A stretch of DNA of 63,232 bases, the filler included, from Rhabdomonas costata (Eukaryota), in the NCBI GenBank assembly GCA_019059605.1. It is 51 parts of 51 records of this genome, joined end to end, with 100 filler letters (N's around TTAATTAATTAA, not from the genome) between each part and the next. Parts side by side here need not be neighbours in the genome. Positions count along the whole stretch, not along the records: positions 1,244 to 2,386 come from JAHMHO010026507.1; 50 more parts are not named here. The stretch is one strand, 5' to 3'. Position numbers and translations under genes: made by a program. Numbering within the stretch: the first letter of the stretch is position 1; each line of letters begins with the position of its first letter. Shown piece after piece: positions 1-63,232 of the stretch. The notes beneath the pieces were generated by a model. The model had not been told where the DNA came from, ran no database searches, and was given only the letters and a program-made list of their open reading frames with translations.

Positions 1-723
1 CGCCACAGTGCACCTGGAGCCCCGCGGAGTGTCCTTTCTGACACAGGTCCCCCATGACACCCATTTCTTTTCTCCCAACCCCTACTCTGACCTTTCCTCT
101 CCATTGCTCCCCATTCTATTTTCGGTGCTCCCTCGAACCTATCTTGTCTCGCCATTTTGTGTTTTTCTCCGCTCTGTGTCGCCCTCCATGCAGGTGTCAA
201 TTTAAAACTCAAGAGTGGGTTTTTCAGAGAAAGAGAGAGAGTGTGTGTGTGTGTGTGTGTGTGAGGAGGAAAATCTGCCCTGAATTAAATCGGATCAATT
301 GAATGACGATTAAATATCTCGCGTGTCAGTGGATTCGAGTCCAGTAGATTTGAGAAAGCTCTTTCTCATGGCAGCTGCCCCCTCCCCGGGGTCAACTGTT
401 CTGGCGAGCGCTTCTTCTTTGGGTGTTTTTTTTTGCTTGAGAGTGAGCTCCTTCCGCAGATCTTGCTTTGCTACTGCCACAGCGTTGCCAAGCATTATTG
501 CCTCGATATTGAGTTGAAAATTGACTCTCCTCACGTGCGTCAGTGGATTTGAGTTTAGATCCTCCGTGGTTCCCCCAAACAAAAACTCACCAGCAGGTGT
601 TTATATTTTTTATATTATATGGCAAGCGCATCTCCGGCATCCTTTGCAGCCTTCCCTGCACCTCATGCTTGCTCGCTCATGCTTGTGGGTTTTTTGGCTT
701 GAGTGTTGTTGCTCCTTCCGCAG

Positions 724-912
724 ATCTGGCTGTGCTATTGCCGCAGCCTTGCCAAGCAGCACCATGCGCTGCCCTCCGTGATGCTGGAAATGGCAGTTAC
801 ATCGGTGGGCGGGCTTGTGGCGGGCGTGGCTGGGTCCTACCACTACCAGGGGATCCTGGCAATGCCCTACCTCCTGATCGCCGCCGCCCCGAATGAGGAG
901 GTCGTCCCCCAG
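724..912 (+). CDS. Internal exon, unknown protein (IWLCYCRSLAKQ...PNEEVVPQ)
   Basis: ccgcag acceptor and CAG|gtttgt donor; 189-nt open frame with GC3-rich codons. Confidence 0.5.
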
Positions 913-1143
913 GTTTGTCTGCTGCTTCACCACCACAAACGACGAGCGAAATGAGCGATTGTGGGGCACGCCACTGGCGACCAACCACTTCCCTGGAAAT
1001 CGACGATCGTCCGCTCATCACAGCGCACAGCGCACAGCGCCCGGGAGAATAAAGTAGAAGGAACGAACATCTATGCGCCGCGAAGCGGAGCGGAAGCATC
1101 CTGTAAACAGCCCATGGGAACGTGCTCGCCCCCCCCACCCACC

Positions 1144-1243
1144 NNNNNNNNNNNNNNNNNNNNNNNNNNNNNNNNNNNNNNNNNNNNTTAATTAATTAAN
1201 NNNNNNNNNNNNNNNNNNNNNNNNNNNNNNNNNNNNNNNNNNN
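1144..1243. other. Artificial contig linker (44 N + TTAATTAATTAA + 44 N); first of 50, spaced about every 1242 bp up to ~62094
   Basis: The same six-frame-stop 12-mer flanked by N runs recurs at regular intervals, and the intervening contigs are all ~1138-1144 bp (size-sorted unplaced contigs). Confidence 0.99.
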
Positions 1244-1401
1244 GGGGTTTGGGTTACCTTGTGGGTACCGGTGGTCAGCACTCCACTCCATCCGTCTTCG
1301 TCTTCTTCTTCTTCTTCTATGGTATGGTTTCTAGGGTAGAGTGTAGCGTAGGGTATAGTAGTGGTTGTGGTTGTGGAGTGGAGTCCACTGTAGGGTGGAG
1401 T

Positions 1402-1515
1402 GAAGACGAACACACGCGCGAGGAACCCAAGGTCCACGAAGGCCAACATCACGACTTCCCAACATCCCACCGCTTCCGCGAACACCTGTAACCCCACCCA
1501 TACGAACTGAACCCC
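1402..1515 (-). pseudogene. Hydrophobic mitochondrial-type fragment, possibly nad5 N-terminus
   Basis: FVWVGLQVFAEAVGCWEVVMLAFVDLGFLARVFVF has the same G+T strand skew as cob and loosely resembles nad5 (FYEV...W.D.G.F). Weak. Confidence 0.25.
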
Positions 1516-1529
1516 GACACGCCGAACCC

Positions 1530-1990
1530 GGACATAGCCCTGAGGAAACACCACTAAGTACACCCGACCCACGCAACGCACCACCAGCACCAGGAGTAAC
1601 CGTAAACCCAAGGACCACCAAACAAGCACACAATCAAAACCGCCATGGCCGCAATACCCAAAGCCTTGTGAGGAATCGCCCGAATGACACTGTAGAAATA
1701 CCACTCAGGAACAATCAACGCAGGAGTGACAATAGGGTTAGCAGGCACATAGAAGTCAAAATGTCCGAAGCGATCTGGGTCCCAGAATGCACACATACCC
1801 AGAATCAACGCAGGAATACACACGATAGCAGCATCACGAGCTCGCTCGGCTGAAAGACAATAACAACTCGCAAGAACAAACCCCGTGGCCAATTGCACAC
1901 CCACCCACATACCTGCACAGAACCCCAATGACTAGCCTGAAGACAACAACGCCGACGTACTCTATGCCCTCTTCGAAACGACTTGCAACA
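1530..1990 (-). pseudogene. cob: Mitochondrial-type cytochrome b, internally deleted, with in-frame TAGs
   Basis: Helix A region (SLGFCAGMWVGVQLATGFVLA..Y) is fused to RD..helix E, then GHFDFYVPANPIVTPALIVPEWYF and YSVIRAIPHKALG, then AWVGC. PANP..TP..I.PEWYF is diagnostic of cytochrome b. Confidence 0.92.
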
Positions 1991-1999
1991 AGGCGGAAG

Positions 2000-2385
2000 A
2001 ACCCAGCACACAACGGTGACAGGAAACCGAGACCGACACCGACACCCACCGCAGAACCCCAGCGCCCAAAGGAATCCGACACCACGCATGTATATTCCCA
2101 GCACCACAAACGCAGAAGCCGAAACCCGAACCCATGAACCCCAACAATAAGGAAACTGCAAATCCACACCAGCACCAACGAAACACGAACGGACACAGAA
2201 GAACCAACAACCGTAGCGAAGGAAACCACCAAGAGCAAAACGAAAGCGTGATACCGAAGAACCACCGCTTGACACCTCCACAAGAACCACGATTCCACAC
2301 CAACCTCAGAACCTCAAAACCCCGAATGCCAGAACCCAGACACAAGACACAGAACCCGAAACCTACAAGCAAGACCCAAACCCCC
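2000..2385 (-). pseudogene. nad4: Mitochondrial-type NADH dehydrogenase subunit 4 fragments, frameshifted and internally deleted
   Basis: Motifs occur in nad4 order across two frames: VEVSSGGS (~VEAPTAGS, 2281), LGGFLRY (~LGxYGFLRF, ~2227), VDL (~IDLK, 2167), SFLIVGVHGF / VSASAFVVLGIYMR (~SILLMLSHGLVSSALFLCVGVLYDR, ~2157-2084), GLGF/PVT (~NMSLPGT, ~2031). Aligned by eye. Confidence 0.6.
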
Positions 2386-2908
2386 CNNNNNNNNNNNNNN
2401 NNNNNNNNNNNNNNNNNNNNNNNNNNNNNNTTAATTAATTAANNNNNNNNNNNNNNNNNNNNNNNNNNNNNNNNNNNNNNNNNNNNTGTTGTTGGGATAC
2501 GACGCAGAGATCCCGCTTCCTTGAAAACAGAAGCGGGATCTCTGCGTCGTATCCAAACTTTCACGGGCTGCACTCCACATCTTTTCCCTCTTGTTTTCAT
2601 CACAAAGAACGCACGCGTGCGAATGACTCAGTGTGTTCCTTCGTGCGTATGTGTGCGTAGAGCGTATTGCACGGTTACTCCTGCTGCTGTATTCGTTCGT
2701 TCCATCTGTACTAATATCGATTCTTGACCCAAGAAGTCGGGGATCACTCCCTGTGCTGCTCGGCCTTAGGGGCACAATTCCGCACGGGACTGCCTCGAAT
2801 GTGCTCTCACCGAAACCTGTTGCTGCTTCTCTCTTTCTCTTATCTCTCTCTTTACTACGTATTTACTCCCTCTTTCTCTGCCCCCTCCCCCTCCCCATCT
2901 AGTATTAC

Positions 2909-3024
2909 CGCTCTTGCGGTCAAAGATGACCCAGGTCGAGACCAGCTGCTCGGCCAGCAGGAAGGAGGCGGTGGCCTCGGCCAACCGGCCGACTTTGCAG
3001 AACGCCTCGCCCTTCCAGTACATC
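2909..3024 (-). CDS. Exon encoding a TPR-like motif
   Basis: ttag acceptor and gtaata donor; MYWKGEAFCKVGRLAEATASFLLAEQL fits the TPR G..L...G...EA...F..A spacing. Confidence 0.6.
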
Positions 3025-5708
3025 CTAAGAGAGACCCGGGAATGTCTGTGTGTGTGTGTGTGTGTGCACGAATCGCACTCATCAAGAGACACAACCCAAT
3101 ATTCAACCACACCAGCCCAGGTTTACGGGGTTTACCGGCTATCAGCTGTACACCCACCCACCTTGCATAACTGTGCATCTCCAGTTTTCAGCGTGCACAG
3201 CTAAATTATCGAAGTTGCCAAAATAGTTTGGAAACCCTGGCAGAATCTTCCGTGCATTTCGGCAAAACGATCTGGACAGCTGGGGCAATTCAGGAATTCC
3301 TGCCTGCTGAATTTCAAGCAATAGAAGGCTATAGGAATACAGCAGGCAACACCGTAAACATATGTAAACATATGTTTCTGTAATTGCGCACGTCCGTGCC
3401 TTTTTTTGTAACATCGCTGTGCTTCCTGACCCGCGGACACCAGAACTTCACCGTATCCCGAATGGGTGTGTGCAAACTTTTTTAAACAAACATTTTAAAC
3501 AGGGAATTGCGGCTTCTTGCATTTGGCCCCGCTTTTCGGATTTTAGGGCCTTGCTGCACGGCACCCTACGGCGCTGGATCTGGCGGGGCATCCTGGGGCG
3601 AAAGTAGCGAATTTAGGACCCAAAACCCCNNNNNNNNNNNNNNNNNNNNNNNNNNNNNNNNNNNNNNNNNNNNTTAATTAATTAANNNNNNNNNNNNNNN
3701 NNNNNNNNNNNNNNNNNNNNNNNNNNNNNGTTTGTGGGTGCCGCGTTTCATGGGCAAGCCTCTTCAGAGTGACCGAAACCAAAACAGTAAAACGTGTCCT
3801 CTCCAGACCCCCTTGGCTCGACGTGAGACGGAGGTATGGAGAGGACACGTTTTACTGTTTTGGTTTCGGTCACTCTGAAGAGGCTTGCCCATGAAACGCG
3901 GCACTCACAAAAAGTAATCAGCAATGGGAGGGGGGGGGGGATCGGGGCGCTGGGCTCCCTGTCACTTTGGACCGACGGTGCAGATTGACGGTCCGAAACT
4001 GGTTTGAAACCCAGGTGGTAATAAGCCCAGATGGAAGTAAAACCAGATGGTAAGATTGGCTCTATCTTCTCGTGTATTTCTTACTCTGGAAGGAACCGTG
4101 TACCGTGTTGCACAGCTTGCCAACGGGCGTGCTTGAATACTTTATGGGCCGGGAAGGGGGGGGGGTTCAGGAGTTGATGCTCTCCTTCCTGAAGGCAACC
4201 GGTGCTCACTCTGTTGATTCCCGTATCACGGACGCTGTTGTGAATAAGACATCGGGGTGTGCTCTCCCGAACCCTAGCAACTGATGGGCGTGGGTAGATG
4301 AGGGGGCAGGTGTATTGCTTTCATGAGATCCACGCACTCCTATGCTGTATCCATTCTCGGTGCTTCTGCGGCATCCCTTTCGCTCGTTTTGTTCTTTTAT
4401 GAAGAGCAGGTGCAATCAGGTATCCACCAGAATTATCATCGTTCATTGCAATGTTTTTTCACCACGAAGCACTCTTGCGGCTTGCAGGTTTTTTGTTCCT
4501 TCTGCGGCATGAGCGCATCATCCTAACGGATGGTTATGTTCATGTACCATGTGAGACGTTCGCTGTTGACACGCAATACAGCCAGAGCCTTTCCACATCA
4601 CCTCGGTGACAAGTGGTCATTCTCCACATCACATCGGTGATTTCTTGCAGGCGGCCGCTTTTTGTAGCGGAGATCAGTCGGCTGCTTCGCAGCTCTCTTG
4701 ACAGCGAAGACCCAGTGGTGGCTCTGGAGGGCGGCTGTCTAGTATGTTAAAGATGTTCGAAAACTTCACCCCACATCACACCTTCATTCTCCTGCCGTAC
4801 ACCACCGCACTGCACTGGCTCCATTCCACTCAGTTCTATTCGGCTTTGCTCCCTTGTGATGCTCCTCTCTGNNNNNNNNNNNNNNNNNNNNNNNNNNNNN
4901 NNNNNNNNNNNNNNNTTAATTAATTAANNNNNNNNNNNNNNNNNNNNNNNNNNNNNNNNNNNNNNNNNNNNGTTTTGGTGGAAGATGGGAGTTTTCCCTA
5001 CGCCGAAGCCATGCGTTGCGCCGCTGGGACTGGGTGAGTGTGGGGGTTGCCACGGGGACCTGCCACAATACTCTCCGAAGTCTCGGCGAGCTGCTTCTGG
5101 CGACTCTCAATGACGTTTGCTGAAGGGAAAAGTGTGTGTATGTGTGTGTGTGTGTGTTCGTGCACACACGTGCGTCCACATCACCTCAAATGTGAACGAG
5201 CATGATTCCGGCGAAAGATGTCCAGTGAAAACAGCGAACCCCTTGTTATTTTTGGTCCGTTTGTGTGGTTGCTTGCACGGCAGAAACCGGATTCATTCTA
5301 CATCTGTCTCACTTTGTCGCGAGTTGTCTTTTCGCAGCAACCCTGAAGGTGGACGGGGAGGAGGGATGAGCCCATATTACAAAGGTGAACCCCACAATGG
5401 AAATTACATATGGGCCGCGCCAACCCAACGTCTCCTGTTTGTACAGGCACGTGCAGCGAGCTTCAGGTATTCCGTCCCCCCCCCTTTTGCCCGTACCCCG
5501 TCCGTGATTGCATAACGCGTGGGTTGGGGAAGCTGAATCCGAGGTAATCAATAGGTGTACTTGAGTTGCTATCACCACACACACACACACACACACACAC
5601 CATATACACAGACAGTGACACAGTGACACAGTGACCCTCACTCACGGTCGGCACAGGCTTTTTCAGCCTTGGCGACAAACTCTACTACAACCCCACCCGC
5701 CCACACAG

Positions 5709-5825
5709 GCCTTTGTGCAGGCGCATGTTGTCCAGCTGGGTCAGCAGGGCTTCCTGCCGGCACTGCAGCTGCTCAGCCAGCTCCTCGAAGTGCTCGTTGA
5801 CCTTCCGCAGCGCCTCGCGGTAGTT
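5709..5825 (-). CDS. Exon encoding a coiled coil (B-box C-terminal-like)
   Basis: ttttgcag acceptor; NYREALRKVNEHFEELAEQLQCRQEALLTQLDNMRLHK. The donor is uncertain (possibly AAG|gc). Confidence 0.55.
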
Positions 5826-5999
5826 CTGCAAAAGAAAACAAAAATGGAGAGGCAAAAGAAACCACAAAAATGTGCACATAACAACTGTGCGCACAGGAAA
5901 ACAAGGCAGCAGCTCAAGCAACGGAATTCCTCAAGAAACGTGCACTGCAGCTCGCATTCACACCCATACACACACGCACATGCACAACGAAGATAAGGC

Positions 6000-6035
6000 A
6001 AACCAAACCAAACCAAACCAAACCAAACCAAACCA
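6000..6035. repeat. (AAACC)n microsatellite
   Basis: About 7 tandem copies. (TG/CA)n tracts are also common, e.g. 240-262, 3047-3066, 5576-5600. Confidence 0.9.
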
Positions 6036-6215
6036 AGACCCCCCCCCCTTTTTTTCCAAATCTTCAAGTCAAGACACGCCGGGCCACCGCAAGTCACACA
6101 CACACAAACAACAAANNNNNNNNNNNNNNNNNNNNNNNNNNNNNNNNNNNNNNNNNNNNTTAATTAATTAANNNNNNNNNNNNNNNNNNNNNNNNNNNNN
6201 NNNNNNNNNNNNNNN

Positions 6216-7062
6216 GTGGTGGGTGGGCTGCGGCACGGCAGCGGGGTGCAGACCTATCCCAACGGGGACGTCTACGTCGGCCTCTGGGAGGATGACCACA
6301 GGCAGGGCCCCGGGCGGCTCTCCAACAGCGCGGGGGACGTCTACGAGGCACCTTCTCACCCCAAACCCACATTCCGACAACCAGACCCACTTCATTGTGG
6401 TGGTGATGTTGTCCAAGTGGAATACAGATGCCCCCAAGCGTTCACAGACGCTCTAGCACGTCACCATCGCCGCACCTCCACAGCCTGAACGATTGTCCCA
6501 CTCTGGGAATTGGACATAACTCCCGGTCAAAGGTTAAGGCTCTCAGTGGGTTACTACGAACAAACACGTGCCTTTCAGTAAGGAGAGATGCGATGACATG
6601 AGTTTTCGTCTGAGTCACCTTTCTTCCATGGCTGGTAACTGCGTGTGGCGCCCTGTGCTCGCAACGATTGGTGCTGCTTAGATATATTGCATGGTGCGCT
6701 GTGCAGGGCGAGTTTGTTAACGACAAAAAGCACGGCCAAGGGGTTTATCGCTGGAACAACGGCACCTTTCACGAGGGGCAGTTCCAAAACGGCTACTTCG
6801 AGGGCCGCGGTGAGTGCCCCTCAATGACCTTTTTGCATTTTGCTTCCTCCCCCCCCCCCCTCTGGAGTGGCTTTCGCAATTCTGGAAGGACGTGTGGGTG
6901 AAGTCAACGCCAGCGAGCTGATAGTGTCCTTATGGTGGTGCTTTCTCCAGTTCTGGTGGCTTTCTGTGGAATGCATCTGGTGGTGAGGCTTGTGGCTTTG
7001 CAGGTACCCGTGTCTGGGCCGACGGGGACAGCTACGAGGGAGACTGGCACCTGGACCTCAAG
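6216..7062 (+). CDS. MORN-repeat protein, 3 exons (<6216-6347, 6707-6809, 7004-7062)
   Basis: The spliced product RHGSGVQTYPNGDVYVGLWEDDHRQGPG...GDVYE|GEFVNDKKHGQGVYRWNNGTFHEGQFQNGYFEGRG|TRVWADGDSYEGDW gives continuous MORN repeats with consistent intron phases. Confidence 0.93.
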
Positions 7063-7458
7063 GTGTGGAGTGGAGTGCTTTGGAAGTCGAGTAGCAGCGA
7101 GGAAAGCCTTACCGACGAGTACGGGGGGAGGGGCTCTCAAATTACGCCCGAATCTGGGCTCAACTTTGCTGCTCGCTATGGAAACCATGTGATTTCGTCG
7201 TTGCCTATTTCCACTCTTGCTTCCTCTCCGGTAGCCTGTGATTGAGATGAATCGTTTTCCCTTTGGTGTTGATACAGGTTTGTGTGGAGCCCGTATCATG
7301 GTCCTCACCTCACTTACTCTCAGGAGGGTCGGGGGCGTTGACTTCACCCACACCCCCCNNNNNNNNNNNNNNNNNNNNNNNNNNNNNNNNNNNNNNNNNN
7401 NNTTAATTAATTAANNNNNNNNNNNNNNNNNNNNNNNNNNNNNNNNNNNNNNNNNNNN

Positions 7459-7667
7459 CCATCGCGGCCACTTGAAGCGGGGCTACGGCAGCGTGCTGAG
7501 CTCCGTGGTACTCGCTCAGGCCCACCGGGCGGGGTGCCGAAAAATCCTGCTGCGGTCGAGCAACAGCTCGACGTTCTTCTGGTGCTCACAGGGCTACGGG
7601 GCGTATACCGCAGCACGGTCCGACCCGGTGATGGCGTACTACGATCACCACTGCATTGCCTTCCCAG
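7459..7667 (+). CDS. GNAT acetyltransferase exon (partial)
   Basis: HLKRGYGSVL matches the acetyl-CoA motif A and SSTFFWCSQGY matches motif B; CAG|gtcagt donor. Confidence 0.6.
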
Positions 7668-7915
7668 GTCAGTGTGTGTATGGAATTGAAGTGACCAGTG
7701 AATGTTGGGGAGATATACATTCAATCCGTGACACTCAGAACAGAAGCCGGAGCATAGGATAAGGCTGCGAATGTCAGAACTGGCGTAAGGAACCGTTCCG
7801 AGTCACCACGCCATGTGCATCGCAAATGGTGGTGGTGGCGGCGGCGGGTACGGGAAGCCCTACTCGAATGGAAAAGCAAGGTGCCGCGAAGCAGTTCGCG
7901 TTGCAACAGCATTTC

Positions 7916-7968
7916 CCGCAGAGGTGGGACCAGAAAACCGCAGAGGTGGGACCAGAAAACCGCAGAGG
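7916..7968. repeat. 22-bp tandem repeat, ~2.4 copies
   Basis: Unit ccgcagaggtgggaccagaaaa. Confidence 0.9.
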
Positions 7969-9382
7969 GTAGGGAACATGAAGTTGGGGTTTAGACCTCC
8001 CAAACGGGGTCTCGGAACACCCAGTGGCCCAGACGCGGACTATCAGGGAGGAACAAGAGCGGTAACATTTTCAGTCATACAGATTATGAGAGACAGGTTT
8101 CCCTTTCTTACGCGGCTTTCACATCACCCAAGAGAAAACAAAACCCCAGTAAAAAGGCCTAAATTAAAAGTTAGAGGTCCGGCGACTCGTGCCTCGACTC
8201 GAGCTCGCGAATCGTGCAAACTATTGCAGCCGCAGTGTTTTAATCCATCTTCTAGTAAAGCAAGTAAGAGCCCAAAAGTTAGAGAATATAGCGTAACGGA
8301 TTCCGGTATGAAGTTTTTTCACAGTGACGTTCAAAACCTGGCCCTTTTCGGCGTTGGATACTTTGTTTTTACTTTTAAACCGTAATTTTCTGCTCTGCGG
8401 TGTTTTCGGTGTCATTTGGACTGAGTGTGTTCGCGGGTCTCGATTGGCAGAATTTGTGAAAACCTCAACCCTTGGTTCCGTGAGGCGACCTTTTTAGCAT
8501 CGTTCCCAGCTTACACCTACATCTCACCGGTTACCCCCCTAATGTTCAGAGACGGTTCTGATGCAGCGAGACGTCGTGCGCAGTTTCCCATACAACAACC
8601 CNNNNNNNNNNNNNNNNNNNNNNNNNNNNNNNNNNNNNNNNNNNNTTAATTAATTAANNNNNNNNNNNNNNNNNNNNNNNNNNNNNNNNNNNNNNNNNNN
8701 NTGTTGGGGGTCTCCCTGCCTTTCTCCTCAGAGAGCGATCGCCTGCAAGAGGAGAAAGGCAGGGAGACTCCTAATACGTGAAGCGTACCCTGTTGTATAG
8801 CATGATGAAGGGAAAGGGCTGGCGATGGGGGAGGAGGGAGGCAGGAATTGACCATCCCCTTTTTCCTCTCCACCGCGTCCACCGCGTGGAATCTGCCTCA
8901 CTAGTTACATGCTGAGCGGGTGCTGGAGGATGAGGGCGGGTGGTAAGACTGTTGAGCACAACTTTAGAGGAAATCCCCCTGAGTAATGTTCTGCTATTTC
9001 GCTAGTTCACAAACTTTTGAAAGCGAAGCAAGGCGGTTGACAGACGCACCATATTCAACATTCCCGTCTAAAATGTGCGCAACCACCCAGACCAGTTAAC
9101 AGAGCCTGACGCAGATGCTGTGAATTTGGGCTCTTTTGGGGCCTTTTCGGAAATTTCCCGGGACATTTGCGTCTTGGCGAGGAAGCCACTGGTCATCTCG
9201 TGATGACGTTTAAGTGCCGAAGCGTTGCCGAAAATTGCGGGAGCTAACTTTGGTCTCTGTTGGCACACATTTTCAGTCCACTTCTGAGGTAAAAGAATAT
9301 TTTTCTTTTTGCGAAATACAACATATCCGACTCTGGCGGCGTGCGCCCGTAGAAGCAGCGGATGAAGAAGCGAGAGAAAAAC

Positions 9383-9555
9383 CTGAGCTGGAGCTCCTGC
9401 TGGTTGAACAGCGCCGGGGGCACGTAGGTGGCGTGCACAGTGTTGCTGTACCGGACCGAGCCCGGCTGCGTGGACGAGGCCGCGGGGGTGACCTGAACCG
9501 TCAGCGTCTGTCCGTCGCGCTCCACCTCCATCTGCACCGGCTCGTGAGCCTTGGC
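9383..9555 (-). CDS. Exon containing the C-terminal strands of a PDZ domain
   Basis: ccgcag acceptor and CAG|gttttt donor; EPVQMEVERDGQTLTVQVTP is typical of PDZ ends. Confidence 0.65.
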
Positions 9556-11539
9556 CTGCGGAAGAAAACGGCGTGGAGGGGGGCAGACCACCTCTCTCAT
9601 CACCATTCTTGGTTGACCAATGCGAATAATATTGAGGTTGGCGAGGGCACAATCAGAAGAAGAGCAGAACCGAACGTCAGCTGAAGAGCAACCTCGCAGT
9701 TATTTTTGGAACGCCTCTTAGGGCAGGTATCCACCACAGTCGGTGGAGTCGATGCCCGCCTGTGCTACCCGACGAGAAAGCCCCACCTCGTAAAGTCCAG
9801 CCATTTCTGGTGATCATCTCGAAGAATATGGTAAAAACCCAGANNNNNNNNNNNNNNNNNNNNNNNNNNNNNNNNNNNNNNNNNNNNTTAATTAATTAAN
9901 NNNNNNNNNNNNNNNNNNNNNNNNNNNNNNNNNNNNNNNNNNNGTTTGTGTTTCGCTATACAGCGGAGAGGCCGTGACCAAAGAACCGAACAGAACTGAA
10001 CCGAACCAAGGAACGGAGCACAACACAGAGATGACCCTTTCTATATCTGTCTCACAGGTTGTCGCGACCTGTTGACGTTGTGCTTTTTGTGATCTTTCTT
10101 TTGTGAGTTGGCAACTGCCTTCTCGCAGCAACCCTGAAAATGAACTGCAGCACATAAAAAATTCGCTGCTGTCCACACTGCTGCAACCGTGTGTTGGCTG
10201 AGCGTGGGTCAACTTAAAACCGAAGGAGATCAGCGTCAACGCGGCCCTGCTCGACCCTCTTTGAAAGACTTCATTCGTCGAAAAGCATGCAAAACCCACC
10301 CAGTTTCCGGCATATGGCAAAAGTGGTTTCTCTTTCTTTGAGCTCCGGTCTCTATTGCACTCTCCACTCAAGCTTCGCACGGGTGGAGGCCCACAACAAC
10401 CCCACTAATACAAACCAGACAAGTTACAGGATGTCGTTCCAAAGGCGAAAAAATGAGAACGGTAGCAGGAAGAAGGGATTCTCTCAATGCATTGGTGGCT
10501 CATTTCTCACAACGTCGCGTTCACAGTAAACATTCGCACAAGTCGCAACCCTCCATCGAAAGGCAAAGCCCGAAACCCCACCCCTAATCCCCATAACTCT
10601 CACAATGCCTTCCTCACCATGAAACGCAGCAGTGCAAGGGAGTGAGACCCGCTTCCTCTCCCACCTTTCAGGCGCTCCTGTGGCAAAGCGGGCCGCAAAG
10701 GTGGACAACCGCCCCTTGGAACTCTCCCGGCCTTTTGCTTCAAACTTTTACAACAGAGCACCTGAGCATAATGAGAGAGAGCTGCAACTGAGAAAACGCA
10801 TACCATCCAACCAAAACCAAAAGCGTTCCAAGAGCAAGGTCTTCTTCAGAGCTACTGCCCACTGCTCTAGTGAGCCACTGCACAAAGCCGATCCTTTCCC
10901 GTGCGCCTTCTCTGCATGATCCCCGGTATTTTCCACATTTTCATTCCTCGCTGGACGGCTTCTTGGAGGGTTGGCGGACGTAAAACAGCAGCAGGGGCAT
11001 CAGATGCCCTGACACGGTGGTGCTCTGTACCGCGGACCAGCTGCCGACGACCCGCACCATGGCGTCATCGCAGTACACCCAACCCCNNNNNNNNNNNNNN
11101 NNNNNNNNNNNNNNNNNNNNNNNNNNNNNNTTAATTAATTAANNNNNNNNNNNNNNNNNNNNNNNNNNNNNNNNNNNNNNNNNNNNGGGGTTGTGTCAAG
11201 GCAAGGTTGGCAGCTCCCTGAAGGTCCTGTAAGCATGACAATCATTTTCCAAGAGCCCACTTCATCCCCGTTGGTCATGGAGTTTCGAACTGAAAAAAAA
11301 AGGTTATTCGAAAAAGAAGGAACGCAATCATGGATGGATATGCCGTAAAGGGTCGCGACGTGGCTATAACTTCGGGCTGACCCACAAGAAGTTTTGTCGT
11401 TGGCTGCCACCGCCCAAGCCACAGGAAATTACTGGGTGACCCATATAAAATGTCCGTGTGATTTTTGAATAAAAAAACAGGAACTTGCAACCATGCAACC
11501 ATTTTGTCTGTTGTGTCCTCGGCCGCGTGGCAGGCTTGA

Positions 11540-12260
11540 ATGATAATAAAAACGCCCTCCAGGTGACCGAGATATTGCGAAATTGGAGGATATCCTCCGC
11601 AGCTGCCGGAGCGATCGGACGGGCTGGGTGAAGTCATCTACGTGGCCCCTCAAGAAGATGTGACCGAGGTGGCATGAGCACCGAGCCCCTTTTTGGAAAT
11701 CAGTTTCCCAGGGAAAAGGCTGTGAAGGCTGAGGGGGCCAATATCTCACGAGTTGTGTGGGGACTGGCGCCATCTTGCTGGAACCACACCAGTGTCGGGG
11801 AATGTGACGGCGGCGTAAGCCGGAACAAGGAAACCGTCAATCATCCCCCTGTACCGAGATCCAGTCAAAGTTACAGCCCTTTTCCGGCACCGGAAAAAGT
11901 AGGGGCCAAGTATTGCCCGTGAAGACAGACCACACCACACGGTAACCGGAAGTGATTGCTGGTCTTGCTCCACGAGGGCGTGGGGATTTTCATCCCACCA
12001 TAGCCAGCAGTTGTGTTTGTGGACTTGCCCGTTTAAGTAAAAATGGGCCTCGTCGGTACAGAGCAGCACAGACCGCCGGAAGGAGGGACTTGCCCCACTT
12101 GTGCAAGAGCCCCGAAAAAATCGCAGCAATTTGGCTCCATCCCCACGACGCAACCTTTGAACCAACTAGACCTTGTAGGGGAAGAGCTGCAGCTGCTGTT
12201 GCAAAATGCGGTGGACCCTGGGCCGGCTCACTCCAGTCTTCATGCTCAAGCAACGCAACG
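11540..12260 (-). mobile_element. Decayed Tc1/mariner-superfamily transposase (rosa/DD41D-like)
   Basis: LFPYKV*LVQRL, TDEAHFYLNGQVHKHNCWLW..ENP, VTVWCG..ILGPYFF, WFQQDGASPH, FPGKLISK, PPRS and FLRGHV, broken by a stop, frameshifts and a deletion. Confidence 0.9.
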
Positions 12261-13070
12261 AGAGGCCCTACGGGGACCTCCGTGTGACCCGATTACTGTC
12301 GCCAAACCCCACCAACCACACCCACCACNNNNNNNNNNNNNNNNNNNNNNNNNNNNNNNNNNNNNNNNNNNNTTAATTAATTAANNNNNNNNNNNNNNNN
12401 NNNNNNNNNNNNNNNNNNNNNNNNNNNNTGTGGGTGGGGATAAGGAGGAGAAATTTCTAATTTAAATTTCTCCTCCTTATCCTCAGACCACAAGTCACCT
12501 TTCTTTTGGTGCCATCCTTACAATACTAACACAGAGAAGCTGAAGAATTTTTACCATCGATTGCTTCACTCCAGTTCTTGCGCACCTGGACCCTCGATCG
12601 CATATGATGTACGGGGTGCTAGGAGGGGCAAGTACATCGCGGGAATTCTACAGCCACTACGACCAGGGTTCAGGCTGAAGAAACCCAGCACTTCACAGCA
12701 CTAGTGTTAAACATTAAAGCTAAAACACAGCAACTATTTTGTCATCGTTCATGGGGCACCGGCGCCTTCGAGTCACAGCTGCATTTTGGGAGTGTGGACA
12801 AACCGCTGATTCTGCTGGCAGCTCATAGCAGCCCATAGAAAAGGAGTCCAGAGGAGATTGCTCCAAAAATACGTATTGCCCGGGCCAGCTTAAAAGTGAG
12901 AGTTTTTGACATGTGCTCTTCCTACCTCACAAGCGATATTTTTCAGCTGCAACTTTTCTGACACAACCCGCGCTATATTCAGCGAAAAGCCAGCGGCAGT
13001 GTTCGTTGAAGCAGAGGCTGAAGAAGCTGTGATGGTGGCGACAAGCTTCACGAAATGCGAGTGGTCATAC

Positions 13071-13205
13071 CCGGGTTGTCATATCCCCGTCGTTGTCAGT
13101 AAATTCATCGGCCCCGTCGTTCTCTCTTCGGAGCTCATGCAGCAGGGCCTGGGGGACATAGCCACGCACCCGCCGCAGGTTGTGCAGGATCTTCAAGCAC
13201 GACAG
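13071..13205 (-). CDS. Exon, probable linker of a receptor-type nucleotidyl cyclase
   Basis: cgcag acceptor and gtatga donor; 135 nt encoding LSCLKILHNLRRVRGYVPQALLHEL, resembling the NL...R.(Y/F)(L/V)PQ.LL linker before class III cyclase domains (from memory). Confidence 0.5.
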
Positions 13206-14912
13206 CTGCGTTGTCGTTGGGTCCTAGGAGGGACGCGTGATTGTACCACAAATGAAAAGTGATTTAGACTCGGAACGCTCAGTTAAGGGTGTGCACGCCC
13301 AATCATACAAAACTGTCATCGCTTTCCATCAACGCGAAAAGCTCTGTCAAAAGAAAAAATGGTGAAGCGTACCTTCCCCTTCCCAGATGCAGAGAACTGC
13401 TTCTTACAAGTTAATATTTTAGCTACAATTTACAGTGCAATCATTTTTTCGATTTGGTACTCTGACGAAGCATCGCTGTTACTCTGCCTTTTCTGGGGTG
13501 AAGCAAAGACAACTGAGGAAAAGGAAACCTGCCCCACAATTTCCTCAGTTGTCTTTGCTTCACCCCCCACNNNNNNNNNNNNNNNNNNNNNNNNNNNNNN
13601 NNNNNNNNNNNNNNTTAATTAATTAANNNNNNNNNNNNNNNNNNNNNNNNNNNNNNNNNNNNNNNNNNNNGGGGTGTGGTTGCCGTTTGTTCCGCTTTTT
13701 CTTTCCATTTCTTGGTGTCTGCACTCGTGTTTCTGATAGTCTGGATCGGCGTAATGTGACGCCTTTTTCCTTTGAGGTAGCCGGGTACCAACCCGCTAGG
13801 CCCCTGGACAAACTTCCACGCCAATAAAGCTCGTATGAGAATGAATGCCCTTTGCCTTCAGCCATAGTATCCAGACTATCAGAAACACGAGTGCAGACAC
13901 CAAGAAATGGAAAGAAAAAGCGGAACAAACAGCAACCACATCAGCAGAGCCTCGAAGACTTGAGCAATGGTACAGAGCAGCACACAGGAAACATCAGCGC
14001 AAGTGCTGGTTAAAAAAGTTTTTGGATTGAGACTTCTCACTACTTTGACGCCATTGAGAACGTCGGATTGCACGACTCGGAGATGCGGGTGGTGCTTCAG
14101 CAAGGCGGGAAGAGCTGTGAGGCACCTGTAATGAGGCACTTTAAAAAGCTCCCGCCTTGAGGCGGTGGAAGTGACTAGGTTTCAGTAAGGAAGTCTGGAT
14201 GGAGAAAGGGGTGATTTTGTATTTTGTATAGTTCTTATGTGTGGACCGGGGACTTTAATGCTGTCATGAAGAAGTACCCTGGTTTTTCTTGCCTTCGCGC
14301 GCGCTCGCGTGTGTGGAACTCGAAAACAATCGCACACTTCAGAAAGACAGCCAAACTGCGGCAGTTATTCAGTGCGCCAATGCGTTCAAAAAATACCTAT
14401 GGGCAGGAGAGAATGGGTATGCAAACACCCCATGGCCCCTCAATCTAGTCTCACTCCATCTTCTTCGCCAGGTATGCCATGGGCCCTGCATGATCATGGT
14501 AGTCTTTCCAAAGTTTCCGAATGCCTATTGGTACCCGCTTTCTGATAACTTGATGAAATTCTTTTGTACGGGAAGGCCCCTGATACATTGACGACCAAGG
14601 TATAATGAGGCTAAAACCGAAGTGTTCTACCCGGTTTGCCATTACCGACGGCACTCGCGCCTCACACAATACTCTCCAGCTCTTGAAGGTTCGGCTTCCA
14701 CCCAGGAAGAATTTTAAAAGTCATACCAGCGAGATGCCAGAAGTACCACTGGAACAACTGGTGTCCAACGGATTTCTGGAGTCGGACTCCATGGGAACCC
14801 CACGGAGGAGCCNNNNNNNNNNNNNNNNNNNNNNNNNNNNNNNNNNNNNNNNNNNNTTAATTAATTAANNNNNNNNNNNNNNNNNNNNNNNNNNNNNNNN
14901 NNNNNNNNNNNN

Positions 14913-15180
14913 GTGGATGGTATGGCGAGGATCTTCTGATGTCCAGGAATGCCATAAGACATCTCCAGAACACTGAAACAAAAATCTGATCTCGATCGCT
15001 CACAATACTCCTCGGAAAATCATGGTGTCTCACTACCTCCCACCAGAACAACTATGCAATGTCGTCGGCATTCATTTTGTTATGGCGCGGCATCAACACA
15101 ACCATCTTCGTAACCCGATCTGTAACTGTCAACACCTCACTCACAACCTGCCATTTGCCTGAAAACTTCCCAGGGACTGG
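14913..15180 (-). mobile_element. Ty3/gypsy integrase core fragment, decayed
   Basis: VLTVTDRVTKMVVLMP..., EVVRHHDFPRSIVSDRDQIFVSVFW...SSPYHP; internal stop. Confidence 0.9.
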
Positions 15181-15189
15181 TGTGGGTTA

Positions 15190-15690
15190 CTTTCCGATTT
15201 TCCAGACCATACCCCACTCAGCCATTGATTTTACTTCCTTTGTGGATTGTGAATACGCAGGTAAGAGCGCTGTTAGATTCAGGAGCTTCAGATTTGTTTA
15301 TAAGTCAAAACGTTGTGCAGAGATTCCGTTTGCAGAAGTACCCGTTGCAGCAAAGGCTCACGGTGCGAGTAGCGAATGGAGAAGGACTCCACGTGACCCA
15401 TTTTGTGCGAATTGTATGGAAATTAGGTACCATGCCGATTAAGTTGTTCTTGGGAGTGATTCAGACGGCAATTCCAGTGGTTCTGGGCTATCTGTTTTGA
15501 CGAAGCTACAGCCACAGATTGACTGGAAGCGTAGGTGCGTCAAGGTTTGGAGATGCGGAATTATTTACGACATTCAGGCGCTTCCAGCTGTGGATTCTTT
15601 CAGAATTACGTGCCCAAACACAGGGATGATGAAAGCAGAGCCGGAGGAAGTTGTCCCAGAGCTTTCACATATCTCTCAAGTACGGAAAGG
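15190..15690 (+). mobile_element. Ty3/gypsy aspartic protease fragment
   Basis: ALLDSGASDLFIS, VRVANG, VVLGYLF/LTKLQPQIDWK; frameshift at ~15497. Confidence 0.9.
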
Positions 15691-17043
15691 GTAGGGGTTG
15701 TGCCCCACTGGTTCCAGAGTATCAGGGGAGGAGGTGAGCGACACACCATATGACCAAGGCGTCAACAAGGCTGGAAGTCGTTTTGTTGCAGAAAGAAGCG
15801 ATCCCATTGTGGTAACCGTTAAACAGGATGCGGAGTCTCTTACAGAGTTGATTCCAGAGGGTGCTATTTCCACATTGGATGTGGAAGATGTCACTCCGAC
15901 TAAGCGAGACCAGCGAGCCATAGCTAGGGCTCAGGAGCCTAAGTGTAATGTCAAAAACAAAAGTTGCGAGATTCGCACAGGAAAGAAGTAGAGAAGTTAG
16001 TTAATGATGTTGACCACAGCATTTGTGACCACATTGTGCGGTGTTACCAACAACCNNNNNNNNNNNNNNNNNNNNNNNNNNNNNNNNNNNNNNNNNNNNT
16101 TAATTAATTAANNNNNNNNNNNNNNNNNNNNNNNNNNNNNNNNNNNNNNNNNNNNGTGTGTGTGTGTGTGTGGGCTTTCCTCGTGTTGCTTATGCTTTAA
16201 TTCTGCAGAGGAGCTGCGGCGCCTGCGGTAGCTGTGTGTGGCGTGTGTGGGGACTTGATGTGTCCATGCATTGGGGTGGTGCATTTTTGTCGTAATTCTC
16301 CAAAACCACGCGCATCCACAGAGAGAAGCACGCACGCACACATCCACACAAACATCCTAAGTGATCAGTCCTGCTCACCTCTTGCGAGGAAAGGGAAGCT
16401 GTTGTTGTGGATATGTGGCGTGATGAAGAAGGAAGTGCGCGAGTCCGCAGGTTGCGGAGGAGGAGAACAGATCCCTCGGGGTGGGGGGAGGGGGTAGAAA
16501 ATGGGGCTTGGACGTTGTAGAATTAGGTGCTTTTTTTGTCTCTGTATGTGCTTCTCTCGTATTATCTTGATCACATCACAGACCCTTTCCTCACCACTGA
16601 TGATGTCTTCTTTGTCTTTCCTCAATCGCGTGCTTCTGCTTCCTAGCTGGCTGAGCTGGAGGCCAGAGCGCGGCTTCCGGAGTTCTGCTCTGATCTGATC
16701 GCCGCAGGGACAGCTCTGGCCCGGGCCAACCCGGTATATCAGGACCAGGTCTCTCATCCTCGCCCCCTCACACGCACACACACACACTTCTTCTCTCTTT
16801 CGCCAATCTTGGCCGCTTTGGAGCAATCCTGCACATGCCGAAGGGCCCGCGAGGCTCACAGACACAGCGGTTGGAGCTTCGAAGGGAGACACTGGGAAAG
16901 GCAGCTGGTCGAAGTGTACACCAACAGGACAATGCGGAGAAATCCACAGTAACCATGAAAAACACACACAAAGTTTTGTCTCCCACTCCATTCTTTTTGG
17001 TTCTTGATCATGGCAAGTGCTGCTTTACCCTGCCAAATCGGTA

Positions 17044-17079
17044 AAGTTCAGTAAGTTCAGTAAGTTCAGTAAGTTCGGT
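17044..17079. repeat. 9-bp tandem repeat x4
   Basis: Unit aagttcagt. Confidence 0.85.
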
Positions 17080-20000
17080 GAAGTTTCTGTAAGCAAGTGA
17101 TGCAGTGTGATCGGCGTACTATGTTCTGATTCTGAAGAATAGTAATAATAGTTAGTCCGCAAGTTGTTGTGCTGGGTATCCCTGCTCTCTATTCTGTAGG
17201 TTGAGTTGGAGCTGGTCCACATCCGGGATGTCCTCGGGTACTACTCCGACTTTGTTGAGACCGCAGTGGTACGCCGTGGTCTTCCCTCCCAAACCCCNNN
17301 NNNNNNNNNNNNNNNNNNNNNNNNNNNNNNNNNNNNNNNNNTTAATTAATTAANNNNNNNNNNNNNNNNNNNNNNNNNNNNNNNNNNNNNNNNNNNNGAA
17401 TGCGCGACTATCACCAACATGAAGGTGTGGAAACGGCGTTATCTCTGCACAACGTTTGGTGGGAAATTGGCCCGAGCATGTCAGTGCAAATTGGAGAGAT
17501 TCCTCCAAAATAAATACCTCCGACAGCGCACGTGTCTCCTTTGTGCCCTTCAATTGAAATTGCAGCGGATGCAGTGAATGAAGAGCACTTCGTGATCAAA
17601 CTAGAATAAGGCAAAGCTGTTGCGCGCTTTCCACAAATCCCCATGGTTACAACCATATGATTATGCGCGCGCTGATCATTGCGCAGCCGACACGAACCAA
17701 GAGGGAACCACTCTCAACCTAACAGAGAGAGTTTAGTGATCAAGGATCGGTATCTAGCCGGAACAGACCTACTGCGCCACCACTAATATCCACACACATT
17801 ACCCAAAAAAAGATGGAGATAGAGAGAGATGTATAAAGAGAATAGCGGGACATGTAGAGAGAGAAAGGATTCGGAATTAATTGAAAAACAAAAAATAGCA
17901 GACAATGCGAGCTATTAACAGAGGAGAAATGAGATCACCCAGCAAGCAGTGATGTGTTTTTTGGTATGGGCGTATTTTGGATTTGGATGGGTTTTTTGGT
18001 TTCAGCTGCCTTTTTTCATGGCAAAGCTATACCGCCGCTTGGAAGCGTATCGGTAGAGACGATTCATGGCTAAGTATTACCTTTGATTTCTCGCTTTGCC
18101 TGTGCGCTTGTGCCGTGTTCCTTGCATAACGTGATTTTATGTGGTAAGGCGTTAGTTGGCGGCTTTGTGGAGGCAATGCCTACCAAATCAACATCAAAAG
18201 TATACACGCCATGAACTAGCGTCCAGCAAAGCCAAAGCAATAGAAGTCCAGCAAAAAAAATTTGCAGAGGACCACTTCCCGGCCTCATATAAAGAGCCCC
18301 CACTCTTGGATGGAAAAATTGCTTGGTTGCATACATAAACATCGCATACTCTGACCAAGATTGTAATCAAGCTTATCATTGTGATATTTGTTGAGCTTCT
18401 GAACGCGCAAACGCCGAATGAGAATACCAAGTGATACCAGGATCAGAACGCTATCGCCACCGGAAGACAATGACGACCACTGCTTGCCGAAAGTGGAGCG
18501 CATTCTTTCACACTATAAAGAATGAAATAAAACCAACACNNNNNNNNNNNNNNNNNNNNNNNNNNNNNNNNNNNNNNNNNNNNTTAATTAATTAANNNNN
18601 NNNNNNNNNNNNNNNNNNNNNNNNNNNNNNNNNNNNNNNGTGGGGTGTTGGGGGTAACATCACCGATTAAGAATGTCCCATCGCGAGGAAAGGACGCAAC
18701 GGCCTCGAAGAGTTGGGGAAAACTGTGTACGATGTTCTGCGCGTTCCACCTTGCTTCCCTTTTGTGATTGGGATGCCACGAGCAGTGGTCTGATGAGAGG
18801 GCATGTGTGATTTGTGCAGGGGGTGAGCTGAGTTAAAGGGGGGCGACCGTTGACATTTGGATGGTTCCTCCTTTCCCTGCAGGTTGAGCAGGCCAAGGCG
18901 GCGATTGCTCTTCCCCCTCAGAAGAAGGTTGAGATGCTGGCCTCCCACATCTTTTGAGGGGCCACTATGCATATCCTCTCTCTCTCCAGTGCCGACACAA
19001 TCTTTCCCTGTAGAGGACAGCGTTGTGAACACCCCTGCTTCTCCCCCCCTGCGTCTTATTGTGCTCTCTCTGCGTTTGTACTTTGCTCTGTGGACCCACA
19101 GATCCACTGTGCATTTCCCTCGCACTCTTTTCGTGTTCCGTTGCATCAGCGTGTTGGCTGTTGTGTCTTGTTGCACCAATGGCTTTTTTTCTCGGCTTTC
19201 CTAGCCTTCTTGCGCTTCTGTTGCACCTGGAGGTGAACCTTGTCTGTACAGATTGAAACGGACGGGAAGAGGGAGCGGTGAGTTGCACGAGGCTGGGTTT
19301 TGTTGTGTTTCGGCAGCTCCAAAGCCACTTGTATTAGTTTCGTTAATCACACCGGCTGAGCAGCATATACTTCAAATTAAGCTTTCCCGTTCACGAAGCA
19401 ACGTCCTATCTTCCGATACTTTTTCAAATCTGTGCACCGCGCCATTCGGCAGCTGAGAAGGAGCCATTCCATTATCGGCTGGGGTGCTGTGCGATCCCGC
19501 ATCAAAGCAATGGTGCAGTGCCAGTGCTCTATGGACTTCGGTTTCATTCGAGGCACCTGTAGTTGGGGGCTGGAGGGGGTTTAAATGCTTAACACCGTTA
19601 CACAGTGGAAATTTTTGAACTCAAAAAATTCGCAGCTTGGGAACAGTAGAACAAAAAACATAACCCCAGTGCTGAGAAAATTACTTTCTTGAAGAAAAAT
19701 TAAACGTTAAACGTTTATCCTCCACCTGAGCACCCACCAACGCAAACACAAACACAGAAACAAAGAAACACACACACACCCNNNNNNNNNNNNNNNNNNN
19801 NNNNNNNNNNNNNNNNNNNNNNNNNTTAATTAATTAANNNNNNNNNNNNNNNNNNNNNNNNNNNNNNNNNNNNNNNNNNNNTGTGTGTTGCGTGAATCGA
19901 TATTGAGTTCTTGAGTTTCCAAAGGTCAGGTTAGGAAGTGTCCAACATGTCAGTTATGTTGGAGGAGCCGCCAAGAGACACCCGTACGGGCTGAGGGTGA

Positions 20001-20504
20001 AAGGACAGTCGGACTCCATTCAACGGGGCTGGGAAAAAAGTGCAAACTGCAAAGTTTGGCTTGAAATTCATCCCTTTTTTTGTGTGCAAATTTGGACGCT
20101 TTTTCTTCTCGCATTTACGCATTTACGGTCTCCCCGATTTGTGCACTCCACCCTTCAGCTTCGTTGACCTTGTACCTTTCGTTTACCTAGAAGTTCGCAT
20201 CACCATATAAGTCCAAAATTTGTCCATTTATCCAATTATTGCTCAACGTGCGAATACGACGACCCACCCACCTCCTGCGCGACGCCTTGCGCGTGTGCCA
20301 ACGACCGACAATTTTTGTGACTTTTTTTATTGGGTGGGTGTGGGGTTGGGTGTGGAGGAGGGGTTTCACCACGGGCAGCCCCAACGCATTCTTTAGCTTA
20401 CATGCCATGCGGCAGCCGTCTGGTTTTGGTTTTACGTCGAGCACTGCGTTTTCAAGATTGTTCGTGTGATGCGAGTGTTTGTGGGACTTGGCCACTGCAC
20501 TCAG

Positions 20505-20592
20505 GGCTTCCCCCTACGGTGGGTACGGTGGATATGGAGGGCGTACTGTGTACCCCGCTCATCGCATTGGGTACGGTGCGCAGCGGTGGTAA
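20505..20592 (+). CDS. Putative terminal exon of a Gly/Tyr-rich protein
   Basis: ctcag acceptor, then ASPYGGYGGYGGRTVYPAHRIGYGAQRW*; the YGG repeats use varied synonymous codons. Confidence 0.45.
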
Positions 20593-21477
20593 AGCAAAGC
20601 GGATCTCTGTAGTCTCTGGTTCGGGTGGCTGGGACTCTCTTTCTGTCTTTTGCCCTCATTTATTTCCCTCGTTTGACACGTTTCACGTGTTTCCCTTCTC
20701 CCGCACCGCGGCCGGTTGACCATAGGCCCGCTGGTCTCACCTGTCACAATCCATGTGACCAAGGTTGGTGCGTGCGAGAGGTAGCGCTTCGAAAGTGGGG
20801 GGGCTGTTTCTAGCCCTTCTTGCTGTTCTTGGCAGGTTTATTTGTATGCTTTCCTCATCCGGCTTTGCCCGATTACTGTTCTAGTAGGTTTGACATTTGC
20901 GCTGTGGCCATTGCGTGAGGAGGTTTCGACGGCTTTTGTTCCCCAATGCGCCGAGTTCTGATCGGTAGCGTGGCCATGCGCTTTGGGTCCTTCGGCCGTA
21001 TTATACGTCGCCACTGGATTTTTTNNNNNNNNNNNNNNNNNNNNNNNNNNNNNNNNNNNNNNNNNNNNTTAATTAATTAANNNNNNNNNNNNNNNNNNNN
21101 NNNNNNNNNNNNNNNNNNNNNNNNGGGGTGGGGGGGGGATTTGCTGTGTTGCCCGCTGGGAAAAGCTGAAGTCGTGAGGTGAATTCTGAACTGTATGGCG
21201 AGCCCGAGATTTTTGGGAGTCCGCAAAACCCCAGCTGAGAGCTGCTGAAGGGAAACACCTTTGTGTGTACTTTTCGATCCATGCTCCCCTCCATCGTGCT
21301 AGTCTCTTTCTTTTTCCACTGCCCGCGTCTACATTGTGACTATGGTAAAAATGGCTGTAGGTCCAAACACAAGGGAGCGGTGTATGCTGTTGTGCTGTGA
21401 GTCCCTTTTGGTCCCTTTTGGTCCCTCTCGTGGTTTCTGTGCCTGCACCCCCACCCCCCTTCATTTGTGCCACACAG

Positions 21478-22260
21478 GTGGACAGCCGGGCCAAGGACCT
21501 AATTAAGGGCCTGCTCACCACGGACCACACCAAGAGGCTAGGCACTCTGAAGCGGGGGGTGGCGGACATCAAGTTCCACAAGTGGTTCTACGGGGTGGAC
21601 TGGGATATGCTTGCCGCGCGGAAGATCCCCGCGCCCATTCCCGTGAAGGTCTCTCTCTATATGTTTCTTGTCGAGCGTATCGAGGCGCACAGGGGTGAGC
21701 TTCAGGACGGCGCTTCATGTCCTGTCCTTTAAGTTCCTCCGCTTCCTTTGGGATGCTTCTGCGTGCATCTTTCTACATCGCCTATTTTATAGCGTCTGCT
21801 CTTTCTGTAACAGAGTGTTGCGTCGCTTCGCTTCAGCCAGACGATGAACGTTGCTGTCGCACTTGTGTCGCCAGATATGGTAATGGCACCACTGCGGAAA
21901 GACGGCTCCTCATCTCATTGGGTAAGATTCGACCTTGGTAATGCCACCCCATAAATGAATGGGTAGATGGGTTGGTGGTGACCCCACTCAGTCATCATTC
22001 CAAGTCTCGCGACTGCTCGAGACTCCGGTCATCGCCAGGCATCTTATGTCCCCCACCAGTCACCTGCTGGCCCTGATGTTCCACAGGGGAAGACCTGGTT
22101 GGGGTGGGGGCAGAGTTGCCTTCAGCCTAACCCCTAATTGAAACGAGACCAGGCGTACCCACCATTGTTTACCCCTCACACCCAGCTCAGTGGGTGGGTG
22201 GATGGGGGGTGTTTCCAGGTCACCAACCCCGGGGACTCGCGGTACTTCGACCGGTACCCC
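21478..22260 (+). CDS. PKAC: cAMP-dependent protein kinase catalytic subunit, C-terminal exons (21478-21648, 22219->22260)
   Basis: VDSRAKDLIKGLLTTDHTKRLGTLKRGVADIKFHKWFYGVDW...IPAPIPVK|VTNPGDSRYFDRYP covers kinase subdomain XI and the AGC tail; GT-AG intron, phase 0. Confidence 0.95.
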
Positions 22261-22609
22261 CAAAAANNNNNNNNNNNNNNNNNNNNNNNNNNNNNNNNNN
22301 NNNNNNNNNNTTAATTAATTAANNNNNNNNNNNNNNNNNNNNNNNNNNNNNNNNNNNNNNNNNNNNTGGTGGTTTGGCGCCATAATTACCTCATAAAAGA
22401 AATATGTGTTGGTCAAAGCATGTGTGTACAGTGCACATACATTTGTAGGTTCACTGCTCTGTACGCTTGCCCGTGTGCAGAGAGAAGGGGTACAAACCAA
22501 GCAAGGACCTTTGTGCCATTGTGAAAGGAGGGCGGGAAAGGAGAGAGTGGGACAGAAGCGGTGATAGGCAGATGGGTGCGGATGCTGGTCAGGGTGGGGA
22601 GGCACGCAC

Positions 22610-22863
22610 TTATCCGTGGGCAGCAGCAGAGTGTAGTCCATCATGGCGACAAATTGGCTGCCCCACACGTCGTACTGCAGCGCAAGGGCCTCCGTAATAC
22701 TGCTGAAATTTGCCAAGATCGTGTTACCGGGGAGGTCCAGCAGCCCGTAACTCCGGAACCGCGCCGCCTCTGTGTAAACTATCGTTTCTGCGGGCTCCAC
22801 CAGGTCCATGAACGCGCTGCGGGTGCTGCGCATCAGAGAGCTTCGAAGGGCGACCGTCACCCC
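22610..22863 (-). CDS. Exon, unknown protein (possibly the extracellular part of a membrane receptor)
   Basis: cgccag acceptor and gtgcgt donor; open frame GVTVALRSSLMRSTRSAFMDLVEPAETIV... Confidence 0.45.
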
Positions 22864-23608
22864 CTGGCGAAAAAACGCACCTGCCGATGACACAAGAAAA
22901 CATTCCCTCTCGGGGAGGGGGGTTAACCGAGGAAGCGGGCTGAGGTCAACTGTTGTGACCTTTGTCGCTAAATCCGCAGGCTCACCAGGGTCGAGGCCCC
23001 CCCCCCCCACGAATCAGGGGTGTTTCGGGGAGATGTATTCCGTGATTGGCAGGCGTCTCCGGGCCGGTCCAGGAGGAGGGAGGGGTGTCTGCTTGGATTT
23101 TTCCGGCACGGTAATGTGGGTGTGGGTCGGTGGGCAGTTTCGGCCCTTTCGCCTCCATCGAGAAAAGCAAAGCGAAAAGTACGGCACGGCATGTCGACCT
23201 TTAGTGCTGGGTGGGTGGGGCCGCGACTCTTCCTGGGCAACACCCCACCCCGAACTCAGCACCTAGGCAACCTAGCACCTTGGGAGGGAGATCCGGGTTG
23301 TAGTAACCCTCATAATTCACACTTGCGGTAATCGTGACGACCATTCACCATCCCTTCTTGGCACAGTGCTGTGCTGTGCTCACCCGATAGAGCCATGTGC
23401 ACTGCCGGACCGCTGCGCAACTCCACTCAGCACACCGCACCTCCACAGAGCTCTGCCCCTGGCTGTAGATGCTATTAACGCCGGTGTTGCCCGTGTGCCA
23501 CAACAACCNNNNNNNNNNNNNNNNNNNNNNNNNNNNNNNNNNNNNNNNNNNNTTAATTAATTAANNNNNNNNNNNNNNNNNNNNNNNNNNNNNNNNNNNN
23601 NNNNNNNN

Positions 23609-24272
23609 GAAAAGCTGCTTTGCTGGAAAAGCCTTTTCTACGAGCGGCGTCCTGGATGGCGGGGAAGGACGAGGAAAGCTTTCTTTGCACAGCACAGCAC
23701 GCAGTCCAAACGTGGAGAGCATTTCTTGACAAGCAAGAGGGGGATCAATCGGTGCGAATCTCTCCGAAGATTCTTGACCTGATGGAGACGGCGATTGCGA
23801 AGGTTTCTTTTATGAGCTATCACGAGATGTGGAGGTCTTTGAACTGGACGATGGTACATGGCGACTTCCACCCCGCTAATCTGATGGTCACTGACTCGTC
23901 GGTGCACCGGGCTTTGCGGTGCTGCTGCTGGACTTCGAGGCAGTGGGAGTCGGCAGTGGCCCACAAGACTTAGGTCAGTTTATGATTTCTCATGCCTCTC
24001 CCGCTTCTCGGAGGAGTTTGGAACCTGCCGCTCTGGACACTTATCGGAAGAGTCTGAACGGGATTCTGGAGGCTGAGGATCTCAGCCCCCTTTCAGAAGA
24101 GGAAGTGAGGAAGGAGTACGTAGAAGGCGGGCTTTGCAGGTGGGCTTGGTTGCTGCCGGTGTGCGCTTCTCTTTGTCCTGCGGAAGCCACACAATACTTC
24201 CATGACCAGATGCTGGCGTTCTTGGAAGACCACCACGTGGACCCCTTGTCGATAGGGATGCTCCGCCCATAG
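23609..24272 (+). CDS. APH/choline/ecdysteroid-kinase-like phosphotransferase, C-terminal part, one frameshift at ~23900
   Basis: Brenner motif TMVHGDFHPANLM, then LLDFEAVGVGSGPQDLGQF in the -1 frame; no intron seen. Confidence 0.88.
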
Positions 24273-24941
24273 CTTCGAACGAACTTGACTTGAAGACTTG
24301 AGCCATTCTTTGGGATCATTTGGGGAACTTTCCATTTCGTTGCATTGTTTTTGGTGAGCCTTGAGAACGCTGTTCGAGAAGCACCTGTTGTTTTGTTGCA
24401 TCGTGCCTACTCTCGTATTGCTTTTGGGATTGAAGGTTGTAAGTCGACCGTTTGGTCTAAAACCCTTCTGAAACTGGTGCGAGGGTGTAACTCGACCGCA
24501 AACGGAGCGCACGGGACGTTGGCGACGAAGAAGCGCGATGAACAGTTCCAGGAGATTGTAATACAAAAAGGACTGAATTGTATTAGGTGCGGAGGCCGAG
24601 TGGCAACTTAAACTTCTTGCTTGCTTTGCTTTTTATCCTTCCCAGGCGTCTTTTCTTTGTTTTTTTTGCCCTCATATTCCAACAAATGTTTCCCTTCTTT
24701 GCAATCTCTGGCCTTCTCTTCGGGTGCCTCTACAACACAACCCAAACACANNNNNNNNNNNNNNNNNNNNNNNNNNNNNNNNNNNNNNNNNNNNTTAATT
24801 AATTAANNNNNNNNNNNNNNNNNNNNNNNNNNNNNNNNNNNNNNNNNNNNGTTGTTGGGGTTCCTAAGTGTCCAAGCAACTGGGAGTGGAGTGGTTGAAT
24901 ACCGGCCCACCATGCACGGACTCAGCACCAACCCGACTCAG

Positions 24942-25950
24942 ACCTGTGAGTCGCTGGGAGTCCAGGCAGTGCAGCAGTAGCAGGGGGTCTCCACGCACAA
25001 ACTCCACCCCCAGGATCCCCCTGCGCAGCAGCCAGGGGTCGCGGTGCGAGACCACCGCCCAGAACAGCTCGTTACCGGCCTCGCTGAATGCCACCACCAT
25101 CAGCAGCCGCCCCAAACACATCCGGGAGGGGGTCAGCCAGTCCTCCCCTTCCTGCAGACGACCACAGAAAAGGTGCCCAACCTCCAAAACGCGGTTGACA
25201 GGTTGGTTAGGGTTAGGATAGGATACGATAGGATAGGATAAGATGGTGGTAATCAGTCATCGACCCCCTTCCGGATTCGGAAACACGACGACCAACTATC
25301 GTAGTGGAACCTTGCGCAAACCAATCCTTTGGCCACTCCTCTGTCCCCGGGGCCCATGGCCTCTGGCAACACCAAGGGGCGATGTACGCACCTCTTCGCC
25401 AGTGCCTGCTTTGAAATCGGAGAAAAACTCACCCACTGGCGACAGGCACTTTGAAATTGTAGGAGAGCCTGTGTCGCTCTCCGAATCCTCTCCAGAATCC
25501 AGGAACCAAACCGCCTAGCAGCAAACCAAACACCACACACCGGAGGAGTGAAGCACAAGGTCCAGTGCGCGGCGTCGGAATCCGGCACGGGGTTCAGCCC
25601 AGCCAGCTCAATGTCGGAGTAGAACCTCACCGCGTTGGTCACCCCAAACTTCGCCGTCGCGGGCAGGCCCTCGAACTCCTCCTGGGCGAACGCCCTGCGA
25701 GGTGCAAAGCGAGCATACCCACTGTCATAAATCCTACCTTACTACTGCTGCAGGGCCCCAGTCCTGTTCTGCGTGGACCCATCCCCTCGTTGTCACAAGT
25801 TTTGTACTTCCCATATCTCACAACCTGCAGAGGAATACAGCCCTAAAGGAGAGGACAACCGCCTCCTCCTCCTCCTCCAGATTGTCTCACACCTGATGTA
25901 CGCGTTCAGCGACTCGGTGTACGTACGTAGAGCCCATGCGCTCACTTTGG
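24942..25950 (-). CDS. Multi-exon gene fragment, unknown protein
   Basis: Several GC3-rich blocks with AG/GT borders, e.g. EAKVSAWALRTYTESLNAYIR, AFAQEEFEGLPATAKFGVTNAVRFYSDIEL, EGEDWLTPSRMCLGRLLMVV. Exon model uncertain. Confidence 0.45.
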
Positions 25951-26092
25951 CCTCACTACCCCAACACCCACACACACAAACACCCCCAACACNNNNNNNN
26001 NNNNNNNNNNNNNNNNNNNNNNNNNNNNNNNNNNNNTTAATTAATTAANNNNNNNNNNNNNNNNNNNNNNNNNNNNNNNNNNNNNNNNNNNN

Positions 26093-26835
26093 CGCAGCGG
26101 CTCGGGCTCGGCGGCGATGCTGGAGGCCCTTCGCGGGGGCACGGGGCTGGCCGTGGGCACGGACTACCAGGGGACGAGCGTGTACTCCGCCTACACCTAT
26201 TCCGCCCTGGTATGCGTGAAGACCGACTACAGCGACCTCAATGCCCTTTCATTGGCTTTTTCGTTCCGTTGCGTTTTTGAAATGCAGAATACCGCTTGTA
26301 TTATTTCGTTTTCCAGCTTGGAGCGGGACTGGTGCTAAAGATCGACCGCCACGAGGTGGAGTGGCCGCTGATCGTCAACTTACTGATCCTGCTGTTCACG
26401 GCGGTGGGCATCACCTTGCTCGGGATGGCTGTCATTGGGCTCTCGGCACGGCACATGCTGGCGAAGATCGAAGAAACGTGGGAGAAGGGCAAGGAGGCGG
26501 TGCGGGAGCAGAAGGAGAGCTTTGAGGCGCTTATCTCGGCGCTGTTTCCGAAGTTCGCGTCGGAGCGGCTGATGGCGGGGGAGCACCAGATTGTTGTGGT
26601 AGTCCCGAAGGTTATGTTTTTTTTTCATGTTTTTCACACTATATGCATGAGTTGCAATGGCTTACACTGGTCCGTCGACATTGATGTGTCACAGGCTACG
26701 ATCTTGGTGTCGAACATCTGCAATTTCGCCACCATTATCGGCTCGCTGAGCAGCACTCAGCTATTGCAATGGGTGGGGTACATCTTCCGAGTGATGGACA
26801 GTGTTGCGGAGTACTACCACGTGTACAAAGTGAAG
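26093..26835 (+). CDS. Receptor-type adenylate/guanylate cyclase (Cache - TM - coiled coil - cyclase); exons <26093-26209, 26317-26610, 26695-26835
   Basis: GTDYQGTSVYSAY..|LGAGLVLKIDRHEV (Cache end), a TM helix, LISALFPKFASERL, then ATILVSNICNF...VMDSVAEYYHVYKVK (class III cyclase start); GT-AG introns. Confidence 0.9.
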
Positions 26836-29800
26836 GTTTTTGTGGGGATCTTTTAATTCGAAATACCCCTGCCTCGGTTCGTGCAGTTATTCAAACCCAC
26901 CGGATCATTCTCGACCCTCCATGGCGACTCCAAATTGTCGGCCACTCTACGTCTCTCGCTGTTGTTTTTGCTCTTTCCCCGTCTTGCATACTCGCCTGTC
27001 ACCTGTCCGTCGCGACCCAGTGCACCAGCGGCAACAGAAACAGACAACTGTAAGCGCCCAAGATGTCACTGGCCCAACACCTAAGGGTGTAAGAATGCCG
27101 GAGGGAGGTATTTCCCCAGCTGTCCAGCAACCACCGGCAAAGCTGCATTCCTTCGCGTACGTCTCGCTGTGGCTTGCCCCCCAGCAGACCGTTGGGCCGA
27201 ACGCGTAACGTTCGTTGTTTGCCCCCACAACCCCNNNNNNNNNNNNNNNNNNNNNNNNNNNNNNNNNNNNNNNNNNNNTTAATTAATTAANNNNNNNNNN
27301 NNNNNNNNNNNNNNNNNNNNNNNNNNNNNNNNNNGTTTTTGGTGTTTCATCACTTTCCGCTGAACATGGTCAAGGGCTTGGACCCCTATCTTCAGCGGAA
27401 AGTGATGAAACACCCAAAGCCAAGACCCTCGACAAAGCAGTGGAACGCGTGTGGGAAGCTTTCCGCACCACGCAGAGGGGCTTACCTTGCTCAAGACAGG
27501 TCCAAAGTCGTGGCATCAGGCAACCGATGTCACATGAGCCGTTTGCTGCTGAGCCATGAGTCTGCCGCCGTATTTTTTTCAGGAAGACATGGAAAGGCTT
27601 ATTTTCTTGCCAATGTGTATGTTTTCATCATTTTTAGTTCAATTGCGTTTTGCCGCTGCAACTTTCATCAATGCTGCTTCGAAAGCAATGCTGAGTGCGA
27701 AGAACGGCCCCGGCTTCTGAGTGCGGACACATGAACGCTGCATTTATGCACTGACACTTTTTCAACGACTGTGGTTTTTGTGTTCAGCATGAAAATTATT
27801 TTGCGGTATGTCTAAATGATGCCAGGCAGTCACAGAAAGGTGTCGAATAAAAAGAAGTCCAGAATTTTCGCAAAGGAACAAAGAGTGAGATGTTTCTCGG
27901 TAAGTTAAATCCTGGGGAAAGGGGAGATCAGGCTGATATGTCACTTTGACGGCACGGTTTTACGGAACGATGTAAATAATGATAAAGTGACCCGGGAAAA
28001 GCAGGTGCACTTTTTTCATTTAAGTGTGACTTCTAGTTGTTAGTTTCGGTGACTTCCATTTACTGAGGCTTCTTCGGTCAAGCTTTGGGCAGTTTGCGTG
28101 TTTCTTTGTTTCGCAGCAGAGAATGACGCTGAAAAGTCGCCATCACTGGTATCCTAATTGGGGGAAATAAACCAGGTTTCCTTCGGAAACTTTCGTTTCT
28201 AGGCCCACCCGGGAGAACACTAGAAGCACACAAACTTTTTTGGCACTTGCACAACCCTAAACACGTCAAGAATCGGGAAGGGTGGAGCTTCAGTTCCAGA
28301 AACGTCGAACAACTGCAGAGTGTGAGAAGGGGTGGTAGTGTGCAAGTAGGTTTGCGGATCGCAATAGAACCACAGCAGCTGGAAGTTGGTGTGCGTGTCA
28401 CGCCTGCAAAGCACGTCCTGCCCTCCCCTCTTTCCTCCCTTGCCCCGTATCTGTCAAGCTTCCTCCCCAACACANNNNNNNNNNNNNNNNNNNNNNNNNN
28501 NNNNNNNNNNNNNNNNNNTTAATTAATTAANNNNNNNNNNNNNNNNNNNNNNNNNNNNNNNNNNNNNNNNNNNNCAGCGTGCTATTCGCCCAACACATGC
28601 ACAGAGAGAGACTGTCTCGCCTCGTACCTTTAAACTGACGTAGCTCGAGGAAGAGCTCTAATGTTGTTTGTGAGATGGCTATGATGGCAGCCAGGGCAGC
28701 TGCTGAGTGGACTCAGCGTCAACCAGGTCCACTATGTATACAAGTCCGCACCAGTACCGCTGTGACCCCGTATTCTTTTGGAGCGGGTCTTCTGCAGGTG
28801 GGATGGTCTCTCATAATGTGCGAATCATCCGCTGGAGTCACAGGAGAATCATGCACCGTCTTTTAACATCATGAAAAATGTGGGGAACGTTGCCTCGAAC
28901 TTTGATTAGCGAAGTATTCGAAGTTTCTTGACTTCATATTATGACCTAACCCAGGAAGTAAGAGGAGGAGCTCTCTACTGGAGTTGCATTGGCCGACGAC
29001 TTGAGCCTTGCTGGTTGCACTCGCGAGAAAATTCATGCGTCCCCTTCCCTTTTCTCAAAAACACAAGAATATATGTTGGGAGAGGGGGTAGCTCGCTACG
29101 CTGGGCATGGCCTGTCCTCCCATTTGGGGTCGAGGAACACAAGCAAAAAACGCCTTGAAGCTTTGGTTGGTGGCAGAATAGACCTTTTTCGAACCCCACA
29201 ACAGGTCCCAACCTTTTTCCTTCCTCGGGTGCTGAATAACATGTTTTTCCTCTTTTTGCAGTTTTCAAGGTCACTTGCGCAAGCCTGCACCCACACTCTC
29301 GACTTAAAAGGGAGTGCATATCACGGAGCCCCACCTGCTGGAGAGCTACAATGCCTGGGTGGTGCGGGAGCTGGCCCGCCGCCGAAAGGAGAGTGGGGCC
29401 TCAACCGCCGCTGCCGCCGCTGGGACAGTGCAAGCTTGACACACCAGCCCACTCCCGTTGTCGGGGTGTTCGGAAGACCCTTTTTTCACTTGTGACGATA
29501 GGCCCAGCAAGAGCAGCCCCCCCCCAGAGGAGGTCAATCCCAACTGTAAAGAAAGAAGAGGCATATGTTGCACTCTGTCATTGAGTTCCGTGGTCAGTTA
29601 CCTCGTGTGTGTGTTTCGTCCTTGGAGGTGTGCTTGAAGGTGAATGCCAAGATGCGGTTGCTCAGATGGTTCCTTACTCACGTACAATCCCAGCACGCCC
29701 CGCAAGTGGCTTCTCCNNNNNNNNNNNNNNNNNNNNNNNNNNNNNNNNNNNNNNNNNNNNTTAATTAATTAANNNNNNNNNNNNNNNNNNNNNNNNNNNN

Positions 29801-30221
29801 NNNNNNNNNNNNNNNNGTGTGGGCAGTGGGGTGGGGGGAGAGGCAAGTGATAACTCATAACAGACCTGGCTTGTCTGAAGGACGGCAATCTTAGCATCCA
29901 CCCCCACTCTTTCCAACTCGCCCAGGGGTGTCCACACTCACGGGTGGGGAGACTGGCTTTCATCTTGAAGAAACGATCCCCAACACAACTGATTTCCCAG
30001 CCTCATCAGAAGAATTGGCGCACTGTCTGAATGAGGCATCGGACTTTATTTTTATTCATGAGGAACTGGACTCCTGCACTTTGTTGGAATCGCTCCTGGG
30101 TCTTAGACCTCGCCTCCTGGACTCCTCCACGGTCGCGATGACATTCCACTTTCCTCCGCGCTTATCCGCGCCTGCTGGGATGAACACAGAAATTCACAGC
30201 AACACCGGTACAAAGCAAAAC

Positions 30222-30559
30222 CTGGTCACGGCAGCGGACGAGGAGGACGACGACGAGGAGGATGGCTTGGGTTCTTCCCTCTCTCTGTCTTTGTCCTTCT
30301 TTTGCGGGGCGGCGGCGCCCTTCCGCAGGCTCTCCGGCATCATCCTACCCACGATGTGGTGCAGGTTTTCTGCCAAGCTGACGGAGAAGTCGGGGTCCTC
30401 TTTCAGCAGGGCCTCCTTGAACTCCTTCAGCGAGCGCCCATTGGCGAGGTCCACCAGGAACTCCGCCAGGTCCCGGTCCCCGCACCCCAGATGATTCTCC
30501 AGCTCGGCGCAGACCTTGGACACCAGGCTCAGAAACTGAAGCTGGTTCAGGCCCTCCAT
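30222..30559 (-). CDS. DHX8: Spliceosomal DEAH helicase DHX8/Prp22, first exon
   Basis: [39 protein letters not shown] matches the conserved DHX8 N-terminus ([30 protein letters not shown]); CAG|gttttg donor. Confidence 0.9.
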
Positions 30560-31451
30560 TCTTGCAGACCCACCCACACTCCCACGAACCCCGTTGAACC
30601 CACCGAAGTCGCTGAAGAGATGGCGAGGCGCGAAAAAAAAAATACAAAACACAACAGCCAAAAAAAACACAAGACAGTCTGGACAGCAGGATGGGGGAGA
30701 GACGCGTCCCTCAAAGATTTCCCCGACCAACCCCACCGCCACAGATATCTGAACCATAACCCTACAAGAACCTTCCATCCGCACCTCCCACCCTGCGGCC
30801 GTCAACTATTCACGGCGGGCTCAGCCCACAAGAAAAGCACTCGGACCCCTAAAAACCACAATCCACCTTTTTTCGCACCAGCAGCTCATTCCGTTCCGTT
30901 CCCCTGTCCTAGAAATCGAAATATCCCCACAATTCATAACCCAGTCAAAACCCCAACCNNNNNNNNNNNNNNNNNNNNNNNNNNNNNNNNNNNNNNNNNN
31001 NNTTAATTAATTAANNNNNNNNNNNNNNNNNNNNNNNNNNNNNNNNNNNNNNNNNNNNGGGGTGGTTGCAATCGACAGCTATAAGAAGACCACATGATTG
31101 ACTGCGCTTATGCAAGCTTGCTTGTGGCACACATTTGTATTTAGGCACACCTGACACAGGCATTGCTCACTCGGCGCGCAAAAAATCGGCTACCAACCAG
31201 TGCTGACAAGAGGTCCATTGCAACCCCCACCCAACCATCGCGTTGGAATTCCAAAGAGAACGTCCCAGCATCAAGGGAAGCATGGAAAAGAAGCAGTTTG
31301 GGACATCCCAAACTGGTGCACCCAACACCTGACTGAAGATATTGTTCTCTGGGCAGGCTTGAGGAGGACTCTTCAACAAAGGGCTTCATCAGAATCATGG
31401 ATTTTCCAAGCTTTCATAGGGTATTGCCTTGTGGTGCCGAAAACACTGGAC

Positions 31452-31883
31452 CTGAGTGCAGGAGTCCCTCTCGCGCACAGTGACGGTGCTGTCGGCGTTG
31501 GTGGTGTAGTCGACAGTAACCGCGAAGGGCACCCCCAGCTCGTCCGTTCGGGCATAGCGTCGGCCTGCGTTTTAAGATCGTTCGTTGTTGGTTTTTAATA
31601 GATCGACGGCTTCAACCCCAATTCTCTCACTGCACCTGTCTCCAAAATACACCGAACTGGGAAAGCCGTGAAAGTCTCCACACACACATACACATATACA
31701 CATACACGACAAAAGAAGCGTGTCGGGGGGCTCCGCTCTTTACCTCTCAGCACACCCTCGCATACCAATCGGCGCGCCAGTATCGTCCACCTTAAAGGAG
31801 ATCATCGCCGCGGAAAACGCCGCAGAAAGCTCTGGGATGTGCACCGTGAGCTCAGGCTTCACCATAAGGGGGCAGATCGCCAC
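31452..31883 (-). CDS. GARS: Glycyl-tRNA synthetase anticodon-binding domain, exons 31883-31766 and 31564-31452 (absent from the ORF track)
   Basis: Spliced VAICPL...[31 protein letters not shown]...[12 protein letters not shown] is the eukaryotic GlyRS signature; GT-AG, phase consistent. Confidence 0.95.
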
Positions 31884-33601
31884 CTACCAGAGCGCCGCAC
31901 CCGCCACAACGACACACCACCCCGATCTCTGCACTCCACTCCACGAATCACGAAGCACACAGGATTCATGACGCGAGACTCCCCGTATCCGGTTTAACCA
32001 GCATGATTCAACGGTATACAAGCGGATGATTCACAGCGACCCCAACCCTGTGCGAAACCCTGAGACCCCAAGAGACAAGGACACCGCAACCCCAGTTCAC
32101 GAGAAACAGAGCAAGTTTCCTCACCACCCCGAAGCATTTCCCTCTCAATCAGGCATTGTAGTAATTTTGGTGGGTGCCTGTGGTGATGGCAACAGGGAAA
32201 NNNNNNNNNNNNNNNNNNNNNNNNNNNNNNNNNNNNNNNNNNNNTTAATTAATTAANNNNNNNNNNNNNNNNNNNNNNNNNNNNNNNNNNNNNNNNNNNN
32301 TTTTGTGGGGCATCTGTTCTCCCTGTTTGTGTTTTTTGTGTCCGATGCCTTTGCACCTGCAAAGGCAAGGTAGGTTTGCCGTTTTCGTTGCTGCCCACAC
32401 ACGCATAGGTGCCGACCTCTCTTGGAAGAGCATCTTAGTTGGATTGCGGAAGAGCTTTCAAGGGTTGAGGACCTTCCTTTGAAAAGGAAAGTGGGGCCGG
32501 CCGGAAATAATACGCTACATAGTGCACTTGTACCGGTGTAGTACACTACATATGGGCCAATTGTCCTGTTTTTTTTTTGCCTACGCGGTTCAATTTGTTG
32601 GAGAGATCGTTCCAAAAAGTTGCGCTGGCTCTACTGACACAGAAAAGTTCCTCTTTTCCTGCGCCCTCGACAGTGAAGTTCGAAGCCCTTCAGACGTTGT
32701 ACCTGCGGGTTCTCTTTGAGAGAAGAGAAAATGGCAGGGAGGGGGCGCTGAACCCATGGGTCTCAGGACAGTTTTTTTTTGCACCTAGTCAGTTCTTGTA
32801 CAGTCACTCCGTTAGGTTTGGATGATGCAGTGCGCTCCTTTGGGAGAAGTTCTCGGTCCGGTCCTTTGGTCATCGCTTCCTTTCAGAGCTGTCCTGTCTT
32901 CCTTCCCCCTCTCCCTCTTTGTGAGTGCGTTGTCTTAGCCCTTCCGGCTTGTTCCCAGGCAACCAGCACACGGCACCCTGCAGTCTGGGTTCCCTATATC
33001 CGTGGCTTCTATTCTCTGTGACTTTTTTCTGGTGGGGTTTGTTCGCCGAAAATGAGCTCTCCCCCGCAGGCCGCGGTGACGGTTCGGTCCTATCCGCGGG
33101 GTCTAAGGCCCCTGCTGCGGAGACGGTGCCGGTCACCTGACCCGACTTCCTCGGGTTACTCAATCCCACTAGTGATCGCGGAAGAGGTGGAGTGTGTGAG
33201 CAAAGTCTTGACCGTACGCTCAAGAGCACAAGCAGAGAGTTCTGGCACCGTGCATCGCTGGGATCTGGGGGAAGAGTAGGAAGTGTGGGGGGTCGCCCAT
33301 ATACTGGGGTGTTATGGCCATTATACAAAAACATCATTATGCTATAATATCACTATACGATGATGAGATTGTAGATTGACATTATATAATACCATTATAT
33401 GGGTGAATTGTCATCACTGTGAACTTCTGTGAACAACACAAANNNNNNNNNNNNNNNNNNNNNNNNNNNNNNNNNNNNNNNNNNNNTTAATTAATTAANN
33501 NNNNNNNNNNNNNNNNNNNNNNNNNNNNNNNNNNNNNNNNNNGGGTTGGTGGTGCGCGGTTCTTTCCACACATCTATTTGCGCCAAGAACCGCGTACCAC
33601 C

Positions 33602-34684
33602 ATGCCCCGCACTTGCCCCTTGTGGCTGTGCTTTGTGCTCGCCGTGCTGGCCTTCACGGGGGCCTTCACCTCAAGCCTGTGGACCACCCTGAACCGCGCC
33701 GCGGTGAGCTCGGTGACAGACATCTCGGCCGTGGTGCAGACCACTTTGATGAACGACCTGGAGCACCGCCTGGAGAGCGTTGTGGACGGGATGTTTTTTT
33801 TGCTGAACAGCTGGCGGGCCATTCCTGGGGTAACGGGGAGCACCCCTGAGGAGGTGATTGCGTACACGTATGGGGTGATGAGCAATGCGCCTTCAGTAGA
33901 GGCGATGTCGTTGGCCCGCCCGAATGGAGAGTGGATGGGTTGTTCGAAACTGGTTGACCAAAGCATAGCCTCCATGTATCGAGGTCCTTCCGCTGTGGGA
34001 GTGGCATTGAACGTCACCCTTTCCGTTCTCAACGGCTCTCTTGGGGCAACTTACCAATCGGCGAGATACGACACCCGAGTGCGACCTTGGTACAGGGGCG
34101 CAATGGATATGCAAAACGCAACGTTCTCATACTCATTCCAGTCAGCCATCTCCTCCACTGAACTTTTTGTCCTTTCTGCTCCGGTGTTTTATGCAAACGG
34201 GACGACGGCAGCCGTGCTGATGGTCAGTTTTCCTTTCACTCACTTACCAGGCAGCTCGCTCATGCACATGGCGAATTGCGCAGCTCAGGGATGCTGGTGC
34301 TGATGGAGCAGAATTCCGGAGAGCCCATCGCCTCGGCCACGGCCAGCCCTGCCACCCTTGAGGCGGACATCGCCGAAGTCCGCCAAAAGATGCAGGACGA
34401 CCTGCAGAGCCACGACGTGCGGCACATGAGCCTTCACAGCTTCGGCGAGGCCGTTGTGCTGCAGGTGGTGCTTTCGTCGGCGCAAGCCAGCGGCCTACAG
34501 TGGAAGCTGGTTGTGGTCCTACCAGACTCGGACTACTACGCTGGGATCCATCGCCACAACCTGGTTGCAGGGGCAGTCTCGGGCACGATTCTCGGGGTAT
34601 TTGTCATCATTTTGATTGTGATGGTGAATCTATTGGTCAGTCGCCCACTGCGGGAACTTACGCGGCACATCGACCAGCTGAAGC
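33602..34684 (+). CDS. Membrane sensor (TM - dCache - TM - HAMP start), partial, frameshift at ~34289
   Basis: YDTRVRPWYRGA is the Cache motif, followed by LSAPVFYANG, GLQWKLVVVLPDSDYY, a TM helix and VSRPLRELTRHIDQL (HAMP). Confidence 0.88.
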
Positions 34685-35049
34685 NNNNNNNNNNNNNNNN
34701 NNNNNNNNNNNNNNNNNNNNNNNNNNNNTTAATTAATTAANNNNNNNNNNNNNNNNNNNNNNNNNNNNNNNNNNNNNNNNNNNNGCCTGGATCGGCTGCT
34801 CCGTTCCAGGCGTTAGTGTTATCCGCTTCTGTACATACGGAACCACTGCTGTGTTCGGCTGTTCCTTCGCGACAAACTCGGAGTTGGCTGCTCCATCTCC
34901 AGTTTTGTCCTCAAGGAAATCTCAGGGTAACGTAACGTGACCATGATGTGTGAGGCCGCTCCTCCAAATATGGTCGCCAACGAGGCCAAGGAAACATTAG
35001 GGGCAGTGTCCAATGCGGCCGCTACGCCAATGACCAGAAAAGTCTTCTT

Positions 35050-35900
35050 CCAGCCCTGCCTTGCAGCACCTTTGGCTTCAGAGCCACTTCCAGATTGGTG
35101 GCAGGACTACCTCAATGACCAATTGGTCAGGCAGAAGTACTTTCTGGAGTACACTGAGACTTTGAAAGACACCACCTGTTTCCATAATGGCCGCATTTGG
35201 GAACATGACCGGATTGTTATTATCATTGCGCAGTACCGTCACCTGCCTGTTGCAGGCCATTGTGGAGTCAATCGTACTGTATGCATGGTGAGAAGACAGT
35301 ACCGAATTGAACTATCTCCGTTTTTGCAAGGCACAACATCATCTTCTCCGAGGCCACATGGAACAATTAGAGATGCACATGAGACAATGGCAGTCCATTT
35401 CCTTGGACTGGACAAACCTGCCGACGATTAAAACGGCACAGGGGCATATTTTTAATCAGGTGCTGACCTTCACGGACCATTCTTCAAAGCAGATGATCTT
35501 GATTCCCTGCTAGGAAAAAGTGAAGGCACCCGCAGTGGCAGAACTGTTTTTGCACGAGGTGGTGTGCCACAGGGGATTGCCATCCAGCATTATTTCAGAC
35601 AGGGACACCAAGTTTACGAGAGCTTTCTGGAAGGCGTTGTGCGACATGATGGAAATCAAGCAGCGCATGACTTCTCCGTTCCATCCGCAGGCGAATGGCG
35701 CCGCGGAGAGAACGAACCAGACAACGAAGCAGGTGCTGCGGAAGATTGTACTCGCCAAAATGCAAGAAGTTATGGATTGGAGGCTTCCCAACTGACTTTG
35801 CCTGCTGGCCTTTGTTGAGATCGCCATCGATATCAGCCCATACTTCTTAAACCTGAGCTACCACCATAGCTTCTTCTTTGACGTCCACAACTTCGACGAG
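35050..35900 (+). mobile_element. Ty3/gypsy integrase (H2C2 + core), decayed
   Basis: HLPVAGHCGVNRT, WQSISLDW..LP, VLTFTDHSSKQ, EVVCHRGLPSSIISDRDTKFTRAFW, TSPFHPQANGAAERTNQT; stops and frameshifts present. Confidence 0.93.
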
Positions 35901-36369
35901 GAGAGGCTAACCGGCGAGAATACGGTNNNNNNNNNNNNNNNNNNNNNNNNNNNNNNNNNNNNNNNNNNNNTTAATTAATTAANNNNNNNNNNNNNNNNNN
36001 NNNNNNNNNNNNNNNNNNNNNNNNNNGTTGTTGTTTTTGTGGAAATCGGCTTTGCAGCAGTTTTCCATAGAGTGAGTGTGAAAACTGAAACTGAAGCGGT
36101 CCGCTATCTGAGCGTCCATAGAGTTTGTTTATAGCTGCCCACGGACAACCATCTTGCATTTGAAGAGTTCGCCAAAGAAGATCATTCGTTTAATTATTGG
36201 TTTTGGGGGTTCCGGGTTGAAGGAGGGCAACCAGCTTGGTAATCGGGCGCACACAAGAAGAAATGCCGACGTCAGAACCTCAAGTGAGAGATGTAGTAAG
36301 CCATGATCGATCTGCGAAAACCTTTAGCAACTCTGTTGCACTTGACTGTCGGGGGGCTGCATTTCACAG

Positions 36370-36477
36370 TCAGTCCCACCTGCGGCAGCAACTACAGCTG
36401 CCCAACAGGGTACTCCCTTAGCAATGCCGGTACGGTGTGCAGCACCTCGATGTGCACGGACACCGATTGTTGCATTG
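36370..36477 (+). CDS. Exon encoding one six-Cys module (probable surface protein repeat)
   Basis: cacag acceptor and gtatac donor; 108 nt, SPTCGSNYSCPTGYSLSNAGTVCSTSMCTDTDCCI. Confidence 0.7.
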
Positions 36478-36980
36478 GTATACCTTGTGCCGTTGTCTTT
36501 TCCCAATTCCGCTCTTAAGATAACTTTGAAGGTCTTCTGTATCGCTGTGTTGCGTTTGATTCTCTCACTTGGGACAGAGATGCCTTCCCCACCACCCCCT
36601 CTGGCCAGGATCCCTCATTTCGGCAGTTTTTAACGCTGCACCGGTGGGTCTGATTATCCAGCCTGCCATTCCTTGAGGGTAGCTGTGTGCAATTGGTGGC
36701 ATTGGTGGTCATCCAAGCAAGGGTAATGCCAAAAGGTGTGCTGTGGCCCGGTGCACATGTCCTCGTGAGTCGGGATTTTCGCACATTGCGGCCTGGCCAT
36801 ATCCCGTTCCTGAGAGTCTAAATTTGCACCCGCTGGCCATTTCCTCGGCGGTGGCATTTTCAATTCAGCGTCACTCATTGTAACGCACAGGGGTTGAGGG
36901 AGGGTGGAGAAAATGGCGAGGTATTTGTGACTCAGGCGCATATGGTGTGAGGCGTGTCTTATTGAAGAGCTGGACGGCGT

Positions 36981-37015
36981 GTACCGTGCCGTACCGTGCC
37001 GTGCCGTACCGTACC
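36981..37015. repeat. (GTRCC)n pentamer repeat
   Basis: gtacc/gtgcc x7. Confidence 0.85.
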
Positions 37016-39149
37016 ATGGTACCTACGCGCCAACACTGACCCCAGAACTCGAGCGAGAGTTGTGGTTCTCCCCTCGACTATTGCGCAAAACATTTTTGTT
37101 ACTCCGTTCTAGTTTATGGAAGTGACTGGCCTGGGGTGCAAGGACCTCGCCATTTTCTCCACCCCCCCNNNNNNNNNNNNNNNNNNNNNNNNNNNNNNNN
37201 NNNNNNNNNNNNTTAATTAATTAANNNNNNNNNNNNNNNNNNNNNNNNNNNNNNNNNNNNNNNNNNNNGTTGTTGGGTACGTCGGTTTGGGGTTGTGATT
37301 CTTGGAAGCTCATAAAGAGGTAAAAGAAATCCAAGAGGGAATTTACATGTAAAGCATTGGAAAACTCTTAGAAAAAGTAAAAGCATTGATGGAGATTGAT
37401 TCTAAAGCCTGAAGGTTAAATTTGAAAAACACAGCAGAAGATTTTCCGACAAATTTCAGCGGTAGACATGTATTTTTTATAATATACATCCAATCAGTGG
37501 AAAAACCCAATACTGCACAAAAACGTGGTCAACGATGGGATGAGGGGATGAAAAGCGCAATATTACGCAAGGGGGACTCAAACAAAGGCACGATTGTGAG
37601 TAAAAGAAACAGCATGTCAAAGGAACTGTGTCGTGTCAAACGTTGTGGTTTGGCCCACAAGATGGAAGAAGGAAGAATAAGCGAGATATTGGGCCAGAAA
37701 ATCGTCTTGGAGTGGAGGAAAATGGTATTTTGGCCAAGGGGCAGAACAGAAAAGAGTATTCTGTGGGATAAAAAGGGTGAATGGGAAAGATGTGAGAAGA
37801 ATCGGTAGTATATAGGGGGGAACTAGTGGAAGGCACGGGTTTGATCCAAAAGGGTTTTTTGTTGGGGCAAAAGCAATTGAGCAGTGTGCCCATGGAAATG
37901 CCTAATGGCGAAACGGACACTTACCGGATCTTGAGACTGGGTCGGTGTTATGAGCGGCCATTCCACGAGGCGCAAAACCGAAAGCATTCCGGCCAGAGCC
38001 GGTGTAAGCACGAAGCTTTCCGACCGATCCTGCTTAGCATACCTAGGGGTAGATACCAGGAGCACTTAGAATCAGCAGAAAGGCCGGAGTAGGGCCGAAG
38101 ACGGTTCCTGCAAGCCTGTGTAAAATCAGGTAAGGGAAATACAATCACCACAAAAATGGCCCTTAAATCCGCTGCGGCGGCTCTAAACCCAAGGCATTCT
38201 GGCCCACGCCGGTGCCAGCATGAAATGCTCTTGGAATCTACCCTTAAGTATGCTAAGTTGGCCCGGCCGAAAGCTTTAGGCTGGGCAGGCACGCTGCCAA
38301 CGACGGCCCCGGCAAGTCAGGGTAAACGCATGGAATGGACTAAATGAATGGGGCTGAATGATGCTATTATCACGTGTTGCAACCAAACAACCACGTACAA
38401 ACACAACACCNNNNNNNNNNNNNNNNNNNNNNNNNNNNNNNNNNNNNNNNNNNNTTAATTAATTAANNNNNNNNNNNNNNNNNNNNNNNNNNNNNNNNNN
38501 NNNNNNNNNNGGGGTTCAAGCTGACTCCCGAAACGGGCAGAAACGGAAATGGTCAGAATTCCTTTCTTGCATGCTGATCCCAGGACCCTACACAAGGCTA
38601 TAGAGAAGCAGTATCTCTTCAGCCAGGAGGTTATCCCTGCTGAACGTCTTTCCTTGCTCTTTGACACCCTGTGCGCTTTTCTCAGCGACGGGAGACCAGT
38701 GGTGGAGGGACATGTGCGATCGGTACCTGAATTCTGGCGTCATCTTGGTGAGGTTCTCCTTTTATGACTTTCCTCTCCCTGGCAACGGCTGTTCCCACTC
38801 ACTCGATTCACCCGTGTTCTCGGCCCTGCCTTCGGGTGCGCAAGGGTGCGAGCATGTAACGAATGAATGAAAGCAAAGGGAAAGAGAAGTTGGCACTGCG
38901 AGTGCAGAAGTGTGGGTTAGGGCGCCTTTCAAACCTTGGATGAAATACCCCAATGAGGTTCCAAACAATGTTTGCTCAAAAGAAGGAAAAAAGAAGGCCA
39001 ATGGTCTGATTAGAACCACGTTTGAAGCAAAACTACCAAACAACAGTAGGTGTTTCGAACAGTGCTGACGCCTGTGCGTCGTCCTTGGAGCCATGCGTCT
39101 GGCCGTATGGATGAGTGCTTAGCCTTCACGGGGGAGGGGGTGCCCTCAG

Positions 39150-39385
39150 GTCAAACAACCGCACAATCGAAGCAGTCCGAAATTGGGTCCAGGCCTCCCG
39201 GTCCCAGAAGAAGTTTTACGACCAGCAGATTATTGACCGCTGGAGGAAGGCCAACCCGGCCCGGAGGTGTGACCTGACCTGCCGCCGGGCCAACGCCTCA
39301 GGCTGTCCCCCACGAACCGTGACCTTCGACGTCTTGAACGCCGTGCTGTTTCCGAACTCCTACATCATCTCCCGCAACCAGACAG
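39150..39385 (+). CDS. Nucleotide-diphospho-sugar transferase (GT77-like) exon
   Basis: SNNRTIEAVRNW...YDQQII...VTFDVLNAVLFPN matches the family pattern; ctcag acceptor and gtgcgc donor. Confidence 0.65.
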
Positions 39386-42300
39386 GTGCGCCCATTCCTT
39401 GCCCGCTGAAGGCAAATCTTTTTGCAATGACAAGCATGACAAGCAGAATGAAACTGAGGTTGCAGTGGCGTGTTGGATCTGTCTATCTTGCGCAAATGGT
39501 TTTATACAATCGAAGAACTGAAGTTGAACAGTGCTCGTAGTGTTTTTTTCCGTTGAAGTGGATGTGATTCTGCGACGTAAAAGGCACCGCTGGGTTCAGT
39601 CAGAACTTCGTTTGTCCGCTGTTATCCACTTTCCAGGGTGAACCAAACAAANNNNNNNNNNNNNNNNNNNNNNNNNNNNNNNNNNNNNNNNNNNNTTAAT
39701 TAATTAANNNNNNNNNNNNNNNNNNNNNNNNNNNNNNNNNNNNNNNNNNNNCGATGGGTCTCTGGTCGGGGAACAGGACGAGAACGAGGGCTCAAGGGCT
39801 CTTGGGGAAATCTATGGGCTCCCGGCAGGCAGCGGGGAGGACACGGGGAGGGAAGAAGGAAGAGCAGGTGGACAAGAAGTAAAGCAGGCAACACCCCAAA
39901 AGTTTGAATATAGTGAGAAACAAACACCCATTCAAAGTTCTATCATGGTAGCTTTGGCGCTAGTCCTCAGCAGCGTGGGTGCACCCTATTTGAGCTTTGA
40001 ACTAGTAGTACTTCTAAAAGTACTTTTTTGGGCCCCTTTCTGAGCGTGCCGTGGATTAAGAGGTGATGCACGGGTCCCCTGGGATTCGAATAGAAGAATT
40101 GCAGGGGTTTATGTGACGATGCACCTGCTCCCTGGGACTGTTTCCAGAATGTCTTGAGCTGCGGAGCGCAGCGGAGCTCCGCAGCCCAAGATCCTAGAAA
40201 CTTGTTGGATATATGTGTAGATGTCGAGGTGTGGGGGGAAGGGAGGCAGTAAAGGAGGTGTACGTAAAATCCGGGCGTTTGACTGCCTCACAGCTTCACA
40301 CCTGTAGTCAATATGAAGAACCAAATACGAGGGAAAGTACCTCCCTCAAATCTGGACCACGAACACCGCCCAAACTAAGGGTATGGAAAGTGGTCTGGGT
40401 GTTCCAGGAAACAAAGACCTTCCGCTTTTATTGAGACCAAGCCAAACCACCAACAAAGCCAGAACCCGAATCACAAAGCTCGGCGCGAAAACCGTGTCCA
40501 ACTGTGACGTCCAGACGTCGGCAACGCGAGGGGTGGGCTTCGATGACCCTCTCACCCACCGCAATGCTCTCTAACACATACATACACACACCACCGCATC
40601 GAAAACGCAGAGCGGCTCAAAAGTGTGTGCTCCGCTTGTCCTGCTCGGTGCTACCGCGGGGACGCAGCCTTCACCTTGGCCGCTGCCTTCTTAGCAGCCG
40701 CGGCACGGGCCGGCCCACGGAGCAGAGCAACGGCTCTGTCCCGCCACTCCGCGAGCCTCTGCATGCCCTGCAAAACCACAATGAAGAAAGACGCAGCTTT
40801 GCCAAAAACACAGGAAACCACGTTTCCATAAGGTGATGCTTATCGTAACTAAGCTCTTACCTCATACCCGTTCACGTTTCTTCATGCCCACAANNNNNNN
40901 NNNNNNNNNNNNNNNNNNNNNNNNNNNNNNNNNNNNNTTAATTAATTAANNNNNNNNNNNNNNNNNNNNNNNNNNNNNNNNNNNNNNNNNNNNTTGCATG
41001 ACTCTTTGTTTGTGTATGGAGGCAAGGAAGCCAGGTTCTCGGGGAAAGAGGGTACTTTTCGGGTATTACAGCCATTATACCACGGCGCAGGTCATGTAAA
41101 AGGTGGGAACTGCACCTGAAACGAGAACTCGGCAAAAAACGGGGCCACGGAACCTCAAAGGCGAGATTTGATAACACTAAAAAAATGGTTCCAAAGTTCG
41201 AAAAAGGCTGAAAATTCCTGAAACCACACGCGACAAAAACATATCGTTAGGCCGCCATTTAGCGTGCCCTTGCGCTGATACCTGAGACCAGCAACTAGGT
41301 TGTTCAAACGATAAGAATGCAGCAATGTCCAGAGTTCTGTTCAACGGTGCGGGCAAGGGAACTGACTGAAAAAGGGGAGGGCCGAGGGGAAGGAGAGGAT
41401 ACAGGAGAGAGCCATGGAATGGCTATACACAAGGACGTCTGCATTTGAAGCTCTGAGAACAGAAATTTTGAAAGAGCACTTTTTACTAGGAAAAATCGCC
41501 TGGGAAAAGAAAAAACCACCTATAGAGTACATCCAGTAGAGTACTTTTAATGTGGCACTGGTCATAGAATATCATTGTACCATAGCGATATTATAGGGAA
41601 GGATGCCGAACGGGATGCAGCGGAGGTGTGAGGGGCAGTCCCTACTGCCTTTTTGCTTGTCTGCCTTCCTCTGTTTCCGCGCATGCACAGCTCTTCTCCG
41701 CTGCCATACATAAATTTGACCGCTGCTCAGCCAATGACGACGAAAAGCAATTCAGGGCGGCGATGTTTGCGATCTCCTTGCACACGAGGGGGCGCACTTA
41801 GTCCACACCGCCCCCTTAGCAAATGCAACGCACCCCACTGGAGGGGTGACCTCTGAGGCATTTGCCAGACAAGAGAATGCCAAAACACACTGGAGCAGAA
41901 CCCGAAGTTTTGCGCTAAGGCCGCTCATCATTACAGCAGAAAACAATGCCCCCCACCCACCTGCTCCAAGTCCTGGCAAGTAATGGTGGCCCCATAAGTG
42001 CTTCCTCCCAAAGGTATCCATCGGCTTACCTCATCCGAAGCCTATGCACAACCCTCAGAGTGGTTGTTTGAGGTTCGGGTTAGAGTGGGGTCTTTGGGAG
42101 GGACAGTCAGGGCAGGACGCTCGTCCCCACACAANNNNNNNNNNNNNNNNNNNNNNNNNNNNNNNNNNNNNNNNNNNNTTAATTAATTAANNNNNNNNNN
42201 NNNNNNNNNNNNNNNNNNNNNNNNNNNNNNNNNNTTGTTGGGGTAACTTACCCTTTTTTATGGGTACACTGCCGACGTAATGCCGATTGTTCATTGGTAC

Positions 42301-42918
42301 CGTGTGACCCTGCGTGGCGAGGAATTTGTTTTATTTCGTCTCACTCCACTCCAACTGGATACACTCATATCTACACTTCGCAAAAGAAACTCCAAAAGGG
42401 GCGTGAAATGGACACTAATTCTTAAAATCAATGCCCCATTTCCCCCGTCGTCAATTCTTGGGCCAAGGAGACACAGGTCCCCAGCCAATCAGAACAGCGA
42501 GGGCAAATTTTTGCACACGAAAACTCGAATATTGTCCGTTTTTTTTCAATGGTGGACCCTTTTTAGATCAAGCTTTGCCATAAAAAACGAAATAGTGGGA
42601 AAAACCCAAATAGTGGGATAGAGAAAACCTGATAGAGAACGCGATGGTTGCAAACAGGACGAATCTCCTTTGTTGGACAACATTTCTAAAAATCAGCACG
42701 GGTCAATTGAGTCATGTGCTGTGCTTGCTGTGCTGTGCTTGCGCTTTCAATGCGTGTGACCTTCTGTCCTTGAGCAGAAATTCAAGCAAAGAAAACATCT
42801 GTGGCATGCCCAAATGTGTAGGGTAAAGAACCTCTCCCCGACACCCCGACAGATTCCCTGGTCAACGGCCATCTGCACATGCGCTGAGTGCGCCGGAAAA
42901 GACAACTTGAAGAAAAAC

Positions 42919-43076
42919 CTTTCGGAAAAGCTCTGCCAGCTGAACAAACACTGGCCGCGGCACGCGTCTCCAGGCATACACCACCAGCTCCTCGTCCAGC
43001 AGGGTGTGCCCGACGTGAGCATCGGGGTAGCTCCGCCCCGAGAGATACAGCTCTGCTCGCGGGAAATCTGCGGAGC
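42919..43076 (-). CDS. Exon, unknown protein (SADFPRAELYLSGRSYPDAHVGHTLLDEELVVYAW...)
   Basis: ttttccag acceptor and AAG|gttttt donor; open frame. Confidence 0.5.
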
Positions 43077-44799
43077 CTGGAAAAACAGAAGCAGGGTAAG
43101 GCCCAAAAGGGAACTTTCATTGAGCTGCATTATCCTTTCGGAAAATAAAGTGGAAAGAGGTGCCTGGAACCTTTGCAGCAACAGATTCTAGGGGGCACAT
43201 CTGCCAGAGTCATGCTTCGCATAACTTTGCTTGGTTGCTTTGTCTCTTTGGCTTCTTTTCCGCTTTCTTTTGTGCCCTACTCCCCTTTCCAGAGCAACTC
43301 TTCTCGAAATTGGATGCGTTAACACCTCCACCCCTCCCCCAGCCACCTATATTGCCATCATTGCTCCCCCACACAANNNNNNNNNNNNNNNNNNNNNNNN
43401 NNNNNNNNNNNNNNNNNNNNTTAATTAATTAANNNNNNNNNNNNNNNNNNNNNNNNNNNNNNNNNNNNNNNNNNNNTTGTGAAGTCATAACAGAATTTTC
43501 GCGTGTGCTTAGCCAAGCATGCAACAGACTTTAATCATGTGAGTGTGATGATTGTCAAAGTTCAATTATTGTATATCGTACAGACTCCGCCAAGCTGCGC
43601 CGAACAGCTGCTCGATTTTTACAGTCACTTTTTATCTTCGAGTCCAGCGCCTCACTTTCTGCTTAATGGTATTTTACGCATTTTTGCGCCTGTTGTCAAA
43701 CAGCTATTTTTGCTGCTCCTATTGCCTTCTTTTGAGAGCATATAGAAACGTCAATGTGCAGCATTTAATGGCTGCTCTACTGATATTTCTGTAGCATTAC
43801 TCCTGATCCACTTTCTTGTAAATTTGCATTTGGAAGCAAGCCGAGCATCTGAAGTTTGCAATTTGGGCACCGCCTGTTAAATATCACGTTGCGCCACCAT
43901 TTATTTCCACATATCTTCAAGTTTAACTTTTCAGACGCATCCACACAATATTCTCATCTTCTTTTGAAGACGCCCACACCATCTCTAACAAATCCTCCGT
44001 TTTTTGATGCTGCTCTACCACAACTTCCTGATCCAAGTAACACCGCAGTCATATCACATCCCTCATCGCCATTTATATCCTCAAAATTTGTCCAGCAACT
44101 GCGCCATCATTTGCGTACGCTTGTCTAATTATTTGTATCACGGCAGCCTTTCGAGCACTTGTTTTCGAATGATCATCCAAGAAGCACTCGGAATTATTCC
44201 AAGTCTTTCCTTTAACCGCCATTCAGGTGAAACACCACGTGGTGTTGCCGTTTGATCCTTGTTTAGTAATAAACTAACTTTGCCATTATTAATGGCTTGG
44301 GCAAAATAAACCAAACACGTCACACAGACCCGGTGTAGCGGTCCTTCTAATGTTAGAAACAGATTCATCTCCACAGGCCAAGGTTCAACCTTTTCCCGGA
44401 AACACATACTCCCATAAACACACACTCTAACAAAATGCCCTTTGTCCAAATGACCTTCTGGCCATTCCCCCTTGAACATTGCTACTCTCTTTTCCCTGCA
44501 CAATACCCGTTGTCTTTTCTTGCTTTCCTTCCTGCTTTTGATTTCCTTTGGTACCGCTTTTCCCCCGAGACCTTTTGGTCACTGGTCCCTACCGGCTTCT
44601 TGGCTTGGCGCCTGTGGCNNNNNNNNNNNNNNNNNNNNNNNNNNNNNNNNNNNNNNNNNNNNTTAATTAATTAANNNNNNNNNNNNNNNNNNNNNNNNNN
44701 NNNNNNNNNNNNNNNNNNGTTTTTGTGGGATCAATACAAATATCGTTATAGCTCGGTTCATGACCGCCAATATTTCGTTGATCCCACAAAATGCCACAT

Positions 44800-45810
44800 T
44801 GTTTACGGCACTTTCACAAATTCCATAAAAATTGACTGCAAATTTCTCACGGAACTTCCAAAATCTGCGCGCAAATGATGATTTGCATTACGGATCTGAA
44901 AAATGTCAAATATTCATCTTTCTCTTTTTGTTCCTGAAAGTGAAAGTCCAATTCAACATTGGTCCTGGACACTCCACAATGCCATGCGGCACTGGAATTG
45001 TGGTACTTCACGATCTTTTCTTTATCCCCTGGTACGGCACCGAAATCCTTCATGCATACTAACTCTGTAGGTGATGCACTTTGTTGAATTCAGAACCCTT
45101 AAAGTCGTCAAATTGAAATAGTTCCTCACAATTGCTGGATACAAGCAGTAGTCGGACCACAAGTCTTCTGGATATAAGTGATCCACGCGTATTTGTTCAC
45201 ACAGCGTTCAATAAGTGAAACCTCTGATAAACTGCAACTCCCTTTCCGAAGAACGTGCCGTGTGACCATCAATAGTGATGGCCTCCAAACACCTACCTGG
45301 AGTATATTCAACGTTTAACTCTTCAAATTCTCCAACTACATGAACTGTTGCAGTGAAGGTAATTGGTTGTTTTAAAATTAAATTAATTCTGAGTTGTAAT
45401 TAAACACTCTCACTTCAGCTCCCAACAGATAATGTTTCCAATCACTGGTGCCATCATCTCTTTTTAGTGCTGGTTAATACTTCTCGGCACATGACAACTT
45501 CCTCGACATATATGCAACGATTTGCATCTTTCTCTCATCCGTGTGCAACACCACGAAATAAGGCACTCTTAGCTCGTTGTGTTCAACAACATTAGATTCA
45601 GCGTCTGAAACTCTTTCTTCTGCAAATCTACCAGATTCAATTTCTCCTTCTTACTCATAATGTCTGCAACAAACCTATGGTAAAACCCAGAAACCCACAA
45701 ACAAAAACCTCTTCGCGTACACCTTTTTTTAACTTTGGCCACTTGTACACAGACATAAACTTCCTCGGATGCGGCCTGATGCCATTACTCCCCATATACT
45801 CAAGACTCAA
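44800..45810 (-). mobile_element. Highly decayed Ty3/gypsy pol (RT end - RNase H - integrase H2C2)
   Basis: EYMGSNGIRPHPRK..VYKWP, VAYMSRKLSCAEKY, WKHYLLG and YHNSSAAWHCGVSRT appear in gypsy order. Confidence 0.8.
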
Positions 45811-46578
45811 CTTCTGGATGCGCAAAAACACAATTATCAGAATTAGCAAACACACCAACANNNNNNNNNNNNNNNNNNNNNNNNNNNNNNNNNNNNNNNN
45901 NNNNTTAATTAATTAANNNNNNNNNNNNNNNNNNNNNNNNNNNNNNNNNNNNNNNNNNNNTTTGTTGTTGTTAACCCGTTCAACGTCGTGCAATGGTACA
46001 ACGGTGCCGAACCAGGGCAAAAAATCTCACGACAATAATTTCAACATACGTGGGAGTCAATTAAATGGCATTCATGTCTCGTGACTCGGCGTGTGCTCGC
46101 GCGTCTGGGTTGACGTTTTGCGGATGATCATTTTCTTGTAATTTGCTATAGTTGTCTACAAATATGCTCGCTGAGAGCGTTGAGGTCGTGTTGCGAGGGC
46201 TTCGTGGCAAGCTGTGGGGTGTGGGGAGTGTGGCGGCAAAGACGGAAGGTGTGAGGTTCTGCTTGTGTGACACTTCGACGCCTGGCTCATCGGCGGAATT
46301 CCTGGTGGTTTAAAGTGACTCAAAACAATGTCCAGCAACCGTAAATGTGCAACATTGTAGAAGGGTTTTGCGTTCAGGCAATGGTTGCGGAGTTCTTATT
46401 TTATATTTGTTTCTGAAAGGGGGAGTTGGTAAGATCCTGGGGTCCTGGACGGTTAAAAGCTTTGCGCAGACGAAACCTAGTTTTGGATTTCGCGTCTCGA
46501 TGAAATGTCTGCTTACGTGCGTGGGTCAGTCACTGGGCAAGCGACGAATTTTACACTCCTTTTTTCCATAACGAGTTA

Positions 46579-46606
46579 TTAGGGATTAGGGATTAGGGTT
46601 CGGGTT
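46579..46606. repeat. Short degenerate TTAGGG-like tract
   Basis: ttagggattagggattagggttcgggtt. Confidence 0.5.
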
Positions 46607-46987
46607 GCTGCCATAAGGCACCGGGTTCTGGCACCGGGTTTTGCAAAAAAAAAAGTCATGAAAAGATGTCCCCGTCGAATCCGGGAGGCCGACCCACAAG
46701 AGCAATGGCGCGAAGTCACAACTGGCCCAGCACACCTATTCCACCACCTGTTATAGTCAGTGTATTTTCGTCGGAATGCCCGGAACGACGTTGCGCACGA
46801 GAAGCACGTGGATCGTTTCAAAACTTAACCAACAAGATCTAAATTAATCAAAAAATGCCTTTAGCATGACTTTCAATGGAATGCGGCAAGCAATAAAATA
46901 TTCGGCTCAACTCCAAAAGTGGAACACAGGGTACGGCTGTAGAGCCGCCGCGCAATCTTTCTACCTGGCAATCAGTGAAAGGTCCCC

Positions 46988-47102
46988 TAGGACAGTTTAT
47001 TGAGATTTACGGGGGTTAGGTCGACTTTGCCACCCCCCCCTAGGACAGTTTATTGAGATTTAAGGGGGTTACCCTTTAGGACAGTTTATTGAGATTTAAG
47101 GG
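46988..47102. repeat. Three ~31-bp direct repeats at the contig end
   Basis: taggacagtttattgagattta(c/a)gggggtta at 46988, 47041 and 47077 (last copy truncated). Confidence 0.9.
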
Positions 47103-49456
47103 NNNNNNNNNNNNNNNNNNNNNNNNNNNNNNNNNNNNNNNNNNNNTTAATTAATTAANNNNNNNNNNNNNNNNNNNNNNNNNNNNNNNNNNNNNNNNNN
47201 NNGGGGTTGTGTACGCCCATCAGTTGCGCCGCTTTTTTGATACATTAGACCGTGGTTGTTAAACGTTTCTATTTTTGATTTGATTTTTTTCCACAAAAAA
47301 AGAGCAAAAAACGGTAGAAACAAAATTGCTCCATGGGATGATTGCTTTGGCCTGAAAATACCGTGTTCAGACATGATTTCTTGTCAACGTGTTATTTTGC
47401 CTAATTCGGTCCCTCTGTGGCCGGAGACGACCGCGGACCAAACGGTGTGTTCATTGCGGAATTATGGGTCGACCGTAAGGATCCCTTGCGGGTTCGCCGT
47501 GGTGGTAGTTGCTCGCGATAGCCAAAGGCCCCTATGGAAACCGAAAGAAGGGTCCATGTTTTGCAGAGCGTTGACTTCGAAGATGTTCGCCAACTGGCGT
47601 TCATGCTAGTGGGTTTTTAACTTAATCAGCTTCCATGACGGATGGCCTTTAGGGCATGAAACTAGTGGAAAACATGGTGGAGGCGGGCCCAACCTGGACA
47701 ACGGTGCAGACCTAGCCGTCTGTAAGGCGTTAGTTTTTTATTTTTGGTCGCTAAGATCTCACCTGTAGTTTTTCTCTAAAACACCTTGTCACAGCAGCGC
47801 CATTACTTTATCCAAATTCACCGAGTAAGTCAACATTGTAGGCGCTACAGACGCCCTTGCAATTTTAATAGAGCGGAATACCCGACACAGTCACTTTCTT
47901 TTCGTGACTTCAAAGCCCATTTTGAAAGGATCAATTTCGATGAAAAACCACTGATTCTTTTCCATTATCTCTTTCCTTCAAACAGCGTTTCATTATCAGG
48001 GTTTCAGTGGGGATAAATTGAAGACCGGAAGTCTTGGGAAGGGGCAGCTCAAATCTACCGGGTGTCCCAGTTAAAATGTAACAATAATCTTTTGAATAAA
48101 ATTATACAAGTTTTTTTTGGTGTATGAGTGTGGTTGGTACAGGTGGGTGTGGCACTGCCATTATGTTTAGAATAGATTTGAAGAGCCGTTTCAGCTTTGT
48201 TACCGAACAGTATGTAAAACACTTGAGGTGGAGTAAAGGACAAAATCTGTAAATAGAAGGAGACGCAGCCCAGTAACCCTCACCAATAAAATGGGGAACC
48301 ACCCACGACACAAATCCAACATCACATCCCAACCACCCCCCACNNNNNNNNNNNNNNNNNNNNNNNNNNNNNNNNNNNNNNNNNNNNTTAATTAATTAAN
48401 NNNNNNNNNNNNNNNNNNNNNNNNNNNNNNNNNNNNNNNNNNNCCAAATCGTTATTCTTCATTTATCCTCCTCTAGAAAGTGTGGTGAGCTTAGGTGGCG
48501 GTGTTCGCTTCCCATTGATTCCTACGGGGTATTTTAACGGGCTGGGTCGCCCAGCGCAGCGGAGGTGTCAACGTGCTGACGGGGCATAGCCGGAATCCTC
48601 GTGGAGTAGAATGGGGGGGGGCATAGCCACAGAGTCGCCATTTAAACACTGTGTTTGGGCAGGGTGGTTGCATTCATTCACCTCCTCATCCAGAGTTAGG
48701 AGACTGACGTCTCATGGAGGCTGGGTAAGGTGGCGATGCACATTGCAATGTATTTCCCACTTGGTGGGATTGTTTTGGACGCGGGAGCCAGCCCACCCCA
48801 GCACTGCTCCCATGCATCCTCTCACCTTCCTGTTACTTTGTTTTGCAGCATAAATGGGTCTGAAAAGGGTCAATCTCGCACTGAAGAGGCCATGGAGAAA
48901 AGGGACCCTTGGGCCCTTTAATTGACCTGGAAGAGGCAGTAACAGCTACGGCACTGCCTGTCTTACTTCAAAGTACGAGTTATTACTTCTTAGCTGAATG
49001 GTGTTTACTGTTTACCCTCTGAGTAGTGATCAATATTCAGCTGAATAGTGCCCTAAGCGGTGCTTTTGAATATTGTGTGTGTGGGGGGGGGGGAGAGGCG
49101 TCTTACCCACGTGAACCTTCGTTTTTGACAGTTTTGCGGATAATAAAGTTACCTCACATGTCTCCGATTAAACCATGACTGAAACCGTTGCCTTTTTGGG
49201 ACAACCCTGAGTTGGGTATCGACAGGAATTACGCTCAACTGCATTTTTTTCTTGACATTTTTCTCAGCGGAAGCTATTTTCTGGCTTTCGATTGGCGTCA
49301 GTTGCTGATCGGCCACGGATTCAAAAAAAGGTCGGAGATCAACCACCATCTGGGCACGCCGGAGTGGCGGAAGACGTTGTTTTCGGTGCCTTCGGTGCCT
49401 CGGTATTGAAAATTGCATCCCTTACTGCACTCCAGAAAACTGCATTCCTTACGCAG

Positions 49457-49575
49457 ATGAGCCAGCAGTTCAGCACCGCGAAGATGATGGCGGAGATGGT
49501 GCAACGCTTGGGATACGACAACATGATCGACGCCGTGAAGGACCGCACTCAGAGCGCTGCGATACTTATGGCCAC
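49457..49575 (+). CDS. Exon, unknown protein (MSQQFSTAKMMAEMVQRLGYDNMIDAVKDRTQSAAILMA)
   Basis: cgcag acceptor; GC3-rich open frame to the contig end. Confidence 0.45.
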
Positions 49576-52500
49576 ACACCCAACNNNNNNNNNNNNNNNN
49601 NNNNNNNNNNNNNNNNNNNNNNNNNNNNTTAATTAATTAANNNNNNNNNNNNNNNNNNNNNNNNNNNNNNNNNNNNNNNNNNNNGGGGGGTGTGGGCATC
49701 TCCTCCCGCCGTGTCTCGTGCAGGGGGATGATTTCTCTCCTTTTTTTTGTTTACGGCTGGTTTGCTGGGTGTTGGTTGGTGTGCAATTATTGCAGCGTGC
49801 TGGTGTGCCCATGGTCCCTCATGGGCTTTTTTGTGGTACCTTTGCTGCCGGATTTCGTGAGTTGAGTCCACCTGATTTTGGCCGGGGGGAGGGGGTGACA
49901 ATTATTGCGTTAACGTTGAACGTGAGATAAAATGTCACTACCCCTCAATTTGATTTCATTTTTGTGCAGGGGAAATGTCTGCGAGTGCTATCTGGACAAG
50001 TGACGAGTGTTTTTGACTAGTTGCTCGAATTACTGATGAAGGAAAAGTAGCCTATGGCTGGTTTGGACAGCATTGGCTTCAGGGCGAAGGCCTGAGCGGG
50101 AGATTTAGGAGGTCAGTTGGAGGGTACAAAGGACTTAATTGCATTATCAAGCAGGAAAACAAAATCGTTACTATTGTACCCCGCTAAACGTCAAAAGCAA
50201 GGTGAGGTGGGTCTTGGGACCGTTGCAGCCCAGCTTTCCGCTGCACTAAGCTTGGGTTTTCTTGTAGTTTCTCTTCCGTTACAGCTTCTTCGCCGTTCGA
50301 TCGATGAGATTTTATTCAAGGTTGAAGGGAATACCGGTGGCGCGCGCATGTTTCATGGTCAGTGCGCGATGATAACCTCTCCTGCGATCCCTCAACCGCA
50401 ATGGCGCTGTTTGTCCATGTCGGCCTTCTTTCGACAATCATAGCTCTACCTAGGTGGAAAAGGGAGCACCGATTACATGCCCGCACAAACGGGGTGCCAG
50501 TGTCCATTCCGGAGCAGAGATCCTCAGAGAAATAAACGCACAAGAAAGAGTAGGGAGGTTGGAAAGGGGGTGCACAGTGTAGGTATGGGCTTTACCTAGA
50601 CGATGGTACCTTTCCCGTGATATACACCTCACGACCATCCAGGTCAACGGGTGGTGGTGACCAGGTGCATGTGCACTTCCCACAAATTGGTACAAATCAG
50701 CAATCGCGAACCTCGCCCAACCAAAGCAGCTTCCTGACTTCTGCGATGATTCATGCCTCTCCAGCCTTTTACATGACACTTTTTCTTTTGTTTAGTACCT
50801 CTCCGATCATTTTATCACCACAAACNNNNNNNNNNNNNNNNNNNNNNNNNNNNNNNNNNNNNNNNNNNNTTAATTAATTAANNNNNNNNNNNNNNNNNNN
50901 NNNNNNNNNNNNNNNNNNNNNNNNNTGAAATGCGTTAATCAAATATGGTGAGACGGCATAAAACCTCGCCCAGCGTGGCCACCATGTCCCCGCGCTGGGG
51001 ATTCACCACAGCGGCAATCGCGGAGCCTAAACAAGGGGATCACACATATTCCCGGTACCCTTCAGTGCCTCATCCACTTCAGGCCATCCATTTCCTTGGC
51101 AAAGCCAAATACATCGTATGCCAACAAGATCCGCCCTGCCCCCAGTATTGATGTGAACAATGACCGGCAGATGATCGCAGGCACAGTGATGGAAACAATC
51201 ACACATAACCACAAAAACTAACCCAAGCCATAACCAAAAAGAGGATCATCAATCCAGAAAAGTAGTTAGCTCACACTTTCACGTTTTCACACGTTTATTT
51301 TGAAATTATTCTTTAGAGAAACTGATTCTGAAAATAACCGCCGAAAGGCAGGGGTTCAAATATGTTTTTCACAATTGCTGCTCATCGCGCGTGGTGGCTT
51401 ACACCCCTGCCGTCTCCATGAATCATACCAACCGTGAGCAGCAGCTTTTGGGCCACGTTGGTCGGCTTGTGGGTGGGATACAATCCAGAGGCAACCGCTC
51501 GAATCGCGGTGCGGCGCAACATATCTCCTGCCCCTTTCCACGGCGCCTTTCCCCACTCACTCCACCCGGAACAGACTCGCGAAGCGAAGAATATAAAGAA
51601 TAAGTAAGCTCCTTGAGGAAATGAACACACACAACCAGGCAGCCGAATCCTTTTGCAGCCAAAATCAACCCTGTAACCCTGCAAGTTCGTCGCTGGTGCT
51701 TCAGGAGGCGGTCTGAAGTATGTTCTCTCGCCACACCATCATCAGAAGAACTTCCCTTCCTAATCTCCGTGGCTTTCGCAGCCAAAGAAGTTCGCAGCCT
51801 GTCATAAAATATGACAGGCAGGGGAAATTTGGTGTTTACTTTCGCCATGCCACCCACTTTCCCCTCGCGGATTCGCTGTCCGCAGCTGCAAATTCATTAC
51901 GAGTGCCACACGTGTGCGTGAATAAGTAGGTGTTCACCTGCATGATTACCAAATTGCAAGATCCGCAAGACGGAATTAATAAATATACTAATAAATTCAA
52001 ACCATGCACCTAGTGAATCAACCAAAGCAGGGAAACCGCGGCAGTCAAGAAGGGTCACCCAACACCNNNNNNNNNNNNNNNNNNNNNNNNNNNNNNNNNN
52101 NNNNNNNNNNTTAATTAATTAANNNNNNNNNNNNNNNNNNNNNNNNNNNNNNNNNNNNNNNNNNNNTGTGGTCCTCGCCGGGTTGGGGGTGGGCATTCTT
52201 GTCCGGATGGACCTAGCAAAAAGGCGATACAGGGAATAAAGCCTAAAGAGAGGACCCAGAGAAAAGGGACGACGGGGAAACCGAAGGTACCCGACGCCTC
52301 GTGTTTAATTCGTGGAACTGTCATCCCATGCTCGCCACATCACTGAAAGAAATCCAGAACACATGAACTGGTCGTGACGGACCGACCCCCCCACACAAGA
52401 TGGCAACTCATAAAACATGATGCAAAATTCGGAGGATAAGCGGATCACCTGGCCTGGGCCCCAAATATCCGGGATGGGGTGTGAAATGGCGTGACCATGG

Positions 52501-52684
52501 TTGTAACATACTTGAAGGGCGGTTAATGCTTCAAAGAGCGGAGTAAATCATGGCCACCCCAACAAGAACAAAACGAAAATTTAACACACACACACACACA
52601 CAATTTATCACAATTTAACATGTGGTTCAAGAGTCACTTGCCACCCGAACCCCCGAACCCGTTGCCATAACCTCTCGAACAGAC

Positions 52685-52840
52685 CTTAATGCTGAGTTTC
52701 TTGTATGCCTTGCGGACGGCATCGTCTGTGGCGTCAATGGCAACCCCCAGAAGACTGAAGTGGTCCGGGCTGTGCAGGACGGCCCTCACAATAGCCGCGG
52801 CAGCGGCATCAACGTCCGGCGAGGCTTTCTCATGAGGCAT
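52685..52840 (-). CDS. DnaJ-domain protein, first exon
   Basis: DHFSLLGVAIDATDDAVRKAYKKLSIK|gt; the intron falls just before the expected HPD motif. Confidence 0.88.
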
Positions 52841-54982
52841 CCCTCAACCTCACCGCCCCTCACCCTCTCTTCAGCTAACTAATCCTTTCTCGGATGCGAG
52901 ATACCCTGGCAAATGAACATTGTGCAGAGCCTGAAAAGGAATGTGGAAATCATAAGTCAAAAACACCACAAGAGGTGGCATAAAGGTAAGACCATTTAAC
53001 TGAGTTTTAGTTTCCAAGACGTCTCACGTGGGCATAAACGTGCAGATGTCCGATCACCATGAAGTTCAAGGCTCGAATTTCAGAGGGTATAAGCTATGCG
53101 GGTGGGCCCCACAAAATCCATGATCACCGTCGAGGCTCACGCAGTGTGCGGGTCGGGCGTGTGTGGAAATACCGATAAATCAGCACAGGCCACAGTCGCG
53201 CATGCACGGTGCAGTCCACTACAAACAGAAGACACAAGGCACTGCTATACACATTCCAATTTCACAACGGTAGGCAGACAAGCCTGGCTCGGGCCACCCC
53301 ACAAAAANNNNNNNNNNNNNNNNNNNNNNNNNNNNNNNNNNNNNNNNNNNNTTAATTAATTAANNNNNNNNNNNNNNNNNNNNNNNNNNNNNNNNNNNNN
53401 NNNNNNNTGTTTTGGTTGTTTGGTTGTGTTGGTGGCTGCTTGACACTGATTCCTGACGCCGGTGTCTAACTCGCAAGGTCGAAATCAGCCTTTTCTTGGC
53501 AAAAACTTTTCAAACTTCTGATGATCAGAGCAGCAGGAGCAGCCAGCCAGCGGGGACCCCGAGGAAAGATTCGTGCGTATTCAGCGATTTAGACACAGAG
53601 GGGGTGGAGGTAGGGCACACATGGCGGGTCGGCACTGCGTTGGGCTGCTAGGCAACCACCCCGGGCCGGGACAAGGTATAAAGAGTGGCAACCCTAATGG
53701 GGGGTACCCGTCGAACGCCATCTTCTGTTCACAGTGGGCGAAAAGAACGAGAGCTGTGAGCGTTTCTGTCCGTTGCACGAAGACCAAGCAAAGTAGGCAC
53801 AGAGCGTAATCACCAATCGAGGACATGAAGGTGGGCAAAATCATCTACCATCAACCGCATGGAGAGGTGTGGCCTCCCCTGTGACTGCGTACCGTAAATC
53901 AGGTTCAGGTTTAAAAATTGCTTTTCCTGGGGAGCTTCCCCTTTATAAACCACCCTCCTGATATTTTATTTTGTCTTATATTCTTTGAGTCGGGACGAGG
54001 TGCACAGATGCTCATGTGTTCTCACATCACGGTCTTTGGCTTTTCCTTGTCACGCTAATTTGCAGCCTTTCCCAGCTGCGCCGCAAAGAACACTTTCGGA
54101 CATGCAAGGTGAGATGACCAAAGGTCGCGAAAAATTCCCTGTCCCGACTGGGAATTGTGTTGTATTGTCCGACGCCCGCTTTGCAAGGAGAAATGTCGGC
54201 AATAATGACTGAGGTATTTTGGGCAACTTTGGTCTTCACCCCGGCCTCAAGGGCGCGAGGCTGTATCCCCCCGCAAACTGGCCGCCCCGCGTCACACCTG
54301 GATCTAGCCCATTGACTTCGATATAGTCTCACCCTTGTCGCGGTAGTGTATTCCGAGCAGTGCCGAAATGTTCATCTGGCAATGATTCCAAGGGCAGCTT
54401 TCTAACCTCCTGCTACCCTCTGCATCTCTCATCACCACATCACGTTGCATCGCATCACATCGGATGCACCCTGAATAAAAAATCATCATCAACGCTTTCA
54501 CTGTCGCACGGGTATTATCCTACTCCGAGGCCCCCCACACACACCAACNNNNNNNNNNNNNNNNNNNNNNNNNNNNNNNNNNNNNNNNNNNNTTAATTAA
54601 TTAANNNNNNNNNNNNNNNNNNNNNNNNNNNNNNNNNNNNNNNNNNNNCACATCATCACACCACAACCTGTTCTCATCGTATATCGTATGCGCTCCTCTC
54701 GCTCAGCTATTCGAGTGCGAACATGAGCGATGGAAAGCTCTTTTTTCTTGGAAGCACAGTGGGGCTTGTGGTCCTCCTGGTTTTGAGCGGTTTCCGTCAA
54801 CCAAATGCTAATTGGCGTGCTTGGTGAAGAAGTTTCGTTTTGCCGAACGTGAAAAAGTGCAGTTCCCATACACATAATATTTGGTTTGAACACTGATTAC
54901 CTCACTGGAGGCAGGAAAACATAATTTTCGCGTTTGTAGTGGAATTGGGCGAGTTGGGTAGCCAATTGAAAAATTTGCGCAC

Positions 54983-55126
54983 CGCCCAGTCGGGTCCCGC
55001 AGTGGCCGCGCAGTTGGCGGATTCCGAGGGGGAGGGCGCCCCCGCCAGGATGGAGTAGTACAGCAGCTTCGACCGCATCGCCCTCTCTTGGGTCCTCCTC
55101 TTGTCCAGTTTCGCCTCTTTTCGCAC
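54983..55126 (-). CDS. Exon, unknown protein (VRKEAKLDKRRTQERAMRSKLLYYSIL...)
   Basis: ttag acceptor and gtgcgc donor; 144 nt open. Confidence 0.45.
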
Positions 55127-55348
55127 CTAAGTTACGGTATATTGTTAATTCTATCCCGAATTCTGGGAGGGAATCTGAAAATCCGTGACGACACCCATGA
55201 TCGGGAGTCAGACTCGCAATGGACAGAAGCTCAATCCTACCATATTGCGAAAATTGATTGGAACACCCAGTGTTAACTCTCCCCAAAACCGTTGAAAGGG
55301 ATACTGGGCCGATATCCGAAGGGGAGGGAGCGCGTAAGCTCTGTGGTA

Positions 55349-55523
55349 TTGTCCGCTTCACCTCAAAAAGGCACAACTTCCAAAGGTGTGCACTAAATCA
55401 GGCGTTTTCGGACTCGGAAAACTAAAACGGGGTGGGTGGGTGAAAAAACTTGGTTCCAGTGCATATCGGTTGTGCTTGTGTTTTCATGCTGATTTTGACC
55501 TTCTACCGTCACCACTTACTTTT
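55349..55523 (+). mobile_element. MITE copy lacking most of the right TIR
   Basis: Closely similar along its length to 57538-57700 on a different contig; preceded by TA. Confidence 0.8.
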
Positions 55524-56380
55524 AATCGTACGTCAGAAAATTTATATGCACCTAGGCGCATCAGTACAGGAGCAGGCCGCAAGCATAATCAAAGGGCTCA
55601 CGAAAGCAGAAAGCAAACGAAGGATAACAAGGCGTGCACGCATCTGCTGAAGAACGCTGCCAACTGGGCGAAGTCACAAAGAGAGTATAGTTCACAAGGC
55701 GGATTCCCATGGTCATCCACATGATCCTTAATGATTAGCAATGGGACGACAGCACCGCTTCCCACCGTCCACCCCTTCGAAACCCACACNNNNNNNNNNN
55801 NNNNNNNNNNNNNNNNNNNNNNNNNNNNNNNNNTTAATTAATTAANNNNNNNNNNNNNNNNNNNNNNNNNNNNNNNNNNNNNNNNNNNNCCGATCTTCTC
55901 TTTCCTGTTTCTCGGGCACTAGCATGCTAGAGTTGGAATTCCCTGGGTAGGAGTTGGTATGGTGGGGAATCACCGCTCGTTACTTGCCCAGAGGTGACAT
56001 AGAATTATGAACTTGGTTTGTACCTCGGGTCCGATGCGTTTTGGTGGATGGGTGATATCGTCTACCCCAAATAATTGGCACACATGTGATGGGTTCCGAT
56101 AATGGCGAAAACTTACTCAATTACTGAGTTATTGTGGTAATTGTTTCTAAAAAGGGGGCGGTGTAAAATGTTTCGTCATCCGAGAAACGATTTTTTGTGT
56201 AAGGAAGTTGTAAGGAAGTTAAAGACCCCAAGCCAGCACATATTTGGGGTGTCTAGGCAGAATTGAATTGGGGAAAGGCCAGTTTGAGCTGCTCGATCTT
56301 GCCCCTTACTCAGATCAGCCAAACGTGTCGCTACCGTGTGTGTGTGTCTGTGTGCGTGTGTGTATGCGCGTGGATGACAA

Positions 56381-56494
56381 ATGAAGGTGGCGATGGGCTC
56401 GGCTTATGTCTCGAAGATGACTGAGATGATTAACGACTTGGAGAATTCCAGGAAGCTCCAGGGGGAATTCTTGGAGGAGTGCCGCTCAATACAG
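56381..56494 (+). CDS. Cullin exon
   Basis: MKVAMGSAYVSKMTEMINDLENSRKLQGEF matches cullin LK..CG..YTSKL..MF.D...S..L...F; CAG|gtccca donor. Confidence 0.8.
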
Positions 56495-57537
56495 GTCCCA
56501 CTTTTACCTTTGTTGGAACGCTGCATGTGCACTGTGTTTTGCGCGTTGCTGGTTCATCTTTTACCGGTGGCTTTAACAGGCATTCCGAAAAAACTGGCCG
56601 TCTACTGAAGGTGACGTGGTGATCAGAACACAGCTAATCTGAGAGCGGTAGGATGGATCTGAACAGGGAAACGGAGGGTTGGTGTATGTAATTGTCGGCT
56701 TTGCTGGCAAAAATTGGCACATAAGAAGGTGCACCTCGTTCGTCTTTATAGCTCGCTCCGCATACCTTGCAGCGCCGTTGGGGAAGCTCGCCGCTTCCGT
56801 ACCTTTCGCCAATGCAGACCCCTAGGTTGCAGCATTGCCTTTCTGAGGGATTTAGTCTCGCCTCCCCCAAACTTCTACCTTCTCTTGTTCGGTGAGTTCT
56901 TCCTCGCACACGCTTGGATGATACTGCAGGATGATACCCCCGTGATCACAGGCAGCTATTCTCCTGTGACTTTAGGCAGCCGTTGTGACCGCAAACGCGC
57001 CCAAATTGGGGCATTGCTTACCCACAAAACNNNNNNNNNNNNNNNNNNNNNNNNNNNNNNNNNNNNNNNNNNNNTTAATTAATTAANNNNNNNNNNNNNN
57101 NNNNNNNNNNNNNNNNNNNNNNNNNNNNNNACCTCAGACATGACTCAGGCCCAAACAAAACAAAAGAAATACACTAGAAAATGGAAACCAAAGCAGCTGC
57201 AGATCAGGAACACAGGGCCACAACGCAAACTGACACAAACATGTTCTCGACTGGTGAAAAGGAGCAGCTGCAGGGCAGAAACGCCCACACAGTAAATGCT
57301 TAGCTACCAAAGGAAGGCTTCGGGAGTGGGCATAAATCACGGCCTACCTGTAAGCCCGTGGGATTCCAACATCACTTTTTTTTGGCCTTTGCTCTTGGAT
57401 TTTACAAGTGCTTTAAAGACTCTGCTATATTATTGTACTTTGCCACGCTGTCTTTCCCAAGGGATGTTCCACGTGTAAGTGCCATTCAAGAGAAATATTT
57501 CGAGTCGAGGATTGAATTGCAATACCCCGGAATCATA

Positions 57538-57716
57538 TTGTCCGCGTCACCTCAAAAAGGCACAACTTCCAAAAGTGTGCACTAAATCAGGCGTTTTCGG
57601 ACTTGGAAGCTAAAACGGAGGGGGGGGGTTCCAGTGCACATCGGGTTTGTGCTTGTGTTTTCAAGCTGATTTTGACCTTCTACCGTCACGTCTTACTTTT
57701 GAGGTGACGCGGGCCA
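57538..57716 (+). mobile_element. 179-bp MITE with 20-bp TIRs and TA target-site duplication
   Basis: Left ttgtccgcgtcacctcaaaa and right ttttgaggtgacgcgggcca pair at 18/20 positions; TA at 57536-57537 and 57717-57718. Confidence 0.85.
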
Positions 57717-58509
57717 TATTGTCCGCATCGACCTGCGCAGGCTTTCACACAAATACTGCAGTTACACTAAATTGGAGCAACTAAAAATCAAGCTGAATCT
57801 AAAAAACAACAACTAGTAAAGCAACCAGATGGATGACACCGCTTTCACAGGGCAATAATTTACCGGAGTATTAGACGATTGTTTCACTGCAACGTTCCGA
57901 ATACCCATCGGGAACCACGCTTTAAAAGCTCGCTTAACTTTTGTGTCGCCGTTTACCAACGCAGGGCGCTCACGGAGTTACATATGACTCTCCCCTACCC
58001 TCTTTGGAGCAGAACCCACAATCCCAGAATCTTGTCCGCAAATACCTGCCACGGGCAAGTAACAATGTCGCCAACACAGAGTGACGCAACGCAGGGGTTG
58101 ATCCCAGCGCAACCGTTGAGGTCTCACTCTCGCGCCCTTGCGGGCTTCTTGAGTTCCGCCTTGCCTCCGCGCTCGCCCCCCTGGTGCTGGCCGCGATCCC
58201 GCCCGCTCCGTGGCGGCTCAGGCTCTCGCGCAGGGGAAGAGCTCTTCCCGGTTCTTCGCTCACCCACCACCNNNNNNNNNNNNNNNNNNNNNNNNNNNNN
58301 NNNNNNNNNNNNNNNTTAATTAATTAANNNNNNNNNNNNNNNNNNNNNNNNNNNNNNNNNNNNNNNNNNNNTTGTTGTGTGTTCATGGGGAGTCTTGCTT
58401 TCAGCGTCGGTCCTCCAGTTTTGCGCTGTTCTGTAATTTGTTTTTTGAAGCGAACTGGCACGCTTCTGCTTTTTGGCAGGAGTGGGCCCATGCCTCGTGG
58501 CTCCCCCAG

Positions 58510-59159
58510 GCCTCCTGCGCAAACTTCATCTCCAGGCCTGGGCTGCCTGCGGCGCCTTCCGGAGGGTTCTGGGGCTCACCCTTCATGCCCAGCCCCGGGT
58601 GGCCTGCTGCGGCCTACCCATCCCCAGGTGCCCTTCGATCTGCCTGTTTGGTATATCTATGCATTGCTTTCGCAAAACGGCGCAGGATTATGCAGCTCGC
58701 GGTCCGAGTGAGCCGAAATCCTAGCATGCGTTTCCTTTCACTGACTGCTCCCGGGCTGTGCCGCATCTGCAGTTGACTCATTACTCATCAATATCTTCGC
58801 CTCTCGCAGCTCAGCCATTGCTCTTTTCGGACCCGTCGCTTCCTGGGGGCATGGCCCTCCCTCCCGGTCAGCCTCATGTGGGAAAGAACCCGGTCACTGC
58901 GAGCAGCCTGATCCCTGCTGCGGTGAGCCCTGTGGCAGTGCCAGGTTCTACGGTGCCTGCCACCGCGAGTGGCTCTTCGCCCCCAGTGAGTCTTCTGGAG
59001 GCCTTGCGGCGGGAGTCTGTGGCAATGCAGCAGCGGGCCGCCGAGAGTAGCGTGGTGAAGCTGTCCAAGGAGCAGCTGGTGGGACTGGTGAAGAGCTGGC
59101 CTGCCATGGATTCAGCCTTGCGAAGCCAGTACAGGCAAGCCCTCCCGCACTACTTCAAG
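58510..59159 (+). CDS. Two exons (58510-58628, 58810-59159) of an unknown Pro-rich protein
   Basis: GT-AG borders with a matching phase-1 intron; continuous frame ending YRQALPHYFK|gt. Confidence 0.6.
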
Positions 59160-59859
59160 GTGTGGGAGGGTCGCCCTGCATGGGGTGGTAAGGTATTCAG
59201 ACAGTGGGCAAGGTGAAGTCAGCAATGAAGGAAATGTCTGCCGTAACGTCGAACAGAGAGTGGGATTGCAACACCGATGGCCAAAAAGGGGTTGTGTCCA
59301 GACAAGAGATGTGACTGTGAAAGTTCGCTGTGTTTGGTTTATGTAGTGGTTCTTTGCGGCGTTTAGTGCTGAAGGAAGGGACAGTCATTACGGGAGCACC
59401 AACATCCAGGTGTCGTTTTAAATCTGATTTGGTTTGGTTTGGGCGGGATTTGATCGGGTTGTTTCAGAACTCCAAGTTCAGATCGCTACTGACTGCCTCT
59501 GAGGAAGCCCATNNNNNNNNNNNNNNNNNNNNNNNNNNNNNNNNNNNNNNNNNNNNTTAATTAATTAANNNNNNNNNNNNNNNNNNNNNNNNNNNNNNNN
59601 NNNNNNNNNNNNCTTCCCTCTTTCCCTCCCATTTCTGCCCCTCGTGATTGGTGCAGGTGCGGAGGCCAGCAGAGGAAGGTAGATGGGTACAGCTGGCAGA
59701 TCCCCCAAAACGACAAACGAGGAATTCATACACGGAAGCTTGCCACCGCACTGCTGTTGCTCATGCGGGTCGCTATGTGCTGCATCTTGTGAATGGATAA
59801 TTCCAAAAGAGAGGATGCACATGGGAGTGAGACTCGCTCATCTTCAACTTCTTCCCCAG

Positions 59860-60057
59860 AGCGAGAACTACACCGTCCTCACGGGCGCCATGCTCCGTGT
59901 GACGATGTACAGTAACGTCACCTTCGAGGACTGCACGGACATGCTGGCGGGAAATACCACTGTCCCTGTGGTGGATGGCCAGGCGGTGTTCACGGACCTG
60001 GCCTTTGCCATGCCCCGGACGGCAGTGTACACTCTGGTGTTCGACATCCTGCCCAGG
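59860..60057 (+). CDS. Exon encoding an Ig-like beta-sandwich repeat
   Basis: LAGNTTVPVVDGQAVFTDLAFAMPRTAVYTLVF resembles the L.GT....V..G.A.F.DL.....G.Y.L.F surface-protein repeat; 198 nt with AG/GT borders. Confidence 0.7.
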
Positions 60058-60853
60058 GTGGGCGGCCCAAACTTCTTCACAGAGCACTCCACGCGATGGA
60101 GCACTCAGCAGCTCAAACAGCTGCTGTCGGGAAGCAAGTCTGCGCCGTCGCGTGCTCACACAGTCACAGTCACACACCACAGATGCGGTGTTCACATTCA
60201 CGCTGGAGGATTCTTCCTCCTTGCCTTTGTCAACAGCATCCTCCAAAGGGCATATCATATGCATCCATGCTGGTTTCCCGTCATGAATGTTTGTCCTTTT
60301 TCCGGTCCTCGGATGCAGCGGCTTTCCCGGCGCCGCCGAAAGCATACTGTCGCCATAAGTCTCCTCATGTTATTCGTTGAGAACCCGGCAGTGCCACAGC
60401 CATTCTCGCGAATGGTAAACATGTTGCTGCGCCGACCCACCGCCCCACTGCCAGCGTCAATCGGTTTCTTCAGCTCCTGCACCACTTCCTCCAAACCTCG
60501 TCGCCGTTCCTACTAACGTTCTTCTAATGCCGATGCTATGCCTGCGCGTGCGAAACCTCAGTTCCCCTTCTTTTTTTCCTACATTCTTTACGCTTTTCTT
60601 TGGCACGTTTCCTTTCACGAATGCAAAAATGCAAAGCCACATTCCCTGGAAGTTCATATATAGGTAACGTGTGCCCAAAAGGCAGAGCCCAGCAAATGTC
60701 CAGCGTCAAGGGTCCTCCACAGAGAACAATTGCACAAAAGAAAAACAAAACACNNNNNNNNNNNNNNNNNNNNNNNNNNNNNNNNNNNNNNNNNNNNTTA
60801 ATTAATTAANNNNNNNNNNNNNNNNNNNNNNNNNNNNNNNNNNNNNNNNNNNN

Positions 60854-61368
60854 GAGGCCGTCATGACCTGCGAAAACAACAGGGCCTCTGCCCCCTCCTT
60901 CTTGAAGTAGCTGCAAATGTCACTCCCCAGGGCCTCCTGAGTGGTGCACTTGCCCGTCTTCACGGCGACATCCAGCAGGGCGTAGGGGAGGTAGTGCCCA
61001 GGCTTGGTCACCGAGCAGAAGCACGCTCTGACCGATCGCGGACCGGTGCACAAGAGCTGCCCGGCCTCGGAGAGGGAGAACAAGATCCCCGTGGTCTGGT
61101 CCTCAGTCTTCGCTGAGAGGGGATCGATTTGCAGCACTCCCACGGCGGCAGAGGCGCGCATGAGGCGGAAGCAGGTGTCAGGATTCGCGTGAATGGTTTC
61201 CGCAATCTTGGCAGCGGTTGAGGGGCTGACCGCAAGCAGGTCGGGAATCCCGAGCTGACACAGAGCACTGAGAATGTGGCAAGCTTGGAAGCCTGAGGTG
61301 AGGCGAAACAGTGTCTCTCTCGGGGGTCGGCGAGGGAGAGTGGGCAGATCCGAGGGAGGCACGGCCAT
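60854..61368 (-). CDS. SAM-dependent O-methyltransferase (COMT/ASMT class), N-terminal dimerisation domain, partial
   Basis: GFQACHILSALCQLGIPDLLAVSPSTAAKIAETIHANPDTCFRLMRASAAVGVL...FSLSEAGQLL...AVKTG; uninterrupted. Confidence 0.9.
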
Positions 61369-61385
61369 TGCTGCACAGGTACCGC

Positions 61386-61405
61386 TGAACAAAAAAAAAG
61401 AGGAA
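61386..61405 (-). promoter_or_regulatory. Polypyrimidine tract + AG just upstream of the methyltransferase ATG (candidate trans- or cis-splice acceptor)
   Basis: Minus strand reads ttcctc + poly-T run + gttcAG, about 17 nt before the ATG. Confidence 0.45.
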
Positions 61406-63232
61406 AATGTCGTCATATGGGGCGCGTCACGTCAAAAGTGAGAGTTGCAGCCGAAAGGGTAATTTTGCATAAACTGACCAACCTCAAGGCGAGATGTGGT
61501 GACACTCACAAGGTCGTTTTGATGTCCGGAAAAGGCTGATAAGTTCCTGAAACACCCCATAAAGTCGCGCTCACTAAGAGAGAACCGCGTAGCCTTTTCA
61601 GTGCGTTTGCAAAGATACCTGCTCCCAACCACCATGCTTTTTACAAACATTCCACAACAAAACAATTGCTAGGAAATATCGCTAGTAAGGTAAAAAAAAC
61701 TCCTCCTTTAAAATATATCTCAAAAACTCTCCCTTTTATAGTGGCGCGGACGACAATTCCCCCTCCCGCGACCTTGCTGAGCATAACGGAAGGCTGCATT
61801 TCAACACAAAAACACCAGGTAACAACTAAACAGGATCTCAGGCGCGTTCGTGCACCAAGGTTATCTGCAGCTGCAACACACACCAAATAAAAACTCGACG
61901 GCCCCGTCATTGCAAATTACAACAACAACAGGAGGACATCCTTTTTCCTGCACCTGAAGGAAAATCCGGGGGAGAAGGATCGGCAAACACCAAGNNNNNN
62001 NNNNNNNNNNNNNNNNNNNNNNNNNNNNNNNNNNNNNNTTAATTAATTAANNNNNNNNNNNNNNNNNNNNNNNNNNNNNNNNNNNNNNNNNNNNGGTGTG
62101 TGGTGTAATGAAATAGGCGTCTGTGGGAGGTGTGTTTGGGGGGGCGGGGAAGTAGGGGCTTCCTCATTTTTCACTTTCCTTCCCAACTCACCAGCTGGTT
62201 TGGGTCATCGCACTCCATTAAACTTAGATTTCGTCTCCTTCTTTTTGCATTGGGCAAGAGCTCCGTGCACATGCCCGTGCACATGCACGTGCCCGGGAGC
62301 ACGAAATGACACACTGCCAAAAATCCGAACCACTCTTGAAACCACGGTTTCAATCTGTCACCCAAGGTCGAAAGTCCAACAGAGTCATTGCACTCCGAGG
62401 GGTTCATACCCTCTAGGTCACCTTTCTCGTCACTGCCGATGCCAAAAGGGAATGCCTATCGCGCGTGCCATCGTGAAAAGCTTGTTGTTTTCCAGGTGGC
62501 ACAAATCTTGGGCGACCGGCCCAACCCTAACAAACTCATGGTGTGAAAAAGCGAAGGGCTTCATTGGTGTTCTCCGCTTCATGTCCTCTGCATCCTCCAG
62601 ATGCATCCATCTCGCAAGGGACCCGAGCCAGAGGTGTGGACGGGAGGACAGGCCACGCCTAAGGGGCAGCGCTTCCAGAAGAATCCTCTGCAGAACCGCC
62701 GAGGTCATCGAGGCGCAGCGCCTGGGGTGCCTCCTCCTCGACTTGGAGGGCGTCCGAGAAGTTCTGCCTGGAGGAGGAGGAGGAGGAGAACAGCCCCTCT
62801 AGGGTCGGAGGCTGACGAATGGCGGCGGTCAGGATGGCGCCCATACGGCGCTGTTGTCCGTGACCCACCTGCGTGTATTCCATCAAAAGCACGGCAAGCC
62901 CAGTGATTCGTGGGAGTTCCATTTCAGGTTTGCAGGTGGTTTGTGGCTTCGCTGAAGACGTCTAGGTTCTTAATTCTGTTTTCGCAATGAGATACTCAAT
63001 GATCATCCAAATCAAGCCTCGCAAAAAACCGCATGCTGGGGCTGCTGGGGCAAAAAACTGTATGGGGCTGCTACAGGTGCATGGGACAGAAGTGGGAGCT
63101 AAAAAAACTTGCAAGAAGCGGTGGCAAAACCCTTCATCGCTTGCTCGCGCGCTCGCACACCTGGACCACATCTTGTGGCAAACCCAGGGCCCGTCGTGGC
63201 CCCCTCCCCCCACCCCCAAACACACCCGACAC

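Follow-up and report, generated by a model that had tools for sequence, protein, structure and literature searches.

A putative cob relic in G+T-skewed, mitochondrial-type DNA of the euglenid Rhabdomonas costata

The mitochondrial DNA of Euglena gracilis is AT-rich. It is also described as containing numerous short gene fragments and pseudogenes that are probably without function (Spencer & Gray 2011, as cited in PMC4700960). For Rhabdomonas costata, the published account of the mitochondrial contigs gives a code in which TGA is Trp and TAG is Tyr (PMC8219788). It also describes cob as complete, without signs of introns or editing (Soukal et al. 2021, PMC8219788), and its Table S7 includes 15 cob-similar contigs with coverages of 0.37-63x. 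The window that we analyzed is a 63,232-nt stretch of R. costata DNA composed of 51 linker-joined contigs, each 1138-1144 bp long. The stretch under study, 1244-2386, is a 1143-bp contig of its own, flanked by N/TTAATTAATTAA linkers. The initial annotation described it as a compact nad4-cob-nad5 cluster; in place of such a cluster, we find one apparently decayed, internally deleted cob copy in gene-less, skewed DNA.

This copy resembles the E. gracilis fragments in that it comes from a euglenid, represents a gene of the same small set, is a partial and damaged copy of a respiratory gene and lies in non-coding DNA of organellar type; both can be ascribed to a genome made up of short molecules and prone to recombination (Dobakova et al. 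2015, PMC4700960). It differs from them in composition, with G+C near one half and one strand strongly enriched in G+T, in its use of TAG as Tyr, and in being an internally deleted copy of presumed mitochondrial residence, not a simple end fragment. With the published R. costata contigs it shares the TGA=Trp/TAG=Tyr code, whole-genome-amplified DNA as a source, and a place among many cob-similar contigs (PMC8219788). That work reconstructed a complete cob, and its treatment of the gene makes no mention of copies that are deleted or decayed (PMC8219788). The mitochondrial contigs and TAG=Tyr code of the lineage were published in 2021 (PMC8219788), so that to call the genome "undescribed," as had been done, was an overstatement. 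Diplonemids likewise are euglenozoans with mitochondrial genes in pieces. Their modules are carried one per cassette and are trans-spliced, whereas here two blocks not adjacent to each other are joined in a single frame without cassettes, and the relatives of the present contig have contiguous genes.

Anatomy and genetic code of the cob copy

A Pfam search returned a PF00032 match (E = 3.2e-12; score 47 bits, cut-off 20.7) spanning profile positions 1-50 of 102. The best PDB match was chain 8iuf_QC, the E. gracilis cytochrome b (E = 8.7e-17), which aligned in two stretches, residues 21-52 and 226-292. The presence of cob, with its pieces in order and blocks missing, is therefore borne out. The alignment of block 1 (see the table for coordinates) is solid from residue 9 of the cob protein P0001, which corresponds to position 1970, and shows 61% identity to residues 9-52 (1970-1839; E = 9e-12). 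Its peptide QVVSKRAYST.. matches L006. The closest relatives are L006 and L007, whose cob is contiguous and intact and is read with the same TAG=Tyr code; block 1 is 76-78% identical to them in nucleotides. Block 2 matched P0001 with E = 1e-37 in an alignment reaching residues 219-306 (1838-1581), and it is 83% identical to L006/L007 at the amino acid level over 78 residues and 81% identical at the nucleotide level.

At the junction between the blocks, cob residue 52 abuts residue 219 in frame, with no base between. The relatives have 166 (L001, L003) or 172 (L006, L007) codons between the same two break points, and both haem-binding helices fall in this missing part. The N-terminal domain PF00033, which includes the haem-ligating helices B and D, gave no Pfam match in the contig, and residues 53-218 are absent from the alignment; the same domain was detected in the relatives with E = 5e-48 (L007) and 5e-51 (L001). 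The in-frame junction and the loss of the haem helices had been recognized in the initial annotation and stand as described, while its estimate of roughly 165 missing codons is revised to 166-172. Judged on the sequences of the relatives, microhomology at the junction does not exceed 1-2 nt. We also confirmed that the 13-mer AATCAACGCAGGA occurs twice, as had been noticed; it reflects a coincidence in coding sequence, not a junction, because each copy encodes the cob peptide PALI.

Both in-frame TAG codons within the solidly aligned part of cob (2/2) lie at Tyr positions, as do all 17 of the in-frame cob TAG codons of the relatives (six in L002, two in L003, three in L006 and six in L007). At the column of the TAG nearer the N-terminus, L003 has TAG too and L002 has TAA. 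The TAG codons of the relic fit the code published for R. costata.

Table. Features of contig 1244-2386, in window coordinates
Feature	Position	Strand	Basis
G/T-only contig start, 12 nt	1244..1255	+	G/T-run survey of 51 contigs
Left arm, (CTT)n run, no gene found	1256..1386	+	G+T richness on strand opposite to rest of contig
Downstream stretch, no detectable gene, codon-like periodicity	1401..1613	-	Pfam/PDB searches empty
cob block 2, region of helices E-F, including PEWY loop	1614..1838	-	P0001 residues 219-~295
9-nt loss (FLP of PEWYFLPFY)	1694..1695	-	Between TTC direct repeats in relatives
13-mer AATCAACGCAGGA, copy 1 (CCT GCG TTG ATT on minus strand = TPALIV)	1713..1725	+	Repeat search
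HFDFY for HPDNY (CCN>TTT, AAY>TTC)	1749..1763	-	HPDNY invariant in all five relatives
13-mer AATCAACGCAGGA, copy 2 (IPALIL)	1803..1815	+	Repeat search
In-frame deletion junction GAG CGA GCT / CGT GAT GCT (ERA/RD)	1839/1838	-	Alignments to relatives
cob block 1, N-terminal part including helix A	1839..1997	-	P0001 residues ~1-52
TAG at tyrosine position (G-Y-SLGF)	1932..1934	-	Y at this column in each of the five relatives; TAG in L002 as well
TAG at tyrosine position (RS-Y-STT)	1962..1964	-	Column Y in four of five relatives
Upstream flank, very A-poor, G+T-rich, no detectable gene	1998..2373	-	Three frames searched
G/T-only minus-strand start, 13 nt	2374..2386	-	11-mer GGGGTTTGGGT shared with other contig end

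Flanks, strand composition and contig ends

Only cob was detectable in the contig, and neither the nad4 pieces proposed upstream of it nor the nad5 proposed downstream could be substantiated. Searches for nad4 in 2385-~2000 and nad5 in 1553-1402 gave no Pfam match at E <= 10 in any frame, PF00361 (Proton_antipo_M), which we take to be the ND4/ND5 family, included, and phmmer against the PDB gave nothing relevant at E <= 10 in any frame; these searches took in every minus-strand frame over 2385-1998 and 1600-1244. For frames b and a, word-index searches for longer proteins in a set of 5.8 billion gave no match, and for frame c an exhaustive phmmer comparison with 1.84 billion proteins returned 0 matches at E <= 0.001, though decayed short pieces might evade homology searches of this kind. 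Some ND4 motif matches that had been seen by eye, in frames b and c, were abandoned after the Pfam, PDB, word-index and phmmer searches had come back empty. A weak tblastn match to L008 (E = 0.008) was dismissed, as it lies outside the nad1 frame. The upstream flank showed no 3-base periodicity over 2373-1998 (376 nt; chi2 = 2.6, p = 0.86), a value to be set beside p = 0.001-0.007 for 390-nt pieces of a relative's cob and p = 0.68 for the gene-less flank of L007. A position-specific composition scan, which is a weak test, singled out no frame.

Downstream of cob, 1559-1400 is periodic (p = 0.0006), with a T/G/G pattern in the cob frame, yet has no homologue. Possibly this downstream stretch is a frameshifted remnant of the variable, G/S/V-rich C-terminal region of cob. 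When the sequence below ~1614 was compared in three frames with the C-termini of P0001-P0005, L001, L003, L006 and L007, no cob-frame Smith-Waterman score rose above those of composition-matched shuffles. The best scores were off-frame, with z = 2.6-2.9 (7 of 300, 9 of 500 and 42 of 2000 shuffles), and were rejected as compositional. A DNA alignment was unconvincing. Using blastn with a word size of 7 against 80 loci, we found nothing beyond 1604-1987, and the 5' flanks of the relatives, which align poorly, showed no convincing DNA homology past the cob start. Rfam and tRNA scans for RNA genes were empty, and the left arm had no Pfam, Rfam or tRNA match. The best explanation is that the flanks are gene-less, skewed spacer whose translation resembles a hydrophobic membrane protein and was hence taken for nad4/nad5. 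Among the relatives with a long contig the closest is L007, in which cob stands alone with 1.9 kb of gene-less DNA whose G+T ranges from 0.59 to 0.81.

The strong G+T skew at about half G+C that had been reported for this DNA was confirmed, minus-strand G+T being 0.713 over 1387-2373. Plus-strand base shares over the whole contig are.34 A,.33 C,.20 G and.13 T, and this is the only one of the 51 contigs with a whole-contig G+T more than 0.08 away from 0.5. The flanks of the cob blocks, with 2-9% A, are more skewed than cob itself. Between 1387 and 1386 the composition flips: the left arm (~140 nt) has a plus-strand G+T of 0.664, and equally skewed windows of the same size amount to 2.7% in the other 50 contigs. 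A frame open across the whole contig is a chance expectation at ~9% A.

The two ends of the contig are 100% complementary over the 11-mer GGGGTTTGGGT, as found in an inverted-repeat search. We rejected a biological terminal inverted repeat: near-copies of GGGGTTTGGGT lie at the ends of three other contigs, and similar words are found in none of L001-L008. A G/T-only run of at least 8 nt starts 30 of the 51 contigs, compared with 1.3% of internal positions, a C/A-only run of at least 8 nt ends 37, and 21 have primer-like runs on both ends. Taking the amplification primers to be G/T-only, we read the first 12 nt of the contig as the remnant of a degenerate whole-genome-amplification primer. The contig is probably one amplicon, because primer remnants are present at both ends. 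Primers of the kit are described as being degenerate and self-inert at the 3' end, and kits of this type as using strand-displacing extension that leads to branched structures (PMC4081514). Inverted repeats or palindromes of at least 24 nt occur in 8 of the 51 contigs and reach a contig end in 7 of these 8; the inverted repeats at contig ends are fold-back artefacts of strand-displacing amplification. Within the studied contig the longest inverted repeat is 16 nt, with none of 24 nt or more, and a candidate hairpin at 1271-1413 was rejected, as its short inverted repeats cross one another and form no single stem. For this assembly in general, internal junctions of contigs call for read-level or PCR support, because each contig is a single amplicon whose ends derive from primers, and because fold-back artefacts are fairly frequent.

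Decay of the cob copy

Two motifs kept in all five relatives, HPDNY and PEWYFLPFY, read HFDFY and PEWY---FY in the window. At the second site the relatives have TAC TTC CTT CCG TTC TAT and the window has TAT TTC TAC. Where the five relatives agree, the window carries 12 private amino acid changes in 116 aligned codons, compared with two in L006, one in L007, none in L003, two in L001 and 10 in L002, "private" being defined against these five relatives and mixing changes of the species' own working cob with those of the relic. The window differs from L006 at 19 amino acids and L006 from L007 at 5 (Fisher p = 0.004), and the third-position distances of these two pairs are nearly equal (42 and 44). 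Codon positions 1 and 2 account for 16 of the 21 window-specific nucleotide changes, versus 6 of 23 in L006 and L007 together (p = 0.002). We conclude that the cob copy, as judged from its sequence, is decayed and non-functional.

The window-specific changes are also directional. Under a strict definition, nine go from A/C to G/T and four from G/T to A/C (binomial p = 0.009), and under a relaxed one the counts are 11 and 5 (p = 0.004), in a small sample of 13-21 lineage-specific changes and with A/C making up 34% of the sites. This direction would be as expected for decay under mitochondrial strand skew.

Origin of the relic and competing explanations

We give an even chance to the reading that the contig holds a non-functional cob relic in euglenid mitochondrial-type DNA, as in E. 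gracilis. Illegitimate recombination or replication slippage in a recombination-prone mitochondrial genome would have produced the deleted copy, which would then have drifted without selection under strand-asymmetric mutation pressure toward G and T. We infer a mitochondrial residence for the molecule and a cellular origin for the large deletion. The initial annotation had placed the contig in mitochondrial-type DNA, as a recombined piece of organellar DNA or else an eroded nuclear insert (NUMT); the first part holds, and both alternatives survive our analysis with unequal weight.

A NUMT, that is, cob and its spacer rearranged beforehand or eroded by deletions afterward and now lying in the nuclear genome, seems to us unlikely. 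The locus does share with NUMTs the character of a decayed, truncated, functionless copy of an organellar gene, and it is clearly non-functional. A recent or long insert that included mitochondrial spacer would look identical within 1.1 kb, and the whole contig could sit within such an insert. Against this, there is no nuclear flank in the contig: the 1143 bp include no unskewed, nuclear-like sequence, both arms being skewed, although the left arm does have a (CTT)n microsatellite and a differing strand composition. The substitutions follow the organellar strand bias, going toward G/T on the sense strand, and a nucleus would not be expected to favor one strand in this way. In the L003-L005 lineage, cob lies amid repeat-rich DNA (G+C ~0.62-0.63; G+T 0.36-0.73 per 200 nt), and the predicted ORF P0007 extends from cob 270 residues into the flank; these loci are compatible with a NUMT, as are the cob-like contigs of very low coverage in Table S7 (PMC8219788). 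On the other side, the studied contig has no similarity to any of the other 50 contigs of the window.

Quite unlikely, in our view, is an amplification or assembly chimera, in which template switching, as a skewed template underwent whole-genome amplification by primer extension and PCR, would have made the 166-172-codon gap, the flip near 1387 or both, the base-level decay still being biological. The initial annotation had named support by a single amplicon as grounds for rejecting the junctions, and this concern applies here, as primer remnants bound the contig at both ends. Such an origin would be in keeping with the frequency of primer remnants and of fold-back repeats touching contig ends in the window. 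In addition, priming of a strongly skewed template at both ends by G/T-only primers would require the skew to reverse, and this may select molecules with a flipped arm. Amplification cannot, however, yield 12 private amino acid changes or a directional bias, and the template would therefore already have been a decayed copy. The strand-displacing, branched chemistry of the kit (PMC4081514) also fits template switching, but the left arm is no fold-back of neighboring sequence, as the longest inverted repeat shows. A de Bruijn mis-join would be unlikely, given junction microhomology of at most 1-2 nt and no shared k-mer, as judged on the relatives.

A functional compact or modular nad4-cob-nad5 arrangement, with its pieces linked or completed in the RNA in the manner of diplonemids, is very improbable: the blocks are collinear, the junction is in frame and one frame is open across the whole contig under TGA=W and TAG=Y, but no test gave a nad4 or nad5 signal, the upstream flank is non-periodic, invariant motifs are damaged, and diplonemid-style pieces are contradicted by the contiguous cob of the same-code relatives and by the complete cob described for R. 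costata without editing or introns (PMC8219788).

We put at a little short of even the chance that the relic lies in the mitochondrion and that this colourless lineage, like E. gracilis, has a recombining pool of short mitochondrial molecules with deleted relics evolving under strong G+T strand pressure. If true, a scrambled, fragment-rich architecture would predate the Euglena/Rhabdomonas split and depend neither on base composition nor on the TAG=Tyr change. A mitochondrial location would also make this a second euglenid lineage besides E. gracilis with dead gene fragments in its mitochondrial DNA, with a very different composition and code, and would bear on how euglenozoan mitochondrial genomes fragmented.

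Against the reading of a drifting relic, the two scorable deletions of the cob copy both keep the reading frame, which is not the commonest outcome of random decay (chance ~1 in 9).

The cob copy and its internal junction

Contig 1244-2386, initially annotated as an abbreviated nad4-cob-(nad5?) cluster, does carry cob: its minus-strand frame 1931-1554 matches Pfam Cytochrom_B_C (E 3.2e-12), and the PDB matches (45 distinct sequences) are confined to chains of cytochrome b and of b6f subunit IV. The strongest, to 8iuf_QC (E 8.7e-17), covers residues 21-52 and 226-292 of that chain as two separate stretches; the code 8IUF appears in the available text of PMC10884005, which deals with the respiratory chain of Euglena gracilis. 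Among 5.8 billion proteins searched we obtained five matches; where they align, identity is 75% to the database protein P0001 and 82% to P0002. By tblastn, P0001 residues 9-52 align to 1970-1839 (the N-terminal block 1) and residues 219-306 to 1838-1581 (including block 2, helices E-F and the PEWY part), in one frame and with no base between them, so that the in-frame junction ERA/RD lies at 1839/1838, exactly as proposed. The 13-mer reported to occur twice was found at 1713 and 1803; as each copy codes for PALI within cob (IPALIL, TPALIV), the repeat is a coding coincidence.

Scanning metagenome contigs with the cob alignment returned 80 loci. L006 and L007 were the nearest relatives (nucleotide identity 81% for block 2 and 76-78% for block 1), followed by L003-L005, L001 and L002. 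The relatives' cob genes are contiguous, with full Pfam cytochrome b matches, and the gap between the two blocks corresponds to 172 codons in L006 and L007 and to 166 codons in L001 and L003. The L003-L005 locus, from three WGS records, has a full-length cob, including two TAG=Tyr codons, in repeat-filled DNA of overall G+C ~0.62-0.63; substitutions private to it are mostly T>C and T>G at third positions, and the 544-aa database ORF P0007 runs from about cob residue 88 past the gene end and continues for 270 residues into flanking sequence. The locus represents a nuclear copy or else a mitochondrial genome whose flanks differ strongly. In L008, a more distant, T-rich relative with nad1 upstream of cob, nad1 (PF00146; 1027-2119) adjoins the 5' side of cob and is split over two overlapping frames (1027-1599 and 1355-2119), owing either to a frameshift or to an error in sequencing.

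Two TAG codons (1964-1962 and 1934-1932) upstream of the table 4 ORF align with tyrosines of the relatives (RS-Y-STT and ..-Y-SLGF), and reading TGA as W and TAG as Y extends the cob frame to about 1997-2018. This is the code given for Rhabdomonas costata mitochondrial contigs in the available text of PMC8219788. All 17 in-frame TAG codons in the relatives' cob (six in L002, two in L003, three in L006, six in L007; zero in L001 and L008) fall at Tyr positions of the reference protein P0006, so that several uncultured lineages have the TAG=Tyr mitochondrial code in common. At one Tyr position, residue 33 of P0006, L002 reads TAA and our copy and L003 read TAG.

Composition and coding potential of the flanks

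As first described, the contig is about half G+C and strongly skewed (G+T 0.713 on the minus strand of 1387-2373), a skew found in only 1 of the 51 contigs. The proposed nad4 and nad5 did not hold up. Upstream (2385 to ~1998), the three frames gave no relevant Pfam family or PDB chain at E<=10; a word-index search for longer proteins gave zero matches for frames b and a, and an exhaustive phmmer search of 1.84 billion proteins with frame c gave none at E<=0.001. Neither the three downstream frames nor the plus strand of the left arm (1256-1386) had a Pfam or relevant PDB match, and both flanks failed tests for ND4/ND5. As pieces that are both very short and heavily decayed would escape these searches (cob block 1 alone scores 14 bits against the Euglena chain), we grade nad4 and nad5 as unsupported by the sequence rather than excluded. 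The impression of such genes likely came from composition, since DNA of ~75-80% G+T yields Gly/Val/Leu/Phe/Trp/Cys-rich strings in every frame, giving the look of a membrane protein.

Three-base periodicity was absent from the upstream 376 nt (p 0.86), as in the gene-less flank of L007 (p 0.68), while 390-nt cob pieces used as controls gave p 0.001-0.007. L007 is G+T-rich throughout its 3.4 kb (0.59-0.81 per 200 nt), with cob as the sole recognisable gene; the ~1.9 kb 3' of its intact cob (1500-3447; G+T 0.59-0.81) lacks codon periodicity and gives this closest relative a long skewed spacer with no recognisable gene. Downstream of our cob copy, the minus strand of 1559-1400 is periodic (p 0.0006; T, G/C and G at successive codon positions of the cob frame), and no homologue of this stretch was detected. 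A reading shifted by one base from the cob frame shows GNT-type codons and yields a Gly/Ser/Val-rich string resembling a low-complexity insert in the C-terminal cob of L006 and L007. Scores against the relatives' C-termini were not above those of composition-matched shuffles (42/2000 and 331/2000). The stretch possibly derives, by a frameshift, from the Gly/Ser/Val-rich tail of cob.

Contig ends and amplification

The 63-kb window is not one molecule: it strings together 51 contigs of similar length (1138-1144 bp each), separated by N/TTAATTAATTAA/N linkers. Runs of at least 8 nt composed only of G and T begin 30 of the 51 contigs, complementary C/A-only runs end 37, and 21 have both, against a background of 1.3% of internal positions for G/T-only runs. 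Whole-genome-amplification primers of this kind are G/T-only, and the runs are probably untrimmed remnants of the degenerate part of such a primer, which need to be masked ahead of any contig-end analysis. Contig 1244-2386 has primer-like runs on both sides (12 and 13 nt) and is thus probably one amplicon. It also has an identical 11-mer at both ends; we rejected a biological terminal repeat in favour of a primer feature, since near-copies occur at three other contig ends and none in close relatives' contigs.

Inverted repeats or palindromes of at least 24 nt, which are fold-back artefacts, occur in eight contigs. Seven touch a contig end (24-181 nt) and are fold-back chimeras of the sort that strand-displacing amplification produces, giving ~14% of the window's contigs an artefactual end.

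Cob-bearing contig and end-touching inverted repeats in the window
Feature	Position	Length	Remark
Contig with cob copy	1244-2386	1143 bp	single contig among 51
Palindrome/inverted repeat	3731-3911		touches contig end
Palindrome/inverted repeat	13675-13940		touches contig end
Palindrome/inverted repeat	2491-2558		touches contig end
Palindrome/inverted repeat	8704-8774		touches contig end
Palindrome/inverted repeat	13495-13566		touches contig end
Palindrome/inverted repeat	27337-27418		touches contig end
Palindrome/inverted repeat	36898-37168		touches contig end

The left 140 nt of the cob contig are skewed on the opposite strand: G+T there is 0.664 on the plus strand, and a skew this strong occurs in 2.7% of control windows. 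A fold-back of neighbouring sequence was rejected as the source of this arm, the longest inverted repeat in the contig being 16 nt, with none of at least 24 nt. On a template with strong skew, G/T-only primers could anneal at both ends only if the skew reverses in between, so a flip of this sort, whether natural or artefactual, is what such amplification would be expected to select.

Decay and origin of the copy

Over 116 codons aligned in our copy and five relatives, the copy has 12 private amino-acid states where the relatives agree (the corresponding counts are L006, 2; L007, 1; L003, 0; L001, 2; L002, 10). Scored against these relatives, the private states of the copy include changes of the species lineage. 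These states include HPDNY>HFDFY, and FLP is gone from PEWYFLPFY through a 9-nt deletion between TTC direct repeats. Our copy and L007 differ from L006 at similar numbers of third positions (42 and 44) but by 19 and 5 amino acids (Fisher p 0.004), and codon positions 1+2 account for 16/21 of the copy-specific nucleotide changes versus 6/23 in L006 and L007 (p 0.002). By direction, A/C>G/T changes outnumber G/T>A/C by 9 to 4 (strict) or 11 to 5 (relaxed), a significant bias given that only 34% of sites hold A or C (p 0.009 and 0.004). The copy has thus decayed, with constraint lifted while G+T strand-asymmetric pressure still acted, and this makes the organelle a likelier site of the decay than the nucleus. 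We consider the chances about even that the contig is a non-functional cob relic in mitochondrial-type DNA.

The leading alternative, a NUMT, appears unlikely because the copy-specific changes keep the organellar G+T strand direction. It is also unlikely, ranking next, that an amplification chimera made the big junction or the strand flip: the primer remnants at both ends and the low junction microhomology (at most 1-2 nt, judged on the relatives' sequences) would fit template switching, but the left arm is no fold-back. Such microhomology also fits illegitimate recombination, and we infer that a k-mer mis-join is an unlikely source of the junction. A functional or modular arrangement, the latter considered in the initial annotation, is very improbable, since the copy failed tests for a working cytochrome b and the contig those for diplonemid-type modules.

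A cob relic of this sort fits a known kind. E. gracilis mtDNA, in the available text of PMC4700960 and PMC8130358, consists of heterogeneous short linear molecules bearing full-length genes and many short, probably non-functional fragments and pseudogenes, ascribed to ongoing recombination. For R. costata, 15 contigs similar to cob appear in Table S7 of the 2021 paper (coverage 0.37x-63x), two of which were merged into a complete cob gene, and in the accessible part of that paper we found no discussion of decayed cob copies (PMC8219788). Compared with the E. gracilis fragments, the present relic differs in base composition and code and is an internally deleted copy.

Follow-up and report, generated by a model that had tools for sequence, protein, structure and literature searches.

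Two in-frame TAG codons interrupt a cytochrome b (cob) reading frame in a Rhabdomonas costata contig. Are they stop codons in a dead gene, or does UAG specify tyrosine in the mitochondrion that the gene came from? The window, i.e., the whole stretch of DNA that was analysed, has 63,232 bases and consists of 51 contigs, each 1138-1144 bp long, with N44-TTAATTAATTAA-N44 spacers between them. The cob piece and its TAG codons are located as follows.

1244..2386: contig 2 of 51, 1143 bp, carrying the cob piece
1962..1964, minus strand: first in-frame TAG, where all nine stop-free cobs have Tyr
1932..1934, minus strand: second in-frame TAG, at a Tyr-majority column

The initial annotation read these codons as a possible third tyrosine codon and knew of no euglenozoan case. 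A precedent exists in this very species. A code with UGA as Trp and UAG as Tyr was proposed for the R. costata mitochondrion by Soukal et al. (2021, Sci Rep 11:13070; PMC8219788), whose text describes contigs for cox1, cox2, cob and nad4 with many UAG codons where homologues have tyrosine. The UAG=Tyr code is thus already published for a euglenid and is not new. Our search of the literature on UAG=Tyr in euglenid mitochondria found no euglenid report besides that on R. costata. The same paper describes the assembly as a very fragmented draft obtained after whole-genome amplification (PMC8219788), and its Table S7 contains 15 cob-like contigs.

The Two TAG Codons

Re-reading of the sequence confirmed both TAGs on the minus strand (1964-1962 and 1934-1932), 30 nt apart and in the same frame as the ORF at 1554-1931. 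The ORF matches the C-terminal cytochrome b family of Pfam (Cytochrom_B_C, PF00032) with an E-value of 3.2e-12 and 47 bits, against a cut-off of 20.7. When TAG is read as Tyr, residues 3-41 also match positions 6-44 of the 189 in the N-terminal family profile (Cytochrome_B, PF00033), with an E-value of 0.0066 and 16.7 bits, which is under the cut-off of 27.2. The length of the open frame upstream means little, since the minus strand contains only 13% A.

A protein search returned five full or partial cytochromes b. The N-terminal pattern of these homologues is Y-S-T-T-x-L-L-T-P-x-Y-S-L-G-F-C, and all four that cover the N-terminus (P0001, P0003, P0004 and P0005) have Tyr opposite both window TAGs. 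The top PDB match, 8iuf_QC (E-value 1.1e-19), is the Euglena gracilis cytochrome b and likewise has Tyr at both places. 8IUF is described as the structure of the E. gracilis respiratory supercomplex (PMC10884005). Its chain QC has 368 residues, of which the window keeps the equivalents of only ~8-52 and 226-292.

Metagenome contigs were scanned with the alignment of the homologues, giving 23 loci (L001-L023); no further relatives were found in genome contigs or viral contigs. We aligned the window segments with 14 distinct cobs using MAFFT and took nine stop-free cobs as references. The first TAG falls in column 10, which is Tyr in 9/9 references, bearing out its placement on a conserved tyrosine; L003 and L007 have TAG in this column and L002 has TAA. 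The second falls in column 20, which is Tyr in seven of nine references, Phe in one and Trp in one, and holds TAG in L002 and L007. This site had been described as Trp in most taxa and Tyr in kinetoplastids. It is Tyr in 12/13 euglenid-type relatives and Trp in L023, the one outgroup-like cob. At both sites the codons of the relatives share an invariant TA, and the third base is T, C or G, or A in L002. L007 has TAG at both.

A further in-frame TAG (2365-2363) and a TGA (2308-2306) were also reported upstream, in a frame said to be nad4-like. Both codons are present, but the frame gave no Pfam or PDB signal for nad4 or any other family. In the upstream flank, neither that frame nor the cob frame matched a Pfam family at E≤10, and the nad4-like frame was rejected. 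The third frame gave two DUF matches only, both under cut-off. A search of the nad4-like frame against the PDB, which includes the E. gracilis complex I, gave one chance match at E≤10 (E-value 1.2).

The Contig and Its Surroundings

Contig 2 differs from the rest of the window in composition. Its minus strand has 34% T, 33% G, 20% C and 13% A, and it is the only one of the 51 contigs with a strong strand skew; the G+T content of the other 50 is 0.42-0.58. The skew reaches beyond the cob piece, and is mitochondrial in type, unlike that of the other 50 contigs. Two stretches of the contig lie outside the cob homology.

1244..1410: terminal stretch in which the strand composition flips and the plus strand becomes G+T-rich (skew plot)
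1989..2386, minus strand: G+T-rich upstream flank with no recognisable gene (Pfam, PDB, Rfam and locus comparison)

The flip is located near 1400, where the GC skew goes from about -0.4 to +0.4 and the AT skew from about +0.5 to -0.5. The upstream flank has no family in three frames, no PDB relative and no similarity to any fetched locus. No Rfam family was found on contig 2 at E≤1, and a search for repeats inside the contig gave nothing but short two-copy matches. No tRNA gene, including a tRNA-Tyr(CUA), was found on contig 2, on the other 50 contigs or on the clade loci L001-L008. Among 19 loci scanned for tRNAs, 18 lack a tRNA gene and L020 has a tRNA-Met. We also searched the window for other mitochondrial genes by tblastn with the cox1, cox2 and cob of the loci, which matched contig 2 only.

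The contig ends are unusual across the window. Runs of at least 8 nt of G/T only are found at the start of 30/51 contigs, and A/C-only runs of the same minimum length at the end of 37/51; only 1.3% of internal 8-mers are G/T-only. We examined three neighbouring contigs and found snap-back inverted repeats at the ends of two, with arms of 29 nt and 82 nt. We take the end runs and the snap-back repeats to be marks of degenerate-primer whole-genome amplification, which would make the contig ends primer-derived and chimeric joints possible.

A Broken Copy of cob

The window copy is an internally deleted, truncated fragment that is unable to make a working cytochrome b. Its parts are, in the direction of the gene:

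1839..1988, minus strand: N-terminal segment, from ~8 codons before the end of the N-terminal extension through helix A (P0001 residues 9-52)
1838..1839, minus strand: junction of an in-frame internal deletion, where the tblastn segments abut
1617..1838, minus strand: segment of the C-terminal half, including PEWY (P0001 residues 219 to ~293)
1695..1700, minus strand: site of a three-codon deletion after PEWY, where PEWY-[FLP/LPF]-FY reads PEWYFY in gapped alignments
1554..1556, minus strand: TAG closing the called ORF, in sequence without cob homology (ORF call, tblastn)

In tblastn, P0001 residues 9-52 match window positions 1970-1839 (E-value 9e-12), and the N-terminal segment is also matched by residues 1-55 of L008. 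By blastn it is 76-78% identical to L006 and L008, with the match extending to ~1987. Upstream, cob homology ends ~24 nt before the first TAG (~1988). The segment of the C-terminal half covers PF00032 positions 1-50 of 102 (E-value 3.9e-12), and its identity to L006 and L008 is 84% by tblastn and 81% by blastn. Weak extra tblastn matches of P0001, obtained without composition correction, were set aside.

The two segments adjoin exactly, P0001 residues 9-52 at 1970-1839 being followed by residues 219-306 at 1838-1581. The internal deletion removes ~171-172 codons, or 166 in P0001 numbering (residues 53-218). At the nucleotide level, positions 363-878 of L006 (516 nt) and 460-972 of L008 (513 nt) have no counterpart in the window. 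The deleted stretch contains the four haem-ligand histidines, which are visible in the alignment of all relatives, and the four-helix haem-binding domain of PF00033, with its four His ligands, is incomplete in the window. The PEWY motif of the Qo site is present, but the next three residues are missing. Homology stops after LIVCLFG (1617), and the C-terminal third of cob is absent in every frame. A continuation past LIVCLFG in another frame was considered and rejected, since tblastn with the L006, L007 and L008 proteins found nothing beyond 1617. In all, the homologous part amounts to ~119-129 of ~385-396 codons (a full-length protein has ~350-400 residues), and about two thirds of the gene is lacking.

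The window copy also departs from 4/42 otherwise invariant columns in a comparison with 13 further sequences. Most of these depart from 0-1; for L020 the number is likewise 4. The differences between the window and L006 or L008 are distributed over the first, second and third codon positions as 16-18, 7-8 and 42-43. This pattern suggests that most of the divergence arose under purifying selection and that decay is comparatively recent. A broken copy gives no direct evidence of decoding, and the case for UAG=Tyr has to be made from intact relatives.

Part of the damage could be technical. Amplification or assembly could have produced the internal deletion and possibly also the change of strand skew near 1400, in which case the real cob would be intact and UAG=Tyr would still hold. 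The primer-like runs at contig starts and ends and the snap-back repeats of the neighbouring contigs fit such an origin, as do the skew flip and a 3-nt overlap at the deletion junction in comparison with L008. The loss of three codons after PEWY, the four broken invariant columns, and the loss of homology before ~1988 and after 1617 do not, because a single template switch does not explain several separate defects. Scattered gene fragments are, moreover, described for euglenid mitochondrial DNA (PMC4700960). We consider an artefact unlikely, although of all the alternatives it fares best.

The preferred reading is that the contig carries a degenerate piece of mitochondrial cob. The mitochondrial DNA of E. 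gracilis is described as containing short, scattered and probably non-functional gene fragments (Dobakova et al., 2015; PMC4700960). The fragments lie in non-coding DNA on short linear molecules and have been attributed to recombination (Spencer and Gray, 2011, cited in PMC4700960). The window piece resembles these scattered fragments, with an amplification chimera as an alternative. It differs in being broken from the curated R. costata genes, as these are presented in PMC8219788. By analogy with E. gracilis, the fragment would have arisen by recombination within mitochondrial DNA, and we regard it as probably a by-product of that process. That it is in part an amplification chimera is a minor possibility, and the chance that it is a nuclear insertion (NUMT) is smaller still.

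TAG at Tyrosine Columns in Intact Relatives

Translated with the standard code, cob is free of in-frame stops in L001 and L009-L023. It is interrupted in the remaining seven loci: there are six TAGs in L002, the same two sites in each of L003, L004 and L005, three in L006, nine in L007 and six in L008. Every one of these TAGs is opposite a Tyr of P0001. In L002, L003, L006, L007 and L008, cob runs over its full length in one frame and retains the histidines.

In the MAFFT alignment, 28/28 TAGs (26 from these five distinct full-length relatives and two from the window) fall in 11 Tyr-majority columns, of which three have Tyr in only 5/8 or 5/9 references. Just 17 of the 341 columns of the alignment are Tyr-majority columns. 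Compared with the E. gracilis cytochrome b, nine of nine TAGs in L007 and five of six in L002 are opposite Tyr; the sixth in L002 is opposite Lys in E. gracilis and in a column that is Tyr in 5/8 references. Where Tyr is strongly conserved, the codons of the five TAG-using loci are TAG (16 times), TAA (once), TAC (18 times) and TAT (ten times), and nothing else. The proposal that UAG is a third Tyr codon beside TAT and TAC is therefore well founded in the intact genes, in which the three are interchangeable at Tyr columns.

The share of TAG among Tyr codons tends to increase with the G content of third codon positions.

L007: third-position G 0.51, TAG share of Tyr codons 75%
L008: third-position G 0.45, TAG share of Tyr codons 55%
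L002: third-position G 0.35, TAG share of Tyr codons 46%
L006: third-position G 0.23, TAG share of Tyr codons 27%
L003: third-position G 0.41, TAG share of Tyr codons 18%, off the trend
L013 (outside the clade): third-position G 0.39, TAG share of Tyr codons 0%

The window was placed among these loci with a maximum likelihood tree (339 columns, LG+G4). Its nearest neighbours are L006 and L008 (72%), and L007 joins next (100%), within a 99% clade that includes L003, L001 and L002. All members of the clade except L001 use TAG at Tyr columns; the cob of L001 terminates on TAG. The window branch is long (0.21, compared with 0.05-0.06 for L006 and L008). The clade appears to be euglenid-like, since the best matches of the cox1 on L005 and the cox2 on L004 are E. 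gracilis chains (2e-171 and 2e-49, respectively). The flanks of L007 and L008 are as skewed as those of the window, and no Pfam family was found in their 15 plus-strand frames. Such skewed flanks, in which no gene is recognisable, are in keeping with the description of euglenid chromosomes as gene-poor (PMC8130358) and with the flanks of the window contig.

With 26/26 of the relatives' TAGs in Tyr-majority columns and the window inside the same clade, it is very likely, judged from sequence comparison, that UAG is read as tyrosine in this lineage. The initial annotation had looked to other mitochondrial genes for internal TAGs concentrated on conserved tyrosines. The cob genes of the relatives follow this expectation throughout; a single TAG in the cox2 domain of L004 departs from it, being opposite Leu, with a Tyr next to it, in the two solved COX2 chains shown.

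The main competing explanation of the codons themselves is plain nonsense mutation. Under it, UAG would not encode Tyr, the TAGs would have arisen in a decaying pseudogene, and their Tyr positions would be a coincidence helped by the single step from TAY to TAG. The window copy is clearly broken, as this explanation needs, and the window alone is not significant. We took the homologous codons in three relatives and counted the ways in which one base change turns them into TAG. Five to six of 16-22 such paths begin at Tyr codons, which gives a probability of 0.05-0.14 that a pair of independent nonsense mutations would strike Tyr codons only. The caution in the initial annotation that two sites are too few was justified. 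The same count shows that 10-17 of the 16-22 paths begin at non-Tyr codons, and yet the 119 homologous codons of the window contain no TAA, no TGA and no TAG away from Tyr. The TAGs are also shared with genes that are not decaying. The intact, full-length L007 has TAG at both window sites, and L002 and L003 have it at one each. All 26 TAGs of the relatives are at Tyr-majority columns, and the window branches within the clade that uses them. Simple nonsense decay is thus very improbable.

RNA editing that converts UAG to UAU or UAC in the mRNA would leave the code unchanged. Kinetoplastids and diplonemids are described as editing their mitochondrial RNA heavily (PMC4700960). With a transcriptome at their disposal, the authors of the R. 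costata study report seeing nothing in these genes to indicate editing (PMC8219788), and E. gracilis is described as having none (PMC4700960). The codons of the relatives are also informative. All codons that the five TAG-using loci have at His, Asn and Asp columns end in a pyrimidine. We therefore rejected a general purine-for-pyrimidine effect at the third base, whether by editing or by relaxed decoding. Purine-to-pyrimidine substitution editing that is confined to stop codons is not known, which counts further against editing here. We regard editing as highly improbable.

That UAG is sense but encodes another residue, as variant codes elsewhere do (e.g., Leu, Gln or Trp), has in its favour the Leu opposite the L004 cox2 TAG and the Trp of L023 at the second window site, and is negligible given that all 28 cob TAGs are in Tyr-majority columns, that 14/15 TAGs of L002 and L007 are opposite Tyr in E. 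gracilis, and that strongly conserved Trp columns are TGG in 15/15 cases.

Taken together, we read the contig, with a probability of roughly 0.8, as a degenerate, rearranged euglenid-type mitochondrial cob piece within G+T-rich non-coding DNA, in which the TAGs are inherited Tyr codons. It shares the feature of in-frame UAG at the tyrosines of homologues with the published R. costata cob and other genes (PMC8219788).

TGA, TAA and the Ends of cob

The cobs of the relatives also contain TGA, with eight occurrences in five columns. Three of these are at invariant Cys columns (two in L002 and one in L007). A fourth is opposite Trp in E. gracilis and Cys in the closest relative, and a fifth is in a column of Phe and Cys for which the window has TGG. 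The other three share a single variable column. TGA is never found at strongly conserved Trp columns. On these alignments, some lineages may translate UGA as Cys instead of Trp.

The single TAA, in L002, is located at the invariant first Tyr column, and the ten codons preceding it match L001 at 9/10. The expected ends of the genes are unusual as well. Past cob, L003/L004, L006, L007 and L008 lack an in-frame TAA over 126-624 codons or to the contig end, and L002, whose contig ends after 36 codons, lacks one as well. The TAG-using loci have no TAG or TGA near the expected end of cob. The first TAG beyond it is 30-33 codons on in L006 and L008, L003 and L007 have none within 50 codons, and L002 has none in the 36 that its contig still covers. 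It is conceivable, if doubtful, that all three stop codons are sense in the mitochondria of some members of the clade, with chains ended otherwise, e.g., by the end of the mRNA or by a UAA completed through polyadenylation. With eight TGAs and one TAA the counts are small, and we treat these observations as leads only.

A Possible Route to the Code

The two TAGs in the window would be normal Tyr codons that came down from a functional cob, in a lineage in which UAG is Tyr. UAG would be decoded by a nucleus-encoded tRNA-Tyr that is imported into the mitochondrion and able to pair with UAG. An imported tRNA is suggested by the lack of any tRNA gene in the window or the clade loci; E. gracilis is likewise described as having no mitochondrial tRNA genes (PMC4700960). 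In addition, the sole RF1-type mitochondrial release factor would no longer terminate at UAG. A single mitochondrial release factor of this type is described for Diplonema (PMC12699882). Once UAG had become a Tyr codon, a mutational bias toward G and T may have driven the change of TAY to TAG.

Comparable codes are found elsewhere. Labyrinthulea and the sponge Clathrina clathrus have their own mitochondrial tRNA genes, unlike the contigs considered here, which have none in the window or on L001-L008. In some Labyrinthulea UAG is Tyr, and in C. clathrus UGA is Trp and UAG is Tyr (cited in PMC8219788). These unrelated lineages have undergone the same mitochondrial change from stop to Tyr. The E. 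gracilis code is described in the same paper as table 4, without UAG=Tyr (PMC8219788).

Implications

A mitochondrial code that combines UAG=Tyr with UGA=Trp is rare. Euglenozoan mitochondria appear to import their tRNAs, and a change from stop to sense would then need both an altered pool of imported tRNA and an altered response of the single RF1-type factor. The window itself adds no new principle, as the code was proposed in 2021 and the copy is a dead fragment. There is a practical consequence for annotation. Under table 4, such mitochondrial genes would be cut at every TAG, and examples are already in the databases: the proteins P0002 (L003), P0007 (L006) and P0009 (L008), which match ORFs on these loci, each begin right after a TAG at a Tyr column and illustrate how gene calling under the standard code truncates such genes. 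The metagenome loci extend the reassignment over a clade of at least five distinct lineages, in which TAG makes up to 75% of the Tyr codons. The range of the reassignment is thus broader than the single published species.

Probable Amplification Marks and Strand Composition in the Window Contigs

The contigs of the Rhabdomonas costata window seem to be delimited by degenerate amplification primers, and their terminal 10-15 nt are therefore not genomic. A run of at least 8 nt made up only of G and T opens 30/51 of the contigs, and an A/C-only run of the same minimum length closes 37/51. Inverted repeats of the snap-back type, which look like amplification artefacts, lie at the very ends of two contigs neighbouring the contig that holds the broken cytochrome b (cob) copy. 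Within the cob contig itself, strand composition flips near position 1400. The flip reflects either two oppositely oriented mitochondrial segments or a chimeric joint.

Window 2491-2558, inverted repeat, 29-nt arms at 97%
Window 3731-3911, inverted repeat, 82-nt arms at 96%
Window 1244-1410, strand composition flip

Gene Content of the Related Loci

One lineage of related metagenome loci that uses TAG at Tyr columns (L003/L004/L005) carries cox1, cob, and cox2 together on one contig of 63% G+C, all on the same strand. The best matches of its cox1 and cox2 (regions L005:1-1350 and L004:2632-3240) are the Euglena gracilis chains. In this lineage the conserved portions of cox1, cob, and cox2 are all free of TGA, and the first TGA past the end of homology lies 29 codons downstream for cox1 and about 38 for cox2. 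The sole tRNA among the 19 loci scanned is a tRNA-Met (CAT) gene (L020:771-844), directly upstream of cob in an A+T-richer, euglenid-like locus.

Stop Codons in cob

The cob of L002, another TAG-using locus, contains an in-frame TAA (L002:137-139) in a Tyr column that is invariant across nine stop-free cobs and is occupied by TAG in L003, L007, and the window copy. This TAA falls within the coding region, since the ten preceding codons agree with L001, a further related cob, at 9/10 positions. Downstream of the cob homology in five TAG-using loci there is no in-frame TAA over 126-624 codons or to the contig end, nor any TAG or TGA close to the expected C-terminus. In L006 and L008 the first TAG comes 30-33 codons past the end of homology.

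TAA-free stretches 3′ of cob:
L003:1289-2756
L004:1962-3833
L006:1386-1765
L007:2000-2543
L008:1499-2755

Several relatives carry in-frame TGA in intact cob genes. Three of these codons fall in invariant Cys columns; the conserved Trp columns are TGG in 15/15 cases and never TGA.

L002:182-184, 305-307, and 1121-1123, in-frame TGA (E. gracilis residues C, W, C)
L007:1010-1012, 1022-1024, and 1085-1087, in-frame TGA (C, F, E)
L006:357-359, in-frame TGA
L008:455-457, in-frame TGA

Judged from these alignments, UGA may not encode Trp in the TGA-bearing cob lineages, or else Cys-to-Trp changes may have recurred among them.
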